Below are positions 1 to 64,000 of a stretch of DNA of 64,000 nt, one piece after another. The notes beneath the pieces are model-generated. The model was not told the origin of the DNA. It did no database searches and was given only the letters and a program-made list of their open reading frames with translations. The stretch spans positions 608,001 through 672,000 of the forward strand of contig CAVVTZ010000007.1 of the NCBI GenBank assembly GCA_963751275.1, in the 5' to 3' direction. Made by a program: the position numbers and the translations under genes. Every line of letters starts with the position of its first letter. Position 1 is the first letter of the stretch. The DNA comes from an uncultured Gemmatimonadaceae bacterium. Lineage in GTDB: Bacteria > Gemmatimonadota > Gemmatimonadetes > Gemmatimonadales > Gemmatimonadaceae.

Positions 1-1
1 G

Positions 2-586
2 CGCGTGTCGCAATACTCGAGAATCATCGCGCGCGCCATTGGCATCGGAGGTGCGGAGCTAGAACGAATCTCGGTAGTCGCTCTTCTTCACGACGTCGGC
101 AAGATTCACGAAATCTACGCGCCCATTCTGCGGAAGCCGGAGAAACTCAGTCCAGCAGAATGGTCGGTAATGCAGACGCATCCTATCAAGAGTTCGGAGT
201 TGGTCGCGACGGTTTCGCATTTGAAAGACATCGTTGCGCCGGTGCGGCATCATCATGAGAACTGGGATGGCACTGGATACCCTGACGGATTGCAAGGCGA
301 GCAGATTCCGCTCGGAGCGCGCATCGTCTTGTTTGCTGATACCATAGATGCGATGACGACTGATCGCCCGTATCGAAAGGCGCTATCTGAGGCGCAGGTC
401 CGGTCTGAGCTCGTGAAATTCCGCGGGAAGCAGTTCGATCCTGAGATGTGCGACAAGCTTCTCGCAAGTCCAATGTTTGGCCTCCTGTTCGCTCCGCATG
501 CGCGTGAGTCGACCCCCGAGCAGGGCATGCCAGTCACCGCCGGCGGAAATCGGGGAGGTTCGCCCCCCTTGAGGTCGGCGCGATAG
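2..586 (+). CDS. HD-GYP domain phosphodiesterase (c-di-GMP PDE family), 5'-truncated by window edge
   Basis: HDVGK, HHENWDGTGYPDGL and DAMTTDRPYR motifs; frame is open to the window start; lower GC than the rest of the window. Confidence 0.9.
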   Translation, partial: RVSQYSRIIARAIGIGGAELERISVVALLHDVGKIHEIYAPILRKPEKLSPAEWSVMQTHPIKSSELVATVSHLKDIVAPVRHHHENWDGTGYPDGLQGEQIPLGARIVLFADTIDAMTTDRPYRKALSEAQVRSELVKFRGKQFDPEMCDKLLASPMFGLLFAPHARESTPEQGMPVTAGGNRGGSPPLRSAR

Positions 587-600
587 CGGCATTCCGCTTG

Positions 601-3600
601 CTAGGCCAGGCTCTTCTCGTGGCGATGTGTACGCGCCCGCTTATCCGCATCAGCCAGAAGGCCCCGACCAAGCTCGACAGTTCCAACTAGCCTTCCTACT
701 CGTAGACTCAGCTGCGAGAGTATTGGGCCGCGCTCAAACCGAAAGTTCGTTACGTACTCATTCCAGAGCGCAACGAATCTCGGAAGTTCTCCCCGCCTCT
801 CAAATGCATATGAGAGTGCAAGAACGTAGAGATCGTGGTGCGCCATCTGCCGTGCCATGTGATGGATCCGGAGTAACTCATCAATCTCGGTGTTCGTCGG
901 ACACCATTGTTCCACAAGAAGACGTGCCAGTGTCCACGAACCTGTTCGGTGCGCCATTCCGCGCGGCCATTTCGCTTCGACAGACTCGAAGAGGCGTCGG
1001 AGCAGACTGATAGCGCTCGCGCCATCGCCCTCGAGTAGCGACAGCCGAGCCTCGTAGTCCAAGTCTCTAATCCGGTCCATGTCTACGAGGGTCGTTGAGC
1101 GCTGTCTCCAGGCAAGAAGGGATTTCCGTGCAGCTGCCGTGTCCCCGAGTGCCAATTGGTATTTCGCCCGAGACAACTGGTAGCGGTGAATGCCGTCAGG
1201 CAACCAGAGTTTTGTCGCGAGCAGTTCTCCGTCGTCAATCAAGTTGAAGAGGTCCGCGATATGACCGCCTAGGTAGAGACCTTCGGCACATTGCCCTATG
1301 GCGCGAATCAAATATCCGGGGTTTTCAGAACTCTTGAGAACACGCCGCAGATCCTGCGCAGCTTTCCCGCAGGCGGCCGCCGAGCCGAAGGACCCCTGAA
1401 ATATGATTTCCAACTCCGCGACGGCCGAGTCCTCCACCCCCGCGAAGAGTGGAGTCGTTGCCTCGAATATCTCGATCCCCTCTGTGCGAGCGAACAAATT
1501 ACTGGCAAGCTTCATCGCTATCGTTGCGGCCATCACCCGGAATGTGGGAGATGCGTCGGGATCCAACGCACAGGCACGGCTCTTGTCGAACCCCGCCCGC
1601 GATGGCCCGGTCGAGAAGTGCTCGGCATCGACCGCATAGAGAAATTCGGGCGTACAAGGCGTGCTGGCATTTGCTCCGGCTGTCTGAGTTCTTTCAAGCA
1701 TCGCGTAGATTTCGAGCAGCCGAGCATAGTCGCGAGTGGTATAGAGCGCGCCGATCAGGCGGCGCAGAAATCTCTCACGTACCACTTCCTGCTCAGGTTC
1801 GAGCGTAAGCGCATACTCCAGAATACGTATGGCGTCGAGCGGAATGCCCATCTTGATTGCTCGTTCGGAGCAGCGCTCCAGGAGCATGAGAGCCGCGTCA
1901 CGCTCACCGGCGTTCTCTCGATGCTTCGCACAATCGAAGAGGAGAGATGGATTTGAGCTCGCGTCGACCTCCCGTTCCAGCGTCTCCGCAGCATGACGGT
2001 GAAGCACACGTAGTGATAGTTGTGATATCTCGCTCAGTGCGGACATTCCGAGTAGGTCATGCCGGCAGAGCAGGTGGTCAGCCTCGGTGAGAATGAGCGA
2101 GTGTCGAGAAAGCTCATCGAGACTATCAAGGAGCGAAATCCTTCGCTCGTCGAGGACCGACTCGACGCGACGAAGCGTGGAATTCGATCCAAGTACTGCC
2201 GCTGCCTGAAGTACCCGCCGGGACAGCGGAGTGATATCTAGAAACCTCTCCGCAATCAGCTTCGTCAGGCTCGGTGGGGCCTGGAAGCGACCATCGGCAG
2301 TCGACGCTCGGCGGCCAAGTTCAATCAAGAAATAGGGATTCCCCGCGCTCGTGCGGACACACCAGTCGATGAAGTCCTCCTCGTTGGAGCGCTTCGCGGG
2401 GCCCACGTGGCCGAAGAGTTTGCGGCAGAATGCGGCGCTCAATGGCTGGAGTGGCATGGGCATGACTGCCGCGTCTTTCGGGATCGGGGTCGAGCCCTCC
2501 TCGGCGTCGCGCCGCGTCATCAGGACCAACACACCGGTCGTCGCAAGCTTCTTGCTCAACGCGGCCATCACATCCCAGCTCCACTCGTCCATCCAGTGGA
2601 TGTCCTCGATCAAGAGGATCACGCAGCTCTCGGTCGCCACGGCCGCAACGAGATCCACGATCGACAGCCTGATCCGCGCGAACAGATACTCCGCGTCCTG
2701 GCTCTCGGCGCTTGGCGTGGTCTGCTTGCAGTCGTAACTCGTCAGACGCTGCAGGTACGGAATTGAGTCGGGGTCGATGCCCACGGCGCCGGGCATCCGC
2801 CGGAGGGGCGGAACCAAATCACTCCACGCGCCCAATGGCCGGTGATCATCGTGCCGGCCCATGCTCGTGCGTGCGATCTTCGTTCCTTTCAACTCCGCGG
2901 CGCGCGTGAACTCGGTCACTAATCGCGTCTTCCCGATCCCCGGCGGACCGCTGATCACGAACGCGCTCCCGCGTCCCTCGCGCGCGTCCTTGAGCGCTGC
3001 GTCGAGCTTCGCCATCTCCTCCTCACGCCCGATCTGCGGCGGCTCGACTTCGATCACCGGCGGCACCGGATACAACTCGATGATCCGCTTCCGCAGCGCG
3101 AGCATCGGTTCGCGGATCTGCTTGCTCGCGGGACCGATCTCCGATGAATACCGGTCGAGCACGGCGATCGCCCGCGCCTTGCTGCCATCCATCGCGATGG
3201 ATTCCGCGTAGGCGAGAGTCGCGAGCTCGTTGAGCGGGTCCAGCTCCAGGCAGCGCATCGCCAGCTTCTCGGTCGCCTGCCAATCGCCCGCGGCGCGACG
3301 CTCGGTGATCGCGGCGCCGAGCCGGCGCCGGAGCGCCGCGTTCACTTGCGCACGCTGCTCCTCCACCCACGTGGTGAACGGGTCCGACACGCGCGGCATG
3401 TAGCCGGGCAGGAAGCCGCCCGGGATCCGCGTCAGCAATTCCTCGGTGGCGATGCCCGAGTCCTCATCGAGGAGATCGTCGAAATCCGTCGCGACGATCC
3501 CGTCAGGCAGCGTGATCCGCGCGCCGCTCGCCTCGATCGGCATGCCGCACGTGCGCAGGCGATAGCACATCTGCCGCATCGCGTGCGTGCCGTTGGACTC

Positions 3601-3765
3601 GGGTAGTTCAGGCCAGAGGGTCTCGGTGAACTTGCTGCGCTCCACTTTGCGCCGCCCCTCGACGGCCACGAACAGCGCGCTCGCGAACAGCATGCGCGCG
3701 TTCGGCGCGAGGCGCGTGGCGCCGATCGAGATCAGGCACTGGCCAAGACTCTGCAGATGGATCAT
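601..3765 (-). CDS. SARP/BTAD-domain transcriptional regulator with STAND-type AAA ATPase and helical (TPR-like) C-terminus
   Basis: N-terminal BTAD-like region (LELDPLNE); Walker A GPPGIGKT; Walker B ILLIEDIHW; GNPYF motif. Start taken at ATG 3765 (MIHLQSLG); alternative start 3807. Confidence 0.8.
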   Translation of the reverse strand: MIHLQSLGQCLISIGATRLAPNARMLFASALFVAVEGRRKVERSKFTETLWPELPESNGTHAMRQMCYRLRTCGMPIEASGARITLPDGIVATDFDDLLDEDSGIATEELLTRIPGGFLPGYMPRVSDPFTTWVEEQRAQVNAALRRRLGAAITERRAAGDWQATEKLAMRCLELDPLNELATLAYAESIAMDGSKARAIAVLDRYSSEIGPASKQIREPMLALRKRIIELYPVPPVIEVEPPQIGREEEMAKLDAALKDAREGRGSAFVISGPPGIGKTRLVTEFTRAAELKGTKIARTSMGRHDDHRPLGAWSDLVPPLRRMPGAVGIDPDSIPYLQRLTSYDCKQTTPSAESQDAEYLFARIRLSIVDLVAAVATESCVILLIEDIHWMDEWSWDVMAALSKKLATTGVLVLMTRRDAEEGSTPIPKDAAVMPMPLQPLSAAFCRKLFGHVGPAKRSNEEDFIDWCVRTSAGNPYFLIELGRRASTADGRFQAPPSLTKLIAERFLDITPLSRRVLQAAAVLGSNSTLRRVESVLDERRISLLDSLDELSRHSLILTEADHLLCRHDLLGMSALSEISQLSLRVLHRHAAETLEREVDASSNPSLLFDCAKHRENAGERDAALMLLERCSERAIKMGIPLDAIRILEYALTLEPEQEVVRERFLRRLIGALYTTRDYARLLEIYAMLERTQTAGANASTPCTPEFLYAVDAEHFSTGPSRAGFDKSRACALDPDASPTFRVMAATIAMKLASNLFARTEGIEIFEATTPLFAGVEDSAVAELEIIFQGSFGSAAACGKAAQDLRRVLKSSENPGYLIRAIGQCAEGLYLGGHIADLFNLIDDGELLATKLWLPDGIHRYQLSRAKYQLALGDTAAARKSLLAWRQRSTTLVDMDRIRDLDYEARLSLLEGDGASAISLLRRLFESVEAKWPRGMAHRTGSWTLARLLVEQWCPTNTEIDELLRIHHMARQMAHHDLYVLALSYAFERRGELPRFVALWNEYVTNFRFERGPILSQLSLRVGRLVGTVELGRGLLADADKRARTHRHEKSLA

Positions 3766-3919
3766 GACGTCCCCGCTGACTGCTGTGGAGCGCAACGCTG
3801 TGGTCATGGCGTCACCGAAGTGTCACGGGGAGCATTAAGGCAGACTTAGACGTTGGACTGAGACGGTAGACAGATACTGCTAACGCCTGGCCGAGTCCGC
3901 GAGTACTGTCGGGGTTTGT

Positions 3920-4423
3920 TCAGCCGGTGGAGCCCAAACCGCCTGAACGGTCGGTGCTCTTGCCGACCTTGCCCGGTTTCCATTCGGCGGTCTCATAGCG
4001 CGCGAGGACCGCCTGCGCGATGCGCTCGCCGTGGTCGATGCGGACGTCCTTCGTTCCCGAATTGCGGGTCATCACGAGCCACTCGTCGGGATAGTCGGCA
4101 TCAATGGTGCCGGGGGCGTTCGGCAAGGTGAGACCCTTCTTCAGTGCGGCGGAACTGCGAATCCTTATCTGCGCTTCGAAGTGCGAGGGCAATCGCGCGC
4201 GGAATCCCAGCGGCACGAGCGCGATCTCGCCGGGAGCCAACGTCAGCGCATCGTCGGCGCCGATCGCGCGCTCGGTCATGGTACCGCTCACGAAGACCTT
4301 CACGCTGCGGCCGCGCAGGCACGCGCTCAGGTCATAGCCGCTCGAGTCCGCCGTCGCGCGCGAGGGCATGCGCGCGTCCGCGTGCAGCGCTTCGAAGATC
4401 ACCACCGGTAACGAATCGGTCAT
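3920..4423 (-). CDS. dut: dUTP diphosphatase
   Basis: SGYDL, RSSAALK, GTIDADY and RSGGLGSTG dUTPase motifs. Confidence 0.92.
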   Translation of the reverse strand: MTDSLPVVIFEALHADARMPSRATADSSGYDLSACLRGRSVKVFVSGTMTERAIGADDALTLAPGEIALVPLGFRARLPSHFEAQIRIRSSAALKKGLTLPNAPGTIDADYPDEWLVMTRNSGTKDVRIDHGERIAQAVLARYETAEWKPGKVGKSTDRSGGLGSTG

Positions 4424-4479
4424 TCCACTCGTAGTGAGAGTCGCAAGCTTGGCCCCACCAGTGCGAACGGGTAACTTCC

Positions 4480-6261
4480 ATGATCAGTTCCACACACGAG
4501 TACCGCATGCCGCGCGACGACCGGCCGTTCAGAGACCGCGTCACACACAAACTGCCCCCTCATCTCGCCGGCTGGCAACTGCCATCCGACTGGACGTGGG
4601 GGAGCGACGGCGTCGAAGGCGAATACCGCCATTACCAGGAACTCGTGGACGGCCTGGGCCGCTCGCTCTCGCTCGTGAGCGTGCCGGACACCTCGCACGA
4701 AGAATGGCTCTTCTCCGAGGCGCGGCGCCTCGCGCACCTGAACCACCCGTCGATCCCCACCACGTACCACTACTGGGCGCGCCACGTGAACTCGCCGCGC
4801 GGCCCCGGCTATCTGCGCCGCTGGATCCCGGGCGAAACGGTGTTCGCGCAGCTCGAGCGCGCGGGCATCTACGACCTTGCCACCACGCTGCAGCTGCTGC
4901 GCAACATCGGCTCCGCCATCGCGTACCTGCACACCGCCGGCAGCACGCACGGCGCGGTGAGCGCGGAAACGTGCTGGGTGGCACCCACGGGACGCCTCTG
5001 GCTGCTGGGATGGGAATGGGCAATGCCGCGCGCCGAGATCCCGGACGGGCTCACGCCGTCGCGCCGCTACATGCCGATCCCGCCCGAATGGAGCGGCGAC
5101 GAGTGGGCGCCCACGATCGCGAGCGACCAGTGGCAGATCGCCGCCACGGCCTTCGCGACGCTCACCGGCGAGTATCCGCCCGAGGATCTGCCGCCGCTGC
5201 GGCTCGTGCGCCCCGATCTGCCCAAGAGCGTGAGCGACGTGCTCTCGCGCGCGCTCGCCAACTCGCCCGCCGACCGTTTCCATTCGGTGAGCGCAATGCT
5301 CCGCGAGCTCGACCGCGCGGTGGGCAGCCGCACGAGCATGTTCGTGAGCGGCGGCGTGGCGGCGATGCGCACGAGCGGCGACTCCGAAGAGGCGCGCCTT
5401 CGCTGGGCCACCGGCGAAGATTACGAAGTGATCGCGCGGCTCGGATCCGGCACCTTCGGCTCGGTGTGGCGCGTGCGCGACCTCACGCTCAATCGTGAAG
5501 TGGCGCTCAGAATGCTGCACCCGCACGTGAGCAGCGACGAGCAGGCGGTGCACCGCTTCCGGCGCGAGGCGCAGCTTGCCGCGCAGCTCGCGCACCCCGC
5601 CATTGTCCCGATCTTCGACTGGGACACGAACGGCGGCGTCTCCTGGTACACGATGGAGCTCGCCGAGGGCGGCTCGCTCTCGGATCTCGTGAAGCGCGCG
5701 GGCAAGCGCAGCGTGGAAGAGATCGCGCCGCAGATCGATTTCGTGCTCGACGGTCTCGCCGCCGCGCATTCGGCGGGGATCATCCATCGCGACTTGAAGC
5801 CCGAGAACATCCTGATCGACCGCTGGCGCCGGTGGCGGATCGGGGATTTCGGCGTGGCGAAGATCAGCGGCGAGGATCTCCTGCTCGGCACCACGGGCAC
5901 GCCGGAATTCGCGGCGCCGGAGCAGTTGCTCGGCGAGCCGCAGGGGCCGGCGGTGGACTGCTTCGAGCTCGCGGCGATCACGCTCTTCCTGCTCAGCGGC
6001 AAGGCGCCCTTCGGCAGTGGCGATGGCCGCGTGATCCTCGCGCGCATGCTCAAGATGGACATCAATGTCGACGGCATTCCGCCGGCGATCGAGGCATGGC
6101 TGCGCAAGGGACTCGCGCCGCGCCCCGAGGACCGGTTCACGGATGCGGGCGAGATGGCCGAGTCGTGGCGCGAAGCCGTGGACGCGACGATCGGCGACGG
6201 GATCCGCGCACCGTGGTGGCGGCGCTGGCTGGGCGCGAGCGATTCCGCGGCGGCCATGTGA
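4480..6261 (+). CDS. Tandem Hanks-type Ser/Thr protein kinase (degenerate N-terminal domain + canonical C-terminal domain)
   Basis: Second domain has [17 protein letters not shown] and GTPEFAAPE. First domain is kinase-like but has HGAVSAET and GWE at the catalytic positions. Confidence 0.85.
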
Positions 6262-6268
6262 GGAGCGC

Positions 6269-6658
6269 ATGACGAGACAGAACATCTCGAGCGGCACGCC
6301 GTGGGAGCCGAAGGTCGGCTACTCGCGCGCGGTACGGGTGGGGAACGTGGTGCACGTGTCGGGCACGACGGCCACGGGTGACGGCGGCACCGTGGTGGGC
6401 GCCGACGATGCCTACGCGCAGACGGTGCAGACGCTCAAGAACATCGAGAGCGCGCTGACGAAAGCGGGCGCGAAGATGACCGACGTGGTGCGCACGCGCA
6501 TCTACGTGACCGACATCTCGCGCTGGGAGGACATCGGCCGCGCGCACGGCGAGGTGTTCGGCACCATCCGCCCCGCGACCGCCATGATCGAGATCAGCCG
6601 CCTGATCAACCCCGAGATGCTCGTCGAGATCGAGGCGGAAGCGATCATCGAGCGCTGA
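6269..6658 (+). CDS. RidA/YjgF/UK114 family protein
   Basis: GYSRAVRVG...[19 protein letters not shown]...[16 protein letters not shown] before ATG 6269. Confidence 0.9.
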
Positions 6659-6664
6659 CGCTCA

Positions 6665-7051
6665 CTACGGCGCGGGTCGGAGCCGCGCCGTGAGATCCGT
6701 GGAGATCGCGCCGCCGCACGCGTTGGCCGCGACCATGACGGAGCTGCGCATCCAGGTGACGTAGCCGGTGTGCATCACCGTAACCGTATACCTGCCCGGG
6801 CCGACGTTACCGACGAGAATACTGTCCTGCGGCGCGAAGCCGTGTCGCAGACTGTCACTGACGGCGGTGGATTGCACCGTGCCGGTGGCGGTGTCGGCCA
6901 GCGGGCGTCCCGTCACCGAGTCGGCGACGCCCACGATGATGCCAGGCTGGTACGCTCCGGGCGTGGGAATGCAGTTCGCCGTGGGACTCGAACAGGCGAG
7001 CGCGCCGGCGGCGGCCAGGAGCGGAAGCGAGAACAGCGCGGAACGAGACAT
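6665..7051 (-). CDS. Small lipoprotein, carboxypeptidase-regulatory/PEGA-like beta fold; paralog of 7065-7460
   Basis: Lipobox ALAC; DSVTGRPL and GRYTVTV..GY motifs shared with the neighbour. Confidence 0.7.
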   Translation of the reverse strand: MSRSALFSLPLLAAAGALACSSPTANCIPTPGAYQPGIIVGVADSVTGRPLADTATGTVQSTAVSDSLRHGFAPQDSILVGNVGPGRYTVTVMHTGYVTWMRSSVMVAANACGGAISTDLTARLRPAP

Positions 7052-7064
7052 GCCGGCGATCACT

Positions 7065-7460
7065 CTACGGCGCTGGTTGGAGAGGCGCCCGCAGATCCAC
7101 GGTATTCAACTCGTTGCAGAAGCCGGACGGCGTCACCACGATGTTCGCGCGCGTCCAATCCTGATAGCCGGCGCGGCTGATCGTCACCCGGTAGGTGCCC
7201 GCGACGGGCCCGCCGAAGAGCACGCTGTCCAGCGCCGCCGCGCCATGGTAGAGCGAATCCGCCATGGTGTCGACCTGGAACGTGCCATGCCCGAGGCCGG
7301 CCAGCGGCGCACCGGTCACCGAGTCGACCGCCACCACACTGACGGCCGGCGTGTACACCGCCGAGCAGACGCCGAGCGGGGGGGCGGAGGTGGGACTGGA
7401 GCACGCGACCGCAGCCAGGGTAGCGGCCCATGCCAACGAACGCTGACGAGAATTGGACAT
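7065..7460 (-). CDS. Small lipoprotein, paralog of 6665-7051
   Basis: Lipobox AVAC; DSVTGAPL and GTYRVTI..GY; both proteins end in PAP-stop. Confidence 0.7.
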   Translation of the reverse strand: MSNSRQRSLAWAATLAAVACSSPTSAPPLGVCSAVYTPAVSVVAVDSVTGAPLAGLGHGTFQVDTMADSLYHGAAALDSVLFGGPVAGTYRVTISRAGYQDWTRANIVVTPSGFCNELNTVDLRAPLQPAP

Positions 7461-7530
7461 TCCGTGCGCCTCGCTGATTCGGATATCAGGTGTGCTACCC
7501 CGCGAAGCGTCCAAAGATCGGGCGCCTCCA

Positions 7531-7570
7531 CTCATCGAACCGGATCAGTTTCTCCGCCGTGATCCCATCG
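7531..7570 (-). repeat. Diverged copy of the moxR 3' end (7881-7920)
   Basis: 32/40 nt identical; encodes DGITAEKLIRFDE versus EGITVEKLIRLEE. Confidence 0.8.
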
Positions 7571-7658
7571 CCCCGCCACCGCGATGCTCGAGATCAGCCG
7601 CCTGATCAACCCGGAGATGCTCGTCGAGATCGAGGCCGAAGCGATCATCGAACGGTAG
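7571..7658 (+). repeat. Diverged direct-repeat copy of the ridA 3' end (6571-6658)
   Basis: 79/88 nt identical, offset exactly 1000 bp; encodes [32 protein letters not shown] with mostly synonymous changes. Confidence 0.92.
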
Positions 7659-7673
7659 AGGTTCCTCCGCCAT

Positions 7674-7877
7674 TGCAGTTCACAAGAAATCACCGATCTC
7701 GGTCTTCGCGTTGCGCCCTCGACGCGAGAGGCCGTTTCCGCGCATTCCGCGCATTCCGCGCAATCCGCGTGGAAGCAGTTGCTGTGTTCTTGACGACGCC
7801 ACGACAACCGCTTGCACGCGGATCACGCGAAATGCGCGGATGACGCGGAGACTGCAACTGCATTCTAGGTGAACTGC
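7674..7877. repeat. REP/MITE-like palindromic element with 9-bp internal repeats
   Basis: Terminal IR GCAGTTCAC...GTGAACTGC; inner imperfect IR ~7737-7786 / ~7800-7849 containing (TTCCGCGCA)x3. Confidence 0.7.
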
Positions 7878-8864
<987 letters not shown>

Positions 8865-8903
8865 TGAATTGACCGGCGTGAAGGTGGAACGGAGCGGCGG
8901 GTG

Positions 8904-9443
8904 CTACGGCAATACGAATTCTACCCGCTCTTCCACCGGATGGTTGCTGCTGCGCAGGCGCGAGACCGCGGTGAAGCGGCCGCTGTGGCCGGCGCCGTTC
9001 CAGGATTCGCCGAAGGTGATCGTCTCGCGCGAGGCGAGGAGGCGATTCTGCAGAGACTGCGTGAACATGCGGCCGGTGCCGGAGTTCCAGACTTCGCGGC
9101 CGGCGGAATCGACGACGCGGAACTCGTGCGTCTGTCCGGTGGGGAAGCGGATCTCCATGGCGCGGTCGTGGAGATTCGTGACGTGGAGCGTGAATTGCAC
9201 GCCGTCGCCGACGGAGACGCCGGTGGAGACGGCGAGGGCGTTGTCGCTCGAGGGGGCGGTGACGACGCTGGCGTCCTTCTGATCGGCGTCGTCCTTGTGT
9301 GACGCGCGCGGTCCGCACGCAAGGATCAGCGCGGCGGCAGCGGCGAAGAGCAGGAAGGGACGACCGATGGAACGAGACACGTGAGACCGCCGGAAATGCG
9401 ACGCCGAAAAACGATGACGCGAGAGGGACCGCGAAGTTAGCAC
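8904..9443 (-). CDS. Lipoprotein with BsuPI-like (intracellular proteinase inhibitor) domain
   Basis: ILAC lipobox; FPTGQTHEFRVVD..GREVW..GRMFTQ pattern; true start may be downstream of 9443. Confidence 0.65.
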   Translation of the reverse strand: MLTSRSLSRHRFSASHFRRSHVSRSIGRPFLLFAAAAALILACGPRASHKDDADQKDASVVTAPSSDNALAVSTGVSVGDGVQFTLHVTNLHDRAMEIRFPTGQTHEFRVVDSAGREVWNSGTGRMFTQSLQNRLLASRETITFGESWNGAGHSGRFTAVSRLRSSNHPVEERVEFVLP

Positions 9444-9552
9444 CCAAGAGACGAGCGGTCAAGATTGGCGTCACTGTAAGTGTTTGTGGCGTTGGATGTT
9501 GCTGGCGGTGTTTGTTCGCAACGGGGCGTGATGGGGTGCGACAGGACTTTGC

Positions 9553-9581
9553 TTGCGAAAAATTTCACAAGCGGGTAAATT
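9553..9581 (+). promoter_or_regulatory. Putative sigma70 promoter of atp operon
   Basis: TTGCGA-N17-TAAATT ending 10 nt before ATG 9592. Confidence 0.5.
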
Positions 9582-9591
9582 TCGCCGCGAA

Positions 9592-9825
9592 ATGAACGAC
9601 AAGCCGACTGGCGAGGGGGATCCGGCGGGCCGGACGGTGAATGGCGCGCAATTCGCCGGGATCGGCATCCAGTTCGTCGTGCTGGTCCTGCTCGGTCTGT
9701 ATGGCGGGAAATGGGTCGATGGGCGGCTGCATACGCCTCCGCTGTTCCTCGTGATCGGAGTCTTCGCGGGCGCGGGGGCGGGATTCTGGAACATGTATCG
9801 GGCACTGGCCGGGAACACCCGATGA
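9592..9825 (+). CDS. AtpZ/AtpI family small membrane protein
   Basis: G.W.D..L.TPP.FL.IG...G...GF motif; first gene of the atp cluster. Confidence 0.8.
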   Translation: MNDKPTGEGDPAGRTVNGAQFAGIGIQFVVLVLLGLYGGKWVDGRLHTPPLFLVIGVFAGAGAGFWNMYRALAGNTR

Positions 9826-10172
9826 TCCGGCCGATCGTGCTCTTCTCGGCGGCGTCGCTGGCGCTGATCGCGATGGCTGGAGCGTTGCTCGGGTTGGCCT
9901 GGCCGGATCCGGCGTCGCGGCATGCGGTGTTCGTGAGTGCGGTGGTCGCGCTGGTGGTCCAGCTGTTCGCGTTCGCCGTGGTGAAGCTGGCTGCCGGTAC
10001 GAACATGCTCGCCGGATGGGGCATGGGGATGCTGTTGCGGTTCGTGGTGCTGGTGGCGTACGGCTTCGTTGGCGCTCGCGCGCTGGGATTGCCGATGGCC
10101 CCGGCGCTGATCAGTCTGGTCGCCTTCTTCTTCCTGACGTCGCTCCTGGAACCGGTGCTGCTCAAGACATGA
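9822..10172 (+). CDS. ATP synthase subunit I-like membrane protein
   Basis: Four hydrophobic helices; ATGA overlaps on both sides; lies directly before atpB. Confidence 0.65.
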   Translation: MIRPIVLFSAASLALIAMAGALLGLAWPDPASRHAVFVSAVVALVVQLFAFAVVKLAAGTNMLAGWGMGMLLRFVVLVAYGFVGARALGLPMAPALISLVAFFFLTSLLEPVLLKT

Positions 10173-11101
10173 CCATCAAGTCGATCGCGCTGGCCGCCCT
10201 CTTCCTGCTCGCCTTCGCCGCGGCGCCCGCCGTCGCGCAGGGCGGCGCCGAGCCGACGGCACCGTCGGCGGCCGAGGGCCCCGCGCCGGACATGATCACC
10301 CCGCACATCACCGACTCGCACCACCTCGAGTTCTTCGGGAGCGAGATCGAGCTGCCACGCTGGGCGCCGTTGCACGTCGGCGGCGTGACGGTGGACATGT
10401 CGCCCACGAAGCACGTGGTCATGCTGCTCATTGCGGCGTTCCTGAGCCTGGCGACACTGCTCTTCGCGGCCTTCGTGGGGGAGCGCCAGACGAAGAAGGC
10501 CGGCCACTTGTACGGATTCGCCGGCGTGATGGAGACGCTCGTGCTGTACATCCGGAATGAAGTGGCGCTGCCGAACGTCGGGCCGCATGGGGAGGGCTAC
10601 GCGCCGTTCGTGATCACGCTGTTCTTCTTCATTCTCTTCGCGAATCTCCTCGGGCTGATCCCGTACGGCGCGACGGCCACCGGGAACATCGCGGTGACGG
10701 CGACGCTGGCGCTCGTGACGTTCGTGGTGATCGAGGGCGCGACGATGGCGGCGCTGGGCAAGGATTATATCTGGACCATCCTGTACCGCCCGCCCGACAT
10801 GCCGCTCGCGATCAAGATCTTCATGGTCCCGATCATGACGGTCATCGAGATCGCGTCCAAGCTCACGAAGCCCTTCGCGCTCGCGATCCGGCTCTTCGCG
10901 AACATGACGGCGGGCCACATCGTGCTGCTCGCGATCATCAGCCTGATCTTCACCTTCCACAGCTGGATCATCGTGGGCGGACCGGTCGTGATGGGGATCG
11001 GCATCAGCATGCTGGAACTGTTCGTCGCATTCTTGCAGGCGTTCATCTTCGCGCTCCTCGCGAGCGTGTTCATCGGTCTGGGACGGCAAGCGGCACATTA
11101 G
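10169..11101 (+). CDS. atpB: F0F1 ATP synthase subunit a
   Basis: FANLLGLIP, KPFALAIRLFANMTAGH, ELFVAFLQAFIF. Confidence 0.96.
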   Translation: MTIKSIALAALFLLAFAAAPAVAQGGAEPTAPSAAEGPAPDMITPHITDSHHLEFFGSEIELPRWAPLHVGGVTVDMSPTKHVVMLLIAAFLSLATLLFAAFVGERQTKKAGHLYGFAGVMETLVLYIRNEVALPNVGPHGEGYAPFVITLFFFILFANLLGLIPYGATATGNIAVTATLALVTFVVIEGATMAALGKDYIWTILYRPPDMPLAIKIFMVPIMTVIEIASKLTKPFALAIRLFANMTAGHIVLLAIISLIFTFHSWIIVGGPVVMGIGISMLELFVAFLQAFIFALLASVFIGLGRQAAH

Positions 11102-11268
11102 GCGGCACGAGATGGCAGTTCGCCATTGGAGCGCGCACTACTCCAGGGGCGTCGTACCCGGTCGGGTGACCGGGGAAGCTCGTTGAGGCCCGGGCCTCGT
11201 TGACGAGCAGCGCCGGCGGTGTTGGCGCGGTGCATTGGCACTTCACGTTTCGACTTCAGGAGCACGAA

Positions 11269-11559
11269 ATGCATTCGATCCTTCCACTGCTGCAGGCGAC
11301 GGGGCAGGTCATGAGTCAGTTCGGCAAGGAGTACGCGAGCGCGTGGTCGATGATGGGCGCGGGTATCGGCGCGGGCGTCAGCATCATCGGCGCTGGCATC
11401 GGCATTGGCCGCATCGGCGGACAGGTCGCGGACGGCATGGCGCGCCAGCCGGAGCGCGCGGGTCAGATCCAGACCGCGGGCTTGATCTTCGCGGCACTCG
11501 TCGAGGGCGCGGCCCTCTTCGCGATCGTCATCTGCTTCCTGATCGTCAACAAGTTCTAG
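11269..11559 (+). CDS. atpE: F0F1 ATP synthase subunit c
   Basis: GAGIGIG...ARQPE...ALVEG; AGGAG RBS. Confidence 0.95.
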   Translation: MHSILPLLQATGQVMSQFGKEYASAWSMMGAGIGAGVSIIGAGIGIGRIGGQVADGMARQPERAGQIQTAGLIFAALVEGAALFAIVICFLIVNKF

Positions 11560-11621
11560 TCGGCTCACGGAGATCGGGCCCGGGCCCGTTCTCCAGCTCT
11601 CACTTCGCCGGGAATCGATCC

Positions 11622-12200
11622 ATGCGCACATCGTTCGGCACGCTGCTCGCCACACTGCTCGTCATCCTGCCGCTGGGCGCGCAGGGTGAGGCGCCGAAGG
11701 CCAATCTGCTGTCGCCCGAGCCGGGGCTGATGGTCTGGACGTTCGTGATCTTCATCCTGCTGTTCGGGATCCTCGCGAAGTTCGCATATCCGAAGATCCT
11801 GGGCGCGGTCGTCGCACGCGAGAAGGCGCTGTCCGACGCCCTCGCCTCCGCGAAGAAGGACCGCGAGGAGGCCGCCGCTCTCCTGGCCGAGCAGCAGAAG
11901 CAGCTCGCCGCCACGCGCGACGAGGCGCAGAAGATCATCGCCGACGGGCGCGCCGCGGGCGAGAAGGTGCGCGCCGGCGTGATCGAGCAGGCGAGCGCCG
12001 AGCAGCGGCAGATGCTCGAGCGCGCGAAGACCGAGATCGGCGCCGAGCGCGACCGCGCGATCGCGGAACTCCGCCGCGAGGCGGTGGAGCTCGCGATCAA
12101 GGGCGCGAGCAAGGTGATCGGCAAGAACCTGGACGACGCGACGAACCGGAAGATCGTGGATGACTTCCTCGGCTCGATCGCGCCGGCGAAGAAGAGCTGA
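11622..12200 (+). CDS. atpF: F0F1 ATP synthase subunit b
   Basis: PGLMVWT...LAKFAYP transmembrane segment followed by a charged coiled coil; operon position. Confidence 0.93.
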   Translation: MRTSFGTLLATLLVILPLGAQGEAPKANLLSPEPGLMVWTFVIFILLFGILAKFAYPKILGAVVAREKALSDALASAKKDREEAAALLAEQQKQLAATRDEAQKIIADGRAAGEKVRAGVIEQASAEQRQMLERAKTEIGAERDRAIAELRREAVELAIKGASKVIGKNLDDATNRKIVDDFLGSIAPAKKS

Positions 12201-12749
12201 TGCGCGAACCGACGGTCGCCCGCAATTACGCCGAGGTGTTGGTGAGCCTCGCGCAGGAAGCGAAGGATCTCGATGGCTTCGGCGCGGGGATGGACATGGT
12301 GGCGGACGCGTGCGCCGGCGACGCGCGGCTCAAGCAGTTCATGGAGACGCCGCGCGTGACCGCGAAGGAGAAGGCGACGATCGTCGCCAAGGCGTTCGAC
12401 GGCAAACTGCCGGCAAAGCTCGTGCGCTTCGTGGAGGCGGTGATCCGGAACCGCCGGCAGCATCTGCTCAGCGAGATCGCGATCGAGTATCACGGGATCG
12501 TGGATGCGCTCAGCGGCCGCGCGCACGCGCAGGTGCAGGTGGTGAGCGAGCCGAGCGACGCCGAGCGCGAAGTCGATCGCGAAGGAGCTGTCGCGGATCA
12601 CGGGGCTCACCGTGGTGCCGCACTTCTCGGTGCGGCCGCACATCCTGGGCGGCGTGATCGTGCGCATGGGCGACACCGTGATGGACGGTTCGCTGGCGAA
12701 GCGGCTGGCGTCGCTGCGCACGCGCATGCTGGGGACGGCGGCGCGGTAG
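12200..12749 (+). CDS. atpH: F1 ATP synthase subunit delta (frameshift near 12575)
   Basis: VARNYAE N-terminus; C-terminal PHILGGVIVRMGDTVMDGSL in a shifted frame ending at TAG 12749. Confidence 0.9.
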
Positions 12750-12779
12750 CTAGGGCGGCGCGGTGTCCGGTATCTTGAA

Positions 12780-12813
12780 GCGGCGCCCGGCAGTTCGGGC
12801 GCCGCGGTCGTTT
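12780..12813 (+). terminator. Hairpin / possible intrinsic terminator after atpH
   Basis: GCGGCGCCCG-N6-CGGGCGCCGC followed by GGTCGTTTT. Confidence 0.45.
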
Positions 12814-12830
12814 TCGCGAGGCGAGTGCCC

Positions 12831-15800
12831 ATGCTGCTGGTGAAGGCTGCGTTCCTCTTGCAGGCCACCGTGATGTCCACGACGCCGCCGTCGGGGGACA
12901 CCGTTGGTTATTGGCAGCAGAGCGCGTCGTACACGATCGTCGCGCGGCTGGACGAGCAGGCGCAGGCGGCGCGCGCGACCGGCGAGCTCGTGTACGTGAA
13001 CCATTCGCCGGACACGCTGCGCGAGATCTTCGTGTATCAGTATCTGAATGCGTTCCGTCCGGGCTCGCGGTGGAGCGCGGTCGACGAGCGCGAGGGACGC
13101 ACGCGATTTCAGAATCTGAAGGAGCCCGACTACGGGTACGAGCGGTTCACGGCGGCGCCGGTGGTGGACGGCACGCCCGTGACGCCGACCTATCCCGTTC
13201 GCGCCCGATTCGACGGTGGCGCGCATCGCGCTGCCGCACGCGCTCGCGCCCGGCGCGACGCTCACGGTGCACTTCGCGTGGGATGCGCGGCCGTCCGCGA
13301 CGGTCTATCGCCGGCAAGGACGCAAAGGCCGCCACTACGACTTCGCGCAGTGGTATCCGAAGGTCGCGGTGTACGACCGGCTCGGCTGGGAGATCAACGC
13401 GTTCGTGCCGGCGGGCGAGTTGTACGGCGAGTTCGGCACATTCGATGTCACGATCATCGCGAAGGACGACCAGGTGCTCGGCGCGACGGGCATTCCCGTG
13501 GAGGGCGACCCGGGCTGGGAGCGCGCGCTCAGGTGGGGCAGCGTGATGATCCGGCGCGACGCGTACGGTGCGCTGCCGCCGGCGCCGGCCGTGCGACTCG
13601 ACAGCGGCGAGCGCGCGGTGCGCTTCTACGCGCGCGACATCCATCACTTCGCGTGGACCGCGTCGCCCGACTATCGCTACGAGGGCGCGATGTACCGCGA
13701 CACGATCCCGGTGCACGTCCTCTACGAGCCGAGCGGCGAGAAGGGTTGGGGCCAGGGCGCAGCGATCGAGAAGGAGAAGCGCGCGCTCGCCTGGCTCGAA
13801 TCGATCTACGGTCCGTACGCCTACCCGCAAGTGCTGGGCACGCAGCGGATCGAGGGCGGTGCGACGGAGTTCCCGATGATGGTGATGTACGGGAGCACCG
13901 CACCGAGCCTCGGGCTCGTGCTGCATGAGACGGGGCACATCTACTCGTACGGGTTCCTGGCGAACAACGAGTGGCGCAGCGGTTGGATGGATGAGGGGCT
14001 CACGACGTATCAGACATCGTGGGCGCTGAACCAGACGCCGCAGGAGCGCGCGTTGGGGCTGGGTCCCAAGGACCCGCCGCCGCCCACTGGATATCGCGCG
14101 CACGCGGTGCGCCCGCCGCGGTGGCAGCAGAACGAGATCGACGAGTTCGCGCTCGTGCTCACGGGGCGCGCGGAGCCGATCGGCACGCCGGGACCCGCGT
14201 TCAACGAGTTCGGGGTCTACCAGGACATGGTGTACTCGCGCGCATCGATGATGTACAGCGCGCTGCGGGCGCAGCTCGGCGACAGCGTGTTCCGTCTCTT
14301 CCTGAAGGACTACTACGCGACGTGGAAGCTGAAACACGTCGATGAGTTCGCGATGCAGAAGAGCGCGGAGCGAATGTCCGGGAAGAAGCTGGCGTGGTTC
14401 TTCAGGCAGTGGGTGCACAGCACGGGTCTCGTGGACTACTCGCTGAGCGATGTGCGCTTGGACTCCGGTGCCACCTGGCGCGAGACGGGTCTCGTGGAGC
14501 AGCGGGGCAGCTACCGTGGTGCGTTGAGGGTGGGATATGAGGGGGACAGCGCCATGCTGTCTGTGAAGTGGGACTCGTCGGGGCGCGTGGCGGAACTCAT
14601 CGGCACCGCCAGTGGCGCGCGCCCGAGCTCGCTTCGCCTCGATCCCACGCACGTGACCGGCGACTGGGATTCGCGGAACGACAACGAGCCCGATCCCACG
14701 AAGGTCGTCTTCGGCTGGCCCTTTCTCGATCAATGGGACCGCTACCGCAACATCGCCGCGATCAGCCCGCAGGTCTGGTACACGGGACCCGGCGGGCTCA
14801 CCGTGGGCGCGCGTGTGCGATCGAACTACCAGAAGCAGGTGGATCTCTGGGATGTGGGACTCGTGATGGCCGTGCGTGGCCCCGATCTCTCTGCGATCAC
14901 GCAGGTGCAGGGTTGGGCCTCGGTGGAGAATCCGCGACTCCCTTGGGCGGATCAGCCGTCGATGGGATTGCGCACGGGCCTCTGGATGGTGGACGGCACC
15001 TTCCGCTTCACGCTGCGGCAGAAATGGGACGAGAGTCCATTCCGCTTCGCGAACGGCCGCCAGGATACGCTCACCTTCGCGTTCAATCTCACGTCGCCGT
15101 ACGACCGCGCGTGGCAGGACACGCTGCGCTGGAGCAACGCCACGGTAGCGGACCTGAGCGCCGAGTGGAAGTGGCGGTCGCGGAAACCGGCGCTCTGGTT
15201 CGCGCGCGCGTACATGGACGGCGGCATCGCATTCGCGCGCGCCGGCACGCCGGGCGAAGGCGCCTTCGGCCGCGCCGAGATCGAGGGGGGCGGCACGATC
15301 CCGCTCAATGCATCGGGGCGCTTCGCGCTCATGGTGCGTGGCTTCGGCGGCATCTCGAATGCCACGCCGCCCGAACGGTCGATCGGGCTCTCCTCGCTCG
15401 ACCCGACGGCGACGTTCGACAACAACTTCCTGCGCGGGCAGGACGCCATTCTCGTGCTGCCCGACGTCCCCTACGTGCCGCTCGGCGGCGCGGGGATGCG
15501 CGGGTTCTCGCTCTACAATTTCATGGTGAACGTCATCTCGCTGAACACGCAGGTCGCGTACGCGATCACGCTGCCCAAGCCGGGATCGCTCGTGCCCGGA
15601 CTGCAAGCGGCGCTCTTCGGCGACATCGCGAACGGCGCGCCGCTCGGCCAGACCACCACGTTGAAGTATGGGTATCTTGATGGCGGCGCGAGCGCCATCC
15701 TTCGCGGCGCGCTGTACGACCGCAGCTACGTGCTGCGGCTCGATGTACCGGTGTTCATGAACCGCCCGCAAGACGCTCCCGGCCGCGAGGCCGGCAGCGA

Positions 15801-15846
15801 ACAAGTGAAATTCCGTTGGACCTTCACCGTGGGAGATCTCTGGTGA
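12831..15846 (+). CDS. M1 family metallopeptidase with long C-terminal beta-rich (barrel-like) extension (frameshift near 13200)
   Basis: YWQQ N-terminal motif, QWYPK, GATEFP, HETGH...E (WMDEGL); C-terminus FRWTFTVGDLW. Confidence 0.85.
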
Positions 15847-16227
15847 GCGGACCCGCCGATGTGAAACGCGTCTCGAAGCCGTGGGGCTACGAGATCATCT
15901 GGGCGCACACCGACCGCTACGTGGGGAAGATCCTCCACATCAACGCCGGCCACGCGCTCTCGGTACAGTATCACGAGCGCAAGGATGAAACCGTCTACCT
16001 GCTGCGCGGCGAGCTCAGCTACCGCGTGAAGGTCGGCGAGGAGATGACCGACGTGCGCCTGAAGGCACGGCGACGCGTACCGGATCACGCCGAACACGAT
16101 CCACTACATGGAAGCGATCACCGACTGCGACGTGCTCGAGGCGAGCACCCGCGATCTCGACGACGTCGGTGCGGGAGCCTGCACCGACCGCTACGGGACG
16201 CGCGAGGGGACGAGCGCGGCTGCGTGA
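15843..16227 (+). CDS. Cupin (mannose-6-phosphate isomerase type II-like) protein, frameshifted
   Basis: KPWGYE, LSVQYHERKDET; later HYMEAITDCDVLEAST in another frame. Confidence 0.75.
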
Positions 16228-17214
16228 AGGTGATCATCCCGCTCGCGGGCAAGGGCACGCGCCTCCGCCCGCACACGCACACCACGCCCAAGCCGATGCT
16301 GCGCGTCGCCGGCAAGCCGGTGATGGAATACATCCTCGACGATCTCGAGAGCTCGGCGGCGTCGAAGCAGATCGTCTACATCACCGGGCACTTGAAGGAG
16401 ACGGTGGAGAAGTACGTGCGCGAGGCGCGCGCTTCCCCGGCGTCGTTCGTGGAGCAGGTGGTGCAGAACGGCACGGCGAGCGCGGTCGAGCTGGCGCGAT
16501 CGCGTTCGTGGACCAGCCGGTGCTGATCATCTTCGTGGACACGATCTTCGACGCGGACCTGTCGATCATCAACCGCACCGATGCCGACGGGATCATCTGG
16601 ACCAAGGAGGTCGAGGATTACCAGCGCTTCGGCGTGGTGGTGACCGACGCGCGCGGCAACATGACGCAGATCATCGAGAAGCCGAGCACGCCGGTGTCGA
16701 AGCGCGCGAACATCGGGCTGTACTACATCCGGAATTGGAAGCTGCTCTATCGAGGGGATCGCCGAGATCATGCGGCGGCCCGCCGAACAAGGGCGAGTAC
16801 TATCTGACCGATGCGTTCCAGTACATGATCGACCACGGCGCGAAGCTGAAGGTGGTGGACGTGGGCGGATGGTATGACGCCGGGAAGCTCGATACGCTGC
16901 TCGACACGAACCGCGTGATGCTGGAGAAGGGGCGCGCGCGGCGGCCCGCGTCGGTGCCCGCGGGATCGAAGGTCATCGACCCGGTCTATCTCGAGGATGG
17001 CGTGGTGCTGCGCAACGCGACGGTGGGGCCCAATGTATCGGTGAGCGCGGGCTCGGTGCTCGAGAAGTCCACCGTGCGCGACTCGATCATCGGCGCGGGC
17101 GCGAAGATCGTGGATTGCGCGCTCCACGATTCGATGGTGGGCGATGGGGCGGTGCTCGTTAATGTTCGCGGAGCGGTGAGCGTGGGCGACCACGGCGAGG
17201 TTCACGGGGAGTAG
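16224..17214 (+). CDS. Sugar-phosphate nucleotidyltransferase with C-terminal hexapeptide repeats (frameshifted)
   Basis: IIPLAGKGTRLRPHT..PKPML, FGVVV...IIEKP, GEYYLTDAF, WYDAGK. Confidence 0.88.
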
Positions 17215-17247
17215 CGGCCGGTGTGAACCGGCATACATTCACACCCA

Positions 17248-18498
17248 ATGCAGGAACGCGATCTCATTCACGACTGGAACGCCGCGCCTGGCGGCTTCGA
17301 TTGGAGCGCCTGCCGCGTCGAGCTGAACGACGAGACACTGCGCGATGGCTTGCAGTGCCCATCGGTCACGGATCCCGACATCGAGAGCAAGAAGCAGCTG
17401 TTGCACCTGATGGTCGCGCTCGGCATCGCCAGCGCGGACATCGGCTTGCCCGGCGCCGGCCCGCGCGCCGCCGCCGATACGCTCGAACTCGCGCAGGAGA
17501 TCGTCCGCGCGAATCTGCCCCTCTCACCGAACTGCGCCGCGCGCACGATGAAGGCGGACGTCGAGCCCGTCGCGCGGATCTCGCAGGCCGCCGGCATCGC
17601 CATCGAGTGCGCCACCTTCATCGGCTCGTCGCCCATCCGCCAGTACGCCGAGGACTGGACGCTCGACGACCTGCTGCGCACGAGCGAGGCCGCGGTGCTG
17701 CTCGCGGTGAAGGAAGGGCTGCCGGTGATGTTCGTCACGGAGGACACGACCCGCGCCGACCCCGAGACGCTGCGCGCCCTCTACGGGAACGCGATCCGCT
17801 GGGGCGCGCGCCGGCTCTGCCTCGCCGACACCGTCGGCCATGCGACGCCCGACGGCGTGCGCGCGCTCGTGCGGTTCGTGAAGAACGAGATCATCGAGCC
17901 GAGCGGCGAGCAGGTGAAGCTCGACTGGCACGGACACCGCGACCGCGGATTCGGGCTGGCCAATTGCTTCGCCGCGATCGAGGCGGGAGCGGACCGCGTG
18001 CACGGCACGGCGCTCGGCGTCGGCGAGCGGGTGGGCAACGCCGAGATGGACCTGCTGCTGATCAATCTGAATCTGCTGGGCGCGCACCGGCACGACCTGA
18101 GCCGGCTGCCGGAGTACGCGCGCCTCGCATCGGAGGCGCTCGGGATCCCGATCCCGCCCGGCTACCCCGTGCTCGGCGAGGATGCGTTCCGTACGGGGAC
18201 GGGCGTGCACGCGGCGGCGATCATCAAGGCGCGCAAGAAGGGACACGCGTGGCTCGCGGACCGGATCTACTCTGGCGTGCCCGCGGGCGATTTCGGATTG
18301 TCGCAGCGCATCGAGGTGTCGCACGTGTCGGGGCTGTCGAACGTGAAGTGGTGGCTGGAGACGCACGGCCACGATGCCGGCGACGCGGCGCTGTGCCAGC
18401 GGCTCTTGGACGCGGCGAAGCAAACGCACCGCACGCTGCGCGACGACGAGCTCGAAGCGCTCGTGGCGGCGCACGCGCGGCAGCCGGCGGCCACATGA
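17248..18498 (+). CDS. DRE-TIM metallolyase (2-isopropylmalate/homocitrate/citramalate synthase family) without regulatory domain
   Basis: DETLRDGLQ, LADTVG, HGHRDRG, GVGERVGN, GVHAAAI. Confidence 0.85.
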   Translation: MQERDLIHDWNAAPGGFDWSACRVELNDETLRDGLQCPSVTDPDIESKKQLLHLMVALGIASADIGLPGAGPRAAADTLELAQEIVRANLPLSPNCAARTMKADVEPVARISQAAGIAIECATFIGSSPIRQYAEDWTLDDLLRTSEAAVLLAVKEGLPVMFVTEDTTRADPETLRALYGNAIRWGARRLCLADTVGHATPDGVRALVRFVKNEIIEPSGEQVKLDWHGHRDRGFGLANCFAAIEAGADRVHGTALGVGERVGNAEMDLLLINLNLLGAHRHDLSRLPEYARLASEALGIPIPPGYPVLGEDAFRTGTGVHAAAIIKARKKGHAWLADRIYSGVPAGDFGLSQRIEVSHVSGLSNVKWWLETHGHDAGDAALCQRLLDAAKQTHRTLRDDELEALVAAHARQPAAT

Positions 18499-20078
18499 AC
18501 GAGGCGCTCGACAAGATCCTCAACGGCTATCTCGACCTCCGCTGGGCGATGAACCCGGTGGAGGCGACGTATCATGGCCGTCACGAGCGCGACGGAGAGT
18601 ACGCGCGCTGGGACACCGCCTCGGTGCTGCAGCACATCGCGGCGCTCAAGGCGTACGAGCACGCGCTGGAGGAGGTCGATCCCGGCAGTCTGGACGATGA
18701 GATCGACCGCACGGCATCGCTGCAGGCCGTGCGGCACGAGATCCTGGTGCTCGATCTCGAGCGGCCGTTCGAGCGGAATCCGGGTTACCACCTGTCGCAC
18801 GCGCTGAACGGATTGTATCTGCTGCTCGCGCGTTCGGCGTCGGATCCGGCGCAGCGCGGGCGTGCGCTGGTGGCGCGGCTGGAGGCGCTGCCGGCCTTCC
18901 TCGAGCGCGCCGCGAAGACGGTGAAGCGACCCGACGCGAGTTTCGTGGAGATGGCGCGCGCAATGCTGCCCGGCGGCGCGGTGCTCGTGCGGCAGGCGAC
19001 CGACGCGGCGGCGCTCGCGGTGGCGTTCGATGCCGAGGTGGTGCGGCAGACGGCACTCGACGCGCTCGTGAAATTCGGCGACGCGATGGTGGTCATGCAG
19101 GAGAAGGCCGGCTCGACGTACGCGATCGGCCGCGAGCTGTTCGACCGCAAGCTCCAGACCTGGCATTTGCTCAGCGAGAACGCGGACCAGCTCTACCGCT
19201 TCGGCGAGCGGCTGCGCGCGGAGGCGATGGCGGAGCTCGAGCGGCGGGCGCAAGAGCTGCGCCCGGGCTCCACGTGGCGCGACGTGGTGCTCGAGCTGCG
19301 CAAGGACCGTCCGGCGCGCGACCAGGCGCTGGCGGAGTACGCGGCCGCGATGAGCAGCGCGCGCGATTTCGCGGCGAAGCGCGCGCTGGTGAAGGTGCCC
19401 GGCGCGGAGCTGGCGGTGATCGAGACGCCGGAGTTCCTGCGCGCGCTCGTGCCGTACGCCGCGTACCAGGGACCGGGCGCGTTCGATTCCGACCAGCGCG
19501 GATTGTTCTTCGTCACGCTGCCGCCGAAGGGGGAGCCGTGGCGCTCGGATTGCCGCGCGGAGCTGCCGAACACCGCGGTGCACGAGGGCTATCCGGGGCA
19601 TCACCTGCAGATCGTCACGGGGAATTCGCTGCCGCGGAACGTGCGGCGGATCCTCTCGACGCCGGCGACGCGCGAGGGCTGGGCGCTGTACTGCGAGACG
19701 CTGATGGCGGATGAAGGATTCCTCGAGCCGCCGCAGCGCTTCTTCCAGGCGCATCATCTGCTCTGGCGCGCGCTGCGCATCATCATCGACGTGTCGCTGC
19801 ACACGCGCGGCATGACGTGGCAGGAGGCGTCGAAGATGCTGCAAGATGAGCTGGGCTTCGATGTCCGCCTGGCCGACGCGGAGGCGCGGCGCTACTGCGC
19901 GTATCCCACGTACCAGCTCTGCTACGCGGTGGGCCGTCGCGAGATCCTGCAGCTGCGCGACGACGCGCGTAAATCTCGCGGCGCGAAGTTCTCGCTCAGC
20001 GGCTTCCACAACGAATTGCTCGCCTACGGATCGTATCCCACGGCGCTCGCGCGCTGGGGGATGGGACTCTCGCAATGA
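18495..20078 (+). CDS. DUF885 family protein (putative metallopeptidase-like)
   Basis: HEGYPGHHLQ, EGWALYCE, RALRIIIDVSLH, PTYQLCY. Confidence 0.85.
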   Translation: MNEALDKILNGYLDLRWAMNPVEATYHGRHERDGEYARWDTASVLQHIAALKAYEHALEEVDPGSLDDEIDRTASLQAVRHEILVLDLERPFERNPGYHLSHALNGLYLLLARSASDPAQRGRALVARLEALPAFLERAAKTVKRPDASFVEMARAMLPGGAVLVRQATDAAALAVAFDAEVVRQTALDALVKFGDAMVVMQEKAGSTYAIGRELFDRKLQTWHLLSENADQLYRFGERLRAEAMAELERRAQELRPGSTWRDVVLELRKDRPARDQALAEYAAAMSSARDFAAKRALVKVPGAELAVIETPEFLRALVPYAAYQGPGAFDSDQRGLFFVTLPPKGEPWRSDCRAELPNTAVHEGYPGHHLQIVTGNSLPRNVRRILSTPATREGWALYCETLMADEGFLEPPQRFFQAHHLLWRALRIIIDVSLHTRGMTWQEASKMLQDELGFDVRLADAEARRYCAYPTYQLCYAVGRREILQLRDDARKSRGAKFSLSGFHNELLAYGSYPTALARWGMGLSQ

Positions 20079-21151
20079 TCAGGCGCGCGCGCGCGGCCAC
20101 GCTCGCGATGCTGGTCTTCGCCGCCTGCTCGCCGAACGGCGATGCGAGCGGGGACAGCACGGCGGTGGCGAAGCCGCACGTCGCGCGGTCGCTGCTGGGC
20201 GGAGGACCCTATCTCTACGTGAGCGATGAGGACGGGAACTCCGTCGCGGTGATCGATGTGAAAGCGGAGTCGGTGGTCGCCTCAATGGCGCCTGGCCGCC
20301 GGCCGCGCGGCGTGCGCGTGAGTCCCGATGGCAGCACGCTGATCGTCGCCGTGAGCGGCTCGCCCAAGGGCGGCCCGGGCGTGGACGAGAGCAAACTGCC
20401 CCCGGCCGACCACCGGCGCGACGGGATCGCGCTCATGGACCTCACGCGGCGCGTGCTGCGCAAGACGCTGCAAGGCGGCATCGATCCCGAGAATTTCGAC
20501 GTGAGTCAGGACGGCAAGACGATCTATGTCGCGAACGAGGACGCGAGCGCCGTCACGGTGCTGGACGTCGTGAGCAGCAAGCCGGTGGCGACGATCCCCG
20601 TGGGGCGCGAGCCCGAGGGGGTCACGATCAGCCCCGACAGCGATGAGGTCTACGTCACGAACGAGGCGGACGGCACGATCAGCGTCATCGCGACGGACTC
20701 GCGCGTGGTGATCGCCACGATCGGGGTCGGGAAGCGCCCGCGCTCGGTCACGTTCTCGCTCGACGGCTCCAAGGCGTACGTCGCGAACGAAGAGGGGAGC
20801 AGCGTGAGCGTCATCGATACCGACGACCGCCGCGTGAAGAAGACGATCATGCTCATCGGCCCGAACGTGCGCCCCATGGGCACGGCGCTCTCGCCCGATG
20901 GCACGAAGCTCTACGTCACCACGGGCCGCGGCGGCACGCTGGTCGTGATCGACACCAAGACCGACAGCGCCATCGGATCGGTGGCCGCCGGCAGGCGGCC
21001 ATGGGGCGTGGCCGTCTCCGGGGACGGAACGCGCATCTACACGGCGAACGGACCGTCCAACGATGTGTCAGTGATCGATGCCGCAACGCTCACGGTGGTG
21101 CGCCGCATTCCCGCCGGGAGCATGCCGTGGGGCGTCGCCCTCTCGAAGTAG
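20075..21151 (+). CDS. YVTN-repeat beta-propeller lipoprotein
   Basis: FAAC lipobox; repeated YV(T/A)NE..SVSVID and PxGV units. Confidence 0.85.
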   Translation: MIRRARAATLAMLVFAACSPNGDASGDSTAVAKPHVARSLLGGGPYLYVSDEDGNSVAVIDVKAESVVASMAPGRRPRGVRVSPDGSTLIVAVSGSPKGGPGVDESKLPPADHRRDGIALMDLTRRVLRKTLQGGIDPENFDVSQDGKTIYVANEDASAVTVLDVVSSKPVATIPVGREPEGVTISPDSDEVYVTNEADGTISVIATDSRVVIATIGVGKRPRSVTFSLDGSKAYVANEEGSSVSVIDTDDRRVKKTIMLIGPNVRPMGTALSPDGTKLYVTTGRGGTLVVIDTKTDSAIGSVAAGRRPWGVAVSGDGTRIYTANGPSNDVSVIDAATLTVVRRIPAGSMPWGVALSK

Positions 21152-22341
21152 AGGCGCCGACCGCGAAGCTCGGTCGCAACATCTTCGCCATCTCGGCCGT
21201 GAGTTTCCTCACCGACGTGTCGGGCGAGATGATCTATCCGCTCGTGCCACTGTTCCTCACCACCGTGCTGGGCGCGAGCGCGGGCGCGGTGGGGGTGATC
21301 GAAGGGATCGCCGAATCCACCGCGGCGCTGCTCAAGCTCGCGAGCGGCTGGATCTCGGACCACGTCGCGAGGCGGAAACCGCTGGTCGTGTTCGGCTACG
21401 GGCTCGCGGGGTTCGTGCGCCCGCTCATCGGGCTCGCGCAGAGCGTGCCGCAAGTGGCCGCGATCCGGATCACCGACCGGATCGGGAAGGGGATCCGCAC
21501 GTCGCCGCGCGACGCGCTGATCGCGGATTCCGTGGACCCGTCGATCCACGGGCGCGCGTTCGGATTCCACAGCGCGAGCGACAATGCCGGTGCGGTGCTC
21601 GGCCCGCTCATCGGGTTCGCCGCGCTGCATTGGGCGGGCGTGCCGCTGCGCACCGTCTTCTTCCTCGCGGCGATCCCGGCGGTGCTCGCGTTCGTGGTGG
21701 TGGTGGGCGTGGTGCGCGAAGCGCCGCGTGCGAGCGCGAAGGTCGAGCCGCACGAGCGCGGTTCGGGAAAGCTAGGCGGCCGCTTCTGGGCCTATCTCGC
21801 CGTCGTGCTGCTGTTCACGCTGGGGAATTCGACGGATGCGTTCCTGCTGCTGCGTGCGGCGCAGCTCGGTGTGCCCGTCGCGCTGGCGCCGCTGCTCTGG
21901 GCGCTCTTGAACTTCGTGAAGAGCGCGTCGGGCGTGCCCAGCGGCGCGCTCTCCGATCGCATCGGGCGGAAGCCGCTGATCGTGGCGGGCTGGGCGATGT
22001 ACGCCGCTGTGTACCTGCTGTTCGGCCGCGCGACGAGCGCGTGGGAGGCGTGGGCGCTCTTCGCGCTCTATGGCATTTACTTCGGGCTCACCGAGGGCGT
22101 GGAGAAGGCGCTCGTCGCCGATCTCGTGCCGGCCGCGCGGCGCGGCGTGGCGTTCGGCTGGTACAATCTGGCGCTCGGGCTCGGCGCGCTCCCGGCGTCG
22201 ATCATCTTCGGCGTCATCTGGGACCGCGCCGGTTCGCCCGCGGCGTTCGCGTTCGGCGCCGCGATGGCCGGCGCCGCGACGATCGCGATCCTGTTCGTCG
22301 CGCCATCAACTCAACAGCAGCGTCCTCCCACCGTCTCGTAG
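21127..22341 (+). CDS. MFS transporter
   Basis: About 12 hydrophobic segments; GWISD...RKPL, DRIGKGIRTSPRDALIA, GALSDRIGRK; start uncertain. Confidence 0.85.
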   Translation: MGRRPLEVEAPTAKLGRNIFAISAVSFLTDVSGEMIYPLVPLFLTTVLGASAGAVGVIEGIAESTAALLKLASGWISDHVARRKPLVVFGYGLAGFVRPLIGLAQSVPQVAAIRITDRIGKGIRTSPRDALIADSVDPSIHGRAFGFHSASDNAGAVLGPLIGFAALHWAGVPLRTVFFLAAIPAVLAFVVVVGVVREAPRASAKVEPHERGSGKLGGRFWAYLAVVLLFTLGNSTDAFLLLRAAQLGVPVALAPLLWALLNFVKSASGVPSGALSDRIGRKPLIVAGWAMYAAVYLLFGRATSAWEAWALFALYGIYFGLTEGVEKALVADLVPAARRGVAFGWYNLALGLGALPASIIFGVIWDRAGSPAAFAFGAAMAGAATIAILFVAPSTQQQRPPTVS

Positions 22342-22535
22342 CGCGCACGCTGCCGCTCGCGAACGAACTGTTCCTTGGTGAGCATCGGCTCGCCCGGATG
22401 TCTCCGGAGCCGATGCTCCACGTAGGTCTCGTAGTCGGGAACCCCGATCACGCGCCGGACCACCCGGCTGACGCGACGGAAACCGTCGCGCCAACTGAGT
22501 GAGGCCCGCCTGGCGCCTCGGCCTGCTGTCTTCAT
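22311..22535 (-). CDS. YbdD/YjiX (DUF466) family small protein
   Basis: GVPDYETYVEH...HPGEP...F..R...RY..RCC; family is typically linked to cstA. Confidence 0.88.
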   Translation of the reverse strand: MKTAGRGARRASLSWRDGFRRVSRVVRRVIGVPDYETYVEHRLRRHPGEPMLTKEQFVRERQRARYETVGGRCC

Positions 22536-24878
22536 TTGGCCACGCCGATCGTTCTGTCGAAGAACTCCAATATCCGCCGGTACTCATCCATCCACGACGT
22601 GGGCCGCACGAAGCCGTGATCCTCGTTCGGGTACGGCTGCCACTCCCAGCCGGTCTTCTGCTCTTCGATCAGCTTCTGGACCAGCTCGACATCGTCCTGG
22701 AAGTGCACATTGGTGTCGATCATGCCGTGCAGGATGAGCAGCGGACGTTCGAGGCCCTGCGTGAAGAAGATCGGCGACGAGATGCGATAGGCGACGGTGT
22801 CGACATCCGGCTGGCCGAGGATGCGCGACGTGTACCAGTGGTTGTAGTTGTTCCAGTTGCTGACCGAGCGGATGGCCGCGCCGGCGCCGAAATGCTTGGG
22901 CTCGGTGAACATCGCCATGAGCGTCATGAAGCCGCCGTAGCTGCCGCCGTACATGCCCACGCGCATGGGCGGGATGCCGAAGGTCGCCTGCAAGTACTTG
23001 GACGCGTCCACTTCGTCCTGCAGGTCGCGCCCGCCCATGTGGTGCCAGATCGCCACGCGCCAATCGCGCCCGTAGCCCTCGGACGCGCGGTAATCCGCGT
23101 CGAGCACCACATAGCCTTTGCTCGCGAGCAGCTGGTTGAACATGTACTCGCGGAAATACGACGGACCACCAGTTGTTCGACGTTGTGCAGGTAGCCCGCG
23201 CCGTGCACGAAGATCACCGCGGCGCCGTTCGGCTTCGCGCCCATGTCCGCCGGACGGTAGATGCGCGCCGGCACCTTCGCGCCGTCGCTCGCGGGGATCC
23301 ACACGATCTCGGGCGCGAGCCACTTGTGCGACCGCCACTGCGCCGTGGGGCTCGTGGTGAGCTGCGACTCGGCGGCGCCCGGCGCGAACTTCATCAGGTA
23401 CAGCTCGGGCGGCTTGTTCGAGAAGGAGTAGACGTCCGCGATCATCTTCCCGTCGGGGGAGATCTCGGTGTCGTGCTCGCCCACCATGGACGTGATCATC
23501 TCGCGCGCGCCGCCGGCTCCGCCGTTCACCGGCATGCGGTAGAGCTGATGCTCGAACCACGACTTCTCGCTCGTGGTGAGGTAGAACCACTTCCGGTCGT
23601 CGGACATGTCGATGTTCACCACTTCCCACTTGCCGCTGGTGAGCTGCTTGCGGTTGCTGCCGTCGGGCGCGATCGAGTAGAGGTGCGCCCAACCATTGGC
23701 CTCCGAGGCGTACCAGATCGCCTTGCCGCCGTCGATCCAGCCGGCGTTGCCGAATGAGGGGCCGTCCACCCACGTGGTGTCGGTGAGCACGTCCACCGCC
23801 TTCAGCGTGCCGGAGTCCCCGCTCATGGTGTACAGGATCCGCTGGTGCCAGTCGAACGGCACCGCGAGGAGCAGCGCCTGCGTGCCGGCGTCGTTCCAGC
23901 CGATCATGGCCGCGATCGCGGGGGACGCACGGTGTCGGATGGCGTGACTTTCAGCCACTTGGTGTCGCCGGAAGGCAGCGACATGAATGCCACGCGCCCG
24001 CCGTTCTGCACGTCGCCCACCTTCTCGCGGCCGCGGATGTCCTCGGTGTACCCGGTCTTGGTGACGAACTGCGGCACCTCGGTGTTCTTCGCCTTGTCGC
24101 CGGCGGGGATGGTCGTGGTGATCACGGCCGCCTTGCCGCTGGGCGACACGGTGATCGACGTGACGCGCTCATCCTTGCCCAGCCAGAGCGTCTTGGGCCA
24201 GAACGATTCGCGAAGCGTCTTCTCGATCTTGGCGAGCGAGTCCTGCAGCAGCTTGTCGCGCACCACCTGCATCAGGAACTTCTGCTGCGCCTCGAGCGCC
24301 GCGCGCTGTCCCTTCGGCACGTCCGGCTCCTTCGGCTCGGGGCCGCCGCGGATGTCGGTGAGTTGGCGTTGCGCGCCATCCACGAGATCGATGGAGTAGG
24401 CGTTGCCATCGCGCGTGTACGTCACCACGTTCGAGCCCGCATTGAAATGCGGATCGCTCTCACGCGCGAGGGTCTGCGTGAGGCGGCGCACGCGCGCGGT
24501 CTTCTGGTCGACGAGGTAGATGTCGCCGTTCGATTCCACCGCGCGCCATTGCCGGTTCGGCGAGAGTTCGCCGTGCGCGATCGAGGGACCCACCGTGTCC
24601 ATGTGCGCGAGCGTCATGCGCTCGGGCTTCGCGCCGGCCTCGGCCCTCACGCGATACGGATGGTTCGGCTCGCGCCAGTCGGTGCCCGGCTCGACCCACC
24701 AGAAGTAGATCCACTTCCCATTGGCGGTCCAACGCGGCCGCTCGGGCGGCCGGCCCACCACTTCGGTGCCGCGCATGATGCTGGGCACGGTGAGCGGGAA
24801 CGAATCCGCGGATTGCTGCGCCGCCGCGGAGACGGCGGCGAACAGGACGAGCATCGGAGCGGCGAGTCGGATCTTCAT
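22532..24878 (-). CDS. Secreted S9 prolyl oligopeptidase / dipeptidyl peptidase IV family (frameshifts near 23920 and 23170)
   Basis: Signal peptide MKIRLAAPMLVLFAAVSAAAQ; FVHGAGY, GGSYGG, HGMIDTNV, EDHGF. Confidence 0.88.
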
Positions 24879-24928
24879 GGTGAGTCGGATCGGGTGGAGG
24901 GACGCATTCGGATGTCGTGTTACTACGC

Positions 24929-26969
24929 TCACTCGTTCACGAACGCTGTGCGCGGCTGGAAGGGGATCTCGGTATCGACCACCGGGCGCCGGTGCTGGTA
25001 CGCGCGATACCAATCGCGCATTGAATAACCGAGAATGAGAACGAACGACGCCATGAAGAACGCGGCGACCGCGCTGTCGAGGTAATCGTTGAAGATGAGG
25101 CGCGCGGTGCTGCCGGTATGCGCCGCGGCCGCGGTCTGCGCTGCGTGGGCGAGGAAGCCCAGCCGCGGGTCGGACGAGAAGATCTTCTCCGCGCCAGCTG
25201 TGAGCGTGACCAGCGCGAGCCACGCGAGCGGCAGCCCGGTGACCCACGCGTACTTCCCCTTGCCACGATTGATGATCACAGTGGTGCCCACGCACAGCGC
25301 GACCGCGGCGAGCAGTTGGTTGGAGATCCCGAAGAGCGGCCAGAGCGAGTTGATCCCGCCAAGCGGATCGAGCACGCCCTGGTACAGGAAGTGCCCCCAC
25401 ATCGCGACGAAGATCGCGCTCGAGAGGATCACCGCGGGATACCACTGCGCGCGGCCGAAGGGTTCCCACGCATGGCGGCCCAGGTCCTGCAGCATGAAGC
25501 GGCCGACGCGCGTGCCGGCGTCGAGGGTCGTGAGGATGAACAGCGCCTCGAACATGATCGCGAAGTGGTACCAGAGCGCCAGCGTGCCGGCGCCGCCGAG
25601 CGCCTTCGCGAAGAGCGCGGCCATGCCGACGGCGAGGCTCGGCGCGCCGCCGGTGCGCGAGAGCAGCGACACCTCCTGCACCTGCGCCGTGAGCGCGCGG
25701 AATTGTTCCGGCTCGAAGGTGAATCCCCACGCGGCGATCGCGTGGGCGGCGCTCTCCGGCGTCGTGCCGAGCAGCGCGGCCGGCGCGTTGATCGCGAAGT
25801 ACGTGCCCGGCGTCAGCGAGCAGGCGGCGATGAGCGCCATCACCGCCACCATCGATTCCATCAGCATGCCGCCGTAGCCGACGAAGCGCGCGTCCGTTTC
25901 GCGGTCGATCATCTTGGGCGTCGTGCCCGACGCGATGAGCGCGTGCAAGCCGGAGATCGCGCCGCACGCGATCGTGATGAAGGCGAAGGGGAAGAGCTTC
26001 CCGGCGAAGATCGGCCCCGTACCGTCGATGAACCGCGTGAGCGCCGGCATCTGCAGCGGCGGCAGCGCCACGACGATCCCAACCGCGAGCCCCAGCACCA
26101 CGCCGATCTTCACGATCGCCGACAGGTAGTCGCGCGGCGCGAGCAGCAGCCACACCGGCACCACGCTCGCGACGAAGCCGTATGCCATGATGAGCAGCGC
26201 GATCGCGGTGCCGCTCAGCGTGAAGGCCGGCGCCAGATCGGGGCGCTCCGCCACCCAGCGGCCCGCGAACAGCGCCGCGGCGAGCAGCACGATCCCGATC
26301 GCGGTGGCCTCGAGCACCCGGCCCGGGCCGGAACCAGCGCAGATACACACCCATGAACATCGCGATCGGGATGGTCAGTCCGATCGTCACCAGCCCCCAC
26401 GGGCTCTGCTTGAGCGCGTTCACCACCACGAGCCCCAGCACGGACATGAGCACGATCATGATGCCGAGCAGCGAGACGAGCGCGGTGAAGCCGGGCACCG
26501 GCCCGATCTCATCCTTCACCATCTGGCCGAGCGACTTTCCGTCGCGGCGCATGCTCGCGCAGAGGATCACGAAGTCCTGCACCGCGCCGCCCAGCGCGAC
26601 GCCCACGATGATCCAGAGCGCGCCCGGGAGGAATCCGAATTGCGCGGCCAGCGTCGGGCCCACGAGCGGGCCCGGGCCCGCGATCGCGGCGAAGTGGTGG
26701 CCGAAGACGATCCATTTGTTCGTGGGCACGAAATCCCGGCCGTCATCGAGGCGGACGGCGGGCGTCGCCCGCGTCGCGTCGAGCGCGAACACCTTCGCGG
26801 CGATGAACTTCGAGTAGAACCGGTAGGCGACGGCGTAGGTGCAGACCGCGGCCGTGACGAGCCACGCCGCGTTCACGGGCTCGTCGTGCGCGAGCGCGAT
26901 CCAGGCGAACGCGAGGGCGCCGAGCGCGGCGATGATGATCCAGACGAGCACACCCGCGAGACGGCGCAT
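24929..26969 (-). CDS. cstA: Carbon starvation protein A family transporter (frameshift near 26340)
   Basis: FGHHFAAIAGPGPLVGP, PVWLLLAPRDYLS, SGTTPKM, LWPLFGISNQLLA. Confidence 0.93.
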
Positions 26970-27072
26970 GGCGCGAAGATGCCGGTCGGCCGCGGCGGTG
27001 ACAAGTACGCGCTCCGACTAGTCTCTCCTATGGCGCGCCACTAGCTTTCCTCCAACCTCCCAGGACGGGATC

Positions 27073-27756
27073 GTGAAGACACCACTGCTCTCCCTCGCCG
27101 CGCTCCCGGCGCTCGCGCTCCTCGCGGGCGTGAGCGCGGCGCGCGCGCAGTCCATGAGCGCACAGGATTCCGAAGCCGTGATCGCCGCCGGCGAGCACGC
27201 GCCCCTCGCGCCGATGGCGGGACGCAAGCTGGTGGTCGTGCCCACGGCGTATCTGCTCGAGGCCGATCCGATGGGCTGGGCGATCCAGATCCCGGATGAG
27301 AAGCAGTACCTCGCCGACTTCGACGCGGAGCTCGCCTTCGCCCTCGCCGATCGCGGGCTCAAGAACGTCTGGGTCATGTACGACAAGCTGCCGCGCGAGT
27401 ACAAGCGCAACCCGGATTACATGGCCGACCCGTACCACCTCTCCGCCGATTTCCTGCGCTATCCGGGCCCCAAGAAGGCCATTCCGTACATGCCCGATCC
27501 GCTGGCGTCGCAGCTCCGCTCGATCACGGCCATGAACGACAAGTCCGAGTTCATCCTGTTCCCGATCGAGATCCGGTTCATCCCCGCGGAGAACGGCAAG
27601 GGCGGACGCGCGGCGCTCCGCGCGGCGGTCATCGATCCGCGCCGCCTCACCACTCTCTGGATGGCCGACGTCTACAGCGACGACGAGGAGAAGTTCACGC
27701 CCGCGCTGCTGACCAGCCTCGCCGAGCATCTCGCGAACCTTTTCGCGAAGCCCTGA
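27073..27756 (+). CDS. Secreted hypothetical protein
   Basis: Signal peptide ending ARA-Q; host-like codon usage; AGGA upstream. Confidence 0.65.
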   Translation: MKTPLLSLAALPALALLAGVSAARAQSMSAQDSEAVIAAGEHAPLAPMAGRKLVVVPTAYLLEADPMGWAIQIPDEKQYLADFDAELAFALADRGLKNVWVMYDKLPREYKRNPDYMADPYHLSADFLRYPGPKKAIPYMPDPLASQLRSITAMNDKSEFILFPIEIRFIPAENGKGGRAALRAAVIDPRRLTTLWMADVYSDDEEKFTPALLTSLAEHLANLFAKP

Positions 27757-27773
27757 GCCTCCCACACGGTAGC

Positions 27774-28793
27774 ATGCCGAAGAAGACTCCCGTCACACTG
27801 ATCCCCGGCGACGGGATCGGCCCCGAGATCACCGAAGCCACCGTCCGCGTCCTCGCCGCCGCGGGCGCGTCGCTCGACTGGGACCGCCAGCTCGGCGGCG
27901 TCGCGGCCGTGAACGCGGTCGGCACGCCGATCCCCGACGCGACGCTCGCGTCGATCGCGCGCACGCGCCTCGCGCTCAAGGGCCCGCTCGAGACCCCGGT
28001 GGGCAAGGGCTTCCGCAGCGTGAACGTCGCGATCCGGCGGGAATTCGACCTCTACGCGAACGTGCGTCCTGCGCACACGATCGTCCCGGGCCGTTTCGAC
28101 GGGATCGACATCGTGCTCGTGCGCGAGAACACGGAGGGCCTCTACAGTGGCGTGGAGCATTTCGTGCGCGTCGGCGACGACGAGCAGGCGGTGGCCGAGT
28201 CGGCCGCGATCATCACGCGGCTCGGCTCGGAGCGCATCGTGCGCTACGCGTTCGAGTACGCGGTGCGCCACGGCCGCAAGAACGTGACGCTCGTGCACAA
28301 GGCGAACATCCTCAAGCTCTCGCAGGGCCTCTTCCTCGAGAGCGGGCGCAAGATCGCGAAGGAATACGAGGGGCGCGTGACGTGCGACGAGCGGATCATC
28401 GATGCCACGGCGATGCATCTCGTGCTGCATCCCGAGAAGTTCGATGTGATCGTGACGACGAACCTCTTCGGCGACATCCTCTCGGACCTCATCTCGGGGC
28501 TCGTCGGCGGGCTGGGGCTGTCGCCCGGCGCCAATATCGGCGTGAACGCGGCGGTGTTCGAGGCGGTGCACGGAACCGCGCCCGACATCGCGGGGAAGAA
28601 CGTCGCGAACCCCGGCGCGCTGCTCATGGCGGCGTGCCTGCTGCTCGAGCACATTGGCGACGGCGCGCGCGCCAAGCGCATCGTGGATGCCTTCGAGGCG
28701 GTGATCCGCGAGAAGACGCATGCCACGCGCGACCTCGGCGGCACCGCCGGCACCTCGCAGTTCGCGGACGCCATCATCGCGCGCCTCGGGTGA
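27774..28793 (+). CDS. Isocitrate/isopropylmalate dehydrogenase family (NAD-dependent IDH-like)
   Basis: IPGDGIGPEI, RENTEGLY, VHKANI, NLFGDILSDL, FEAVHGTAPDIAG. Confidence 0.92.
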   Translation: MPKKTPVTLIPGDGIGPEITEATVRVLAAAGASLDWDRQLGGVAAVNAVGTPIPDATLASIARTRLALKGPLETPVGKGFRSVNVAIRREFDLYANVRPAHTIVPGRFDGIDIVLVRENTEGLYSGVEHFVRVGDDEQAVAESAAIITRLGSERIVRYAFEYAVRHGRKNVTLVHKANILKLSQGLFLESGRKIAKEYEGRVTCDERIIDATAMHLVLHPEKFDVIVTTNLFGDILSDLISGLVGGLGLSPGANIGVNAAVFEAVHGTAPDIAGKNVANPGALLMAACLLLEHIGDGARAKRIVDAFEAVIREKTHATRDLGGTAGTSQFADAIIARLG

Positions 28794-29611
28794 CCTCCGT
28801 CCTGCACGTCTCCGATCTGCATTTCGGGAAGCCGAGCGTCCCGGAGCGGGTCGAGGCGATCGAGCAGCTGATCCGCGCGGAGCGCTTCGACGTGGTGGCC
28901 GTGAGCGGCGACATCAGCCAGCGCGCGCGCGCGAAGGAACTGCGCCGCGGGCGCGTGTTCCTCGATGACGCGGCGAAGGTGTCGGAGACCATCGTCGTGC
29001 CCGGCAATCATGATGTGAAGTGGTGGCGCGACCCGGTGGGGCTCGGCTCGCGCACATTGTCGTTCGCGGCGTACCGGCAATTCGTCGCGGCGGATCTCGA
29101 GCCGGTGCTGCAGGTGCCCGGCGCGACGTTCGTGGGCCTCAACACGGCGCACGGCGTGCAGCCGCACACGCTCACCTGGAACCCGCGCGACATTGGCGTG
29201 GTGGGCGACCTGCGCGATGACCAGATCGCGCGCGCCCGCGCCGCCTTCGACGCGGCGCCCCGCGGCGATGCGCACGCGATCGTGATGCACCACAACCTCG
29301 TGAAGGGCGACCTCTCGCGGCGCCATGGGCTCGCACATACGCGGCGCGCGACGGAGGGGATCGCGGCGTTCCGCGTGGACCTCATTCTCTGCGGCCACGA
29401 CCACCAGGAAGCCGTGCACCTGATCCCGAACGCTGGGAACGGCACCGTGGTCTCCACCGCCGGCACCATCTCGAGCCGCTCCCGCGGCCACCGCCCGAGC
29501 AGCGTGAACGTGATCACCATCGCGCCGGCGGAGATCGTGGTGCACGTGCGCATTCGGGATCCCGCGTCGCGGACTTTTCCCGACGGGCCGGTGCACCGGT
29601 TCGCGCGATAG
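28790..29611 (+). CDS. Calcineurin-like metallophosphoesterase
   Basis: SDLHFG, SGD, PGNHD, MHH and CGHDH motifs; GTGA overlap with the upstream gene. Confidence 0.88.
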   Translation: MTSVLHVSDLHFGKPSVPERVEAIEQLIRAERFDVVAVSGDISQRARAKELRRGRVFLDDAAKVSETIVVPGNHDVKWWRDPVGLGSRTLSFAAYRQFVAADLEPVLQVPGATFVGLNTAHGVQPHTLTWNPRDIGVVGDLRDDQIARARAAFDAAPRGDAHAIVMHHNLVKGDLSRRHGLAHTRRATEGIAAFRVDLILCGHDHQEAVHLIPNAGNGTVVSTAGTISSRSRGHRPSSVNVITIAPAEIVVHVRIRDPASRTFPDGPVHRFAR

Positions 29612-29658
29612 GCCTTGGGGCGTCGCGCTCCGCGACGCTCTGCGGAGATCACGATTTC

Positions 29659-29853
29659 AAGTTTCGACCGGATCAACCGGATGATTCGGATCGCTCGGAT
29701 ACTTCCTCGAGGCGATGGCACTCGTCGTGCAGCGGCGGAGCGGTGCAGTTGTGGTTTACAACAATTCAGGCCCTCGACTCGTCTCGCGGGCACGGAGGCG
29801 CACTCGGGCGTATCCGAATGATCCGAATCATCCGGTTGATCCGGTCGAAACTT
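29659..29853. repeat. Long inverted repeat with 9-bp periodic arms
   Basis: Arms 29659-29702 and 29810-29853 are 42/44 reverse-complementary; CGGAT recurs every 9 nt. Confidence 0.85.
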
Positions 29854-29942
29854 CGACCGTGATGTCAGTCAATCCCCGACGTGCGTGAGGCTCCAAGGAA
29901 CTCGGAGTACCCAACACCACTCGCCCACGGTAACTTTCCCGC

Positions 29943-31122
29943 ATGCAAGATTTCTTCAACATTGACAGCGCTCTCCACGAGGATGAGCGCGCGGTGCGCG
30001 ATTCGGTGCGCGCGTTCGTGGACGAGAAGGTCCTTCCCATCATCGGCAAGTGCTACGTGGAGGGGCGTTTCCCCAAGGAACTGGTCCCGGACGATGGGCG
30101 AACTCGGCGTGCTCGGGCGCCAATCTCCCCGAGGAATACGGCTGCGCCGGGCTCAACAACGTCTCGTACGGCCTGATCATGCAGGAGCTCGAGCGCGGCG
30201 ACTCCGGCATCCGCTCGCTTCGCGAGCGTGCAGGGCGCGCTCGTCATGTATCCGATCTACGCGTTCGGCACCGACGAGCAGAAGAAGGAATGGCTGCCGA
30301 AGATGGCGAGCGGCAAGGTCATCGGCTGCTTCGGTCTCACCGAGCCGGACTTCGGCTCGAATCCCGAGCGGCATGATCACGATGGCCAAGGAGCAGAAGG
30401 ACGGCTCCTGGGTGCTGAACGGCGCCAAGATGTGGATCACGAACGGCAGCCAGGCCCACGTCGCCGTCGTGTGGGCGAAAACGAACGGCGACAAGGACCA
30501 GAAGTCCGATTCGCGGCTTCATCGTCCCGACGAACACGAAAGGCTTCACCGCCAAGGACCAGAAGGGGAAGCTCTCCCTGCGCGCGAGCGACACGAGCGA
30601 GCTCGTGCTGCAGGACGTGCATCTCCCCGCCGACGCGATCCTCCCCAAGAGCGGCGGCCTCAAGAGCCCGCTCATGTGCCTCACGCAGGCGCGCTACGGG
30701 ATTCAGCTGGGGCGTGCTCGGCGCCGCGATGGCCTGCTTCGAAGAGGCGTTCGAGCTATTCGAAGACGCGCGTGATGTTCGGCAAACCGATCGGCGGCTT
30801 CCAGATCCAGCAGGTGCGCCTCGCCGACATGCTCACCGAACTCACGAAGGGACAACTCGTGTGCCTGCACCTGGGCCGCATGAAGGACGCGGGCACGATG
30901 ACGCCGCAGCAGGTGTCGCTCGCCAAGCGCAACAATGTGTCGATGGCGGCGGACATCGCGCGCGAAGCGCGGAGGCTCCTCGGCGCGAACGGCATCCTCG
31001 CGGAATACGCGAGCATGAGGCACATGGCGAATCTGGAATCCGTGTACACATACGAGGGTACGCATGACGTGCACTCCCTCGTGTTGGGACAGGCCATCAC
31101 AGGACTCTCCGCCTTTGAGTGA
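29943..31122 (+). CDS. Acyl-CoA dehydrogenase (glutaryl-CoA dehydrogenase-like), several frameshifts
   Basis: [53 protein letters not shown]. Confidence 0.88.
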
Positions 31123-31126
31123 ACAA

Positions 31127-31234
31127 CCGGGAACCGATTGCCGGGAACCGATGTGGCATGACAATGCATGGAACGAGCGGTCATTCGTTGCCATGCCTCA
31201 CCGGTTCCCGGACGATCGGTTCCCGGCCTTTTTT
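31127..31234. repeat. Long hairpin with 14-bp repeated arms, followed by a T-tract (terminator-like)
   Basis: (CCGGGAACCG)x2 ... (CGGTTCCCGG)x2 with inner GGCATG/CATGCC, then TTTTTT. Confidence 0.7.
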
Positions 31235-31246
31235 GGAGCGTAGCGA

Positions 31247-31999
31247 ATGAAGATCGCGGTGTTGATCAAGCGCGTCCCCGACATGGAATCCAAGTTCCGC
31301 GTCGGATCCGATGGCGTGTCCGTCGACGCGACCGGCCTCAAGTACGATTTCTCCGACTTCGATGGTTATGCCGTCGAAGCCGCATTGCAGATCAACGAGA
31401 AGCAGGGGCCCGGCGAGACGGTCGTGATCTCCCTCGGACCCGACGTCGTGCAGGAGACTCTGCGCAAAGCGATGAGCATGGGCGCCGAGCGCGCGGTGCA
31501 GCTCAAGGCCGACGTCGTGCCCGCCGACGGCTTTGCCATCGCGACGGCGCTCGCCGCCGAGCTCAAGGGCGGCGGCTACGATCTCATTCTCTTCGGGCGG
31601 ATGGCAATGGACACGTCGGCCGGCACGGTCGGCGCGATGACCGCCGAGCTGCTCGGGCTGCCGTGCGTCACCGCGGTGTCAAAGCTCGATGTCGCCGCGG
31701 GGAAGGGCACCGCGCGGCGCGAGCTCGAAGGCGCGGCGGAGATCGTGGAGTTCCCGCTGCCCGCGGTGGTCACGATCGATGAAGGCGTGGCGCGGCCGCG
31801 GTATCCCGCGCTCAAGGGGATCATGGCGGCGAAGAAGAAGCCGCTCGAGGTGAAGCCGGCGCAACTCGGTCCGGTGCATCTCACCGTCACGAAGATGGAA
31901 TTGCCGCCGGAGCGGAAGGCCGGCCGCATCATCGGCGAAGGTCCCGCGGCGGTGCCGGAGCTGATCCGGCTGCTGCGCGACGAAGCGAAGGTGCTCTAA
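31247..31999 (+). CDS. etfB: Electron transfer flavoprotein subunit beta
   Basis: MKIAVLIKRVPD, YAVEAAL, LRKAMSMGA, PRYPALKGIMAAKKK. Confidence 0.93.
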   Translation: MKIAVLIKRVPDMESKFRVGSDGVSVDATGLKYDFSDFDGYAVEAALQINEKQGPGETVVISLGPDVVQETLRKAMSMGAERAVQLKADVVPADGFAIATALAAELKGGGYDLILFGRMAMDTSAGTVGAMTAELLGLPCVTAVSKLDVAAGKGTARRELEGAAEIVEFPLPAVVTIDEGVARPRYPALKGIMAAKKKPLEVKPAQLGPVHLTVTKMELPPERKAGRIIGEGPAAVPELIRLLRDEAKVL

Positions 32000-32988
32000 T
32001 GGCGAACATCTTCGCATTCGCCGAACAGCGCGGCGGCGCGCTGCGCCGCGTGGCGTTCGAGACCGTCACCGCGGCGCGCACGCTGGCCGACGCCACGGGC
32101 GGCGGTGAAGTGCACGCGATGCTCATCGGCGCGCCCGGTGTGCAGTCGCTCGCGGCGGAGCTCGGGAAATACGGCGCGGATGTCGTGGTCGTCGTCGAGC
32201 ACGCGGCGTTCGACAAGTGCAACGCCGAGTCGTGCGCGGCGACGGCGGCCGCGCGCATCAAGAGCGGCGGCTATCGCGCGGCGCTCTTCTCCGCGAGCGC
32301 GCAGGGGAAGGATCTTGCGCCGCGCGTCGCGGCCAAGCTCGGCGTCTCCATGGCGAGCGGCGCGATGGCGGTGACCGTCGACGGAGACGCGGTCGTGATC
32401 AAGCATCCGAGCTACATCGGAAAGATCATCATCACGCTGCGGCTCACCGGCTCGCCGGCGATCGTCACGCTGAACCCCGGCGCGATCACCGCCGTCGCGA
32501 ACGCGAAGGCCGGCAAGGTGGAATCGATGGCGCCCGCGCTCGATCCCGCCCAGGGGCGCGTGATCGTGAAGGAAATGGTGCAGGCTTCGACCGCGAAGCT
32601 CGATCTCGGCGACGCGCCCGTGATCATCAGTGGCGGCCGCGGACTCCGCGCGGCGGAGAACTTCAGGTTGGTGGAGGATCTCGCCGCTGCCTTCGGGAAC
32701 GCCGCGGTGGGCGCCACGCGCGCCGTCACCGACGACGGCTGGCGCCCGCACACCGACCAGGTGGGTCAGACCGGCCGCCAGGTGAGCCCGCAGCTCTATG
32801 TGGCGCTCGGCATCTCCGGCGCGATCCAGCATCTCGCCGGCATGCGCACGAGCAAGACCATCGTCGCGATCAACAAGGACAAGGAAGCCCCGATCTTCGG
32901 CGTCGCGGATTACGGCATCGTCGGCGACGTGCTCGAGATCCTGCCGCCGCTCATTGACGCGGTGAAGAAGGCGAAGGCGGGCGCTTAG
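31999..32988 (+). CDS. etfA: Electron transfer flavoprotein subunit alpha
   Basis: [33 protein letters not shown]. Confidence 0.95.
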
Positions 32989-32996
32989 CGCGCACG

Positions 32997-33022
32997 CCGC
33001 GCCGGCAGGCTGCCGGCGCGGC
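32997..33022. terminator. GC-rich hairpin between convergent etfA and pilX-like gene
   Basis: CCGCGCCGGCA/TGCCGGCGCGG inverted repeat. Confidence 0.45.
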
Positions 33023-33039
33023 CGCCCGGCAAGCCTCCG

Positions 33040-35035
33040 TCAGTAACCCGCCTGCAGCGTGCGGAAGAGCGTCGCGACGTCGAAGCGCGCCGGATCCATC
33101 TCGTAGAAGCGGTTTTCCATGTAGCGTCCCGTGGTCGGGAAATACGGCGGCGAGTTGGTGAGCAGGCACTGGTCCACCGCGCGGTCCGCGCCCAGGCCGT
33201 CGCCGCTGCCGGTGGATGTGAACGAGACGGTATCCTCCACGATGCCGCCCGCCTGGCGGAATGCAGCCCCGCCCCGAATTGATCACGCCGCACGTCTTCA
33301 GCGCCTCCGGGTGCGCGCTGTAGTTCTCGACGCCGACCGTTCCGGTGCGGCTCATCATCACGCCGTCGAACACGAAATCGTTCGCCGTGAGGAAGCCGTC
33401 GTCGTTGCCGTCGGTCCAGCGGTACGCGTACCCGAGGCCGGCTTGCTGCGGCGAGTTGATCGCGTTGTCGGCGATCAGTTGGTTCCCGTCGGAGAGCACG
33501 CCGAGCAGGTTGGCGCACGGCGTCGTGGTCGGATCCTGCACGTACACCAGATCGTCCACGTAGGCGACTTCGCCCAGCGCCGGCCCGACGGTCTGCGCGT
33601 ATACGGTGACGCGTCCGCGCAACACGCCGTTCAACGCGATCGGCCCGTTGACGTGGATCGCCCCATGCACGCCGGGATTCAGCCCGGCGCCCAGCGGCCA
33701 GAGCCAATGGTCTTGCGCCAGGTAGCCGGAGTAGGGCGTGTTGGCGGGGATCGCGGCGAGCGCCGTGGTGACCGGTGCGCTGTTCCCGCCCCACCGCTGC
33801 CAGTAGCCGAAGGTCGTGCTGTCGGTGAACGTCGTGTCCTCGCCGCCCTTCTGCCAGTCCGCGGGGAGCGGCGCGGGGAGCGAGAGCTTGTTGGGGCGCT
33901 CGATCGCGACGAGATGCGGGTCGCCCTGCGGGTAGCAGCGGAACGCCGCATGCGACATCATCACGTCGCGCTGGGCAGCCGTGACCGCGCCGGTCAGGGT
34001 ATCGGTCGGAGGCGCGGATCCGAAGGACGTCTTGAACCACGTCGCGGAGTGCACCGACACGGGGTAGAACTTGAGCCGCCGCGGTGTGGTGACGGAGTCG
34101 ATGTGCCAGTCTCCGCACTGGGTGTCGGGGCCGTGCGACGTACCCGACTCCTGGTCAGCGCGGACGCCGCGCGGATCGTTGCCCTGGTAGACGCGGAAGA
34201 ACCCCTCATTGGCGCCGGTGAGCGCCGTATCGCCGTTCAGGTCGACCGCCACGAATTCGAGCCGCGTCTGCACGGTGGCGGCGGTGTTCCCGACCGGCGT
34301 GATGTCCAGGTTGTCACCTGCCGCGCGGGTCTGGATGATCGCGACGCGGCTCGTGGGCGGCGTCACGATCAGCTGCGAAAGGTTGACGTACCCCTTGTGG
34401 AATACCGGCGCGCCGCCGGTGACGGACCCGCCCGCGGACACGGTGTCGTAATAGTCCGGGCTGCCGCAGGAACGCCAGTTCTCGTTGGTGTAGCCGCGGC
34501 CGCGCACGAATTCGCCGTCGCCGAAACAGGGTCCGCTCGCCGACCAGTGGTTCGTGAAGAGCCCGAAGCGCGCGAAATTCTCGTCCTGCAGCTCGAGCCG
34601 GCGCACGAAGCGCGTGCCGAAGGCGTCGTACGCCTCGGCCACCACGCTCACGAACTGGCCGTACTGCGCATCGACGTTCCCCGAGCGACCGGCGTACAGG
34701 TTCACCCGCACGCGAGGCACGTACTGCCCGTTCGCGCCAAGGATCTGTCCGCCCGAGGAATGATCTGGACGTAGCCGGAGTCCGGCAGAATGGATCGTGG
34801 TGTCCTTCGTGAGCTGCGCCTTGCCCATCGCGAGCGCCGCCTCGGCGGCGTAACGGTAGTTCGCCTCGCGGTCGTAGTACACGCCGAGCAGCGCGCCGCT
34901 TCCCATCAGCTCGATGGCCGACAGCGCGATCGCGCTGATCGCCACCGTGAGAAGCAAGACGAGCAGCAGCGCGCTGCCAGGGCGGAGCGGCGGGCGGCTC
35001 GGACGGCGGGTCGGCTCGGAGGGGGACCGGGTCAT
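33040..35035 (-). CDS. PilX-like minor pilin with large C-terminal domain (frameshift near 33250)
   Basis: GSALLLVLLL hydrophobic N-terminus, YAAEAAL; last gene of the pilin cluster; C-terminus SPPYFPTTGRY in a shifted frame. Confidence 0.75.
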
Positions 35036-35063
35036 AATGACGTTCCGCGATTTGATGGTGCGC

Positions 35064-36221
35064 CTACGGATTGGTGACCGAACCGGCGGCAGCAATGTTC
35101 GAGTTCTGTGGCGAGCAATCCTGCGCGACGACGCCATAGAACCACTGGCCGCTCTGCAGGTCGGTGTCGTCCAGCGTATAGGTCGGAGTGGATGCCGGGA
35201 TCGTGGCGATCGGCTCCCCCGTGTGCGGGTCGCCCAGGATGTGCTTGAACACCATGTAGCGCTCCACATCGCGCTCGCCGCCGGTCTGATCCGCCGAGGC
35301 GGTCCACGTCACGCGGGCGCTCGTCGGCGAACCGGTTGGGTAGAGTGTCACCGACGCGCCGATCGGTGCCCCGGGCGGGTTGCCGCACATCATGGCGCGC
35401 GCCATTCCGGCGTTGAGCACCTTGGTGTTCGTCTCCACCTTGCGGATCTGGTCACCCTTCACCGGGTCCTTGTACAGGCCCCACGCCATGACGCGCACCA
35501 TGCGGATCGAATCCGTCAGCGCGGATGCACCGGTGTCCATCGGCGCACCATGCAGCGGCGCGGTGTGCAGCAGGGGGAGGTGGGAGGTGGGGATCGAATC
35601 GAGGAGTCCGGCCGAATCCGGACGGTAATACGTGAAGAAGGCCTGACCGGCGGGGATGAGGAGTCCCTTGGTCACGACGGTGGCCACCCCGTTGTTGACC
35701 CGGCGGTAGAGGATGTAGATATCCGAACGGCCCGAGGTGGTGTCCTGGGTCACCCAGTACGACACGGTCTCGGCGCGCGACGGGAGCTGCATGCTGTTCT
35801 GGTACGGGACGAGCGGATAGTTGAAGGAGCTGTATGGGAGCGTGATCGCATCGCTCACCAGCATGCTCGTGAGCTCGCGCGGGTCCATCGAGGGATCGTA
35901 GTAGACGGCGGTCGGATCGGTCGAGTCCTGCGTGGCGAGGTCGGCGTTGAAGGTGATCGCCATCGGATGCGCCTGCACGATGATGGGCTGGAACCTCACG
36001 ACCCCGACGCCCGCCATGCGCACATCCCGGTCGATGGCGCTCTGGGCGAATCGGGCGTTCAGCATCGCCTCCTGGCGCCCCGCGTTCTGACCCACCGACT
36101 TCACCTGGAATTGGAAGAAGGGGACCCCGAGCGCCCCGACGATCGCGAGGATCAGGATGGCGACCATCAACTCGATGAGGGAGACGCCGCGGCGGGCGGT
36201 CTGGCGGATCGACGCGTGCAT
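35064..36221 (-). CDS. PilW-like type IV minor pilin with C-terminal FN3-like domain
   Basis: Prepilin site RG/VSLIELMV; ARFA...DRDVRMAG; VTWTASAD...Y.V...YGVVAQD. Confidence 0.85.
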   Translation of the reverse strand: MHASIRQTARRGVSLIELMVAILILAIVGALGVPFFQFQVKSVGQNAGRQEAMLNARFAQSAIDRDVRMAGVGVVRFQPIIVQAHPMAITFNADLATQDSTDPTAVYYDPSMDPRELTSMLVSDAITLPYSSFNYPLVPYQNSMQLPSRAETVSYWVTQDTTSGRSDIYILYRRVNNGVATVVTKGLLIPAGQAFFTYYRPDSAGLLDSIPTSHLPLLHTAPLHGAPMDTGASALTDSIRMVRVMAWGLYKDPVKGDQIRKVETNTKVLNAGMARAMMCGNPPGAPIGASVTLYPTGSPTSARVTWTASADQTGGERDVERYMVFKHILGDPHTGEPIATIPASTPTYTLDDTDLQSGQWFYGVVAQDCSPQNSNIAAAGSVTNP

Positions 36222-36232
36222 GTGATCGGACC

Positions 36233-36622
36233 TCAGAAGGCGCCGATGATGGTGGTCTTCGACACGGGGTTCGTGAGGCTGGCTTGCGTCACGGTGACGG
36301 TGACGGTCGTATAGTCGGTCTGCGCCGTGTTGGTGCGCACGACGTCGGTCTCCCGTGTGAATCCGGGGTGGCCGGGGATCGCCGACTCGATGGTGGCGTA
36401 GGTGCTGAGCGCCGAGTACGGCGCCGTCGTCTTGACGTATTCCAGACGGTCCTGCACGAGGTCGGCGGCCGTCGAGGCGATCGCTCCGGTGCTCGAAGTG
36501 TGCGCGAAGTTCGTAATGAACTTGCCCATGCCGAGCAGCGCACCCGTGAGGATCACGAGCGCCATGAGCACTTCCAGGATCGTCATGCCTCGCCGGGCGG
36601 ACCGGCCGCGCGGGGCGGACAT
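36233..36622 (-). CDS. PilV-like type IV minor pilin
   Basis: Prepilin site RG/MTILEVLMAL; alternative start 36649. Confidence 0.85.
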   Translation of the reverse strand: MSAPRGRSARRGMTILEVLMALVILTGALLGMGKFITNFAHTSSTGAIASTAADLVQDRLEYVKTTAPYSALSTYATIESAIPGHPGFTRETDVVRTNTAQTDYTTVTVTVTQASLTNPVSKTTIIGAF

Positions 36623-36649
36623 GGGCGATGCCTCAGGTACGGCGGCCAT

Positions 36650-37237
36650 CTAAAGATTCCCCGCGGTCCACATGTTGCCGATGTACTTGAACCAGTCGGT
36701 GTGGCCGGTGGATTTCAACATGGTCACGCCGCGAAAATCGTTCGGAGCTGCGCGGCGCGACGTCAGATAGACCTCGAGGTCGCTGTTGCCCGCGCCATTG
36801 CGGCGGAAGATGACGCTGGGGTAGCCGTCGACCACGATGAGGTTGGCGCCGTCGATGGCGCCTGACACGGGACCGTTCACTCCAATGGGCGGCGTCGCGA
36901 AATTCACGCCGTCGTCCAGATTCACCCAGGTCACCCGCTCGCCCGCATCATAGGTGCTGTTGTTGTTGTTGTCTTCGAGCATGCGCACCCGGTTGTTCGC
37001 TTGATCGAAGCTGACGATCACATTGTACTGGCGTGTGACGGCGAGCCGCTGCGCGATCTGGACTTGCGAGCGCACGAGCCGCACCCCCGCGTCCACCTGA
37101 AATTGCGTGAAGTTCACGTGAGGGATCGCGAATCCCGCGATGATGCCGATGATCACGATCACGACGATGAGTTCGGTCGTGGTCATCCCCGACCGGCCGG
37201 TAGTGATCCCGCGTTGCGCTGCCCGACGAACGTCCAT
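36650..37237 (-). CDS. FimT/GspH-like type IV minor pilin
   Basis: SG/MTTTELIVVIVIIGIIAGFAIP; AQRLAV; IFRRNG. Confidence 0.85.
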   Translation of the reverse strand: MDVRRAAQRGITTGRSGMTTTELIVVIVIIGIIAGFAIPHVNFTQFQVDAGVRLVRSQVQIAQRLAVTRQYNVIVSFDQANNRVRMLEDNNNNSTYDAGERVTWVNLDDGVNFATPPIGVNGPVSGAIDGANLIVVDGYPSVIFRRNGAGNSDLEVYLTSRRAAPNDFRGVTMLKSTGHTDWFKYIGNMWTAGNL

Positions 37238-37382
37238 TGAGCACCCCGTCCTTATTCGCTGCCGCCGGTCGATGAGACGTAGGCGGTCGCGGAACGTTTG
37301 TTTCCAGGTTACCGCGCGGTAGCGAGAACAAGCGCACAAAGGCCCCCTGTCACTGGTGGCCCTCGCACGCGCCCTGATCACC

Positions 37383-37399
37383 AGCAGATTCCATGCCCA
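37383..37399 (-). promoter_or_regulatory. Putative sigma54 (-24/-12) promoter of the minor pilin operon
   Basis: Minus strand reads TGGGCATGGAATCTGCT (GG-N10-GC); an AT-rich tract lies immediately upstream. Confidence 0.55.
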
Positions 37400-37670
37400 C
37401 AGCTAAGTTGTTATTAATCAATCTCCCACCAGGTGATCAGAATCGTTCCAGGTAGCAATAATTGCGATTGCTCGCAAGAAAGTTGCAGGAACCGGGGCGG
37501 CCGGTCGGTTCGAATACAAGGCCGATCCTAGGCCCGCGCCGGCGCCGGAAAGCGGAGCTGGAGGGCTCGCACGCGTGAACGGTGTTCGACCGCTGACGGA
37601 TCTCGACTGCGGACTTCCCTCTGCGCATCCGGTGCTTGTCGCACCCTGCAGCCCTCCGTAGCTTTGCGCG

Positions 37671-39698
37671 ATGCGCGCCGAGAATGCCGTCTTCGCGATC
37701 GTCGTCCTCGCCGCCACGGCGTTCTTCGCCACCAGCGCGCACCGGCTCATCTCCTACCTGCGCCTCGGCAAGCCCGACCCGCGCCTCGATCACCCGCTCG
37801 CCCGCCTCAAGAACGTCCTCACGATCGCGATCTTCCAGAAGAAGATCTTCCGCGATCCCGTGGCCGGCCCCATGCACGCGCTCATCTTCTGGGGCTTCCT
37901 CGTGCTCACGGCGGGCACGATCGAGCTGATCCTGCACGGCATGTTCCCGGGCTTCTCGTTCGGCTTCCTGCCGCAGCCGGTCTACACCGCATACGCCTTC
38001 TCGCAGGACCTTTTCGGCCTGCTCGTGATCGCGGCGGTGTCCTTCGCGCTCTTCCGCCGGCTCGTGATCCACCCCAAGCGCCTGCAGGGCGACGGCACGC
38101 ACCAAGGCGACGCGCTCCTCATCCTGAGCATGATCGGCGGCCTCATGGTGACGATGTTCTTCGCCAACGCGTTCGAGCTTGTGCTCGCCCCCGGCGCGAT
38201 CGTGAGCGCGAAATTCTTCAGTCACACGCTCGCGGGCTGGCTCGCGAGCACGCCGCCGGAGACGGCCCACGTGCTCCAGCGGATCTTCTGGTGGTCGCAC
38301 GCGCTGCTGGTGCTCGTGTTCCTCAACTATCTGCCATACTCGAAGCACCTGCACGTCATCACGTCGATCCCGAACGTCTTCTTCTCGAACGCGAACGGCC
38401 CGATGAAGAAGGGCGTGATCCGCTTCCTCGACCTCGAGGCCGAAGGCGCCGAGCAATTCGGCGCCGCCGACGTGGACCAGCTCACGTGGAAGGACCTCTT
38501 CGACGGCTACTCCTGCACGGAGTGCGGGCGCTGCACGTCGGTGTGTCCCGCGAACCTCAGCGGCAAGCTGCTCTCCCCGCGCAAGATCATCGTCGATACC
38601 CGCGCGCGCCTCATGGAATTCGCGCCGCCGACGATCGCCGGCGACATGACGCCCGCGATCAGGGACCACCGCCTCCTCGACAATTTCATTTCCGAAGAGG
38701 AACTCTGGGCCTGCACGACCTGCCGCGCGTGCGTGAACGAATGCCCCGTCGGCATCGAGCATCTCGATCACATCATGGACCTGCGCCGCGATCTCGTGCT
38801 CATGGAATCGCGCTTCCCGCCCGAAGTGCAGCCCGTGTTCGAGTCGATGGAGCAGCGCGGCAGTCCGTGGAACTTCTCCCCCACCGATCGCGCGAACTGG
38901 GCCGCCGGCCTCGACATTCCCACGATGGCCGAGCTGGCCGCGCGGGGCGAGCAACCCGAGATCCTCTTCTGGGTCGGCTGCATGGGCTCCTTCGACGACC
39001 GCGCGAAGAAGATCTCCGTCGCGCTCGCGCGCATCCTCAAGGCCGCCAACGTCAAGTTCGCGATCCTCGGCCAGGAGGAATCGTGCAACGGCGATCCTGC
39101 CCGCCGCATGGGCAACGAGTACCTCTGGCAGATGCTGGCCAAACAGAACATCGAGACGCTGGGCCGTTACCAGATCAAGACCGTCGTCACCTTCTGCCCG
39201 CACTGCTTCCACCAGATCGGCAACGAGTATCCGCAGCTGGGCGGCGACTACGACGTCATCCACCACTCGACTTTCATTGAACGGTTGGTAAATGAAGGCC
39301 GCTTAACCTTGGCCACCGACGAGGGGAAAGCCCTGACGATGGCCTACCACGACAGTTGTTACCTCGGCCGCTACAACGATGTCTATGATGCGCCGAGGAA
39401 CGCGCTGAAAAGAGCGCTCCCGGTGATGGCGTTGGCCGAGCCCGTTCGCTCGCGCGACCGCGGATTGTGCTGCGGCGCCGGCGGCGGCCGGATGTTCATG
39501 GAGGAGACCGTCGGCAAGCGCATCAATATCGAGCGCACCGAAGAATTGCTCGCGACGGGCGCCGAACAGATCGCCGTCGCATGCCCGTTCTGCATGACCA
39601 TGATCACGGATGGCGTGAAGGCGAAGGGCAGCGAAGTTCCGGTGCTGGACATCGCCGAGGTTGTGGCCGGGCGGCTTGCCGCCAAAGGAGCTGATTGA
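37671..39698 (+). CDS. Membrane-bound Fe-S oxidoreductase (FadF/HdrD-like, CCG domains)
   Basis: N-terminal TM region with [59 protein letters not shown]. Confidence 0.92.
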
Positions 39699-40339
39699 TG
39701 GAAGACCTGACGCGTGGACCGGAGATGACCGAGCGCCCGCAGCTCATGGCGGGCTTCCTCTTGGTCTTGGCGGCCACCGGCGTGCCGCAATTCTCGCGCG
39801 TGGCCGCGGATTTCCTGGGCCCGGCGACGGGATTGGCGATCGCGGTCGTGCTCTGGGCGGTCGCCGCGGGGATCGGCTACCTGATCATCGGCAAGACGGA
39901 GGGCGGTCGCTCGCTGGTCGCGCTCGTGGTCGGCTGCGGCGCGGTGTGGACCTCGCTCATCTTCGCGATCTCCCTGTTGCTGCTGCGGCATGACATTTCA
40001 GGCGAATATCTTCTGCCGTGGTACACGATGAGCGCGGCCTTCACCGGCGCGACCTACGGCCTCCTCTGCTACGTTCGCTACCGCGGACTGCCGCTCACGC
40101 TGCGCCGCGCCGCGAAGACGTCGCTCATCGCGTCGGTGCCCGCCGTGGTCATGCTGCTGATGGGCACCATGCTCGCTCCGTTCGGCATCCGGACCACCGA
40201 TCCGGCATCGCTCGGTCTCGCCGTCGGGCTCGTGTTCGCGGCGCCGGTGGTGCTTTCGATCTCCCTCGAACTGATCTGGTCCACCATCCAGCGCTCGCGC
40301 GCTTCGGCGCGCGCGGCGCGACTCCGGGCGGCATCATGA
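39698..40339 (+). CDS. Hypothetical polytopic membrane protein, paralog 1 of 3
   Basis: About 6 TM; GCGAVW...TGATYG..YVRYRGLP motif; overlaps the fadF stop. Confidence 0.7.
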   Translation: MEDLTRGPEMTERPQLMAGFLLVLAATGVPQFSRVAADFLGPATGLAIAVVLWAVAAGIGYLIIGKTEGGRSLVALVVGCGAVWTSLIFAISLLLLRHDISGEYLLPWYTMSAAFTGATYGLLCYVRYRGLPLTLRRAAKTSLIASVPAVVMLLMGTMLAPFGIRTTDPASLGLAVGLVFAAPVVLSISLELIWSTIQRSRASARAARLRAAS

Positions 40340-40980
40340 AGCGAGATACGACGAATCCGACCGTCGCGACGATCGTGTCGCTCCGCCTGTCCGGCATCGT
40401 GGTGGTGCTGCTCGCGGCCATCGTGCCGATCGCGACGCTCTTCTACGCGTTCAACGCCGCGAACGAATGGGAACTCGTGCTGGCGCCGCTCGGATGGGCC
40501 GCGGTCGCCGCGATCTCGTGGGTGGTGCTGCAGCGCACGCCCGACGCGCGCACCCTTGTCACGCTGGTCTGCGGCTGTTGCGCGCTCTGGACGATCGCGC
40601 TCGGCGGCCCGCCGGCCTACGCGCTGCGGGATGCGCACGGCGAGTTCCTGAAGCTGGTGTTCCTGGTATCGTGCGCATCGATCACCGGCGCGTGCTTCGG
40701 CTACGTGTGCTTCATTCGCTACCGTGGCATCCCGCCGACGCTGAAGGGAGCGGTGCGGCTCGCGACGCTATCGGCCATGCCGGCCTTCTCATTGTTCCTC
40801 GTCGCGAACGCGGTCACGATGATGCAGCCGCACGAGCACGGCGGGGGCTGGACGGCCGCTGGATCGCTCAAGGAAGCGCTGCTCGTGCTCGTCGCGCCCT
40901 TCGTGTTCGCGCTCATCGTGACGATGGTCTCGATCCAGACCAGCCGCCGCGGTCTGACCAAAGCCAGCCCCATCGCCTGA
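40336..40980 (+). CDS. Hypothetical polytopic membrane protein, paralog 2 of 3
   Basis: GCCALW...TGACFG..FIRYRGIP; ATGA overlap. Confidence 0.7.
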   Translation: MKRDTTNPTVATIVSLRLSGIVVVLLAAIVPIATLFYAFNAANEWELVLAPLGWAAVAAISWVVLQRTPDARTLVTLVCGCCALWTIALGGPPAYALRDAHGEFLKLVFLVSCASITGACFGYVCFIRYRGIPPTLKGAVRLATLSAMPAFSLFLVANAVTMMQPHEHGGGWTAAGSLKEALLVLVAPFVFALIVTMVSIQTSRRGLTKASPIA

Positions 40981-41615
40981 TGGACGACAAGACCAGGCTC
41001 CCCGACCTCACGCCGCGGAGCCTGCGCTTCGGCGGCCTGGTAATGGTCCTCCTCACGGCCGCGGTGCCCGCGCTCGCCTGGACCTTCGCGGCATCGGTCC
41101 TTTCACTCGCGGGACTGTTCGTCGGAGCGTCCGCGTGGGCGGCGATCGCACTCGTCGGATATCTCGCCACGGGCCGCAACGCGCTCGCGCGCACGTTCGC
41201 GATCCTGATCTGCGGGTGCGGGGCGCTGTGGGCCGTCGTGCTCACCGTGGCGTTCTGGTTCCTCGTGCGCGGCCAGCTCGATGTGTCCAGCCCGGTGCCG
41301 CTCACCGACGGGCGCATGCCGGCCGGCGAGATCATGGCGCTGTGCGGCGTGGCCGCCGCCGCGACCGGCGCCACGTATGGCTACTTCTCCGCGATCCGCT
41401 ATCGCGACCTGCCGCGCACCTTCTCGAGGGCGCTGCGGGCCTTTGCGTGGGCGCTGCTGCCTTCGGTGGCGCTCTCTCTCGCCGTCTTCGAGACGGACCT
41501 GCTCAACCGGTACGTCCTGTTCGCCGTGGCCGCGCCGCTCGCGCTCGCGCTCGCCGTCACCGCCGCGGCCGCCGCGATGCCGCGCCGGGTCACCACGCCA
41601 GCCGGTATATCCTGA
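40980..41615 (+). CDS. Hypothetical polytopic membrane protein, paralog 3 of 3
   Basis: GCGALW...TGATYG..AIRYRDLP; TGATG overlap. Confidence 0.7.
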   Translation: MDDKTRLPDLTPRSLRFGGLVMVLLTAAVPALAWTFAASVLSLAGLFVGASAWAAIALVGYLATGRNALARTFAILICGCGALWAVVLTVAFWFLVRGQLDVSSPVPLTDGRMPAGEIMALCGVAAAATGATYGYFSAIRYRDLPRTFSRALRAFAWALLPSVALSLAVFETDLLNRYVLFAVAAPLALALAVTAAAAAMPRRVTTPAGIS

Positions 41616-42252
41616 TCGTCTGCTGCTTGTCGCCCACCGCGAATTTCCGCTCGATCGTCTCCACCCGCCGGAACTCGCGCTGCGCGCAGGCCTCCAGGAA
41701 TTCCTCGATCGCGATGCGCCCCGGATCGGCCATGACGGCCTCGCCCCCCGTCGCGAGCGCGCGCACCATCGCATCGGCCACCAGCGCGGCATAGGGCTTC
41801 TCGTACAGCACGTCGCACGCGACGACGAGGTCGTAGCGCCCCAGATCGGCCGGCAGCTCGCGCCAATTCACCATGCGCGTCGCCGGCTCGCGCCCGGTGG
41901 CGGCCCGCGCGTTCGCGCGCGTGAAGAGCAGCGCGTCCTCGTAATAATCGGTCGCGGTGACGGCGAACCCCGCGTGCATCGCCGCCGTGGTGACCAGGCC
42001 GAGCCCGCAGCCCAGCTCGAGCATCGTGCGTCCGTTGCCCGGCTGGTCCGCGATCCACTCCGCGAGGATCCGTGACGACGGCCAGACATCGGCCCAGTAC
42101 GGGAGCCGCTCATCCTTCACATAGTCCGCTTCGCTGATCAGATCGTCGGCGTCGCGCGGTTTCAAGAGCGTGATCGATCCCTCGCCCACGCGCACGGTCT
42201 CGCTGTCGGTCACGAACCGGCGCTCCAGCTCCTGCCGCAACGCGTCCGTCAC
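41590..42252 (-). CDS. Class I SAM-dependent methyltransferase (METTL21/family 16-like)
   Basis: PYWADVWPSS, LELGCGLG, ATDY, ACDVLYE, ADPGR. Confidence 0.85.
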   Translation of the reverse strand: MTDALRQELERRFVTDSETVRVGEGSITLLKPRDADDLISEADYVKDERLPYWADVWPSSRILAEWIADQPGNGRTMLELGCGLGLVTTAAMHAGFAVTATDYYEDALLFTRANARAATGREPATRMVNWRELPADLGRYDLVVACDVLYEKPYAALVADAMVRALATGGEAVMADPGRIAIEEFLEACAQREFRRVETIERKFAVGDKQQTIRIYRLAW

Positions 42253-43506
42253 AGCGCGAATCGCGCGACGAGCAGGGCGTTCTCGTTGAGCAGGATCGCG
42301 TTGAGCGTCTCGCCCGCGCGCACATGCGGCCGCTCTTCGGGGACGATGAGCAGCGCGTTCGCGCGCGTCATGCTCGTGAGGATCCCGGAGCCCTGCGGGC
42401 CGGTGAGCCGGGCCGTGCGCGTTCCATCCGGCGCCATCGTGACCACGGCGCGCATGAAATGCGTGAGCTTCGCACCGGTCGTGATCTCTTCCTCCACCGT
42501 CACCGGCACCGGGCGGCGGTGCAGCAGCCGGTGCCCGAGCATCTTCCGCATTGCGGGCCGCACGAACAGTTCGAAGGTGACCATGGTGGACACCGGATTC
42601 CCGGGCAGGCCGATCCACGGCATGGCGCCCAGCATGCCGAAGCCGAGTGGCGCGCCCGGGCGCAGGCGCACCTTCCAGACATTCGAGCGTGAGCCCGAGC
42701 TCATCGAGCACGGTGCGCACGTAGTCATGCTCGCCGGCGGAGATGCCGGCGGTGGTGAGCACGAGGTCCGCGCGCTCATCGCGCGCACGAAGAATGCGCG
42801 CCTTGATGTCCGCCGGATCGTCGCGCGCGATGCCAAGGTTCACCGGGACGCCGCCGTTCGCGCTGATGAGCGCCGCGAGCGCGTAGCTGTTGGATGTGAA
42901 GATCTTCTTGCCGGCCTTCACTTCCGCCATGCGGTCGAGCTCGACGATCTCATCGCCGCTCGCCAGGAAGGCCACGCGCGGGCGGCGCGGTACTTCGAGC
43001 CGCGCGGCGCCGATCGACGCGAGCACGCCGATCTCCGCGGGCCCGATCGCGGTGCCGGCCGCGAGCAGTTCGTCGCCCTCGCGGAAATCCTCGCCGCGCC
43101 GGCGGACATTCTTCATCCCATCGCGCGCGTTGCTGATCGCCACCCGCGCCGTGCCGCCGTCGGTGTCCTCGACGCGGATCACCGTGTCGGTGCCGGCCGG
43201 CACCGGCGCGCCGGTCATGACGCGCACGGCGGTGCCCGGTGCGAGCGGGCCGCTGGGCGATCCGCCGGCCGCGACGCTGCCGCTCACGGGGAGCACGACC
43301 GGCGCCGCCGCCGACGCGCTCGCGATGTCCGCCGCGCGCACGGCGTAGCCATCCATGCCGGAATTATCCCAAGCAGGAAGGGTGATAGGTGCGATGATCG
43401 GCGTGGTGATAGAACGGCCGGCGAGATCGGCGAGTGGAACGGATTCCTCATCGAGGACTCCGATCTTGGCGAGGATCTTCGCGGAGGCGTCCTGGACTGA
43501 ATCCAT
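42249..43506 (-). CDS. moeA: Molybdopterin molybdotransferase (frameshift near 42680)
   Basis: NSGMDGYAV, VMTGAPVP, SGDEI, GLPGNPVS, QGSGIL. Confidence 0.93.
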
Positions 43507-43537
43507 TACGGCTCGGGAGTGGGGAGTCGGGAATCGC

Positions 43538-44071
43538 TCACTGCGCCTGCATCAATTCGCGCTCGACGAACGTCGTGAGCGCGGGCAGCCAATCGGGCGA
43601 TGAGAAACGGAACAGCTTCAACGTCGCGATCTCCAACGCGTCGTCGTCGGTGATCATCGCGCGCCACAATGCCGCGAGCGGCGACGCCGCATCGTACAAG
43701 GGATCCTTCCCCGCCGCGCGCCGGAACACCTCGATCTTCGGCAGCGCCCCGGCCTTGAATCCCTCGCACAGCACGATGCTCGCGTCCATCATGTAGCGCT
43801 CCACGATCTCCTCCGGCGACATCTCCTCCGCCCAGCGCGACACCATCGCGAATTTGTCGGGCGACACCATGGCCACCCGCTCGGCGCCGCCCTCGTGATA
43901 ATGGCGGTACGTGTCCGTGCCCTCGGGATCGAGATTGAACGTGTGCGAACCGTGCTTGACCGTCATCACGCGATGCCCGCGGCGCGTCAGCTCGGCGGCC
44001 AGCTGCACCACGAGCGTCGTCTTACCATGATGTTTCCGTCCGACGATCGCCAGCATCGGGGGTCGAGGCAT
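43538..44071 (-). CDS. mobB: Molybdopterin-guanine dinucleotide biosynthesis protein B
   Basis: GRKHHGKTT, VKHGSH, DTYRH, CEGFK...PKIEV. Confidence 0.9.
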   Translation of the reverse strand: MPRPPMLAIVGRKHHGKTTLVVQLAAELTRRGHRVMTVKHGSHTFNLDPEGTDTYRHYHEGGAERVAMVSPDKFAMVSRWAEEMSPEEIVERYMMDASIVLCEGFKAGALPKIEVFRRAAGKDPLYDAASPLAALWRAMITDDDALEIATLKLFRFSSPDWLPALTTFVERELMQAQ

Positions 44072-44666
44072 ACCGCTCCGCGAGTTCGAGCTCGTCCGGG
44101 GAATTGACGTTCATGAACATGCGCGCCGGATCGCCGTGCGCCGCGACCTCGCTCGCCGCCATGCGCGCCACGCGCACGTCGCCGAAGAACGAGATCGCTT
44201 CGCCGCGTCCCGCCGCGAGCGCCCGCTCGATCGCCGGCACGCACGACGGCGCGTACCACGCGCACAGCGGCTCCACGCCGCGCTTCGATCCGCTCTCCGC
44301 GATCGCGACATCGTGCCCCGACTCGCCGAGCCGGCGCAGGTCCCGCAGCAGGAACGTTGGCACGAAGGGCATGTCCCACGCCACCACCAGCACCGCCGTG
44401 CCCGCATGCACGAGCGCCGCATGGATCCCGCCGAGACTGCCGCGCCCCGCGTGGAGGTCCGCCACCGTGCGCACGCCGGGCAGCCACGCGCCGGCCGCTG
44501 GATCGTTCGCAACGAGGAGCAGCCCGTCGGTCGTCTGTGCGAGGGCGAGCGCGACGCGGTCGATGATGCGCACGCCGCCCACCCGCGCCAATCCCTTCGG
44601 CCCGCCGCCGAAGCGCGACGCCTCGCCGCCGGCGAGGATCGCAGCGGTACAGGTCAGGGGGCCCAT
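44022..44666 (-). CDS. mobA: Molybdenum cofactor guanylyltransferase
   Basis: ILAGGEASRFG..K, GSLGGI, WDMPF, EPLCAWY, NVNSPDEL. Confidence 0.9.
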   Translation of the reverse strand: MGPLTCTAAILAGGEASRFGGGPKGLARVGGVRIIDRVALALAQTTDGLLLVANDPAAGAWLPGVRTVADLHAGRGSLGGIHAALVHAGTAVLVVAWDMPFVPTFLLRDLRRLGESGHDVAIAESGSKRGVEPLCAWYAPSCVPAIERALAAGRGEAISFFGDVRVARMAASEVAAHGDPARMFMNVNSPDELELAERYASTPDAGDRRTETSW

Positions 44667-45073
44667 TCCGCGGCGAGCGATTCGTCCTCGCGCACCACGA
44701 CGCGCGCGACCGACACCCGCGCGCCGAGCGCCGCCTGCACGCGCTCGCCGATCACGCGCGCGAGATTCTCGCCGGTGGGGATCATCCCGCCCTCGCCGAA
44801 CTCGGGCACCTCGAGATTGAGATTCCGGTGGTCGAAGCGCGCGGTCACCTCGTCGTGCAGCACGCGGTCGAGCATGCCGAGGTCGATCACCATGCCGGTG
44901 AGCGGATCGACGTCGCCGCGCACGGTCACCTCGCAGGCGTAGCTGTGCCCGTGGAAGTGCGGGTTCGCGCACGCGCCGAACACTTCGTGGTTCTTCGCGT
45001 CGCTCCACTCGGGGCGCCGGTAGCGGTGCGCGGCGGCGAAGGTCACCCGCCGGATGAGCGCGCCCCGGGGCAT
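44654..45073 (-). CDS. 6-pyruvoyl-tetrahydropterin synthase family (COG0720)
   Basis: FAAAH, CANPHFHGHSY, GMVIDL, FDHRNLN, PTGENL. Confidence 0.9.
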   Translation of the reverse strand: MPRGALIRRVTFAAAHRYRRPEWSDAKNHEVFGACANPHFHGHSYACEVTVRGDVDPLTGMVIDLGMLDRVLHDEVTARFDHRNLNLEVPEFGEGGMIPTGENLARVIGERVQAALGARVSVARVVVREDESLAAEWAP

Positions 45074-45077
45074 GCGG

Positions 45078-45842
45078 CTAGTGCTCTTTCCAGACGTACG
45101 TGAGGCCGAGCGTGAACACGCCGTTGTTCGTGAACTGTTTGTCCGGCGCATTGATCGGCAGCACCGAATTCGGTCCCGTCTTGAAATACGACGTCGGATA
45201 CTGCAGCTGCCAGAGATAATCCCACGCCGAGATGTTCAGCACCCAGGGCCGCTTGAGGCGGTAGCGCAGCCCGGCGCCGAGTCCGAAGAAGAACTTCGTG
45301 CCGAACACATAGCCGCCGGCGTCGGGCTTCTCCGAGCTGTACGCGGCGCCGAGCGTGAAGCCGACGAAGGGCACCATGCCGCGCCACGTCTTCTCGCCGG
45401 TGACGGCGAGCAGCAGGCCGAGGTTCGCGAAGACGAGCGGATCGGAGACGAGTCCCTTGTTCTGCTGGTCCTTCGGAAGGTCGGGATCGATGAGCGTGCG
45501 CTTCGACGACGTATAGCCCACCGTGCCGAAGGCGAACATCGCGCCGCCGATGTGCCGGCCGTAGCTCAGATTCGCGATCGGCGCGCCCTGCGGTCCGACC
45601 CCCGCGTCGCCCGTGTTCCCCGAGAAGTAGCCGACGTCCAACTGGAAGGCGTGGAGCTGGTTGAAGTCCTGGTACGGCGAACTGATGTGCACCGCGTGCG
45701 ATGTGTCCGCCTTCGGCTTCGGCGCGCTGTCCGCCTTCGCCTTCGCCGCGGTATCCGCCTTGTGCACCACCGCCGTATCCTGCGCGCGGGCCGCGGGGGA
45801 GAACGCGATCAGGACTGCCATGCTCGCCAGGATATGCTTCAC
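45078..45842 (-). CDS. Putative outer-membrane beta-barrel protein
   Basis: Signal peptide ending ARA-Q; alternating beta strands (PFVGFTLG, GLGAGLRY, FTLGLTYVW). Confidence 0.65.
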   Translation of the reverse strand: MKHILASMAVLIAFSPAARAQDTAVVHKADTAAKAKADSAPKPKADTSHAVHISSPYQDFNQLHAFQLDVGYFSGNTGDAGVGPQGAPIANLSYGRHIGGAMFAFGTVGYTSSKRTLIDPDLPKDQQNKGLVSDPLVFANLGLLLAVTGEKTWRGMVPFVGFTLGAAYSSEKPDAGGYVFGTKFFFGLGAGLRYRLKRPWVLNISAWDYLWQLQYPTSYFKTGPNSVLPINAPDKQFTNNGVFTLGLTYVWKEH

Positions 45843-47390
45843 GCCTTCGCTCCGGTTTCTCTGAGGTCCACGCCGGTCATCTCCGCCGGCCGTTCGATGC
45901 CGAGCATCGCCAAAATGGTCGGTCCCACATCCTTCAGTGCGCCGCCGCCGCGCAACGGGCGCGCGCCATTGGGGTCTACAACGATAATGGGTACGGGGTT
46001 CGTCGTGTGGGCCGTGTGCGGGCCGCCCGTGACCGGATCGATCATCATCTCGCAATTCCCGTGGTCCGCCGTCACGATCAGCCGCGCGTCCACCTTCGAC
46101 GCCGCATTGATCACGCGCGCGAGGCACGTGTCCACGCACTCCACCGCCTTGATCGCGGCGGGGATCACGCCGGTGTGCCCCACCATGTCGCCGTTCGCGT
46201 AATTCACGAGGATGAAGTCGTGCGCGCGGCTCGCGATCGCCTTGCACAGCACATCGGTCACGCCCGCCGCGCTCATCTCGGGCGCGAGATCGTACGTCGC
46301 CACCTGCTGGCTCGGCACCAGCTCGCGCACTTCCCCTTTGTACGGCGTCTCATACCCGCAGTTGAAGAAATAGGTCACGTGCGCGTACTTCTCGGTCTCG
46401 GCGGTGCGGAACATTGTCATGCCGCGCCCGCTCACTTCTTCGGCGACGATCCGCGCGAGCGTGAAGGGCGGGAAGGCCACCGGCAGCGTGAACGTCTCGT
46501 CGTACATCGTCATCGTGACGATGTCGGCCTTCGGTCGCGCGCCCACCGCGAAGCCATCGAAACCCGGCGCCGTGAGCGCGCGCACGATCTGCCGCATGCG
46601 GTCCGCGCGGAAATTGAACAGCACGATCCCGTCGCCATCGCGCACGGGCGCGACCGGTGCGCCGTTCCGCTCGATCACCACGGGCGTGATGAACTCATCG
46701 CTCTCGCCGCGGTCGTACGCCGCCTGGATCGCGGCGAGCGGATCGGTGGCGCGCGGGCCGGCGCCCTCCACCGTGGCGCGATACCATTTCTCGGTGCGCG
46801 GCCACCGCTTGTCGCGGTCCATGCCGAAGTAGCGGCCGCCGAGCGATGCCACCACCGCGCGACCCTTGGCGCGCGCGATGGTCTGGCGCATGAACTCGAG
46901 CCCCGAGCGTGGCAGCGTGTCGCGGCCGTCCAGCAGCGCGTGCAGCGCGACGCGCGGCATGCCCTCCCGCTCGGCGAGATCGAACAGCGCGAACAGGTGG
47001 CGGTCGCACGCGTGCACGCCGCCGTCGCCGATGAGGCCCACCGAGATGCACCGTGCCGCCGCGCGCCTTCACGGCGCGGAAGAGCCGCACGAGCTCCTGG
47101 TTGGCGAAGAAACTCCGGTCGGTGATCGCGGTGTCGATGCGCACGAGATCGGTGGGGATCGCGCGGCCGGCGCCGAGGTTCATGTGGCCGACCTCGCTGT
47201 TGCCCATCTGTCCCGCGGGGAGTCCTACAGCGAGCCCCGACGCCTCGAGCAGCGTGCGCGGATGGCGCGACGTGAGCGCGTCCCAGTTCGGCGTTCGCGC
47301 GAGCGCGATGGCGTTCCCTTCGCGCTCTTCGCGATGGCCCCAGCCGTCGAGCACGACGAGGACCACCGGGCGCTTGCGCTCTTGCGGCAT
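45839..47390 (-). CDS. gpmI: 2,3-bisphosphoglycerate-independent phosphoglycerate mutase (frameshift near 47043)
   Basis: LVVLDGWG, GQMGNSEVGH, LDGRDT, NFRADR, AETEKYAHVT, DMVGHTG, TADHGN. Confidence 0.95.
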
Positions 47391-47477
47391 CTTTGCTCGG
47401 TACGTGTGAAAGACTATGTTCCGGCGCGGCACGCGCCCCGTGCGAAATGTATCCCTCTGCTCACGCCCCTTCCAGCG

Positions 47478-48521
47478 ATGCGGACTGAACGCCTGGCACT
47501 CCTCGCTCTCCTGATGCCGGCGGCGCTGCTCGCGCAGACGCCCGCCGTGGGGACCGTCACGGCTCCCGTTTCCCTGCGCGTCGCGCCCGACGGCAAGGAG
47601 ATCGCGGCGCTGCGCGTGAACTCGGCCGTGCAGCTGCTCGGCACGAGCGGATCGTGGACCCACGTGACCGTGGAGGGCTGGCTGCATGTGAGCGTGATCG
47701 GGCCCGCGAAGGACAGCTTCCCGCTCAGCGCCAAGTCGTCGATGGGCGCGATCATGCGCGCGGCCGCGGACCGCACCGCGCCCGTCGTCGCGCAGCTCGA
47801 GGACGGCATGGGGCTGCAGTTGATCGCGCGAACGGAGCAGTGGTCGCACGTGAAGCGGAGCGGCTGGGTGCTGTCGAGCACCGTGCGGGCCGGCGCGCCG
47901 AAGCCCGTGCCGGCGGCGGCCGCGGTTGGCGTGAAGCCGCCCGCCGCTCCGGCGGCCGCGCCGGCATCGCCGCCCGCGGTCGCGGCGCCGGTGCCCGTCG
48001 CGACCGCCGAATCGCTGCCGGGGGACGTGGCCGTCGCGCGGCGCACGACCATTCACGCGGCGCCCACCGGCGCCGTGCTCGGCACCCTCGATTCCGCGAC
48101 GCGCCTCGTGACCGGACCGAGCGAGCGCGGCTGGGTGCACGTGACCATGGAGGGCTGGGTCAAGCAGGCCGACGTGATCCCGCTCGACAGCGTGCCGATC
48201 AGCACCATCTCGGCCGCTGACCTGCGCGCCGACCCGGACCGCTACAAGGGGCAGACCGTGCGATGGGTGGTGGAGGTGATCGCGTACCAGACCGCGGACC
48301 CGCTGCGGAAGGGACTGCGGATCGAGGAGCCGTATCTGTTGGCGCGCGGACCGGGGAGCGAGAGTTCGCTGCTGTACCTGGCGTTGCCGCCGTCGCTCAT
48401 GGACATGGGCCGCGAACTCAAGCCGCTCTCGAGCGTGGTGATCCTGGCGAAGGTCCGCTATGGGCGCAGCGATCCGAGCGGCGTGCCGGTGCTCGACGTC
48501 CAGCGCATCATCCAGCGCTGA
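47478..48521 (+). CDS. Secreted protein with SH3-like repeats and a C-terminal OB-fold-like domain
   Basis: Signal peptide; repeated W.HV...GW units; Pro/Ala linker; LRADPDRYKGQTV. Confidence 0.7.
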   Translation: MRTERLALLALLMPAALLAQTPAVGTVTAPVSLRVAPDGKEIAALRVNSAVQLLGTSGSWTHVTVEGWLHVSVIGPAKDSFPLSAKSSMGAIMRAAADRTAPVVAQLEDGMGLQLIARTEQWSHVKRSGWVLSSTVRAGAPKPVPAAAAVGVKPPAAPAAAPASPPAVAAPVPVATAESLPGDVAVARRTTIHAAPTGAVLGTLDSATRLVTGPSERGWVHVTMEGWVKQADVIPLDSVPISTISAADLRADPDRYKGQTVRWVVEVIAYQTADPLRKGLRIEEPYLLARGPGSESSLLYLALPPSLMDMGRELKPLSSVVILAKVRYGRSDPSGVPVLDVQRIIQR

Positions 48522-48539
48522 CGGCGCCGCGCGGCCGCG

Positions 48540-49229
48540 ATGTTCACCGAGATCAAGTTCCGCGATTTCCGACAGCAATATCCGGGCTTCCTCCCCGGCG
48601 TGCTGCTGATCCTCGCGGTGCTGGTGGCGATCGACCTGCTGCTGCTGGAGCGGCAGAGGAATTACGAGCAGGAGATCGCGGCGCTCCGCTCCAACATGAC
48701 GGAGAGCCAGCGCCAGCGCGGCGACGCGCTGGCCGATGCGCACGGCGCGCAGGAGAAGGTGAAGCTCGAGCTGGTGCGCCGCGAGGCCAAGTTCGGCAAG
48801 GTGCTTCACCTGTCGCTCGACGTCGACAGTGCGCAGCTGTCGCTCATGCAGGACGGGGCGGTACTGCGCCGCTTCGCCGTGCGGCTGGGTGTCTCGCGCA
48901 GCGTGGAGCGCGGCGACACGAGCACCAAGAGCGTGCCGCGCGGCGCCTTCGTCGTGCAGCGGGTGTTGGGGCCGGCGGACATGTGGGCGGCGCCGAAGTG
49001 GGTCTATACCGACCGACGGCTGACCGCGCCCGCCGATTCGATGGTGGCGGGGGCGCTGGGGCCCGTGGCGATCCTGCTGGAGGGGGGCGCGGTGATCTAT
49101 TCGCAGCCCAGCGTGGGGCCGCTCAAGGACAGCGCGTACGTGCTCCCGGGGGCGGCGCGGGCCAATGCCGATGACCTGCGGGCGGTGGCGCCCAACTTGA
49201 CCCCTGGCACGCCGGTGTACGTTTACTGA
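48540..49229 (+). CDS. Membrane-anchored L,D-transpeptidase-fold protein lacking catalytic His/Cys
   Basis: TM + coiled coil; VPRGAF, W..P.W and terminal GTPVYVY align with the next gene; LPGAAR replaces SHGCVR. Confidence 0.65.
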   Translation: MFTEIKFRDFRQQYPGFLPGVLLILAVLVAIDLLLLERQRNYEQEIAALRSNMTESQRQRGDALADAHGAQEKVKLELVRREAKFGKVLHLSLDVDSAQLSLMQDGAVLRRFAVRLGVSRSVERGDTSTKSVPRGAFVVQRVLGPADMWAAPKWVYTDRRLTAPADSMVAGALGPVAILLEGGAVIYSQPSVGPLKDSAYVLPGAARANADDLRAVAPNLTPGTPVYVY

Positions 49230-49230
49230 T

Positions 49231-50097
49231 ATGCGATCGGTCCGCGAAGTCCTGAGGGATGCCCCGCCGGGGATCTGGGTGGTCACCGTCACGATGGTGT
49301 TGGCGGGGGCGATCACGGCCGGCATGCTGTTCACGACCGTGCAGATGCGCCACCGCCGCGACGCGAACAAGTTCGTCGTGACCAAGGCGCACGGCGTGCT
49401 CGACTCGCTCACCCGGCAGGCGGACCAGGAGCTGGATTCGCTGCAGAACGCGCTCGCGTCCACGCCGGACACCGTGCCGGTGGGCCAGTACATCGTGGTG
49501 AGCATCGAGGACCGACGCCTGTGGCTGAAGCAGGGGGACACGACGCTCTACACGACGCGCGTTGCGGTGGGGAGCGGGAAGTCGCTGGTCCAGACCACGG
49601 GCGGGCGGAAGGAGTACAAGTTCGACACGCCGCGTGGCCGGCTGACCGTGCTGTACAAGGAGCTCGACCCGTACTGGCAGCCGCCCGACTGGCACTTCGT
49701 GGAGATGGCGGCGAAGAAGAAGGGATTCGGGGTCGTGATGCTCAAGCGAGGTCAGAAGGTGATGGTGAGCGATGGCTCGTGGTACGAGGTGCGCGGCGAC
49801 GATGTCGTGCGCGTGTACCCCGACGGCCACGTGCAGCTGCTGGAAGCGAGCGAGGGACACGAGCTGCTGGCGGACAAGAAGATCGTGGTGCCGCCGTTCG
49901 GCACGAACCAGCGGGAGTACAAGTGGGTGGTGGGCGGACACCGGCTGAATCTGGGCGACGGGTACGGATTGCACGGTACGGACGAGCCCAACTCGATTGG
50001 CCACGCGGCCAGTCACGGGTGCGTCCGGCTGCGGAACGAGGATATTGCGTACTTGTATAGCATCGTTGCGGTTGGGACTCCGGTCTACATTTACTGA
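49231..50097 (+). CDS. L,D-transpeptidase (YkuD family)
   Basis: VAVG, TPRG, GLHGT...ASHGCVRL, GTPVYIY. Confidence 0.92.
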   Translation: MRSVREVLRDAPPGIWVVTVTMVLAGAITAGMLFTTVQMRHRRDANKFVVTKAHGVLDSLTRQADQELDSLQNALASTPDTVPVGQYIVVSIEDRRLWLKQGDTTLYTTRVAVGSGKSLVQTTGGRKEYKFDTPRGRLTVLYKELDPYWQPPDWHFVEMAAKKKGFGVVMLKRGQKVMVSDGSWYEVRGDDVVRVYPDGHVQLLEASEGHELLADKKIVVPPFGTNQREYKWVVGGHRLNLGDGYGLHGTDEPNSIGHAASHGCVRLRNEDIAYLYSIVAVGTPVYIY

Positions 50098-50118
50098 CTG
50101 CTCGGCCAGCCATAATTC

Positions 50119-50146
50119 TTGAGCGCGAAAGTGCGCGAGTTACACT
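50119..50146 (+). promoter_or_regulatory. Putative sigma70 promoter for the riboswitch leader
   Basis: TTGAGC-N16-TACACT. Confidence 0.35.
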
Positions 50147-50253
50147 ATCGTGGCGCGCGCGTCATGCTTATGTTGGCAGTCCCGCTAGGGTCGATCAGTC
50201 GTTGACGAACGGCTAACGTCGTTTGGCTAACGTCTCATCGTCTGATTGACGTT

Positions 50254-50347
50254 CTCCTTGCTCAAGGCAATCCGGTGGCGACATCGGTGCGCAAAGCCAA
50301 GAGACAGCGGATCTATTTCCACGCTGTTGGTCTGGTTGCCAGGGAGG
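50254..50347 (+). promoter_or_regulatory. c-di-GMP-I (GEMM) riboswitch
   Basis: P1 CTCCTTG/CAGGGAG; GGCAATCC; stem CCGGTG-GCGA-CATCGG; GCGCAAAGCC; stem ACAGCG/CGCTGT; GGTTGCC. Order and spacing match GEMM-I. Confidence 0.85.
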
Positions 50348-50354
50348 TTCTCGA

Positions 50355-51338
50355 GTGATCCGTCCGCCTTTCCGTTGCCGCCGCATTCCGCGCGCGCTCG
50401 GAGCGATCGCCGTCGCAGTCGCGACGGTGATGGCCTCCGGTGCCGCCGCGCCTGCGCGCGCCGCGACGGTGGGCGGTTTCGGCGCCGTGTTGACTCCGCC
50501 GCCCAACGACCCGTTCAAAGTCGGCGGCCTCTTCGATCTCCTCGATTCGCTGGCCGGACTCAGCCACAAGCTGCGCGCCCGCTTCGTGTCCCCGGCGAAG
50601 CACGAAATGGCGATTCCGGCACTTCAGCGCCTGTTTGGCGACAGTGCGGCGACACGCCCCGGCGCCTACGCCGTGCGCGACAGCACACTCTCGCAGCCCT
50701 TCACCTTCTTCACGCTCATCCCCTTCACTGCCAAGCAGAAGGGACGGATCGGCACCTACCGCGTGGGAACGTGGCCCTATGAGCGCAAAGCGCCGCTCAG
50801 CGAGTTCTACGCGAATCCCGATGGCTTCATCGAGGTCACGCCCGAGAACCAGCAGATCTACGTCTCCGAGCACTTCCAGCTGCGCGACTTCCTCACGCAC
50901 GACCAGCAGGACGTGTGGCCCAAGTACATGGTCCTGAGCGAGCGCCTCATCGACAAGCTCGAGCTGATCATCGCCGATCTCAACGCGCACGGCGTGCGCG
51001 TGGCGCACCTGTCGGTCATGTCCGGCTTCCGCACTCCCGAGTACAACCGCCAGGGCGTGGGCGAGGGCGGCCGCGCGCGGGACAGCCGCCACCAGTACGG
51101 CGACGCCGCGGACATCTTCGTCGACAACGACGGCACCGGCCGCATGGCGGACCTGAACCACGACCACCGCGTGGACTGGCGCGACGCCAAGATCATCCGC
51201 GACGCCATCGACCGCGTCGAGGCTGCGCATCCCGAGCTCGTTGGCGGCGCCGGGATCTACAAGGGGAACCGGCGGCATGGCCCCTTCGTCCACGTTGACG
51301 CCCGTGGGACGCGCGCGCGGTGGGGGCGGCCGGGCTGA
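50355..51338 (+). CDS. Peptidase M15 (D-Ala-D-Ala carboxypeptidase/DUF882-like zinc peptidase), secreted
   Basis: VSEHF.LRDF, SGFRTPEYN, SRHQYGDAAD (H-x6-D), FVHVDAR; signal peptide. Confidence 0.85.
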   Translation: MIRPPFRCRRIPRALGAIAVAVATVMASGAAAPARAATVGGFGAVLTPPPNDPFKVGGLFDLLDSLAGLSHKLRARFVSPAKHEMAIPALQRLFGDSAATRPGAYAVRDSTLSQPFTFFTLIPFTAKQKGRIGTYRVGTWPYERKAPLSEFYANPDGFIEVTPENQQIYVSEHFQLRDFLTHDQQDVWPKYMVLSERLIDKLELIIADLNAHGVRVAHLSVMSGFRTPEYNRQGVGEGGRARDSRHQYGDAADIFVDNDGTGRMADLNHDHRVDWRDAKIIRDAIDRVEAAHPELVGGAGIYKGNRRHGPFVHVDARGTRARWGRPG

Positions 51339-51364
51339 TTTCCCGCACCCTCCTTCTGCGAATG

Positions 51365-51400
51365 GGCGCGCCGACCGTTGATCGGGGCGCCTTTTCATTT
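51365..51400 (+). terminator. Intrinsic terminator after the M15 peptidase
   Basis: GGCGCGCCGA...TCGGGGCGCC stem followed by TTTTCATTT. Confidence 0.65.
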
Positions 51401-51477
51401 CTCGGGACTCGGGACTCGGGATTCGCCGCGGGACTCGGGACGCGTCCCGCGGCGAATCCCGAGTCCCAAGTCCCGAG
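51401..51477. repeat. Palindrome with heptamer (GGGACTC) repeats
   Basis: Arms 51401-51434 and 51444-51477 are 33/34 reverse-complementary. Confidence 0.85.
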
Positions 51478-51495
51478 CGTGATTATCTTCATGGC

Positions 51496-53085
51496 ATGGC
51501 GAAGCCGATCGCGATAGCGGGCATCCTGGGGGCATTGTGCGTGCCCGCAGTCCGGGCGCAGCAGAAGGACGTCGACGTGACGTCGTATCACTTCACCATC
51601 ACGATCCCGGACACCGGCACCTCGATCACCGGCAGGGCGCAGGTGCGCTTCCGCGCCGCCGCGGGCTACGACGACACGCTGCGACTCGACCTCGTCGGCA
51701 TGAGCGTCGGCGCCGTCACCGGCCAGGACTCCCGCACGCCGCTGCCCTTCAGCTACGACGGCAAGATCATCCGCATCGCCGCCCCCGGACTTGGCTTCCA
51801 CGGCGTGGTCGTGGACTACTCGGGCTCGCCCAGCGATGGGTTCCTCATTGGCACCAACGCCCGCGGCCGCCGCTCGGCGTTCGCCGACGACTGGCCCAAC
51901 CGCGCGCGCTATTGGCTGCCCACGATCGATCACCCCAGCGACAAGGCGCGCGTCGCCTGGACGGTGATCGCGCCCAAGGGGTGGCGCACGGTGAGCAATG
52001 CGCCGCAGTGCGTGAAGGGAGCGGTCCCGGTCGCGGCCTGCACGGAATCGGTGCAGATCCCCACGTACACGATGGTCATCGGCTCCGGCGAGATGTCGGT
52101 GGCCGCGCACCGCCCGGCCGTCGTCGGGCACGACACGATCCCGATCGAGGTCTGGACGTACCCCGAGGATTCGGCCTTCGCGAACGACGTGCCGTTCGCC
52201 CGCGCCACGGAGATCGTCGAGACGATGTCGCGCCTCGTCGGGCCGTATCCGTACTCGAAGCTCGCGCACGTGGAATCGTCCACGCGCTACGGCGGCATGG
52301 AGAACGCGACGGCGATCTTCTACGCCGAGGGTCCGTACGTGAAGCGCACGATGAAGGAAGGCGTCGTGCGCCACGAGACGGCGCACCAGTGGTTCGGCGA
52401 CGCGGTGACGCCGCGCGAATGGGCGCACCTGTGGCTGAGCGAGGGTTTCGCGAGCTACTTCGATCTCGTGATCGGCGCGGCGCTCAGCGGCGACTCGGTG
52501 CTCGTGAACGGCATGAGGCGAGACAAGGCCGAGTGGCTCGACGCGAACGTCATGAACCGGCCGGTGGTGGACATCTTCGAGAAGGATCCGAACAAGCTGC
52601 TCAACGCGAACGTGTACCCGAAGGGCGCGTGGGTGCTGCACATGCTGCGCGAACAGGTGGGCGACTCCGCGTTCTTCCGCGGCGTGCGCGCGTACTACCA
52701 GGCGTACCGCGACACCTCGGTCGTGAGCGCGCAATTCCAGGAGAAGATCGAGGATGCATCGGGGCAGCGGCTCGGCTGGTTCTTCCAGCAGTGGCTCTAC
52801 CAGGCGGGCTGCCCGAAGCTGCAGGTGCGCTGGACGGCGGACACCACGGCGCACACGCTGCAGCTGACCGTGCTGCAGGTGCAGCCGCAGGCGTGGGGGC
52901 GGTTCCGTCTGCCGTCGCTGCCGCTCGCGCTCGTGATGCCCGACGGCAGCACGGAGCGGCGCACGATCACGGTGATCGCGCAGAACGAGACGGTGGTGAC
53001 GCTGCCACTGGCCGGCGCGGCTCCGGCGGACTTGATGGTGGATCCCGACGGCACTTTGCTCGTAGTGTCCACGGTGCTACGCTGA
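51496..53085 (+). CDS. M1 family aminopeptidase, secreted
   Basis: GGMEN, HETAHQWFG...WLSEGFA, YPKGAWVLHMLR. Confidence 0.93.
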   Translation: MAKPIAIAGILGALCVPAVRAQQKDVDVTSYHFTITIPDTGTSITGRAQVRFRAAAGYDDTLRLDLVGMSVGAVTGQDSRTPLPFSYDGKIIRIAAPGLGFHGVVVDYSGSPSDGFLIGTNARGRRSAFADDWPNRARYWLPTIDHPSDKARVAWTVIAPKGWRTVSNAPQCVKGAVPVAACTESVQIPTYTMVIGSGEMSVAAHRPAVVGHDTIPIEVWTYPEDSAFANDVPFARATEIVETMSRLVGPYPYSKLAHVESSTRYGGMENATAIFYAEGPYVKRTMKEGVVRHETAHQWFGDAVTPREWAHLWLSEGFASYFDLVIGAALSGDSVLVNGMRRDKAEWLDANVMNRPVVDIFEKDPNKLLNANVYPKGAWVLHMLREQVGDSAFFRGVRAYYQAYRDTSVVSAQFQEKIEDASGQRLGWFFQQWLYQAGCPKLQVRWTADTTAHTLQLTVLQVQPQAWGRFRLPSLPLALVMPDGSTERRTITVIAQNETVVTLPLAGAAPADLMVDPDGTLLVVSTVLR

Positions 53086-53110
53086 GGGCGTCCCCAACAA
53101 TGGTGGCGGC

Positions 53111-53478
53111 ATGAACCCGAATCTGCGCGACCGGATCCTGCGCAAGCTCGACGAGCTCCCCGACGAGCGCGGCTATCAGCTGCTCGACTACGTGGAGTTC
53201 ATGGAGTCGAAGTACGCCGGCAAGACGGCGGTCGCGCCCGGCGCGTTCGAGCGGTTCGCCGAGGGGGTGGAGGACACGCTGCGCGCCGGCAAGGTGAGCG
53301 CGTCCACGATCGCGGAAACAATGGGCCTGCTGAACAAGGCGATGAACGTGCTGGGCGGCGTGGCGGCGACCGGGAAATCGCTCGCGAGCGACGCGGTGGA
53401 CACCGCGGTGCGCATGACCGCCGAGCGCAAAGTGCCGCCCGCGCCGCCGGGGCGCCCGCGGATCCGGCGAAGAAGTGA
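53111..53478 (+). CDS. Hypothetical protein (N-terminus DUF2281-like); 3' end uncertain, probable frameshift
   Basis: LDELPDE...LLDYVEF..KY pattern; ORF track runs to 53695, overlapping the next gene. Confidence 0.55.
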
Positions 53479-53882
53479 CCGCGCCGCCGCTCCGCCGCCC
53501 GCGCACCGGCGCGCGGCGTACGCTCGCCTCCGCGATCGCCGCGATCCCGCGCTATCTGCGCCTGCTCGCCGGCTTGATCATGGACCGCCGCGTGGCGGTG
53601 TTCGACAAGGTGCTGCTCGCCGCCGCGATCGTGTACGCCGTGAGTCCCATCGACCTGATCCCCGATTTCTTCCCCGTGATCGGTCTTGCCGATGACGTCT
53701 TCTTCATCAGCCTCGCCGTCCGCCGCCTCGTGAGCCACGCCGGAATGGACGTCATCCTCGACCACTGGTCCGGCGACCCCAATGAACTGAGCGAAGCGCA
53801 TCTGAACTTGACCGTCTCGGCCGCATCGTTCTTTCTGCCGCGCTCAATCCGGACCCGTTTGGAGCGACGCGCCCGCCGGTAG
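53475..53882 (+). CDS. YkvA/DUF1232 family protein
   Basis: K..L...Y..SPIDLIPDFFPVIGLADD. Confidence 0.88.
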   Translation: MTAPPLRRPRTGARRTLASAIAAIPRYLRLLAGLIMDRRVAVFDKVLLAAAIVYAVSPIDLIPDFFPVIGLADDVFFISLAVRRLVSHAGMDVILDHWSGDPNELSEAHLNLTVSAASFFLPRSIRTRLERRARR

Positions 53883-55517
<1,635 letters not shown>

Positions 55518-55519
55518 GT

Positions 55520-55676
55520 TGCAGTCAACAGCAAACAGTCACGAGAACTGCACGGCAGTCGACAGTCAACAGTCAACAGCTCACAGAAATCGGATCGCGC
55601 ACGGGACTGACTTCTGTGAGCTGTTGACTGTTGACTGTACACTGGCGGTCACTCGTGACTGTTAGCTGTTAGCTGC
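55520..55676. repeat. Palindromic MITE/REP-like element, copy 1 (heptamer CAGTCAA arms)
   Basis: Inverted arms AACAGTCACGAG / CTCGTGACTGTT and ACAGTCAACAGCTCACAGAA / TTCTGTGAGCTGTTGACTGT; homologous to 60317-60495. Confidence 0.85.
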
Positions 55677-55684
55677 CGGCCAGA

Positions 55685-57628
55685 ATGCCAAATCCTGCTC
55701 TCCCGGCGTGGTTCTTAGGCCCTCGCGCAGAAAACGCGGAGTTACTCGAGCGTTTGATCGTCGAGTCGTTGCGCGATCACGTCTTCTGGCGCAGAAATTT
55801 CCATCCCGAAGACGGCTTCACCATTCGGGAAACGGATAAGAGATCCGAAGGCTACGAACGCGCCGTCGCCACCATGACCCAGGAACTCATGGGTCTCCTC
55901 GCCGAGCTCAAGCGGGGCGTTCCGTTCTTCAGCGGCCGCTATAAAGGCCACATGAGTTTCGAGCAGACGCTCGCCAGCCAACTCGGCTATTTCGCGGCGA
56001 TGCTCTACAATCCCAACAACGTCGCCTTCGAGGGCTCGCCGGTCACCACGCGGCTCGAGCTGGAAGTCGCGGCCGATCTCATGCGCATGATCGGCTACGA
56101 TCCGGCGGCGTCGTGGGGTCATCTCACGTCGGGCGGCACGGTCGCGAACTTCGAGGCGCTCTGGATCGCGCGGAACATCGCCTATCTCCCGCTCGCGGTC
56201 GCGGGCGCGGCGAACGAGCTGGGGGTGAAGCTCGACGTCACGCTGCCGGGCGGTTCGCGGGCGGTTGTGAACGAACTGCCGCTCTGGAAACTCGTGAACA
56301 TCTCGAATGCCGCGGCGCTCGATCTGTGGCATGCGCTGTTCGCTGCGGCACCGCGTGAAAAGGTCCAGCACGCGCTGAGCGAACACTCGCTCGCCACCGT
56401 GGGTTACCAGGATTACGCGCACCGTCTCGAGAAGGCATACGGCGATCCGCTGCCCGCGGGCGTCGTGCTCGTCGCCGCGACGGCGCACTACTCCTGGGAG
56501 AAGATCGTGCGCGCGCTGGGCATCGGGTCCAACCAGATCGTGTATGTGCCGGTGGATGCGCACTATCGCATGGACCCCGACGCGCTCTGGGAGCGCGTGC
56601 GCGATCACACGAAGACGAACACGCCCGTCATGGCATGCATCTCCGTGTGCGGCACCACCGAGGAGAGCGCGGTGGACCGGCTGGACGCGGTGCTCGCGGT
56701 GCGCGATCGCGCGGAGAAGGAACTCGGCGTCACCTATCACGTGCATTCGGACGCGTGCTACGGCGGCTACGCGGCGAGCGTGACATGGACCGAGCACGGC
56801 GAGCGCCGCGCCGCGTCCGACATCCGCAAATCGCTGCTCGGCCTCGATTGGCCCACCGAGGACTGGGTGCGCGCGATGGAGGCGCTCGGCCGAGCCGACT
56901 CTGTGACGATCGACCCGCACAAGCTCGGCTACTGCCCGTATCCCGCGGGCGCGTTCCTGCTGCGCGACCGGCGCGCGCGGGAGCTCGTGAGCACCGATCC
57001 TCCGTATCTCGCGCCGGTGGCCGGCGCCGCGGCGGCGACGCGAGCGAGGAGCGCTTCCTTGGCCGCTACATCTTCGAGGGATCCAAGCCCGGCGCGAGCG
57101 CGGCGAGCGTGTGGCTCAGCCACAAGGTGCTCCCGCTGAACGAACGCGGGTATGGCCATCTCATCGAGCGCACCGTGCTCGGCGCGCGGCGATTGCACGC
57201 GGCACTGGGCGGCGAGCCGCTGGGAGAATTCCGCGCGGTGATGCTCCCCGAGCCGGACATCAACATCGTCTGCTGGGTGATGCACCACCCGTCGCTCAAG
57301 ACGCTCGACGGCGGTGAATGCGCTCAATGAGTCGATCTACGAGCGCATGAGTCTCGCGCGGGCCGGCGCGCAGCCGGAGTACATCATCACGCGCACGCGG
57401 TTCCAGAGTCCAATGTACGACGGGGCGGTGGATGGGCTGCTGCAGGCATTGGGCGTTTGCACGCCGGCGCAGTGGAAAGCCAACGGTGTGAGCGGGCTGG
57501 TCGTATTACGCTCGACCGTCATGGACCCGTTCCTCGTGAGTCCGCCGCCGGCGCCGGATCATGTGCGTGGATTCCGGAAGGCGCTGATCAAGGCGGCGGA
57601 GAGTGCGCTGAGGGGCGTCGCGCCTTGA
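55685..57628 (+). CDS. Group II PLP-dependent decarboxylase, tyrosine decarboxylase-like (frameshifts near 57040 and 57315)
   Basis: FLGPRAEN, AMLYNPNN, GHLTSGGTVANFEALW, HYSW.K, GTTEE.AVD, DPHKLGY, EGSKPGA. Confidence 0.88.
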
Positions 57629-57719
57629 CAAGGGTCCGGACGGCGGAGAAAATAGGCGCACTACTGCAAAGGCGCGTCTAGCGTATGGTACGACAAAATA
57701 TCGCAAGGGAGAGTTCCGC

Positions 57720-59180
57720 ATGAGCCTATCGTCAGTCAAATCTGTTGCCTCGCTGCAGGCGGAGGCCGCCGCGGAAGGTGCGGGGACTCTCAAGCGCGCA
57801 CTGGGCGCGCTCAATCTCACGACGCTCGGGATCGGCGCGATCATCGGCGCTGGTATCTTCGTGCTCACCGGCAGCGCCGCGGCGCAGTACGCCGGCCCGG
57901 CGATCCCGCTCTCGTTCGTCATCGCGGGCATGGGCTGTTTGTTCGCCGGCCTCTGCTACGCCGAATTCGCGAGCATGATCCCGATCGCCGGCAGCGCATA
58001 CACGTATGCGTATGCGACGATGGGCGAGTTCGTCGCGTGGATCATCGGATGGGACCTGATCCTCGAGTATCTCTTCGGCGCGGCGACGGTCGCGGTGGGC
58101 TGGTCGGGCTATTTCGGCGCGCTGATGAAGAATGCCGGGATCGATCTGCCCGTCGGGTGGACGACGGCGCCCTATGGCCTGGAGGGCACGCACCATCTCG
58201 TGCACATCGCCGGCGGCATCATCAATCTGCCTGCCGTGCTCCTGATCTTCGCGATGACCCTGCTGCTGGTGATCGGCATCAAGGAGAGCGCGAACTTCAA
58301 CAACGTGATCGTCGTGCTGAAGGTCGCGATCGTCTTCCTCGTGATCGGCTTCGGCTCGATCTACGTGAAGCCGGCGAATTGGCACCCGTGGATCCCGGCG
58401 AACACCGGAACGTTCGGCCAGTTCGGGATCAGCGGCATCATTCGCGCGGCGGCCGTCGTCTTCTTCGCCTATATCGGATTCGACGCGGTGTCCACGGCGG
58501 CGCAGGAAGCGCGGAATCCGCAGAAGGACCTGCCCATCGGCATCCTGCTCTCGCTCGGCATCTGCACGGTGCTCTACATCCTGATGTCGCTCGTGATGAC
58601 GGGGCTCGCGCCGTACACCACGCTGAACGTGGCGCACCCGGTGTCGGTGGCGATCGAAGCGGCCGGCCCGGCGCTCGCGTGGCTCGGCTGGATCGTGAAC
58701 CTGGGCGCGGTGCTCGGTCTCGCGAGCGTGGTGCTCGTGATGCTCATGGCGCAGCCGCGCATCTTCTTCTCGATGTCGAACGACGGCCTGCTGCCGCCGG
58801 CGTTCAGCAAGGTGCACCCGCGCTTCCGCACGCCATACATCCCGCAGATCCTCACCGGGCTCGTGGCGGCGGTCGTCGCCGGCCTGCTGCCGGTGGGGCT
58901 GCTCGGTGAGCTGGTGTCGATCGGCACGCTGCTCGCGTTCGTGATCGTGTGCGCCGGCGTCTGGGTGATGCGCGTGAAGAGCCCGGATCAGGTGCGCCCG
59001 TTCAAGACGCCGCTCGTTCCGCTCGTGCCGATCCTCGGGATCATCAACTGCTTCGGCATGATGGTGTTCCTGCCGCTCGACACGTGGATCCGCCTCGTGA
59101 TCTGGATGGCGATCGGGCTGATCGTGTATTTCTCCTACGGCAAGTCGCATTCGAAGCTCGGGCGCGCTGCAGGCGGCTGA
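57720..59180 (+). CDS. APC-family amino acid permease (cationic amino acid transporter-like)
   Basis: GIGAIIGAGIF, CYAEFASMIP.AGSAY, FFAYIGFDAVST, SIGTL. Confidence 0.92.
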   Translation: MSLSSVKSVASLQAEAAAEGAGTLKRALGALNLTTLGIGAIIGAGIFVLTGSAAAQYAGPAIPLSFVIAGMGCLFAGLCYAEFASMIPIAGSAYTYAYATMGEFVAWIIGWDLILEYLFGAATVAVGWSGYFGALMKNAGIDLPVGWTTAPYGLEGTHHLVHIAGGIINLPAVLLIFAMTLLLVIGIKESANFNNVIVVLKVAIVFLVIGFGSIYVKPANWHPWIPANTGTFGQFGISGIIRAAAVVFFAYIGFDAVSTAAQEARNPQKDLPIGILLSLGICTVLYILMSLVMTGLAPYTTLNVAHPVSVAIEAAGPALAWLGWIVNLGAVLGLASVVLVMLMAQPRIFFSMSNDGLLPPAFSKVHPRFRTPYIPQILTGLVAAVVAGLLPVGLLGELVSIGTLLAFVIVCAGVWVMRVKSPDQVRPFKTPLVPLVPILGIINCFGMMVFLPLDTWIRLVIWMAIGLIVYFSYGKSHSKLGRAAGG

Positions 59181-59202
59181 GCCGCACAGCGATTATCTTT
59201 CC

Positions 59203-59241
59203 AGCGGCGCCCGCGATGGTTTGCGGGCGCCGCTTCGCTTT
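59203..59241 (+). terminator. Intrinsic terminator-like hairpin
   Basis: AGCGGCGCCCGC-N-GCGGGCGCCGCT followed by TCGCTTT. Confidence 0.55.
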
Positions 59242-59252
59242 CCCCTCCGGGC

Positions 59253-60284
59253 ATGACGCCAAAGACGCCGCCACTCCATAGTCCGCTCGCCATTCCGCAC
59301 GCGCGCCGCGAGGCGCTCGAGCGGCTGGCGAAATCGATCGAGCCCGGCATGACGGCGGTGCTGAGTACGCACATCAATTCCGACGGCGACGGCTGCGGCT
59401 CGGAGGCGGCGCTCGCGCTCCTGCTCGCGCAGCGCGGCGTGAAGACGCGCATCGTGAATCCCACGCCGTGGCCGGGGTTGTTCGCCTTCCTGCTCGAGGG
59501 CGTGAGCGATCGCAGCGCCGACGGCGCCAAGGCGCTCGCCGGCGCGGATATGCTCATCGTGCTCGACATCAGCGACGTGAAGCGGCTCGGCTCGCTCGCC
59601 GACGCCGTGCGCGCGTTCAAGGGGCCGAAGCTCGTGATCGATCATCACGTGCCGGCCGCCGAGCCGCCGGGCGAGGTGATCGTGACCGATACAGCGGCGT
59701 GCGCGACCGGGGAGATCGTGTTCGATCTCGCGCGCGTCATGGAACTCGAGATCACGCCGCATGTCGCGCGCGCGTTGTATACCGCGCTGCTCACGGATAC
59801 CGGTGGATTCCGGTTCTCGAATACGTCGCCGAGGTGCCATGCCGTGGCCGCGCAATTGCTGGCGGCGGGGGTAGAGCCGGAGGAGATGTATCGGCAGATC
59901 TATGCGCAGGTGAGCATCGGGCGATTGCATCTGTTGCGCGACGCGTTGGATTCATTGCAGGTGGATCCGGGCGCGGGGCTGTCGTGGATCACGCTGCCGG
60001 CTGGCGTGCTCGAGAAGTATGACGTGAAGTCGGAAGATCTTGACGGGCTATCGGAGCATCCGCGCAGTGTGGCGGGGACGAAGATGGCGTTGTTCTTCCG
60101 GGATCTTGGGCATGGGCAGGTGAAGGTCAGCTTTCGCAGCACGGGGTCAGTGGATGTGAATGCGTTCGCGCGGATGTTCGGCGGCGGGGGGCATGCGCGG
60201 GCGGCGGGGGCGATGATACCCGGGAAGCTTGAGGCGGTGGTGGAGAGGGTCGTTGCCGCGGCGAGATCATTCGTCGCCCACTGA
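59253..60284 (+). CDS. nrnA: DHH/DHHA1 phosphoesterase (NrnA-like oligoribonuclease/pAp phosphatase)
   Basis: HINSDGD, IDHH, TDTGGFRFSN, KVSFRS, GGGGHARAAG. Confidence 0.88.
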   Translation: MTPKTPPLHSPLAIPHARREALERLAKSIEPGMTAVLSTHINSDGDGCGSEAALALLLAQRGVKTRIVNPTPWPGLFAFLLEGVSDRSADGAKALAGADMLIVLDISDVKRLGSLADAVRAFKGPKLVIDHHVPAAEPPGEVIVTDTAACATGEIVFDLARVMELEITPHVARALYTALLTDTGGFRFSNTSPRCHAVAAQLLAAGVEPEEMYRQIYAQVSIGRLHLLRDALDSLQVDPGAGLSWITLPAGVLEKYDVKSEDLDGLSEHPRSVAGTKMALFFRDLGHGQVKVSFRSTGSVDVNAFARMFGGGGHARAAGAMIPGKLEAVVERVVAAARSFVAH

Positions 60285-60316
60285 CTACGACCGCTTCATC
60301 ACCAGGCCGTGAAGGC

Positions 60317-60495
60317 TGCAGCTAACAGCAAACAGTCACGAGGACACGGCAGTCGACAGTCAACAGTCAACAGGTCACAGAAATCCGTTGGCCGAATGCC
60401 TCGACGCGCTCGCCCACGCTTGAACCGTTTTCTGTGACCTGTTGACTGTTGACTGTTGACTGGCAGTCACTCGTGACTGTTTGCTGTTAGCTGCA
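60317..60495. repeat. Palindromic MITE/REP-like element, copy 2
   Basis: Perfect 26-bp terminal IR TGCAGCTAACAGCAAACAGTCACGAG; inner heptamer arms; loop differs from copy 1. Confidence 0.88.
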
Positions 60496-60557
60496 ACGTT
60501 ACGGGCGCTGGTGGCGAACGCCGCAGTTATCCGCGAATTCGCTTAGATTCCCCCTCC

Positions 60558-60818
60558 ATGGCAATATTCGGAAGGAAGAAAGACCCCGCCGACGTGGAGC
60601 GCCGGATCAACGATGCCATCATCGGCATGCGCCCCCTGCTGCATATCGAGAAGATGGATCTCGCCCTCGTATCCTTCGACTCCACGACCGGCGTGACCAT
60701 TCTCCGCATCGCCGGCGATTGCCCCGACTGCGACATGACCGCCACCGAACTCCGCGCCGGCATTGAAGCCCACCTCCGCCTCCGCGTCCCCGAGATCACC
60801 GAAGTGCGCAATGGCTGA
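60558..60818 (+). CDS. NifU C-terminal (Nfu) domain protein
   Basis: MRPLL, GDCPDC, GIE..LR..VPEI.EV. Confidence 0.78.
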
Positions 60819-61944
60819 TGCGCTGCAGGCGCGGATCGCGGCGGCGCTCGGCGCGGTCGTGAATCCACGCACGGGACAGGATGTCGTGTCGTCCGAGATG
60901 GTGCGCGATGTGGGCGTGTCCGTCGAGGGACGCGTGCGTTTCACCTTGCTGCTCGACGCGCGCGATCCGGCGTCGCTCGTGCGCGATGCGCGGCAATCGG
61001 TGGAGAAAGTGGATGGCGTGCAGGACGTGCGCGTGGACGTGAAGGATCCCGCGCAGGCCGCTGCGCCCAAGCCCGCCGCGGTCGCGGTGCCCAAGAGCCG
61101 GGCGCTGCCGGTGATGGGACAGGAACCGCAATCGCGGAAGGCCGCCGTGCCCGCGCCGACTCCGGTCGCGTATCCGAATCTCGGCCGCGTGCTGGCGATC
61201 TCGTCGGGCAAGGGCGGCGTCGGCAAGTCGACCGTCGCGGTGAACCTCGCCGTGGCGCTCGCGAAGAGCGGCAAGCGGGTGGGCATCATCGACGCCGACA
61301 TCTACGGGCCCGAACCTGCCGCGGATGATGGGCGTGAACGAGCCGCCGCCGGTGATCGACGAGAAGATCCATCCCGCTCGAGGCGTACGGCGTCAAGCTG
61401 ATGTCGATCGGCTTCCTGATCGAGCGCGATCCGCCGGCGATCTGGCGCGGCCCGATCATCATGAAGATCATCACGCAGTTCCTGGCGCGACGTGCAGTGG
61501 GGGCAACTCGACTATCTGCTCGTGCGACATGCCGCCCGGCACCGGCGATGCGCAGCTCTCGCTGGTGCAGGCGACGCACGGTGCACGGCGCGGTGATCGT
61601 CACCACGCCGCAGGAGGTGGCCGTCGGCGATGCGCTGCGCGGCGCGAAGATGTTCGAGCGCGTCGACGTGCCCGGTGCTCGGCATGGTCGAGAACATGAG
61701 CTACTGCATCTGCCCGCACTGCGGGAAGCCGACGGCCATCTTCGGTTCGGGCGGCGGCCAGCTGCTCGCGAACGAACTCGAGCTGCCGCTGCTCGGGGAG
61801 ATCCCGCTCTTCCCGCCGGTGCGCGAGGGGGGCGACAATGGCGTGCCGATCGTGATCTCGCAGCCGGATTCGCCGGCGGCGCGCGCGCTCACGGCTCTGG
61901 TGGAGAAGATCGTGCAGGCGCTGCCCGCGCCCGCGCGCGCGTGA
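60811..61944 (+). CDS. mrp: Mrp/NBP35/ApbC Fe-S cluster carrier ATPase (frameshifted)
   Basis: [44 protein letters not shown]. Confidence 0.92.
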
Positions 61945-63375
61945 CCGAGACCGTTCCCGCGGTCGAGCCGTTCGAGGAACCCTCGGCGGCGCTCCCGATC
62001 AGCTCGCGCGATGGACTCGTTTCCGTCGCCGTCACCGACGAGCACGCGGCGCACCCCAAGCTCGTCAGCGGGCCGCTCGCGCGGACGATCGCGAGCGTCG
62101 CGATCCCGAGCGTCGGCAGCATCTTCCTGCTCACCTTCTTCATTCCTCGGCCGACGCGTACTGGGTGGGCACGCGCATCGGGCCCGGTGGGGCTCGCCGC
62201 GGTCTCGACATCCATCTTCTGGATCTGGGCCATCGTCAGCCTCGCGGAGCTCGTGAGCGTGGGGCTCACCGCCGTTGCCGCGCGGCGGCACGGCGAAGGA
62301 AGGCCGGAGCTCGCAGCGCGCGCGGTGGGCGATGCGCTCGTGTTCACGCTCGTGCTGTCGGTGGTCGTCGCGGTACTCGGCCGTCTCTTCCTCAGTTCGC
62401 TCTTCGGACTGGAGCACACGCCGCCCGAAGTGACGGCGCTCGGCAAGCAGTATCTCGGCATGTATCTGCTCGGCGCGCCGCTGGTGTTCGGCTATTTCAC
62501 CGTGGACGCGAGCTTCCGTGCGAGCGGCGACACGAAGACGCCGCTGATCCTCATCCTGGTGTCCGTGACCGCCGCGGTGATGCTGGACCCGGTGCTGATC
62601 ATGGGGCTCGGACCCGCGCCGAAGCTCGGGATCGCGGGAGCGGCCGTGTCCATGCTGCTCACGCGGCTCGCGACGCTCATCGTGGGCGTGACGATCCTCG
62701 TGCGCCGGCGCATGGTGAAGTTCGGGCGCGTGTCGTTCGAGACGCTCGGCACCATTGTGCGTGTGGGTCTGCCGACCGCCGTCACGGGGGTCGTGTTCAG
62801 CCTGATCTACGTGCTTCTCACGCAGACCACATTGCGCTTCGGCACGCCCGCGCTCGCCGCCTTGGGCGTGGGACACCGCGTGGAGAGCTGGGTCTACATG
62901 GTGGGCGTGGGATTCGGCGCGGCCGCGGCGGCGATGGTCGGGCAGAATCTCGGCGCGCGACGCCCCGATCGCGCGCGGCGGTCGGGATGGATCGCAGTGG
63001 GGATGGCGACGAGCATCGGCCTGATCGGCGCGCTGCTCGAGTACACGTGCGCCGTGCGCTTCGCGAATGTCTTCACGCACGACGCCGACGTCATCGCCGA
63101 GGCGGCGAAGTATCTGCGGATCGGCGCCGTGTCCACCGTGTTCGCGCCGGCGGAGCTGCGTGCTCGAAGGTGCACTCGGCGGCGCGGGGGACACGCTGCC
63201 GCCCATGCTGACGTCCACCTTCCTCACCGCGATGCGCGTGCCCCTCGCGATCTGGGCCGCGCCGAAGTGGGGGACCGCGGGGATCTGGTGGGTCCTGTCA
63301 TTCACCGCCGCTGGACGCGGGCTGGCGATGATGGGACTTTGGAAGTGGAGGCGGTGGGATCTGAAGAAAGTCTAG
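61941..63375 (+). CDS. MATE family efflux transporter (frameshifts near 62150 and 63160)
   Basis: FRASGDTKTP, LDPVLI...LGIAGAA, MVGQNLGA, GAGDT. Confidence 0.9.
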
Positions 63376-63379
63376 TGCT

Positions 63380-64000
63380 CTACTGATCCACCCACGTCAC
63401 CTTGAGGCCGCCGAGCGACACGCTGCCGGTGATCAGCACCTTCCGGGTGGCGGTCGCGTAGTTCGGGCTTGTGTATTCACCGTCCTTCTCGGTGAAGCCT
63501 GCCGCATTGATGCCGCCCAAGTGCGTGAGCGCGGTGATCTTCACGCCGGCGTCGCGCGGCACGCGCACCTGCAGCCCGCCCACGGCCACGGTCACGTCCA
63601 GCGTCATGTCGCCGGTCCAGTCGCCGAGCAGATTCACGTCGCCGCCGCCGAGGGTCGCGCTCATCTTCACGGTCTTCGCGCGCGCGTTGCCCAGCTCCTT
63701 CACGCCGATCCCGCTCATCATCGCGTCGATGCGCAGCTCGTTCATCGGGCGCTGGTTCGCGGTGCTGAAGGTGATCATCGCGTCGCCCATGGTGGTCTCG
63801 ATGCGGGCGTTCGCGATCCACAGGTTGCCCAGGTCGAGCACGCTCGCGCCGATGCCGGTCTTCACGTTGAGATCGATCGGGATCCCGCGCGCGACGCCGA
63901 GGTTCATCTCGGCGATCTTCTCCTCGTCCTTCACGGCCTTCGCGTTGTCGCCGCCGAAGAGATGCGGACGCAGGGAGAAACGTTCGGCGGTAGCGCTGTC
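63380..64000 (-). CDS. Hypothetical beta-solenoid protein (LiaF/DUF2154-like), 5'-truncated by window edge
   Basis: Repeated beta strands; LQVRVPRDAGV; YTSPNY; frame is open to the window end. Confidence 0.6.
   Translation of the reverse strand, partial: DSATAERFSLRPHLFGGDNAKAVKDEEKIAEMNLGVARGIPIDLNVKTGIGASVLDLGNLWIANARIETTMGDAMITFSTANQRPMNELRIDAMMSGIGVKELGNARAKTVKMSATLGGGDVNLLGDWTGDMTLDVTVAVGGLQVRVPRDAGVKITALTHLGGINAAGFTEKDGEYTSPNYATATRKVLITGSVSLGGLKVTWVDQ

Follow-up and report, generated by a model that had tools for sequence, protein, structure and literature searches.

Upstream of a gene for an M15-family peptidase we identified a c-di-GMP-I aptamer whose closing stem, P1, takes up the Shine-Dalgarno (SD) sequence of that gene, and the best reading of this element, to which we assign a probability of about 0.7, is a translational OFF switch that responds to c-di-GMP. 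In the window (the whole 64-kb stretch of Gemmatimonadaceae DNA that was analysed), it is the sole Rfam match at gathering level, with the c-di-GMP-I covariance model (RF01051) aligning to positions 50256-50343 at 47.4 bits (E 3.8e-6) and the gathering cut-off being 35 bits. The class call of an earlier sequence-only reading is hereby borne out, and the places which it gave for G20, A47, C92, the GCGA loop, P1, GGAGG, and the GTG start all hold when read from the sequence. In Vc2 numbering, the window copy carries G14 (50260), G20 (50266), G21 (50267), C44 (50290), A47 (50293), G83 (50330), C92 (50339), and C93 (50340), and consequently shows the G20/A47/C92 pocket, the G14-C93 pair, and the C44-G83 tertiary pair (C50290/G50330), together with a GNRA-type tetraloop in register (GCGA, 50278-50281). 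The fold stability of the 151-nt region is about that of shuffled sequences (z 0.07), and the significance of the element rests on the covariance model and on conservation, not on folding stability. Table 1 collects the features.

Table 1. Features of the switch and the adjoining genes, in window positions.
Feature	Position	Strand	Basis
Second, divergent YkuD-like gene	48540..49229	+	PF03734, E 0.021, below cut-off
YkuD L,D-transpeptidase gene, directly upstream of the peptidase gene	49231..50097	+	PF03734, E 6e-26
P0, additional hairpin with its 3' end against the P1 5' strand	50229..50253	+	conserved in relatives
P1 5' strand CUCCUUG, an anti-SD that resembles the 16S 3' tail	50254..50260	+	
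J1/2 and G20 (50266), G21, C22, A23, A24	50261..50270	+	RF01051 alignment, folding models
P2 with GCGA (50278-50281), U25-U42 in place of A25-G42, and C44 (50290)	50267..50292	+	
A47-A49, P3 without the 11-nt receptor, bulged G83 (50330), C92 (50339)	50293..50339	+	
P1 3' strand CAGGGAG, overlapping the SD GGAGG (50343-50347)	50340..50347	+	
M15-family (LAS) zinc peptidase, 327 aa, signal-peptide-like N-terminus	50355..51338	+	Pfam, alignment, model

Among the variants of the class, the c-di-GMP-I-GGC model (RF03167) scores 46.7 bits, below its cut-off of 59, and expects a G at position 47, where the window RNA has A47. Moreover, the A20 that marks GEMM-Ib (cGAMP) aptamers is replaced by G20 in all 56 clade members, and the CUAA which, with a GAAA loop, defines the 11-nt receptor type is found in P3 of 0/35 members. 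By score and pocket, the window RNA is thus assigned to c-di-GMP-I and placed outside the receptor type, the GGC variant, and GEMM-Ib. A sequence search against solved structures matched nothing meaningful. The departures from Vc2 that had been pointed out earlier (CAATCC and GGTGCGC) are really present, though the suggestion that they alter specificity was rejected, as they amount to positions 25, 42, and 43, which lie outside the pocket and vary freely among the 56 relatives. In fact, eight pairings occur at 25-42 (G-C in 34, G-U in 6, U-U, A-G, A-U, U-A, and C-U in 3 each, and A-C in 1), and none of the three positions figures among the ligand contacts described in the portions of the structural papers at hand (PMC6140456; PMC3764141). 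The 'non-standard receptor arm' that had also been noted is real, but is not unusual by itself, being that of a known receptor-less GYRA type (PMC1950547, PMC11218506, both in part).

P1 consists of seven base pairs between CTCCTTG (50254-50260) and CAGGGAG (50340-50346), and GGAGG at 50343-50347 is followed after 7 nt by GTG 50355. No other start among the first six in frame has an SD. Here, the 3' end of the genome's own 16S rRNA reads GATCACCTCCTTT, and relatives have ATG, GTG, or TTG at the position equivalent to GTG 50355. As the 14 nt from C93 to the start leave no room for a terminator, and as the scanner called none on the + strand between the aptamer and the peptidase gene, a terminator-based expression platform was rejected; a sigma-70 promoter scan returned 0 promoters. 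SD burial within P1, put forward earlier as the likely OFF mechanism, is supported by this lack of terminator space and by a layout that is kept in dozens of relatives. In SAM-II, SAM-III, and translational preQ1 riboswitches, the aptamer itself likewise buries the SD without a separate expression platform, though their ligands and folds differ from those of the window switch.

The extent to which the cassette is conserved was followed in several sets of relatives, which are not independent of one another. In two sets of homologous peptidase genes, the Rfam aptamer precedes 5/20 and 3/20. A search pattern with set letters at G20-A24, C44-C52, and the P3 base, and with C93 as its sole P1 letter, matched in 30 of 401 genomes of the family (reversed control, 1), and all 30 (two of them unpublished and excluded from later counts) possess the anti-SD, the SD, and the M15 gene, whose start codon lies 11-17 nt past C93 or, failing that, in frame a little further on. 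With the same kind of scan, metagenomes gave at least 123 matches in at least 121 loci, at least 10 of them of the window subtype. A covariance model built from 35 clade members then found one match of 70 bits or more in each of 36 of the 151 family genomes (a tally that includes the window genome and one unpublished genome), with the next score at 54.8, and in a phylum sample of 121, scores of at least 70 bits were confined to the family. Pooling gave 56 distinct members, 35 from the G20-fixing pattern and 21 from the model.

In these, G20, A47, and C92 are retained in 56/56 and the full 7-bp P1 in 52/56, while G83 is kept in all members scored (35/35 and 30/30). Pairing is preserved by 13 of 17 P1 pair changes, as against 8 of the 42 possible single changes. 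P2 and P3 together have 10 pairs with two-sided changes, a number reached in 0/500 shuffles; P1 has none and hence no covariation proof, as would be expected if SD function fixes its 3' strand. An M15 gene lies downstream in 52/52 members with enough downstream DNA and a YkuD gene upstream in 38/39 relatives with enough upstream DNA, and the riboswitch is absent at 6/14 YkuD-adjacent M15 loci. Canonical receptor-type c-di-GMP-I aptamers were also seen before non-syntenic M15 homologues (L005:1373-1465, L007:1252-1344, and L008:2499-2591), each with GAGG and a start just after, and here the same gene family is joined to a different aptamer subtype. In the open-access literature, judged mostly by title and opening of the abstract and without the first c-di-GMP-I, GEMM-Ib, and Hypr papers, in whose supplements clade members could be listed, we found nothing on the cassette, on Gemmatimonadota riboswitches, or on an M15 peptidase gene behind a c-di-GMP switch.

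The clade departs from the rest of the class. For published c-di-GMP-I aptamers, a GNRA loop is described as 'almost always' present, and those with GYRA usually lack the 11-nt receptor, as far as the partial texts go (PMC1950547, PMC11218506). The window copy resembles this receptor-less GYRA ('type II') subgroup in having GCGA in register and a continuous P3 lacking the 11-nt receptor, and its P3 base is that of the 62 other aptamers among the metagenome matches listed. In contrast, GNRA is in register in only 4/56 clade members, the P2 span runs from 16 to 33 nt as opposed to 19, and an SD comes immediately after C93; among those 62 others caught by the same pattern (matches listed), GNRA is found in 60, the span is 19 in 62/62, and an SD lies within 8 nt of C93 in 1. 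The count of 60/62 was made after removing 21 distinct metagenome matches, of which 8 look like real aptamers, 7 with GNRA and none with an SD at C93. With so few GNRA loops, conservation in the clade lends no support to docking of the tetraloop. In addition, A23 or A24 is altered in 19/56 members. Taken alone, the window copy is classed by its sequence with the known GYRA subtype, though the clade as a whole is not, and what appears new at clade level is that the GNRA loop is mostly lost, the receptor is absent, and P0 is added.

With Vc2, the clade shares the three-way junction, the G20/A47/C92 pocket, G14-C93, C44-G83, and the A47-A49 linker, and Vc2, too, is a P1-dependent translational OFF switch, according to the available part of PMC9262584. 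However, the ribosome-binding site masked by Vc2 lies distant from its aptamer (going by the title of Inuzuka 2018, cited in PMC9262584), whereas in the window P1 itself comprises the SD, is unbulged over 7 bp, and is joined by the P0 hairpin, with no GAAA/11-nt receptor. The scaffold is likewise common to GEMM-Ib (Geobacter Gs1761, pilM), which has A20 where the clade has G20. In the accessible text of PMC11705072, P1 of Vc2 is absent without ligand, its length matters, and G83C abolishes binding, while the receptor mutant A62G keeps its KD (194 vs 146 nM) and folds slowly. By this analogy, the clade would seem to retain what is essential in Vc2 and to lose what is kinetic, which fits a translational switch. 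Two further candidate contacts were set aside. A P2-P3 kissing loop in place of the tetraloop is suggested by CUGG/CCAG in a few members, with no common loop complement across the clade by eye. A CU:AG or CC:GG helical receptor is not supported, the window copy having C59-G79 followed by A60-U78, and 60-78 being G-C in 29/35.

We propose the following operation for the switch. At low c-di-GMP, P1 would be marginal and the 30S subunit would compete for GGAGG; the SD:anti-SD duplex (-11.6 kcal/mol) is of much the same energy as P1 (-10.0 kcal/mol), which could allow the ribosome to win the SD from a P1 without ligand. A small hairpin with G20-A24 may moreover draw off the anti-SD strand in many relatives; in the window copy, UUGCU (50258-50262) can pair alternatively with GGCAA (50266-50270). 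On binding, the ligand would stack between G14-C93 and G21-C46 and lock P1, and because the aptamer fold pairs 50340-50346, initiation should then be blocked, with the upstream transpeptidase genes presumably unaffected by the switch. With no transcription-timing window to meet, a translational switch may have let the tetraloop-receptor brace decay in this lineage, and the long P1, with P0 stacked on it, would compensate for the loss of the brace.

In the folding models, ligand-free P1 has a probability below 0.5 in 30/35 relatives, with a median aptamer-fold cost of 4.2 kcal/mol, the anti-aptamer hairpin exceeds 0.5 in only 19/35, and the SD is unpaired at 0.32 in the free and 0.14 in the bound clade models. 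For the window copy, ligand-free P1 reaches 0.93-0.97 in RNAs cut off at the start codon (0.92-0.97 in short folding windows) and 0.00-0.55 in those extended into the coding sequence, and the SD stays largely paired throughout the 16 folding windows (0.01-0.17 unpaired). Such modelling supports a switch across the clade and gives no clean ON state for the window copy. The high values in short windows and the SD paired in 16/16 would also suit a P1 that is mostly pre-formed with the aid of P0, whereby the RNA acts as a constitutive damper to which c-di-GMP adds little, and the eroded tetraloop (GNRA in register in 4/56) and the A23 or A24 changes, which could weaken binding and which we count against the OFF switch, would be signs of an aptamer that is weak or in decay. 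Little response in vivo has been published for one c-di-GMP-I switch, Bc1 (PMC11218506, in part). Yet the low ligand-free P1 in those 30 relatives speaks against pre-formation, and it would be difficult to account for the invariance of G20, A47, C92, and G83, amid loops and stems that change in a compensated manner, unless binding were selected; we regard such a damper as unlikely.

Upstream of P1 we noticed the P0 hairpin, which had been overlooked in the sequence-only reading. With at least 5 stacked pairs ending 0-1 nt before P1, it is found in 33/35 relatives and in 12.3% of shuffles, and several pair types occur per position among relatives. Its energy is modestly lower than that of shuffles (median z -1.3), the window copy (about -7 kcal/mol) being weaker than most relatives. 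In relatives, TATACT-like hexamers are seen by eye shortly upstream, which puts P0 near the probable 5' end. A direct repeat, GGCTAACGTC, occurs twice, 15 nt apart, at window positions 50210-50236; CTAACG repeats are also present in L033, L034, L036, and L140, and the repeats appear to be inserted between a shared TATGTT hexamer (50169-50174) and P0. Further upstream, a TGACC-N4-GGTCA-like palindrome spans the YkuD stop codon in 21/39 relatives and is degenerate in the window (50095-50108); it could be a repressor site, presumably of a TetR-like protein, or a small hairpin.

The location of P0 near a probable 5' end would also accord with a ligand that acts mainly on the mRNA level, through P0/P1 stability or Rho-coupled termination after ribosome exclusion. 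A related variant would have a net ON output, in which pairings with the coding region hide the SD more than P1 does, and ligand-free folds that include coding sequence do pair the SD. Nonetheless, since the aptamer fold necessarily pairs 50340-50346, an ON output would need initiation on a buried SD, and for action on the mRNA level no terminator fits the 14 nt and none is called there on the + strand. We consider these outputs, taken together, quite improbable beside translational repression by the ligand-bound aptamer.

As for the ligand, the c-di-GMP preference that had been read from G20 is supported by its presence in 56/56 relatives. In Vc2, G20 reads one guanine of c-di-GMP and the wild-type G20 RNA discriminates against cGAMP (PMC6140456, in part), though position 20 is called a selectivity factor and not a hard filter in the part of PMC9262584 available. 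GGDEF matches number 11 in the genome, of which five carry the canonical Asp, and there is 1 EAL match; with these the organism can, by prediction, make c-di-GMP. Two of the GGDEF genes look frameshifted (G000:C9:22206-23442 and C7:218873-219347), as do the L036 peptidase and, within the window, phosphoglycerate mutase-like and IMP dehydrogenase-like genes (46695-47041 and 53971-54270), and these apparent frameshifts are probably assembly errors. A membrane-anchored GGDEF protein encoded outside the window (G000:C7:837601-838050, +) bears a Hypr (GacA-type) signature, with Tyr/Asn/Ser/Asp at the spacing of GacA Y304/N339/S348/D374, and the organism may accordingly produce 3',3'-cGAMP as well. 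Additionally, A20 (GEMM-Ib-like) aptamers occur in Gemmatimonadota at L254 (G015), before a 102-aa ORF that is STAS-like by eye, and at L261 (G557), with GGGAGG directly after C93.

The Hypr-signature GGDEF, these A20 aptamers in the phylum, and the softness of the filter at position 20 could be taken to mean that the RNA responds to 3',3'-cGAMP, to both dinucleotides, or to some other related ligand. We think this the least probable of the alternatives, in view of G20 in every member, including the 21 found by the model and not by the G20-fixing pattern, of the sub-threshold GGC variant model, and of the lack of any Ser-type GGDEF in 5 relatives (4 with the switch), where 30 of the 53 GGDEF matches were looked at. 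Elsewhere, a second c-di-GMP-I aptamer of the genome (L001:1500-1592, -; G000:C13:5102-5193; 69.2 bits, GAAA, G20) precedes a 78-aa ORF, and in another family of the order, a c-di-GMP-I aptamer (L259:1501-1623) lies upstream of a type IV pilin-like ORF.

The controlled gene had been described as that of a peptidoglycan peptidase, and this stands at the level of the M15 family and its metal ligands, but not as regards substrate. The protein passes the Pfam cut-offs for PF05951 (28.4 vs 27) and PF08291 (28.4 vs 23.2), and 22 aligned homologues all share R226, H246, D253, and H313, so that the H-x6-D...H zinc ligands are intact. With 23.8 bits, however, it falls far below the cut-off of 185 for the MepK equivalog (NF053624); MepK is the closest named function but, on this score, membership is not indicated, and the closest named loci are from Gemmatimonadaceae. 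An AlphaFold model (pLDDT 74.7, pTM 0.81) gave M15 enzymes and hedgehog domains as the top rows in Foldseek, weakly (best E 2.2e-3), and the best fold match, the Streptomyces albus G Zn DD-peptidase (PDB ID: 1LBU), is a middling one (VIA Z 6.6, rmsd 3.4, 119 aligned). The M15 motifs S-G-x-R, H-x6-D, and H are common to the window enzyme, MepK/YcbK (NF053624, PF05951), and 1LBU, whereas the window enzyme is set apart by its length of 327 aa, extra N-terminal region, and acidic DxDxDG-like insertion. Two such acidic motifs (window 51123-51176), which form an insertion behind the second zinc ligand and recur among homologues in conserved form, represent a possible calcium-binding loop.

The N-terminus is basic and then hydrophobic, with RR in 19/41 N-termini of relatives. 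The enzyme is probably exported, and by prediction it cuts peptidoglycan. MepK cleaves 3-3 cross-links and is Tat-exported (PMC8262268, in part). The window gene adjoins L,D-transpeptidase genes, and a gene for an SH3 protein lies upstream along with the two YkuD genes. In E. coli, ldtD likewise adjoins mepK. After the peptidase stop codon, a GC-rich hairpin with a T-rich run (window 51365-51400) looks terminator-like by eye, though the scanner did not call it. Physiologically, the OFF switch would mean less cross-link cutting in the sessile state of high c-di-GMP. A more far-reaching idea, tentative and on balance doubtful, is that the clade forms a natural subclass, spread through the family, which trades the tetraloop-receptor brace for P0 on a long P1, giving a minimal reversible translational switch that ties c-di-GMP directly to a MepK-like enzyme removing the 3-3 cross-links which the adjacent L,D-transpeptidases form.

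Neither the class of riboswitch nor its ligand rule is new, and switches that bury the SD are likewise known in general. The clade serves as a natural experiment on the tertiary contacts that a c-di-GMP-I aptamer requires, since in dozens of relatives the pocket and C44-G83 are kept as the tetraloop and P2 length drift, in agreement with the view from Vc2 that the tetraloop contact mainly speeds folding. Moreover, the switch does without a separate expression platform and fits in about 125 nt. In a phylum that is common but has received little study, it suggests that a second messenger directly controls an enzyme of wall remodelling.
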